From NCBI GenBank assembly GCA_963978095.1, contig CAXBQP010000056.1:1-18332 (forward strand): 18,332 bases of DNA, in the 5' to 3' direction. Under the pieces are notes generated by a model. It was not told where the DNA came from and searched no databases. It worked only from the letters and a program-made list of their open reading frames with translations. The position numbers were made by a program, and so were the translations under genes. Below are positions 1-18,332 of the stretch, piece by piece (the stretch's first letter is position 1; every line of letters starts with the position of its first letter). The stretch comes from an uncultured bacterium. Lineage in GTDB: Bacteria; Gemmatimonadota; Gemmatimonadetes; Gemmatimonadales; Gemmatimonadaceae.

Positions 1-83
1 ACCCCGTCCTAGAGACGCGGCCGCAGGACGCCGCAGGCGTCCGAGAGCGTCTCGTAGACGGGGTCCAGCCACGACCGCCCGGG
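1..83 (+). repeat. Palindromic coding module, copy B1 (left end cut off by the window)
   Basis: 1-77 is identical to 1330-1406 (82/83 nt through 83/1412). The offset is 1329 nt = 443 codons, so both copies encode PVLETRPQDAAGVRERLVDGVQPRP. Confidence 0.95.
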
Positions 84-2216
84 AGCAAACCGCACGAGGG
101 AAAACACACGAACGACATCCTCGAACGCGCCGGGCTCGACCCGCACGACCGGCGGGTTCGCACGATCGCCGACATCGTGCTCGGACTGCACCAAGCGCCG
201 CGCCACCGTGGGATCCATGTCGGTGGGTTCGTCCTGACGCACGAACCGCTCAGCACCGTCGTCCCCATCGAGCCCGCCGCGATGGACGACCGCACCGTCA
301 TCCAGTGGGAGAAGGACGACCTCGACCCCGTCGGGCTCGTCAAGATCGACCTCCTGGGACTCGGCATGCTCACCGTGCTGCAGGACTGCCTCAAGTACAT
401 CCGCGCCGCGCGCGGCGTCTCGATCGATCTCGGCCAGCTCGACATGCAGGACCAGTCCGTGTACGACGACCTCTGTCGCGCCGATACGGTGGGGGTGTTC
501 CAGGTCGAGAGCCGCGCGCAGATGAACACGTTGCCGCGCCTGAAGCCGCGCTGCTTCTACGATCTCGTCGTCGAGGTCGCGCTCATCCGCCCCGGCCCCA
601 TCCAGGGCGAGATGGTGCATCCGTATCTCCGTCGCAAGAACGGTGAGGAGCAGGTCACCTACCCGCACCCGTCGCTCGAACCGATCCTGAAACGCACGCT
701 CGGCGTCCCCCTCTTCCAGGAGCAGGGGATGCAGGTCGCGATCGCCGCGGCGGGCTTCACCCCGGGCGAGGCCGACCTGCTCCGCAAAGCGATGGGGCAC
801 AAGCGCAGCCGCGAGCGCATGGCGTCCATCTGCGAGAAGATGATCCGCGGGATGGAGACGAACGGGATTCCGTCCGACATCGCGCAGCGGATCTACAACC
901 AGATCAACGCCTTTGCCGACTACGGATTCCCCGAGAGCCACGCGGCGAGCTTCGCACTCATCGTGTATGCAAGTGCTTACTTGCGGCACTACTACGCCGC
1001 CGAGTTCCTGTGCGCCATGCTCAACGCGCAGCCGATGGGGTTCTACTCGGCGGGGACGCTCATCGAGGATGCGCGGCGGCACGGCGTGCGGGTGCTGCCG
1101 GTGGATGTCACGCGGTCGGCGTGGGACCATACGCTCGAGTGTCCGGACGGGCGGGTGATCGTGCCGCACGACGGCGTGATCGCGGTGCATGAGTCCCCGG
1201 CTGCTCCTTCGGTCGAGGGCGAAACGCCTCTACGCGATGCTCTCGGACCGCTCCGCGGTCCTGCGGCCGCATCGCTAGGAGGCGTCTCACCCTCTCCCTC
1301 CAGCGGAGGGCGGGGGAGGTCGGGGCTGGACCCCGTCCTAGAGACGCGGCCGCAGGACGCCGCAGGCGTCCGAGAGCGTCTCGTAGACGGGGTCCAGCCA
1401 CGACCGACCGGGCACGAGCGTCTCGTAGACGGGGTCCAGTCACGACCGACCGGGCACGGCAACGCGAAGAAGAAGGAGAGCGCACCAGCGGTACGACTCG
1501 GACTCCGCAGCATCCGCGGACTCGGGAGCAAAGCGCGCAGCAAACTCGAAGCCGCGCTCGAACAGGGACCGTTCACGAGCATCCAGGACCTCGTGCAACG
1601 GAGCGGGCTCGATCAACGCGCACTGCGATTCGTCGCCGAGAGCGGCGCGCTCGATCCGTTCGTGCAGGAGGAGAATCCGCATCGGCGACGGCGCGTGGCG
1701 TTGTGGCGGGTGCTCGAGGCCGCGCGCGTGGACCCCAACGCGCTGCCGCTCTTCACCGAACGCCCCGCGCCCCCCGGACTCCCGCCTCTCTCCGCCCCCG
1801 CCATCACCGAAGCCGACTATCGCCTCACCGGACTCTCATTGAACGGGCATCCCATGACGCATGTGCGCCCGCTGCTCGCGCCGAACGGGATCCTCACCGC
1901 GCGTGAGCTCATGCGGCAGCAGGACGGCGCGCGCGTGGGGACGGCGGGGCTCGTCATCTGCCGGCAGCGCCCGGGAACGGCCAAGGGATTCGTCTTCCTG
2001 ACGCTCGAGGACGAGACCGGGATGATCAATGTCGTCATCACCCCACAACGCTTCGAACAACAAGCGCTGCTGATCTCGCGCACCCCGTTGCTGCTCGTGC
2101 GCGGCACCCTGCAGATCGCGCAGCGGGTCGTGAACCTGCGCGCTGAGGAGATCTTGGCGCTCGGGGATGGCGCGGGCGTGGGAGCGGATCATGTCCGGAG
2201 CCACGACTTCCGGTGA
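1..2216 (+). CDS. dnaE2: Error-prone DNA polymerase DnaE2 (ImuC), 5'-truncated by the window edge, with in-frame palindromic insertions
   Basis: Frame +3 is open from position 3 to TGA at 2214-2216, so the listed 177 start is internal. Pol III alpha motifs: PRHRGIHVGGFV, KIDLLGLGML, GVFQVESRAQ, VALIRPGPIQG, LFQEQ, FADYGFPESHA, LNAQPMGFYS, AVRLGL, and OB-fold RQRPGTAKGFVFLTLEDETG. The C-terminus SHDFR matches the S-[RH]-D-F-[RH] tail typical of DnaE2. Confidence 0.95.
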   Translation, partial: PVLETRPQDAAGVRERLVDGVQPRPPGSKPHEGKHTNDILERAGLDPHDRRVRTIADIVLGLHQAPRHRGIHVGGFVLTHEPLSTVVPIEPAAMDDRTVIQWEKDDLDPVGLVKIDLLGLGMLTVLQDCLKYIRAARGVSIDLGQLDMQDQSVYDDLCRADTVGVFQVESRAQMNTLPRLKPRCFYDLVVEVALIRPGPIQGEMVHPYLRRKNGEEQVTYPHPSLEPILKRTLGVPLFQEQGMQVAIAAAGFTPGEADLLRKAMGHKRSRERMASICEKMIRGMETNGIPSDIAQRIYNQINAFADYGFPESHAASFALIVYASAYLRHYYAAEFLCAMLNAQPMGFYSAGTLIEDARRHGVRVLPVDVTRSAWDHTLECPDGRVIVPHDGVIAVHESPAAPSVEGETPLRDALGPLRGPAAASLGGVSPSPSSGGRGRSGLDPVLETRPQDAAGVRERLVDGVQPRPTGHERLVDGVQSRPTGHGNAKKKESAPAVRLGLRSIRGLGSKARSKLEAALEQGPFTSIQDLVQRSGLDQRALRFVAESGALDPFVQEENPHRRRRVALWRVLEAARVDPNALPLFTERPAPPGLPPLSAPAITEADYRLTGLSLNGHPMTHVRPLLAPNGILTARELMRQQDGARVGTAGLVICRQRPGTAKGFVFLTLEDETGMINVVITPQRFEQQALLISRTPLLLVRGTLQIAQRVVNLRAEEILALGDGAGVGADHVRSHDFR
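1211..1298 (-). repeat. Palindromic module, copy A (inverted, stems diverged)
   Basis: Minus strand reads gggagagggtgagacgcctc-CTA-gcgatgc-GGCCGCA-ggaccgc-GGA-gcggtcc-GAGA-gcatcgc-GTA-gaggcgtttcgccctcgacc, with the same segment lengths and loops as copy B. Confidence 0.88.
1296..1310. repeat. Short hairpin between modules A and B2
   Basis: ccctcc-agc-ggaggg, a perfect 6-bp inverted repeat. Confidence 0.55.
1318..1405 (+). repeat. Palindromic module, copy B2 (complete)
   Basis: ggtcggggctggaccccgtc-CTA-gagacgc-GGCCGCA-ggacgcc-GCA-ggcgtcc-GAGA-gcgtctc-GTA-gacggggtccagccacgacc. The outer stem 1318-1337/1386-1405 pairs at 19 of 20 positions, and there are two perfect 7-bp inner stems. Confidence 0.93.
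1374..1457 (+). repeat. 42-bp tandem duplication of the 3' arm of module B2
   Basis: 1374-1415 and 1416-1457 differ at one base (1398 C, 1440 T) and encode ERLVDGVQPRPTGH and ERLVDGVQSRPTGH. Confidence 0.95.
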
Positions 2217-2327
2217 CACCCGCGTCCGACCGCCTGACGCCGGGCAGCACGCGCGGTCGAGGGTACCCCGAACCCGCATCATCGAGTAGCCTTAGGGGTA
2301 GCAGGTGTCACCCCTACCACGCTCTCC

Positions 2328-2795
2328 ATGCGCCGTTCCATCGCTCTGCTCGCCCTGTTCGCCGTTGCCGTGATTGCCGCCTGCGATCACAGCGTGGTCG
2401 CGCCCGTCACGGTGGCCAACACGACGTTCGTCCCGTCACTCGGGATCAACCTGGCGAACTACACGTCGACGGCCGACGGGCTGTACTACCGCGACATCAC
2501 CGTCGGCACGGGTGCGGTGGCGGATACCGGACTCAAGCTCTCGGTCCGCTACACGGGCTACCTGAAGAACGGCATCGCGTTCGACTCCAATACCACGGCG
2601 ACGTCCGCGTTGCAGTTCACCCTCGGGCACGGCGAAGTCGTCCAGGGTTGGGACCTCGGTGTCAAAGGCATGCGCGTCGGCGGTCGTCGCAGCCTGCTGA
2701 TCCCCCCCGCGCTGGGCTACGGACAAAACGGCCGGGGCTCGGTGCCCGGGAACGCCGTCATGGTGTTCACCGTGAATCTCGTCAGCATCCCCTAG
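2328..2795 (+). CDS. FKBP-type peptidyl-prolyl cis-trans isomerase, probable lipoprotein
   Basis: GLYYRDITVGTG, VRYTGYLKNGIAFDS, GEVVQGWDLGVKGMRVGGRRSLLIPPALGYG; N-terminal signal peptide ending in a lipobox-like IAAC. Confidence 0.93.
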   Translation: MRRSIALLALFAVAVIAACDHSVVAPVTVANTTFVPSLGINLANYTSTADGLYYRDITVGTGAVADTGLKLSVRYTGYLKNGIAFDSNTTATSALQFTLGHGEVVQGWDLGVKGMRVGGRRSLLIPPALGYGQNGRGSVPGNAVMVFTVNLVSIP

Positions 2796-2805
2796 GGCGT
2801 CGCGG

Positions 2806-3255
2806 TCACCGCTTCTTGGCGAGGATGGTCCCGCGGCAGGTCGCGGCCCCGCAGTGGCAGGGGAACCGCTTCTTGGCAGCCGGCGTGTGGCGTTCTTCCA
2901 GCACGTACGCGTAATCGTAGGCGAGCTCCTCGCCCGGCTCGATCTCGCGGATCGTCTCGATCCAGATGCGACCGTCCTCGATCACGGCATCGCAGTTGGG
3001 ATCGCAGGAGTGGTTGATCCACCGCGCATCGTTGCCGTTCACCGCCGCGTCGATCACGACATCGTCGTCGATCGCGAACAGAAAGGTGTGGTGGCGTGCC
3101 GCATGATCGTCAGGATAGCGGGCGTCGGCCTCGGCCGGCGTGAGCCGCTCCCCCGCGTACTCGATCAAGCGGACGCCCTCCGGGATCCCCGCCCGAGCGA
3201 AGGCCCCGAACCCCTGCATGGGGGAGGCTCTGATTTCCACGCAGCACCAGTACAT
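2806..3255 (-). CDS. SET-domain protein-lysine methyltransferase with post-SET zinc motif (start may be GTG at 3240)
   Basis: GFGAFA, IEYAGE, ARWINHSCDPNC, GEELAYDY, post-SET CHCGAATCRG. Confidence 0.92.
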   Translation of the reverse strand: MYWCCVEIRASPMQGFGAFARAGIPEGVRLIEYAGERLTPAEADARYPDDHAARHHTFLFAIDDDVVIDAAVNGNDARWINHSCDPNCDAVIEDGRIWIETIREIEPGEELAYDYAYVLEERHTPAAKKRFPCHCGAATCRGTILAKKR

Positions 3256-3260
3256 GGAGT

Positions 3261-3266
3261 TATGTT
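3261..3266 (+). promoter_or_regulatory. Candidate -10 box giving a leaderless desaturase mRNA
   Basis: TATGTT (TANNNT) ends 6 nt before ATG 3273; no well-spaced Shine-Dalgarno. Confidence 0.4.
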
Positions 3267-3272
3267 CTCCTC

Positions 3273-4292
3273 ATGACCACACCAACGCAAATCCCGCCCT
3301 CCGAGTGGAAGGGGGTCGTCGCCAAGTATCAGGGCGCTGACCCGGTGCGGAGCCTCTGGCAACTGGGTTCAACGCTCACGCTGCTCGTCCTGTCGCTCGG
3401 ACTCATGCACTGGGCGCTGGAGCGGAACGTGTGGTTGACCGTCGGACTCGCCCTCCCGACTGCCGGCCTGATCGTTCGCACCTTCATCATCATGCACGAC
3501 TGTGCCCACGGCTCCTTTCTGCCGTGGCCGACGGTGAACGACACCGTGGGATTCGTGACCGGTGTGATCACCCTGACGCCGTTCCATCAGTGGCGGCGCG
3601 ACCATGCGCTCCACCATGCCTCGTCCGGGGATCTGGATCGCCGCGGCTACGGTGACATCACGACGCTGACCGTCGAGGAGTACCAGGCACGCTCGGCGTG
3701 GGGGAAGTTCACGTACCGCCTGTTCCGGAGTCCGGTCGTCCTGCTCGGTCTTGGCCCGCTGCAGATGATCGTGTTGCAGCGACTCAAGTTCAAGTTCGAT
3801 CTGGCGACCGGCAGCCGGCAGTTCATCAACGTGTGGCTGACGAACATCGCGATCGCGTCGTTGGTCGCGCTCTTTGCGTTGACGGTGGGGTACAAGGCCG
3901 TCCTCCTCGTGTATCTGCCGGCGTACTACCTGGCCGCGGCGTCGGGGGTCTGGCTGTTCTACGTGCAGCACCAGTTCGAAGAGGCCTACTGGGCCGGGCA
4001 TGACGAGTGGGATTACGCCACGGCGGCGATCACCGGGAGTTCGTATCTGCGGCTCAACCCGGTCCTGCAGTGGTTCACGGGGAACATCGGCCTGCATCAT
4101 GTGCATCATCTCGGGCCGCGCATCCCGAACTACCGGCTGCAGAAGGTGCACAATGAAAATCCCGTCTTCAACCAGGCACACCAGATTACCCTGATCGACG
4201 GTGTGAAGGCGCTGCGGCTGGCGCTCTGGGACGAGCAGGCGCGGCGCATGATCCCGTTCCGGGCACTGCGACGCGAGCGCTCGACGCGCTGA
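3273..4292 (+). CDS. Membrane fatty acid desaturase (Bacillus Des-like)
   Basis: His boxes HDCAH, HALHH and HHVHH; WLFYVQHQFE; GNIGLHHVHHLGPRIPNYRL; several hydrophobic segments. Confidence 0.93.
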   Translation: MTTPTQIPPSEWKGVVAKYQGADPVRSLWQLGSTLTLLVLSLGLMHWALERNVWLTVGLALPTAGLIVRTFIIMHDCAHGSFLPWPTVNDTVGFVTGVITLTPFHQWRRDHALHHASSGDLDRRGYGDITTLTVEEYQARSAWGKFTYRLFRSPVVLLGLGPLQMIVLQRLKFKFDLATGSRQFINVWLTNIAIASLVALFALTVGYKAVLLVYLPAYYLAAASGVWLFYVQHQFEEAYWAGHDEWDYATAAITGSSYLRLNPVLQWFTGNIGLHHVHHLGPRIPNYRLQKVHNENPVFNQAHQITLIDGVKALRLALWDEQARRMIPFRALRRERSTR

Positions 4293-4387
4293 GCGACCGC
4301 GCGCGCTCGGAGTGGTAGGCGAGCCGTATGCGAGCCTATGCGAACACCTCTGCGTCACGTTGGATTCGCCACTTTCACGAGGACTCC

Positions 4388-5731
4388 ATGATCCGCCTCC
4401 CCCGCCACCTCGGCGTCATCGCGCTGCTCGGTCTCGCGGCCCATACCGCCGCCGCGCAGGACGACACCCCCACGATCGTCGCCAAAGCCCGCGCGATCCA
4501 CAACAGGGTCATCAAGATCGACACGCACGTGGACTTCTCCCCACGCGCGATGACCGACACCACGCCCAACTACGTGTCCGGGACCACGTCACAGGTGGAT
4601 CTCCCCAAGATGGAGAACGCCGGCCTCGACGCCGTCTTCTTCTCCATCTACGTCGGCCAGGCACAGGACTTCACGCCAGCCGGCTACAAGAAGGCGCTCG
4701 ACGGGGATCTCGAGAAGTTCGACGCGGTGCACCGGCTCGCCGAGAAACTCGCGCCGAACCGCATCGAGATCGCGTACACGGCTGCCGACGTGCGTCGCAT
4801 CATCAAGAGCGGCAAGAAGGTCGCGCTCATGGGCGTCGAGAACGGCTATGGGATCGGCGAAGACCTCACCAACGTCCGGAAGTTCTATGACCGCGGTGCC
4901 CGTTACCTCTCGCTCGCGCACAACGGGCACAACCAGCTCTCCGACAGCAACACCGGCGAAGCCGACGGCGTGTGGAAGTGGAACGGGCTCTCCCCGCTCG
5001 GCAAGCAGGTGGTGGCCGAGGCCAACCGGTACGGGATCATGCTGGACGTCTCGCATCCGTCCAAGCAGTCGAATCTGCAGCTGATGGCGCTCTCCAAGGC
5101 CCCGGTCATCGCCAGCCACTCCGGCGTGCGCGCCCTCTGCGACCACAGCCGCGACATGGACGACGACCTGCTCCTCGCCCTGAAGAAGAACGGCGGGGTG
5201 ATGCAGACGGTGGCCTTCGCCAGCTATGTGAAGTGCGACAAGCCAAGCGCCGAGCGCACGGCGGCCTTCGCGGCGTTGAACAAGGAGTACGGACTCCCTG
5301 AGGCTACCGGGCTCGCCGGCGGCGGTCGCGCGGGCGGTGGTGGCGGACGCGGTGGCGCCGGCGGTGGACGCGGTGGCCGTGGTGGCGGGCTCGCCGGGCT
5401 CGACTCGGCCAAGGCCGCGGCCTATCAGACCAAGACCGAGGAGATCAACCGCAAGTACCCCGCGCCGCGACGCGCGAATGTCGAGGACTTCGTCGACCAC
5501 ATCGACTATGCCGTGAAGCTCATCGGCATCGACCATGTCGGCATCAGCTCCGACTTCGACGGCGGTGGCGGCATCGACGGCTTCAACAATGCGCAAGAGT
5601 CGTTCAACGTGACGCTCGAACTCGTGCGTCGCGGTTACACCGAGGCGCAGATCGCCAAGATCTGGGGCGGCAACCTGCTGCGCGTGATGGCCGAGGTGGA
5701 GAAAACGGCAAAGCAGCTCCAGGGCAAGTAG
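4388..5731 (+). CDS. Secreted membrane dipeptidase (peptidase M19) with a Gly/Arg-rich insertion
   Basis: ATG 4388 follows GAGGA; signal peptide ending AAA-Q; IDTHVD, MGVENG, LDVSH, IASHSG, HIDYAV, VGISSDFDGG, KIWGGNLLRV. Confidence 0.92.
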   Translation: MIRLPRHLGVIALLGLAAHTAAAQDDTPTIVAKARAIHNRVIKIDTHVDFSPRAMTDTTPNYVSGTTSQVDLPKMENAGLDAVFFSIYVGQAQDFTPAGYKKALDGDLEKFDAVHRLAEKLAPNRIEIAYTAADVRRIIKSGKKVALMGVENGYGIGEDLTNVRKFYDRGARYLSLAHNGHNQLSDSNTGEADGVWKWNGLSPLGKQVVAEANRYGIMLDVSHPSKQSNLQLMALSKAPVIASHSGVRALCDHSRDMDDDLLLALKKNGGVMQTVAFASYVKCDKPSAERTAAFAALNKEYGLPEATGLAGGGRAGGGGGRGGAGGGRGGRGGGLAGLDSAKAAAYQTKTEEINRKYPAPRRANVEDFVDHIDYAVKLIGIDHVGISSDFDGGGGIDGFNNAQESFNVTLELVRRGYTEAQIAKIWGGNLLRVMAEVEKTAKQLQGK

Positions 5732-5773
5732 CCCCGGAGCTGCTTCAGCGGAACGAGAGTCCCGGTGTGCGGC

Positions 5774-5971
5774 CTACGCCGCAGGCCGGGGCTTCTTGGT
5801 CTTGCCGCGGCGACGAGCGGCCGCTGACTTGATGGCCTTCGCCTCGCTCGGCTTCGTGTAGTGCCGGCGCTTGCGCAGCTCCTTCAGAAGACCAGACTTC
5901 ATGACCTTCTTCTTGAAGGTCTTGAGCGCCCAGTCGAGCTTGTCGCCCTCATCGAGCTTGACTTCGATCAT
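5774..5971 (-). CDS. rpsU: 30S ribosomal protein bS21
   Basis: 65 aa basic protein MIEVKLDEGDKLDWALKTFKKKVMKSGLLKELRKRRHYTKPSEAKAIKSAAARRR, matching the bS21 pattern (AL+xFK+ ... E+R.R.hY.KPS). The listed 151-aa ORF is over-extended at its 5' end. Confidence 0.9.
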   Translation of the reverse strand: MIEVKLDEGDKLDWALKTFKKKVMKSGLLKELRKRRHYTKPSEAKAIKSAAARRRGKTKKPRPAA

Positions 5972-6091
5972 CCGAACCGCCGTCCTTGGGAATAGAGAGT
6001 GGCACCCCCGGATCGTGCGCTGCGGCCGCAGGAACGGGACGGGGGTCCGGGCGGCTCCTTCTCCGCCCAGCCCCGAAAGGTCGCCGGGAAG

Positions 6092-6114
6092 CCCTCCGAA
6101 GTCAACTCGGAGGG
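6092..6114. promoter_or_regulatory. 8-bp perfect inverted repeat in the divergent rpsU/helicase intergenic region
   Basis: ccctccga-agtcaac-tcggaggg, overlapping the expected -35 position of the helicase promoter. Confidence 0.4.
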
Positions 6115-6124
6115 GGAAACGGGT

Positions 6125-6130
6125 TAGATT
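6125..6130 (+). promoter_or_regulatory. Candidate -10 box giving a leaderless helicase mRNA
   Basis: TAGATT ends 7 nt before ATG 6138; no Shine-Dalgarno between them. Confidence 0.45.
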
Positions 6131-6137
6131 CCGATCC

Positions 6138-7838
6138 ATGCCTTTCCGCCCAACCGATTCAGACACCCCAGCCCCGGGCGGATTCTCGACCCTCGGCCTC
6201 GATCCCCGCGTGGTCGCCGCCCTTACCACCCTGGGCTATGAGGAGCCGACCCCGATTCAGCTCGCGGCGATCCCGGTCCTTTTGCAGGGGCGCGACATGC
6301 TCGCGATGGCCGCCACGGGCACCGGCAAGACGGCCGCCTTCGCCCTCCCTTTGCTCCACCGACTGACCCCGGACGCCCCGCCGCGTGAACGGACGGCGGC
6401 CCTGGTCCTCGTGCCGACGCGAGAGCTGGCGATGCAGGTCGCCGAGGCGATCCACCGCTACGGCAAGGCGCTTGGCGCCGTGGCGATGCCCGTGTACGGC
6501 GGGACCCCCATGGACGTCCAGATCCGGGCGTTGAAGCGCGGGACGGACGTCGTGGTGGCCACCCCGGGACGGGCCTTGGATCATATCCGGCGGAAGACGC
6601 TCCACTTGGCGCATGTCAAAACCGTCGTGCTCGACGAAGCCGACGAGATGCTCGACATGGGCTTCGCCGAAGATCTCGAAGCCATTCTGGCCGAGTTGCC
6701 GACCGCACGTCAGACGTGCCTGTTTTCGGCGACGCTGCCGCCCCGGATCGACGCGATCGCCAAGTCGCACCTCACGGATCCGGCGCTGATCCGGATCGAC
6801 CGCGAGGCGGTGAAGGCCGGCTCCACCGCCAAGGTGCGTCAGGTGGCGTACATCGTGCCGCGTGCGCACAAGATGGCCGCACTCGCCCGTGTGCTCGATG
6901 TGGAGCACCCGGAAGCGGCGATCGTCTTCTGCCGTACCCGCACCGAAGTGGACGAACTCACCGGCACCCTGATCGCGCGCGGTCTCCGCGCCGAGGCACT
7001 GCATGGCGGGCTCAACCAGGACCAGCGCGACCGCGTCATGAAGAAGTTCCGCGGTGGCAAGGTGGACCTGCTCATCGCCACGGACGTGGCGGCGCGCGGC
7101 CTCGACGTGCAGCATGTGTCGCACGTGGTGAACTACGATGTCCCGTCAGCGAGCGAGGCCTACGTGCACCGCATCGGCCGCACGGGCCGGGCGGGGCGCA
7201 CGGGCGTGGCGATCACGTTCGCCGAGCCGCGTGAGCATCGCATGCTGCGCAACATCGAAGCGGCCACCAAACAGAAGATCGAGGTGAAGCCGGTGCCGAG
7301 CGTGGCTGATCTGCGTGCGAAGCGCCTCGAGCACACGCGGGAGGTGCTTCGCGAGACGATCTTGGCCGGCGAGTTGGACATGTACCGTACGGTCGTGGAG
7401 TCACTGTCCGACGAGTTCGACATCATGGACGTGGCCGCCGCGGCGGTGAAGCGTGCGGCGCCGCTCGACAACGGGAGCGAGGAACAGGAGATCCCGGCGG
7501 TGGAGATGCGTCCGAGCCGTGGTGCGCCGCCGGCGTTCGCGAAGGGCGTGGCCCGCTTCTCGCCGGGGAAGTCGCGCCCGGGAACCTCGCGAGGTGGCGG
7601 TGCCAAGGCCAAGATCTGGGTGGGCGCTGGCCGCAAAGCCAAGGTGCGTCCCGGTGACGTGGTCGGCGCGATCGTGAACGAAGCCGGCGTTGCCGCCACG
7701 GCGCTGGGGGCCATCACGACCTCGGACCGCTTCACCCTGGTGGAGGTGCCGGAAGCCTTGGCGGATCAGATTGTGCACGCCATGGCGAGGGCGACGATCA
7801 AGGGAAAGAAGGTCCTGGTCCGCCGCGATCGCGCGTGA
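6138..7838 (+). CDS. deaD: DEAD-box RNA helicase (DeaD/CsdA-like) with a C-terminal DbpA-type RNA-binding domain
   Basis: Q motif GYEEPTPIQ, ATGTGKT, PTRELA, TPGR, DEADEMLDMGF, SAT, ARGLD, HRIGRTGRAG; C-terminal GRKAKVRPGDVVGAIVNEAG. The upstream extension to 5871 overlaps rpsU and is unlikely. Confidence 0.9.
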   Translation: MPFRPTDSDTPAPGGFSTLGLDPRVVAALTTLGYEEPTPIQLAAIPVLLQGRDMLAMAATGTGKTAAFALPLLHRLTPDAPPRERTAALVLVPTRELAMQVAEAIHRYGKALGAVAMPVYGGTPMDVQIRALKRGTDVVVATPGRALDHIRRKTLHLAHVKTVVLDEADEMLDMGFAEDLEAILAELPTARQTCLFSATLPPRIDAIAKSHLTDPALIRIDREAVKAGSTAKVRQVAYIVPRAHKMAALARVLDVEHPEAAIVFCRTRTEVDELTGTLIARGLRAEALHGGLNQDQRDRVMKKFRGGKVDLLIATDVAARGLDVQHVSHVVNYDVPSASEAYVHRIGRTGRAGRTGVAITFAEPREHRMLRNIEAATKQKIEVKPVPSVADLRAKRLEHTREVLRETILAGELDMYRTVVESLSDEFDIMDVAAAAVKRAAPLDNGSEEQEIPAVEMRPSRGAPPAFAKGVARFSPGKSRPGTSRGGGAKAKIWVGAGRKAKVRPGDVVGAIVNEAGVAATALGAITTSDRFTLVEVPEALADQIVHAMARATIKGKKVLVRRDRA

Positions 7839-8488
7839 GCGACATGTCGGCTCGGCGTCGGGTGCTGCTCGTCGGGGCGACCGGCGTCGTGGGTCGGGAA
7901 TGTTTGTCCCAACTCGCGGCCGACGATACCGTGGCGCAGCTGCGGGCACTGGTGCGTCGGCCCACGGCCGATGCGCCAGCCGTATCGAAGCTCGAGATCC
8001 TGGTGACCGACATGATGACCCTCGAGTCACAGCCCGAGTGGTTTGCGGTGGACCAGGTGGTGTGCGCCCTTGGCACGACGATCAAGGTCGCGGGATCGCA
8101 GGCTGCGTTCCGCGCGGTCGACTACGAACTGCCGCTTCGGGTCGCGCGGCTCGCGCGCGCGCAGGGCGCCACGCACTTTCTGCTCGTCAGTGCGCTCGGC
8201 GCATCCGCCGCGTCCCGCGTCTTCTACAACCGCGTGAAAGGCGAACTCGAGGACGCGCTGGGGGCGCTCGGATTCCGCTCGCTCACGATCGCACGCCCGT
8301 CGCTGTTGCTCGGCGAGCGCGCCGAGTTCCGGTTGGGCGAGCGGGTGGCGCAGCCGTTCGGTTGCCTGATGCCGCCGCGCTGGAAGCCGGTCCATGCCCG
8401 TCAGGTCGCCGCCGCGCTCGTGCGTGCGGCGCGCGAGGACCTCGCGGGACACCGTGTCATCGAGAACATTGCACTGCGGCGGAACTGA
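7835..8488 (+). CDS. NAD(P)-binding atypical SDR (YraR/TIP30-like)
   Basis: LLVGATGVVG Rossmann motif, CALGTTIKVAGS, AVDY, VSALGA, FYNRVKGELE, RPSLLLGER. GTG start overlaps the helicase stop (alternative ATG 7844). Confidence 0.88.
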   Translation: MSDMSARRRVLLVGATGVVGRECLSQLAADDTVAQLRALVRRPTADAPAVSKLEILVTDMMTLESQPEWFAVDQVVCALGTTIKVAGSQAAFRAVDYELPLRVARLARAQGATHFLLVSALGASAASRVFYNRVKGELEDALGALGFRSLTIARPSLLLGERAEFRLGERVAQPFGCLMPPRWKPVHARQVAAALVRAAREDLAGHRVIENIALRRN

Positions 8489-8532
8489 GCCGCAGGCTCC
8501 GCCTCGCCCCTTTTGAACCGAGGAGTCGCGTC

Positions 8533-9630
8533 GTGATCGATCCGAGAATGCGGGTTTCGCCGGTGCGTCGCGTGATGGGCGCCGTCGCCATGTTCGTGAT
8601 GGGAGGCTGCGCGTCGGCGAGTGGCGCCGTGAGTGGTCCGCCGCGTGCGGCCGCGTCCGGGCGGCCGGCCGCGGATCATACGCTGCTGGCCGGCCCGTCG
8701 ACCGTCGCGTGGGGGAACTACGATGCGGCGGCGACCCCCGTGCTGCGCATCAAGTCCGGCGACGTGGTGGATGTCGGGACCTTCCTGACCTCGAGCCCCA
8801 CGCGCCTCGAAGCCAGTGGCGTGAAACCCGCGGACGTCGAACAGGCGCTGCGCGACACGTACCGGGACGTGCCGCAGAACCGGCGTGGTCCCGGCGGGCA
8901 CATCCTGACCGGGCCGATCTACGTGCAAGGGGCGGACTCCGGGGATGTACTCGAGGTGCGGATCCTGTCGATCGACCTCGCCATCCCCTACGCGTACAAC
9001 TCGTTCGGCCCCACCAGCGGGTTCATCCCCGAGGATTTCAAGTACGCCAAGACGCGCATCATTCCGCTCGACCCAGCAGCGGGTGTCGCCCACTTCGCGC
9101 CGGGGATCGACATCCCCTTGCGTCCGTTCTTCGGCTCGATGGGCGTGGCTCCGCCGCGGGCGATGGGCAAGTTGAACAGCGCACCGCCGGGGATCCATGC
9201 CGGCAATCTGGACAACAAGGAGCTCGTGGCGGGGACCACCCTGTTCATCCCCGTCCACACGGCCGGTGCGCTGTTCGAGATTGGCGACGGGCACGCCGGC
9301 CAAGGCAATGGCGAGGTGGACATCACCGCCCTCGAGACCTCCCTGCGCGGACGGTTGCAGTTCATCGTGCGCAAGGATCTTGCACTCACCTGGCCACGCG
9401 GTGAGACGCCGACGCACTGGATCGCGATGGGCACCGACAAGGATCTGGTGATCGCCACCAAGACCGCGGTGCGCCAGGCGATCGAGTTCCTGGTCACGAT
9501 GAAGGGGCTGTCGCGCGATGACGCGTACATGCTCACCAGCACCGCATGCGATGTCGCGGTGACGCAGCTCGTGGATGGCAACGTGGGCGTGCACGTGATG
9601 ATCCCCAAGGCGATCTTCACGGCGCGATGA
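8533..9630 (+). CDS. Acetamidase/formamidase family protein with signal peptide (possible lipoprotein)
   Basis: GTG 8533 lies 7 nt after AGGAG; GHILTGPIYVQGA, PFFGSMGVAP, HAGNLDNKEL, IGDGHAGQGNGEVDITALE; N-terminal hydrophobic stretch ending MGGC. Confidence 0.88.
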   Translation: MIDPRMRVSPVRRVMGAVAMFVMGGCASASGAVSGPPRAAASGRPAADHTLLAGPSTVAWGNYDAAATPVLRIKSGDVVDVGTFLTSSPTRLEASGVKPADVEQALRDTYRDVPQNRRGPGGHILTGPIYVQGADSGDVLEVRILSIDLAIPYAYNSFGPTSGFIPEDFKYAKTRIIPLDPAAGVAHFAPGIDIPLRPFFGSMGVAPPRAMGKLNSAPPGIHAGNLDNKELVAGTTLFIPVHTAGALFEIGDGHAGQGNGEVDITALETSLRGRLQFIVRKDLALTWPRGETPTHWIAMGTDKDLVIATKTAVRQAIEFLVTMKGLSRDDAYMLTSTACDVAVTQLVDGNVGVHVMIPKAIFTAR

Positions 9631-10541
9631 CCGGCTCCCGCGGGTGGCGCACGCGATTCGCGCCCGCGCCCACGGGATGGTTGCATCTGGGGCACGTGCT
9701 CAACGCGATCACCGTCTGGGGGATGGCGCGCGCGTTCGGGGGCTCGGTGGTATTGCGCATCGAGGACCACGATCGGCGACGGTGCAAGCCCGAGTACGAG
9801 GACGGTATCCGCGAGGATCTCGCCTGGCTCGGTTTCATCCCGGACGACGAAGCGCCACCGCAACGCGCACGGGAAGACCGCTACGCAGAGCGTCTGGGCG
9901 AACTCGAGTCCCGCGATCTCGTGTATCCGTGCCAGTGCTCGCGTCGTGCGATCGCCGGCGGGAGCGGCGAGCGCCACAGGGAGCTCGTCTACCCGGGCAG
10001 TTGTCGCACCCGTCACCTCGACTCCGGATGCACCGCGGCACGTCGCCTGCGATTCGAGGAGGAGGAACAGTCGTTCCACGATCTGCGCTTGGGTACGATC
10101 AGCCAGACGCCGGCCCTGCAGTGCGGCGACCTGTTGGTACGGGACCGTGACGGTCAGTGGACTTACCAGTTCGCGGTCACGGTGGACGACATGGATCAGG
10201 GGATCGATCTCGTGATCCGCGGCATCGATCTGCTCCCCTCGACCGGACGTCAGTTGCAACTCGCGCGACTCCTCGGCCGTACCCGGCCGCTGATGTTCAT
10301 GCATCACGCACTGATCCGGCACGACGATGGCGAGAAGCTCAGCAAATCACGAGGGGACACAGGGGTGCGCGAGCTCCGGGCCGCTGGCGCGAGCGCTGCG
10401 GAGGTGATCGGCGCTGCCGCCCATGCAGGGGGGCTCGTGGGCCGCGCAGCGCCCCTGCCCGCGACCGACGTGTCGACGTTGTTCGCCGAGGGGGCCTTTG
10501 GCTCCCTGCCCCGCTTCGGCGCACCGGAGGTGCGCGGATGA
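9627..10541 (+). CDS. gluQ: Glutamyl-queuosine tRNA(Asp) synthetase (GluRS catalytic-domain paralog)
   Basis: RFAPAPTGWLHLGH (HIGH-like), LRIEDHD, YPCQCSR...YPGSCR, YQFAVTVDD, VIRGIDL, KLSKS; about 304 aa with no anticodon-binding domain; ATGA overlap with the upstream gene. Confidence 0.85.
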   Translation: MTGSRGWRTRFAPAPTGWLHLGHVLNAITVWGMARAFGGSVVLRIEDHDRRRCKPEYEDGIREDLAWLGFIPDDEAPPQRAREDRYAERLGELESRDLVYPCQCSRRAIAGGSGERHRELVYPGSCRTRHLDSGCTAARRLRFEEEEQSFHDLRLGTISQTPALQCGDLLVRDRDGQWTYQFAVTVDDMDQGIDLVIRGIDLLPSTGRQLQLARLLGRTRPLMFMHHALIRHDDGEKLSKSRGDTGVRELRAAGASAAEVIGAAAHAGGLVGRAAPLPATDVSTLFAEGAFGSLPRFGAPEVRG

Positions 10542-11401
10542 ATGCGCGCATAGCGGCGTCGGCCGCACGACGCTTGAGCTTGGCGGGTGCGGTCGCGATC
10601 GGGATCCTGGCGCTCGGGTGGTGGCTCGGCCGTTCGCGCATCGCCCGCTGGCGCCCCCCCGTACCGGGAACATCGTCCGCGTTGCGGGTCGATACCGTCG
10701 CCGGAGTGGCGCGCCTGCAGATCGCGATCGCACGCCTACGTCCGGCGCCGGCGGGCGACGGCGCGCCGGACCTGCGCGCGGCGCGCCCCGGGGAGATGCG
10801 CATTGCACAGGTCGCACTCGTCAAACGCGGAGACCTCGGCGCCCTCGCCACCCTGCACCCGTGGCCCATCGACTCGGCGACGGCCTCCGCTGCGCTTCCG
10901 AATCTCCCCGCCGGGACGTACGACGTGTTTGTCGAGCTGAGATCGGCGCAGGGCGCGTACGTGCATCAGGACTCCCTGCACCTCAGCGGCGCGATGCACC
11001 GATGGAAGCCATCGAGCCCCTCGGATGCCGCGTTCAGTGGTGGTGGCGTCGGGACGCCCTTCCGCTTTGACGACGGCGTGACCCTCGGTTGGCTCGGAGC
11101 GGCGGAACGGCTGGAGGCTCGGCGGCCGACGATGCTCCGCTTCCGTCTGCGCGACGCCAACGGCCGGCCCGTGTCCCACGCACCGGATTCGTCCCACGCC
11201 ACGTGGGCCACCATCGTGCACGCGGGACCGGCGGCCACGTGGACACCGTTGCGACCGGCGAGCGAGGATGCCGCGCAGGGCGAGATGGCGTTTATTTATC
11301 CGTTCCCCGTTTCCGGCGCGTACCGGCTCTGGGTGGGGTTCCACCTGCGGGGCCGCATCCGGACGGCCGCCTTTGACGTCCACGTGGAGGATCGTCGGTG
11401 A
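10538..11401 (+). CDS. Hypothetical membrane-anchored protein with a C-terminal Ig-like segment
   Basis: ATGA overlap with the gluQ stop; N-terminal TM helix; LPAGTYDVFVE and FIYPFPVSGAYRLWVGF...TAAFDVHV. Confidence 0.65.
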   Translation: MNARIAASAARRLSLAGAVAIGILALGWWLGRSRIARWRPPVPGTSSALRVDTVAGVARLQIAIARLRPAPAGDGAPDLRAARPGEMRIAQVALVKRGDLGALATLHPWPIDSATASAALPNLPAGTYDVFVELRSAQGAYVHQDSLHLSGAMHRWKPSSPSDAAFSGGGVGTPFRFDDGVTLGWLGAAERLEARRPTMLRFRLRDANGRPVSHAPDSSHATWATIVHAGPAATWTPLRPASEDAAQGEMAFIYPFPVSGAYRLWVGFHLRGRIRTAAFDVHVEDRR

Positions 11402-11892
11402 ATCGTCACCAAGCGTTGAAGCGCCTCTCGATCTGGTTGTTCGTGACCGGCGCGCTGTTCATGGGAGGTGCCGCCGTGATCATGTATCGCGTACCGACGC
11501 ACGATGCACTGGTCTGCAGCCGCGCCGACGGACGCTGCCTCGTCACGCATCGGACCGGCTTTCGTTCGCGGTCCGGCGTGATTCCCCTCAGCACGGTGAC
11601 CGGCGCGGAACTCCGCAGCGCGAGTCCGGAGTCACCGCGGATGGCGCTGTGGCTGACGGCCACGTCCGGTGAGTACTGGGTGTCGGACTTCGTCAACTGG
11701 CAACGCCCCGTGGCCGAAGCCCAGCTGGCGGAAATTCTGGCGTTTGTGCGCACGCCTGGATCGCCTCGTCTCGAGTCACGCCACGACTTTTTTGGCGGCC
11801 CGGTTTCTGCGCTCGTGTTGCTGATTCTCGGGCTTGTGGCGGTCATTGCTGGGCTTCGCGTGCGGATCCGCGCCCCCGAGCCCGCCGCCTGA
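11398..11892 (+). CDS. Hypothetical membrane protein (two TM helices, Cys pair in the soluble loop)
   Basis: GTGA overlap with the upstream stop; hydrophobic segments at both ends; LVCSRADGRCLV. Confidence 0.65.
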   Translation: MNRHQALKRLSIWLFVTGALFMGGAAVIMYRVPTHDALVCSRADGRCLVTHRTGFRSRSGVIPLSTVTGAELRSASPESPRMALWLTATSGEYWVSDFVNWQRPVAEAQLAEILAFVRTPGSPRLESRHDFFGGPVSALVLLILGLVAVIAGLRVRIRAPEPAA

Positions 11893-11980
11893 CGCCCGGG
11901 CCGCCAGCGCCCGAGAGTTACCTCCGCGGAGGCTTTGCGGTATTCTGGAGAGCGTGCGCCGTTCTCCATCAATCCCCGCC

Positions 11981-14900
11981 ATGCGCTCTTCACTGATTCT
12001 CGCTGCGGCCTGTACCGCATTCCTGTCCGCTCCGTTGCCGGGGCGCGCCCAATCGACGTTCGATTCCAAGAGCATCCAGGGGATGCGCTGGCGCAACATC
12101 GGACCCTTCCGCGGCGGACGCGTGAAAGCCGCGGTCGGGGTGCCGAGCCAGCCCAATGTGTTCTACATGGGCATGGTGAACGGCGGCGTCTGGAAGACGA
12201 CCGACTACGGGCGTGTCTGGCTCCCGATCTTCGACTCACAGAGCTCCGGTTCGATCGGCGCCATCGATGTGGCGCTGTCGAATCCGAATGTCATCTACGT
12301 GGGGAGCGGCGAGGGGCTGCACCGCCCGGACCTCGCCACCGGCGATGGCATCTACAAGAGCGTCGATGCCGGCAAGACGTGGACGCACGTCTGGAAGCAG
12401 ACCAACCAGCAGATCCCGCGCATCTCGATCGACCCGACGAACCCGGATCGCGCGTTCGTGGCCGTGATGGGACATCCGTACGGACCGAACCCCGAGCGCG
12501 GGATCTACCGCACCACCGATGGCGGCAAGAGCTGGCAGCGGGTGTTGTACAAGGACGAATACACCGGGGCCGGCGATGTGCAGGTCGCCCCGAATGACCC
12601 GAACACGATCTACGCGAATCTGTGGGACGCGCAACACGGCCCGTGGGAGAACTCATCGTTCGCCGGACCCAACAGCGGACTGTTCAAGAGCACCGATGGC
12701 GGCAACAGCTGGAAGCCGCTGACCAAAGGGCTCCCCACCGCCGCCGATGGGATCGGCCGCATCGGCATCTCGATCTCGCAGAGCAATCCGAACCGCATCT
12801 ACATCATCGTCGGCGCGACCCGCGGCAACGCGCTGTATCGCAGCGACGATGCCGGCGAGAGCTGGTCGGTGGTGTCGACCGACAATCGGATCGTGGGCAA
12901 AGCCGATGACGCCAGCGCGCCTGCCGTGGATCCGAAGAATCCGGACATCGTCTACTCGGCCAACACCGTGGCGTGGAAGAGCACCGATGGCGGCAAGACT
13001 TGGGTCGCGCACCGCGGCGCCCCGGGCGGTGACGACTATCAGCGGTATTGGATCAACCCCAACAACTCGGACATCATCCTGCTCGTCGCTGATCAGGGCG
13101 CGGTGATCACCGTGAATGGCGGCAAGTCCTGGAGTTCGTGGTACAATCAGCCGACCGCGGCGTTCTATCACGTGGCCGCCGATTACAACTGGCCCTACAA
13201 CCTCTGCGGTGGGCAGCAGGACTCCGGTTCCGGCTGCGTCGCGAGCCGCGGAAACGATGGTTCGATCGGTTACCGCGAGTTCCATCCGGTCGGCGCGTTC
13301 GAGTACGACTACGTTGCCCCTGATCCGCTCGATCCGAACATCTACTACGGTGGGTTCACCGTGTCGAAGTACGACCGTCGCACGGGGCAGATCCAGACGG
13401 TGGGCCCCGACGCCAGCGGTGGACGCGGCGGCGCGGCCGGTGCAGGCCCGGACTACTTCCGCGCAGTGCGGACGCGCCCGATCCTGTTCTCCCCGATCAA
13501 CAAGCGCAAGCTGTACTACGGTACGAACGTCGTGTGGGAGACGGTCAACGGCGGCAACAGCTGGAAGCGCCTCTCCGACGATCTCTCGCGCGCCACGTGG
13601 GACGTGCCGAAGAACGTCGGCCGCTACATCGGCACGCCGGCCGCGGCGGTCACGCGCCGTGGTGTCGTGTACGCCATCGCGCCGAGTTATGTGGACAGCA
13701 ACACCGTGTGGGCCGGAACGGACGACGGATTGATCCACGTGACCCGAAACGGCGGGAAGACGTGGACCAATGTCACGCCGCCACAGATGGGGCCGTGGTG
13801 GAAGGTCGCACAACTCGACGCCTCGCACACGGACGCGAACACCGTGTACGCGGCGATCAACACGCTGCGGCTCGACGACCAGCGTCCGCATCTCTTCCGC
13901 ACGCGTGACGGCGGGAAGACGTGGACGGAGATCGTCTCGGGCATCTCCGCCGACGCGCCGACCAACACGATCCGCGAGGACCCCGTCCGGAAGGGACTGC
14001 TCTTCGCGGGGAGCGAGACGCAAGTCTGGTTCTCGCTCGACGACGGCGACCACTGGCACGACCTGCGTCTCAACATGCCGGCGACTTCCATCCGCGACCT
14101 GGTCGTCAAGGACAACGATCTCGCCATCGGTACGCATGGGCGCGGCTTCTGGATCCTGGATGATCTCTCGCCACTGCGTCAGTGGAGCGAGCGGGCGGCC
14201 AACGCGGCGGTCACGCTGTTCAAGCCGGCCCCTGCGATCCGCGTGCGCTATTCGATGTACCCGGACACGCCGGTGCCTCCTGATGAACCCTACGCCGAGA
14301 ACCCGCCCGACGGCGCGGTGATCGACTACTTCCTGAAGCGCGACGCCGCGGGGCCGGTGAAGATCGAGATCCTGGGGGAGAAGGGGCGGGTGGTGCGCGC
14401 CTTCTCGAGCACGGATGCGGCCGAACAGCCGCGCGATGTCGGCAACTGGCCGTACTACTGGTTCCGGCCACCGCAGGTGATGGGAACCAAGGCGGGGTTG
14501 CAGCGCTACGTCTGGGACCTGCATTACACCCCGCCGGGCGGCACGTGTGAACTCCCGATCTCTGCCACCCCATTCAACACCAAGTGTGAACCCGAGGGCC
14601 CGTGGGTCCACCCCGGCGCCTACACGGTCCGACTGACGGTTGACGGTGTCAGCTACACGCAACCGCTCACCGTGACGATGGATCCGCGCGTGAAGACCTC
14701 GCCAGCCGACCTCGCGCGCCAAGGAACGCTCTCACTTGCGCTCTATGATGCCGCGCTCGAGGCGCCGGCGGTGGCCAAGCAGATTCGCGCGGTACACGCA
14801 CAGCTCGCCGCGCGCGTCGCGGGCGCAACGGGCACGCTGGCCACCGAGATCACGGCACTCGCGGCACGGCTCGACGCGCTCGCGGGTCCCGACGCTCCAG

Positions 14901-15223
14901 CGGGTGGCGGCCGTGGGGGTCGAGGCGGCGCGGCAGCAGGTGCGACCGAATCGTTCAGCACGATCAGCGGCAAGTTTCTCCCGGTGATGGCGCTGCTACA
15001 GGGAGCGGATAGCCCGCCAACGACGCAGGCGGTCACGGTGGCCAACGAACGCCTGAAGACGCTCGCGGCACTGCGCGCGACCTGGGCCGGCATCACCGCG
15101 CGCGACATCCCCGCCATCAACGGCAGGCTGAAGGCGGCCGGCAGCGCGCCGATCACCATCGGCGCCGCCGACCGGCAGTGGCTCACTCCCCAAGACGTCC
15201 GACGCGCGGTCGGACTTCCGTGA
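11981..15223 (+). CDS. Secreted BNR/Asp-box (VPS10/sortilin-like) beta-propeller protein, putative glycosyl hydrolase
   Basis: Signal peptide, then WRNIGPFRGGR and many S/T-x-D-G-G-x-T/S-W repeats (KTTDYGRVW, KSVDAGKTW, RTTDGGKSW, KSTDGGNSW, RSDDAGESW, RTRDGGKTW); GTHGRGFWILDD; C-terminal helical region. Confidence 0.88.
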   Translation: MRSSLILAAACTAFLSAPLPGRAQSTFDSKSIQGMRWRNIGPFRGGRVKAAVGVPSQPNVFYMGMVNGGVWKTTDYGRVWLPIFDSQSSGSIGAIDVALSNPNVIYVGSGEGLHRPDLATGDGIYKSVDAGKTWTHVWKQTNQQIPRISIDPTNPDRAFVAVMGHPYGPNPERGIYRTTDGGKSWQRVLYKDEYTGAGDVQVAPNDPNTIYANLWDAQHGPWENSSFAGPNSGLFKSTDGGNSWKPLTKGLPTAADGIGRIGISISQSNPNRIYIIVGATRGNALYRSDDAGESWSVVSTDNRIVGKADDASAPAVDPKNPDIVYSANTVAWKSTDGGKTWVAHRGAPGGDDYQRYWINPNNSDIILLVADQGAVITVNGGKSWSSWYNQPTAAFYHVAADYNWPYNLCGGQQDSGSGCVASRGNDGSIGYREFHPVGAFEYDYVAPDPLDPNIYYGGFTVSKYDRRTGQIQTVGPDASGGRGGAAGAGPDYFRAVRTRPILFSPINKRKLYYGTNVVWETVNGGNSWKRLSDDLSRATWDVPKNVGRYIGTPAAAVTRRGVVYAIAPSYVDSNTVWAGTDDGLIHVTRNGGKTWTNVTPPQMGPWWKVAQLDASHTDANTVYAAINTLRLDDQRPHLFRTRDGGKTWTEIVSGISADAPTNTIREDPVRKGLLFAGSETQVWFSLDDGDHWHDLRLNMPATSIRDLVVKDNDLAIGTHGRGFWILDDLSPLRQWSERAANAAVTLFKPAPAIRVRYSMYPDTPVPPDEPYAENPPDGAVIDYFLKRDAAGPVKIEILGEKGRVVRAFSSTDAAEQPRDVGNWPYYWFRPPQVMGTKAGLQRYVWDLHYTPPGGTCELPISATPFNTKCEPEGPWVHPGAYTVRLTVDGVSYTQPLTVTMDPRVKTSPADLARQGTLSLALYDAALEAPAVAKQIRAVHAQLAARVAGATGTLATEITALAARLDALAGPDAPAGGGRGGRGGAAAGATESFSTISGKFLPVMALLQGADSPPTTQAVTVANERLKTLAALRATWAGITARDIPAINGRLKAAGSAPITIGAADRQWLTPQDVRRAVGLP

Positions 15224-15248
15224 TTCCCCGTTCCGGAACCTGAGACAC

Positions 15249-15740
15249 ATGCTGCAGCACGAACTGTCACGCCTCGTCAACCGCGAGCTCGCCGCGCTCC
15301 GCGATGAGCTGCTGGCGTATCCCGACGAAGCAATGATCTGGGCCCGGTCCGGCGGCACGCCGAACTCCGCCGGGACGCTCACCCTGCACCTGGTCGGCAA
15401 TCTGCGCTGGTACATCGGAGCGCAGTACGGAGCGACCGGGTATGTCCGGGACCGGGACAAGGAGTTCAGCCAGCGCGATGTGCCACGCGACGAACTGCTC
15501 CGCCTGATCGCCGCAGCCGCCGACGAGGTCACGCGGACCTTTGCGACTGTCGACCCCGCCGTGCTCGATCGGCCCTATCCGATCGACGTGGCGGGGCAAC
15601 AGTGCCCGGCGGATCGGTACCTGTTGCATCTCGTCGTGCATCTCGGGTACCACCTCGGTCAGGTGGACTATCACCGCCGCGTGGTGACGGGCTCGCCCAC
15701 CTCCGTGGGGGCGCTGTCGTCAGCCGCCCTCGTGCCATGA
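15249..15740 (+). CDS. DinB/YfiT-like (DUF1572-type) four-helix-bundle protein
   Basis: NSAGTLTLHLVGNL, YVRDRDKEF, HLVVHLGYHLGQVDYHRR (His triad). Confidence 0.85.
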   Translation: MLQHELSRLVNRELAALRDELLAYPDEAMIWARSGGTPNSAGTLTLHLVGNLRWYIGAQYGATGYVRDRDKEFSQRDVPRDELLRLIAAAADEVTRTFATVDPAVLDRPYPIDVAGQQCPADRYLLHLVVHLGYHLGQVDYHRRVVTGSPTSVGALSSAALVP

Positions 15741-17128
15741 GCGCCGCGATGCGCCGAATGAGGCGCGAAGCGCGGCGCCTGCCGCGCTTCATCCGTTGGT
15801 GCGTGGTGTGGTGCGCGTCCGCTGGTGCGGCAATCGTCCCGACACGGCTTCTCGCACAAACCACCCTCTCCCCGATCGAACAGAAGATCCGCGAGACGGT
15901 GACCAAGAGTCACGAACAAGCCGTCAGCTACTTGCAGAAGACGGTCAACATCCCGAGCAACACGCTCAAGTTCACCGGCGTCAAAGCGGTCGGCATGCTG
16001 TTCAAGGCGTCGCTGGACTCACTCGGCTTCAGCACCAAGTGGGTGACGCTTCCCGCCGAGGTGGGGCGCGCCGGGCACTTGGTGGCGGAGCACAAGGGGA
16101 AACCAGGCGCGGTACGGATCATGTTGATCGGGCATCTCGACACGGTGGTGGAGCCTGATGGTCCCACGTGGGTCCGTACCGACTCGATCGCCAAGGGGGT
16201 CGGGAGCGGCGACATCAAGGGCGGCGACGTGGTGATCCTGTATGCGCTGAAGGCGCTCCAGGCCGCCGGCTCGCTCAGGGACATGAACATCTCGATCATC
16301 TTCACCGGTGACGAGGAACATCCCGGAGAACCGCTCGCGCTCGACCGCAAGGACCTGATTGACATGGGGAAGCGCAGCGACATCGCGCTCGCCTTCGAGG
16401 GTGGGAACAAGAGCGACGTGACGGTCGCTCGCCGCGGCGCGAGTTCCTGGCGCGTGACCGCCACGGGGCGTCAGGGGCACTCCGCCGGTGTGTTCAGCCC
16501 GGGCGCGGGATACGGCGCGATCTACGAAGTGGCGCGCATCGTGAACGCATTCCGCGAGCAACTCGCCGGCGAGCAATACCTCACCTTCAACGTGGGCACG
16601 ATCGTCGGCGGGACCGACGTGGACTACGACACCGTCGGCGTGAAGGGGAGTGCGTCGAGCAAACTCAACATCATCTCCAAGTCCGCGATCGCGCACGGGG
16701 ATCTCCGCTTCATCTCCGAGGACCAGAAGGAGCGTACGCGCGCCAAGATGCGCGACATCGTCGCCAAGCATCTCCCAGGGACCGACGCCAAGATCACCTT
16801 CCTCGACGAGTATCCGGCGATGGCTCCCACGCCGGGGAATCTCAGGTTGCTCGAGTATTACGACGGCGCGAGTCAGGCCTTGGGCTATGGCAAGGTCGAA
16901 GCGCTCGATCCCGGGCGCCGCGGCGCAGGGGACATTTCTTTCGTCGGCCCGATCCTCGACGGCCTCGACGGGCTCGGCGCCATCGGCACCGGGTCGCACG
17001 CTCCGGATGAACGCGTGAATCTGAACGCCCTCAAGATGCAGACCGAACGCACGGCGATCTTCCTCGAGCGCATCGGTAAACTTCCCTCCAGCACCTTCTC
17101 CCGTACCCCCGCCTCGGACCATCACTGA
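15737..17128 (+). CDS. Secreted M20 family metallopeptidase (carboxypeptidase G2-like)
   Basis: ATGA overlap; signal-like segment; LIGHLDTV, GSGDIKGG, GDEE, AFEG, GHS, GAGDISF, GSHAPDE. Exact start uncertain (ATGs at 15737, 15749, 15758). Confidence 0.88.
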   Translation: MSAAMRRMRREARRLPRFIRWCVVWCASAGAAIVPTRLLAQTTLSPIEQKIRETVTKSHEQAVSYLQKTVNIPSNTLKFTGVKAVGMLFKASLDSLGFSTKWVTLPAEVGRAGHLVAEHKGKPGAVRIMLIGHLDTVVEPDGPTWVRTDSIAKGVGSGDIKGGDVVILYALKALQAAGSLRDMNISIIFTGDEEHPGEPLALDRKDLIDMGKRSDIALAFEGGNKSDVTVARRGASSWRVTATGRQGHSAGVFSPGAGYGAIYEVARIVNAFREQLAGEQYLTFNVGTIVGGTDVDYDTVGVKGSASSKLNIISKSAIAHGDLRFISEDQKERTRAKMRDIVAKHLPGTDAKITFLDEYPAMAPTPGNLRLLEYYDGASQALGYGKVEALDPGRRGAGDISFVGPILDGLDGLGAIGTGSHAPDERVNLNALKMQTERTAIFLERIGKLPSSTFSRTPASDHH

Positions 17129-18332
17129 TGCGTACTTCCCGCTTGCTCTCTTCCGGCGTCGCGCTCGCTGCGGTCATCGCCATCGGTTCCGCCTTCGCCC
17201 GTCAGCAGGACGAGACGACCGTCATTCGCGCGTCCACCGTGCTCGATGGTGCCGGCGCGAGACTCACGGACGTGGATATCACCGTCCGCGGAGGGAAGAT
17301 CACCGCCATCACCAAGGCCACCGCGAAGGCGCCTGCGGGAAAACTCATCGATCTCCGCGGCTCCAAGACTCTGATGCCGGGGCTCATCGACGCGCATTCA
17401 CATCTGACCTGGTACTTCAACGCGCAGGGACGCTACCATACGAACGCGGACGGTGAAACCGCCGAACAGGGGCTGGCGGCCGCGGTCGCCAACGCGCATG
17501 CAACGCTGATGGCCGGCTTCACCACCGTGCAGAGTCCGGGATCCCCCGAGGACATCAAGGTGCGCGAGATGGTCGAGGCGCAGGGGAACGGCCCGCGCAT
17601 CCTGACTTCGCTCCAGGCGCTGCAGAACGGTGACACCACCCGGCTCCGCTCGCTCGTGCAGCAGCGCAAGCAGCAGGGCGCTGATCTCATCAAGCTGTTC
17701 GCGAGCGCGAGCATCCGCGACGGTGGCAAGCAGTCGCTCACCGCCGAACAAGTGGCAACCGTCTGCGGTGAGGCCAGGAAGCAGGGGCTTCGCACCATCG
17801 TGCATGCACACTCGGCGGAGTCGATGCGTACCGTGATCGAAGCCGGCTGCGACCAGATCGAGCACGGAGTGTTCGCCACGCAGGCGGAACTCGATCTGAT
17901 GGCGAGCAAAGGGACCTGGTTCGATCCGCAGTGCTCGCTCGTGTTCCGGAACTATCTCGACAATCGCGCCAAGTACGACGGGATCGGCAACTACAACGAG
18001 GCCGGCTTCGCTGCGATGGAGAAGGCGATCCCGATGGCGGCCGAGGTGATCCGCAAGGCGTGGAAGACGAAGGGGCTCAGGATGACCTACGGCACGGACG
18101 CCGTGGCCGGCGCGCACGGGCGTAATGCCGAGGATCTCGTGTGCCGCGTGCAGAGTGCGGGGGAGCCGCCGATGCATGCGCTCGTCTCCGCCACCTCCGT
18201 CACCGCCCAGTCGATGGGGCTCGGCGACAAGATCGGGCGCATCGCCGTCGGGATGGAGGCCGACATCATCGCGCTCGACGGTGATCCCTTGACGGACATC
18301 ACCGCCGTGCGGAAGGTGGCCTTCGTGATGCG
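17128..18332 (+). CDS. Secreted metal-dependent amidohydrolase (Xaa-Pro dipeptidase-like), 3'-truncated; absent from the ORF track
   Basis: TGATG overlap at 17126-17130. Manual translation gives MRTSRLLSSGVALAAVIAIGSAFARQQDETT...TLMPGLIDAHSHL...GADLIKLFAS...VHAH...IEHG...YGTDA...GRIAVGMEADIIALDGDPL. Confidence 0.9.
   Translation, partial: MRTSRLLSSGVALAAVIAIGSAFARQQDETTVIRASTVLDGAGARLTDVDITVRGGKITAITKATAKAPAGKLIDLRGSKTLMPGLIDAHSHLTWYFNAQGRYHTNADGETAEQGLAAAVANAHATLMAGFTTVQSPGSPEDIKVREMVEAQGNGPRILTSLQALQNGDTTRLRSLVQQRKQQGADLIKLFASASIRDGGKQSLTAEQVATVCGEARKQGLRTIVHAHSAESMRTVIEAGCDQIEHGVFATQAELDLMASKGTWFDPQCSLVFRNYLDNRAKYDGIGNYNEAGFAAMEKAIPMAAEVIRKAWKTKGLRMTYGTDAVAGAHGRNAEDLVCRVQSAGEPPMHALVSATSVTAQSMGLGDKIGRIAVGMEADIIALDGDPLTDITAVRKVAFVM

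Follow-up and report, generated by a model that had tools for sequence, protein, structure and literature searches.

Two copies of a palindromic hairpin element, modules A and B, were found in opposite orientation in the 3' part of the dnaE2 gene in the window (the whole 18,332 nt of contig CAXBQP010000056.1 analysed here, from an uncultured Gemmatimonadaceae bacterium). The two modules form an inverted doublet of a family of ~92-nt palindromic elements that survive inside the coding DNA of dnaE2 and imuB and probably act as single-stranded DNA hairpins. We found that the stems of this family covary, that its loops are constant, that it is read in six frames, that its coding copies are restricted to two host genes and that adjacent copies strictly follow the order rc(module)...module. 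Copies were also directly observed to have been inverted in place, duplicated locally, altered by slippage or partly deleted. We read the hairpin as a single-stranded-DNA element like REP, REPIN and RPE, without a Y1 transposase.

The host gene was located at 3..2216 on the plus strand and identified by translation, Pfam and NCBIfam as the last 737 codons of dnaE2, encoding an error-prone DNA polymerase III alpha subunit; its ORF was open at the contig start. The Pfam domains of the protein included DNA_pol3_alpha, DNA_pol3_finger, HHH_6 and an OB fold. The top NCBIfam match was NF004225 'error-prone DNA polymerase' (E 4e-232, 773 bits); as the protein is incomplete, this score falls short of the 939-bit cut-off. 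Through the alignment of 15 DnaE2 orthologs of the genus, the doublet was placed in a variable linker ('site 3', 1191..1481, plus strand) that is composed of ~28 codons in insert-free orthologs; the orthologs aligned to the window protein only at residues ~1-411 and 489-737.

Module A (1209..1300) has its canonical strand on the minus strand, antisense to dnaE2, where covariance model R1 scored 97.3 bits vs 36.9 bits on the plus strand. Module B (1316..1407) has its canonical strand in the dnaE2 sense (97.7 bits plus vs 41.5 bits minus). The conserved cores are located at 1234-1275 and 1341-1382, and the modules are translated as LRDALGPLRGPAAAS (A) and RPQDAAGVRE (B). The spacer of the doublet comprises 1301..1315 in the window and is longer in relatives, with core-to-core distances of 107 to 327 nt. 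A third copy in canonical plus orientation was found at dnaE2 'site 2' (1..78, 73.2 bits, positions 15-92 of model R1). Its 5' arm was lost to the contig start, it was identical to 1330-1405 across 76 nt, and it was translated as PVLETRPQDAAGVRE.

The 3' part of module B was followed by a tandem repeat (1374..1457, plus strand, repeat family D1) composed of two 42-nt units of 14 codons each, 1374-1415 and 1416-1457, with 98% identity, which is a slippage product. Two metagenome contigs differed from the window in this part and kept the frame: in one (run X4) 1415-1477 was skipped with 7 other letters between, a net loss of 54 nt, and in the other (run X2) 12 nt were missing at 1462-1475.

The sequence-only reading of this DNA had aligned the reverse complement of 1211-1298 to 1318-1405 without gaps, and we reproduced this alignment with 63 of 88 bases identical; a repeat search also recovered the arms (I1, 1202-1301/1315-1414, plus I2 and I4). 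The unpaired bases had been described as the same in both modules except for the middle base of the triloop, and indeed 19 of 20 were identical, with that base as the exception. Compensating rewriting of the stems was likewise confirmed, since 9 of the 34 stem pairs were altered on both sides with pairing intact in both modules; among the others, 20 were unaltered, 2 had one-sided changes with pairing kept and 3 were mismatched in one module. As to the proposed stems of 20, 7 and 7 bp, DNA folding of A and B supported the nested hairpin but not perfect 20-bp outer stems, and the outer stem of module A contained a tandem G.A/A.G mismatch and two G.T pairs. Folded as DNA, module B reached -40.4 kcal/mol (z -8.0) and module A -31.5 kcal/mol (z -5.6), each equalled by none of 200 shuffles, and the opposite strands folded worse (-38.0 for B and -26.9 for A).

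A search for more copies had been proposed, and we found 67 unique full hairpins on 43 contigs of named genome records and 63 unique copies in metagenome contigs. All 43 named contigs belonged to Gemmatimon* taxa, and as far as searched the family was limited to Gemmatimonadaceae/Gemmatimonadota; viral contigs searched with the core pattern gave no match. The dnaE2 loci of genus-mates gave 22 matches, of which 19 were real copies and 3 spurious. Copies per genome ranged from 1 to 8. The assembly of the window contained 3, carrier genomes had 1-4 covariance-model matches, and genome G028 showed up to 7 matches to the inner-hairpin anchor.

The module has a length of 92 nt with 34 modelled base pairs. 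From the outside inwards it is composed of a ~20-bp outer stem of free sequence, whose base often carries tandem G.A/A.G in the family, a variable 3x3 junction, a 7-bp middle stem, an asymmetric internal loop with GGCCGCA opposite GAGA, and a 7-bp inner stem that ends in a closing C-G pair with a GNA triloop on top. The tip was GCGNAGC in 46 of 51 aligned copies; across the 51 the closing C-G was invariant, G was present in at least 90% and A in 100%.

Stem covariation was checked on the same 51 copies. Pairing was kept in 86.5% of cells vs 66.1% in shuffled alignments, and none of 500 shuffles reached the observed value; sliding the 3' partner lowered pairing to 34-42%. The covariation score was 0.494 vs a maximum of 0.126 in controls, and 30 of 37 pairs had changes on both sides. 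The proposal of two discrete module types did not hold, as the stems form a continuum across the family. That the loops are sequence-specific was borne out for GGCCGCA, GAGA and the C-GNA-G triloop, which were constant, but not for CTA/GTA: these columns were variable (for example TTC/GAA, CCC/GGG and TCC/GGA) and paired in 49% of cells. When the search was anchored on the inner hairpin only, 26 of 34 matches carried both GGCCGCA and GAGA exactly, 8 were unrelated and none was intermediate.

Pairwise identity in alignment A1 was 90% in the core vs 46% in the outer stems, though part of the core constancy arises because the search pattern fixed 19 core positions. The core is thus kept far better than the stems, not as in decaying selfish copies, and a host function fits equally well. 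A match to a described RNA family had been named as a possible outcome; in the covariance search of 900-1800 no Rfam family reached its gathering score, and up to E 10 there were only 8 weak hairpin look-alikes, all far below gathering, the top one being a plant miRNA hairpin model (24.3 bits vs gathering 128). A catalytic nucleic acid, also suggested before, found no support: by eye and in Rfam no known ribozyme core was recognised, and nothing points to catalysis.

Against insert-free ImuB and DnaE2 references, the 67 genome-record copies comprised 39 in DnaE2, 8 in ImuB and 20 elsewhere (47/67 in dnaE2 or imuB), and the 63 metagenome copies 38, 4 and 21 (42/63). The other copies that could be annotated were intergenic, mostly at gene 3' ends, and among these contexts no Pfam-supported ORF besides dnaE2 and imuB held a copy. 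Intergenic copies with the same constant core were found between FTCD and map, between metG and an M23 peptidase gene, near an amidohydrolase gene and at other places, some of them between convergent genes. One subgroup ('AAG/CGT') seemed to coincide with the beginning of an apparently conserved ORF of 788 codons, which had no homologs or Pfam match; this ORF was rejected as an antisense frame of map-adk-secY, and the copy actually lies between FTCD and map. We also considered insertion into whatever is transcribed during DNA damage (an 'SOS window'). This idea is not favoured for the hairpin family because the annotatable ones of the 41 other contexts had no recognisable SOS or repair genes in or adjoining them.

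Every copy within dnaE2 or imuB stands in an open frame, in linkers between domains, and the element contains no stop codon in any of six frames. The core was read in phases 0, 1 and 2 in each orientation, giving six different peptides: RPQDRAAVRE, AAAGPRSGPRAS, SGRRTAQRSES, LGPLRGPAAAS, SRT..RSCGR and MLSDRYAVLRP. This excludes peptide selection and upholds the earlier argument, drawn from the two orientations of A and B, that protein-level selection cannot explain the modules. The open frames, the interdomain position of the intragenic copies and the strain length changes in multiples of three would suit a role of the inserts as repeated peptide modules giving DnaE2 or ImuB an additional function, with the palindrome incidental. 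We consider such protein-selected inserts extremely improbable, since the same nucleotides give six unrelated peptides, identical cores are intergenic, and the core shows no synonymous variation vs 65% identity at third codon positions of the flanking dnaE2 (78 pairs).

The hairpin might instead be a structured RNA, such as a regulatory hairpin, a processing site or a small RNA, with loops making RNA-protein or RNA-RNA contacts. The RNA fold of 1195-1465 was also strong (-167.5 kcal/mol, z -6.1, two separate hairpins), G.T pairs (G.U in RNA) are tolerated, and the intergenic copies at gene 3' ends or between convergent genes resemble REP-like RNA stabilisers and terminators. However, about one third of the intragenic copies are antisense to the host mRNA and keep the same strand-specific loops. 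On the canonical strand of related copies we counted 60 G.T vs 20 A.C, and this excess goes with the canonical strand whichever sense the mRNA has (23 vs 3 in antisense copies, 37 vs 17 in sense copies); a strand-biased mutation process could be the source of the imbalance. In-place orientation flips between species, the absence of an Rfam match at gathering score and the lack of a U-tract after the hairpin also speak against an RNA element, which we regard as very unlikely. Across modules, the covariance model scored 85-99 bits on the canonical strand vs 33-45 bits on the other. Together with the G.T excess, the better DNA fold and a stable DNA triloop motif, these scores are why we favour a DNA strand: the hairpin would form in DNA, either single-stranded or extruded as a cruciform, and not in mRNA.

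The distribution of copies over the imuB-dnaE2 (SOS mutasome) locus bears on another reading, in which the hairpin is a cis-acting DNA-level site of this locus, free in position and orientation within the cassette. Single-strandedness or supercoiling of the locus would let it fold into a hairpin or cruciform, and a host protein would bind it, controlling cassette expression, recombination or stability. Of 14 such cassettes from the genus, 10 carried one or more copies or remnants, either within the cassette or immediately upstream. Their position varied (dnaE2 sites 1, 2 and 3, the interior of imuB, and the region upstream of imuB), and the only copy of a 7-contig genome (G103) lies in dnaE2. 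The core also stays constant across genera while stems and host synonymous sites diverge, it survives orientation flips, and no coding hosts other than imuB and dnaE2 were found. On the other hand, the same constant core also stands between the unrelated genes named above, 4 of the 14 cassettes had no copy, and some copies were decayed or deleted: in G026 only the 3' arm was left where G022 has a full doublet, and in G003 the inner stem was mismatched. The inner-hairpin anchor was matched in only 27 of 401 family genomes, with unrelated hairpins among the matches, and no candidate binding protein was encoded next to the element. We consider a cis-acting site possible but rather unlikely.

Copies were also seen to change in place. 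In two records with homologous flanks at the same dnaE2 site, the hairpin as a whole stood in opposite orientations. The dnaE2 gene of G028 contained three homologous doublet units of ~400 nt, of which units 1 and 3 were most alike, and a syntenic relative carried a doublet, absent in the window, 2 kb downstream of dnaE2, between the genes for a desaturase and an M19 peptidase. Adjacent copies (<=450 nt apart) were always ordered rc(module)...module, [-,+], in 13 of 13 pairs in genome records and 13 of 13 in metagenomes, though the genome and metagenome sets are not disjoint and contain many orthologous pairs. No clean target-site duplication was found at the filled/empty comparisons (G022 vs G026, the G028 units, and the window vs L245), where the flanks are variable linkers or local tandem repeats.

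A mobilising enzyme was searched for in genomes that are incomplete MAGs. None of 5 carriers contained Y1_Tnp (PF01797), with 6 of 14 control genomes positive; in a 151-genome sample, also of incomplete MAGs, it was present in 1 of 7 carriers vs 34 of 144 non-carriers. None of 20 examined Y1_Tnp loci held a module, and no autonomous element with the same ends was seen in ~130 loci.

Under the single-stranded-DNA element reading, which we prefer, copies would spread mainly locally, within and beside the imuB-dnaE2 cassette; coding copies persist as extra linker residues of the dnaE2 and imuB products. The constant core may be where a trans-acting protein binds or cuts, for which a recombinase/transposase or a host hairpin-binding protein is a candidate. 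What keeps the stems complementary might be selection on pairing, hairpin-templated correction through template switching, or both. Several points count against this reading. A mobilising enzyme and a clean target-site duplication were not found in the comparisons above, and the core is better kept than the stems. The reading also gives no reason for the confinement of coding copies to imuB and dnaE2, and genomes with only 1 to 8 copies (a single one in G103) do not look like hosts of a proliferating repeat.

Error-prone polymerase cassettes drive damage-induced mutation, and hence adaptation, in many bacteria. To our knowledge, the gathering of selfish-looking palindromes inside mutasome genes, noted in 2013, has received no explanation since. 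We might speculate, as an unlikely further case, that something in the working of the mutasome itself attracts palindromic hairpin elements to SOS mutasome genes or retains them there. Either ImuB-DnaE2, near its own locus, would copy hairpin DNA by template switching, or the locus would need a constant-core DNA hairpin as a single-strand or damage-responsive control site. If true, such a mechanism would explain the unrelated repeat families in dnaE2 of several phyla that PMC3733652 describes. It would also explain imuB and dnaE2 as the only coding hosts in Gemmatimonadaceae and a core unchanged despite drifting position and orientation. The hairpin family is an unusually clean case, with low copy number, two adjacent coding hosts, loops beyond protein explanation and signs of one-strand folding. 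The defined 42-nt core could be used as bait for a protein recognising it, and the natural filled, empty and inverted alleles allow the effect of the insert on mutasome expression or activity to be tested.

Among known systems, Rickettsia palindromic elements (RPE) are ~100-150-bp palindromes in frame in coding genes, translated as extra surface segments; they occur in a wide range of unrelated genes in an alphaproteobacterium with an obligate intracellular life. We know of no transposase for RPE. Compared by description, the module is like RPE in being palindromic, in frame, read through (every dnaE2 or imuB copy is in an open frame) and without a known transposase, but its coding hosts are two adjacent genes only. 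The doublet (200-450 nt) is also like bacterial MITEs in its long terminal inverted repeats, the absence of own coding capacity and presence/absence polymorphism; unlike in MITEs, single modules are also common. No clean target-site duplication was recognised at the filled/empty comparisons, with their variable or repeat-bearing flanks, and no autonomous same-end partner was seen in ~130 loci.

REPINs, REP doublets forming hairpins, are mobilised by RAYT, with single-stranded DNA hairpins as the presumed substrate. The inverted-doublet feature of REP/REPIN was present in 26 of 26 neighbouring module pairs, whereas a Y1 (RAYT) gene flanked by the repeat, another feature of these systems, was not found in these incomplete MAGs. 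TIRYT/TIRtron repeats are inverted pairs of hairpin units with a short spacer (PMC3733652). The doublet is like both REPIN and TIRYT/TIRtron in its two inverted hairpin units and short spacer; the module is unlike them in having no association with Y1 (RAYT, IS200-type), units three times longer and a low copy number.

The tip of the module is like the d(GNA) triloop and GCGNAGC 'mini-hairpin DNA', which, rather than a genetic element, is a motif of DNA structure; C-GNA-G and GCGNAGC are described as very stable DNA triloop/mini-hairpin motifs in PMC3201870 and PMC13037366. By this analogy, the sequence of the tip suggests that it may be built to nucleate a DNA hairpin.

The closest comparison is with the GTAG-/CGTC-tagged REPs inside replication and repair genes, including dnaE2, of Di Nocera, De Gregorio and Rocco (2013, PMC3733652). 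In that report, REPs within dnaE2 occupy residues 934-971 in Opitutus terrae, 166-246 in Sphingomonas wittichii, 128-157 in Rhodopseudomonas palustris and 175-203 in Erythrobacter litoralis, insertion places comparable to dnaE2 sites 1 and 3 here. As there described, intragenic REPs are, like the module, palindromic, often inverted dimers, read through in frame and hosted by dnaE2. REPs are 20-40 nt long, high in copy, mostly intergenic and tagged at the end by GTAG or CGTC, according to the same report; unlike them, the module is 92 nt long, contains a constant internal loop, occurs 1-8 times per genome in a different phylum, and has ~70% of its copies in two mutasome genes. By reading of alignment A1, a REP-type GTAG was present at the junction columns 68-71, which are variable, in only 7 of 51 copies. 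The sequence-only reading had not recognised the module as a described motif, but its kind is not undescribed, because palindromic repeats read through in dnaE2 and other repair genes had already been reported in 2013 (PMC3733652). Palindromic repeats in dnaE2 of other phyla are thus known from that report, and what is new here is a 92-nt variant in Gemmatimonadota.

The sequence-only reading had described two inverted modules whose loops are shared and whose stems are rewritten but compensating, and the sequences at 1211-1298 and 1318-1405 are exactly as it wrote them. The reverse complement of 1211-1298 aligned to 1318-1405 without gaps, with 63 of 88 bases identical. Nineteen of the 20 unpaired positions were identical between module A (1209-1300, minus strand) and module B (1316-1407, plus strand). 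Of the 34 stem pairs, 20 were unchanged, nine were altered on both sides and pair in both modules, two were altered on one side with pairing kept, and three were mismatched in one module; the compensating stems were thus borne out. Folded as single-stranded DNA, B reached -40.4 kcal/mol (z -8.0) and A -31.5 kcal/mol (z -5.6), each as a nested hairpin matched by 0 of 200 shuffles, and the complementary strands were weaker (-38.0 for B, -26.9 for A). A third copy, its 5' side cut by the contig start, is located at 1-78, and 1374-1457 is a tandem duplication of the 3' half of B (2 x 42 nt). The observation is therefore confirmed, and its first interpretation was right in part.

All three copies are inside the last 737 codons of dnaE2 (3-2216), which encodes the error-prone Pol III alpha subunit. 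This ORF contained the Pfam domains DNA_pol3_alpha, finger domain, HHH_6 and OB fold, and its top NCBIfam match was NF004225 (E 4e-232). Insert-free DnaE2 orthologs of the same genus have 1095-1134 residues, and others reach 1315, 1340 and 1600. The orthologs align on either side of query residues ~412-488, so that the linker is expanded at 1191-1481 (site 3); another variable linker (site 2) holds the contig-start copy, and in the genus-mate G028 the PHP domain also carries an extra insert (site 1). At site 2 there is also a conserved, protein-like insert of ~55 residues adjoining the hairpin site in seven of 13 orthologs covering it (G020, G028, G019, G003, G008, G002 and G007; alignment columns ~760-830); its pattern, …DPF.PE..DA.GPAGYSK.L.AK…MDMM.GTHAV.RMR.ER…, is not a hairpin.

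The assembly comprises 2.98 Mb in 101 contigs (66.6% G+C, 91% complete), and the window is one whole contig. The 5' half of dnaE2 and imuB are missing from the assembly, and the three copies, all in dnaE2, are therefore a lower bound. The contig starts inside a hairpin copy, where the repeat probably broke the assembly; one metagenome contig (run X1) departs from the window at 1377 into another family copy. Downstream, a 233-codon ORF (2213-2914, plus strand) and dnaE2 share 4 nt at the dnaE2 stop, an arrangement resembling translational coupling. This ORF had no match in Pfam or NCBIfam, and a metagenome contig with 85% identity keeps synteny over the stretch.

Further copies, for which a search of relatives had been proposed, were found in genus loci, genome records and metagenomes, collections that overlap, so that their tallies are not independent. 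The dnaE2 loci of genus-mates gave 22 loose-descriptor matches, including 19 full hairpins. Scanning the named genome collection with a pattern yielded at least 143 unique matches. Among those listed, at least 67 passed the full-hairpin test (perfect inner stem and at least six of seven middle-stem pairs), on 43 contigs all titled Gemmatimonas, Gemmatimonadaceae, Gemmatimonadetes or Gemmatimonadota. Among those listed 76 failed: 73 belonged to contigs from other phyla and seem to be chance matches in G+C-rich DNA, and the three on Gemmatimonas contigs were one chance match, one decayed real copy and one copy cut at a contig end. Of the 63 unique copies revealed by the metagenome scan, 62 were full hairpins, and no family copy was found in viral contigs. 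With a covariance model, seven of 151 sampled Gemmatimonadaceae genomes carried the family, with one to four copies each.

Two variants were also seen. In genome G173 (contig C50, loci L191 and L218, 1065-1141) a 77-nt hairpin shares the inner GGACCGC-GAA-GCGGTCC, while its other loops and stems differ; it is perhaps distantly related, or perhaps makes use of that mini-hairpin independently. In G023 (contig C6, loci L184 and L185) a diverged variant forms two intergenic doublets that are nearly identical and 50 kb apart, scoring 49-60 bits, with GGCCGCA kept, a shorter inner stem and the 3' loop GAGA after an altered stem; the family thus includes purely intergenic, duplicated members.

An ungapped alignment of 51 distinct copies (92 columns) showed strong covariation in the stems. 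Standard pairs filled 86.5% of cells, compared with 66.1% in shuffles (0 of 500 reached the observed value) and 34-42% when the 3' partner was slid by one to three columns. Both-side changes were found in 30 of 37 pairs, including all 20 pairs of the outer stem, and the covariation score was 0.494 against at most 0.126 in slid controls. Columns 5-6/87-88 are mostly a tandem G.A/A.G mismatch. The CTA/GTA segments, which had been taken as a conserved loop, are variable columns that pair in 49% of cells.

The core had a mean pairwise identity of 90% and the outer stems one of 46%, although the scan pattern fixed 19 core positions, whose constancy is therefore partly by construction. The pattern-free positions A29/T64, C32/G61, A42/T54 and A49 were constant in 51 of 51 copies. 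As a bias-free check, the inner hairpin alone was used as anchor in 401 family genomes: of 34 unique matches, 26 had exactly GGCCGCA (5') and GAGA (3'), eight were unrelated and none was intermediate. For comparison, the 300 nt of dnaE2 flanking 13 site-2 copies had an overall identity of 83%, with 65% at third codon positions. A cis-acting function of the hairpin for the imuB-dnaE2 cassette would better fit such strong core conservation, though overall we give it a fairly low probability.

The core is read in three phases in each orientation within dnaE2 and imuB: in sense, phases 0, 1 and 2 give SGRRTAQRSES, RPQDRAAVRE and AAAGPRSGPRAS; in antisense, SRT..RSCGR, MLSDRYAVLRP and LGPLRGPAAAS. 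Peptide selection cannot hold the nucleotides constant under such six-frame reading, as the sequence-only reading had argued from opposite orientations, and a peptide role of the inserts is very improbable. A role as RNA is also unlikely, if less remote. Canonical-strand stems had 60 G.T and 20 A.C pairs, with an excess of 23 to 3 even in antisense copies (37 to 17 in sense copies), though the copies are related and strand-biased mutation could mimic the excess; the tolerated wobble goes with the strand of the element and not with that of the transcript. The covariance model scored the canonical strand at 85-99 bits and the opposite strand at 33-45. The hairpin tip is C-GNA-G, with GCGNAGC in 46 of 51 copies; as triloop and mini-hairpin motifs, these are reported to be exceptionally stable in DNA (PMC3201870, PMC13037366). 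Together, wobble bias, model scores and tip point to the canonical DNA strand, through which the element probably acts rather than through a transcript.

Using insert-free DnaE2 and ImuB as references, we assigned the 67 copies listed from genome records to dnaE2 (39), to imuB or just upstream of it (eight) and elsewhere (20). Among these listed dnaE2 copies, 30 had the gene on both sides and nine on one side of a short locus. The 63 metagenome copies were distributed similarly (38 dnaE2, four imuB, 21 elsewhere). Most dnaE2 copies are at site 2, ~residues 470-496 of the insert-free ortholog, and others at ~89-98, ~832-855 and in the N-terminal part. All annotated copies elsewhere are intergenic. 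Six loci have the copy between FTCD and map, at the 3' ends of both; in others it follows metG and precedes an M23 peptidase gene, separates the desaturase and M19 peptidase genes 2 kb downstream of dnaE2, adjoins amidohydrolase genes, or comes after acrB, CNNM and AP_endonuc_2 genes. Among loci that could be annotated, no Pfam-supported ORF besides imuB and dnaE2 held a copy.

Copies within 450 nt of each other were all arranged as reverse complement then module (13 of 13 in genome records, 13 of 13 on metagenome contigs). In G028, a single gene holds three ~400-nt doublet units, one each at sites 1, 2 and 3, which are homologous including their spacers; similarity is highest between units 1 and 3, indicating copying within the gene. 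At site 2 the doublet is complete in G022, but in the closely related G026 all that is left of it is the last arm of the second module. In two records whose flanks are homologous, the same hairpin, wobbles included, sits at the same site in opposite orientations. The window lacks the intergenic doublet that the syntenic 85%-identical contig has downstream of dnaE2. Many copies are flanked by tandem duplications of arm sequences, and related strains are 54 and 12 nt shorter in the window's doublet region, with the frame kept in both.

Short in-frame tandem repeats also occur in hairpin-bearing linkers (9 nt x5 in G022, locus L001, contig C43, ~395-450; 'AEHG' in G014; 'DRGSKIE' in G008; 27 nt x3 in G028), which makes these linkers general hot spots of slippage. 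In G127 (contig C54, locus L190, 1318-3054) the dnaE2 frame breaks off after 577 codons, precisely where a hairpin module lies, and is followed on the other strand by an unrelated gene, for a type II/IV secretion ATPase; this junction is possibly a rearrangement breakpoint at the hairpin, or an assembly join or chimera.

We lean towards a low-copy palindromic element that would fold as single-stranded DNA and whose constant core would be recognised by a putative protein. Its copies would spread, flip and decay locally in and around the imuB-dnaE2 cassette, coding copies being tolerated as additional linker residues. The Y1 transposase (PF01797; RAYT, IS200 type) was found in none of five carriers and in one sample was not enriched in carriers (1 of 7 vs 34 of 144 non-carriers). 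None of 20 Y1 loci contained a module, and no target-site duplication was recognisable in filled/empty and unit comparisons. One genome marked unpublished is counted in these Y1 tallies (G086) and one in the DnaE2 ortholog comparison (G006), and none of the conclusions depends on them.

Our literature search found no hairpin repeat of Gemmatimonas or Gemmatimonadota and no such motif, which does not prove absence. The family behaves like the Rickettsia palindromic elements. It differs from REP/REPIN in the defining features of size, copy number, end tag and RAYT. Di Nocera et al. (2013, PMC3733652) described short REPs with a GTAG or CGTC tag within genes for replication and repair; dnaE2 is one of these genes in Opitutus terrae, Sphingomonas wittichii, Rhodopseudomonas palustris and Erythrobacter litoralis. 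For many species, they found no REP-carrying coding sequences besides genes of this kind, for a reason that the authors left open. The present hairpin family behaves like these intragenic REPs.
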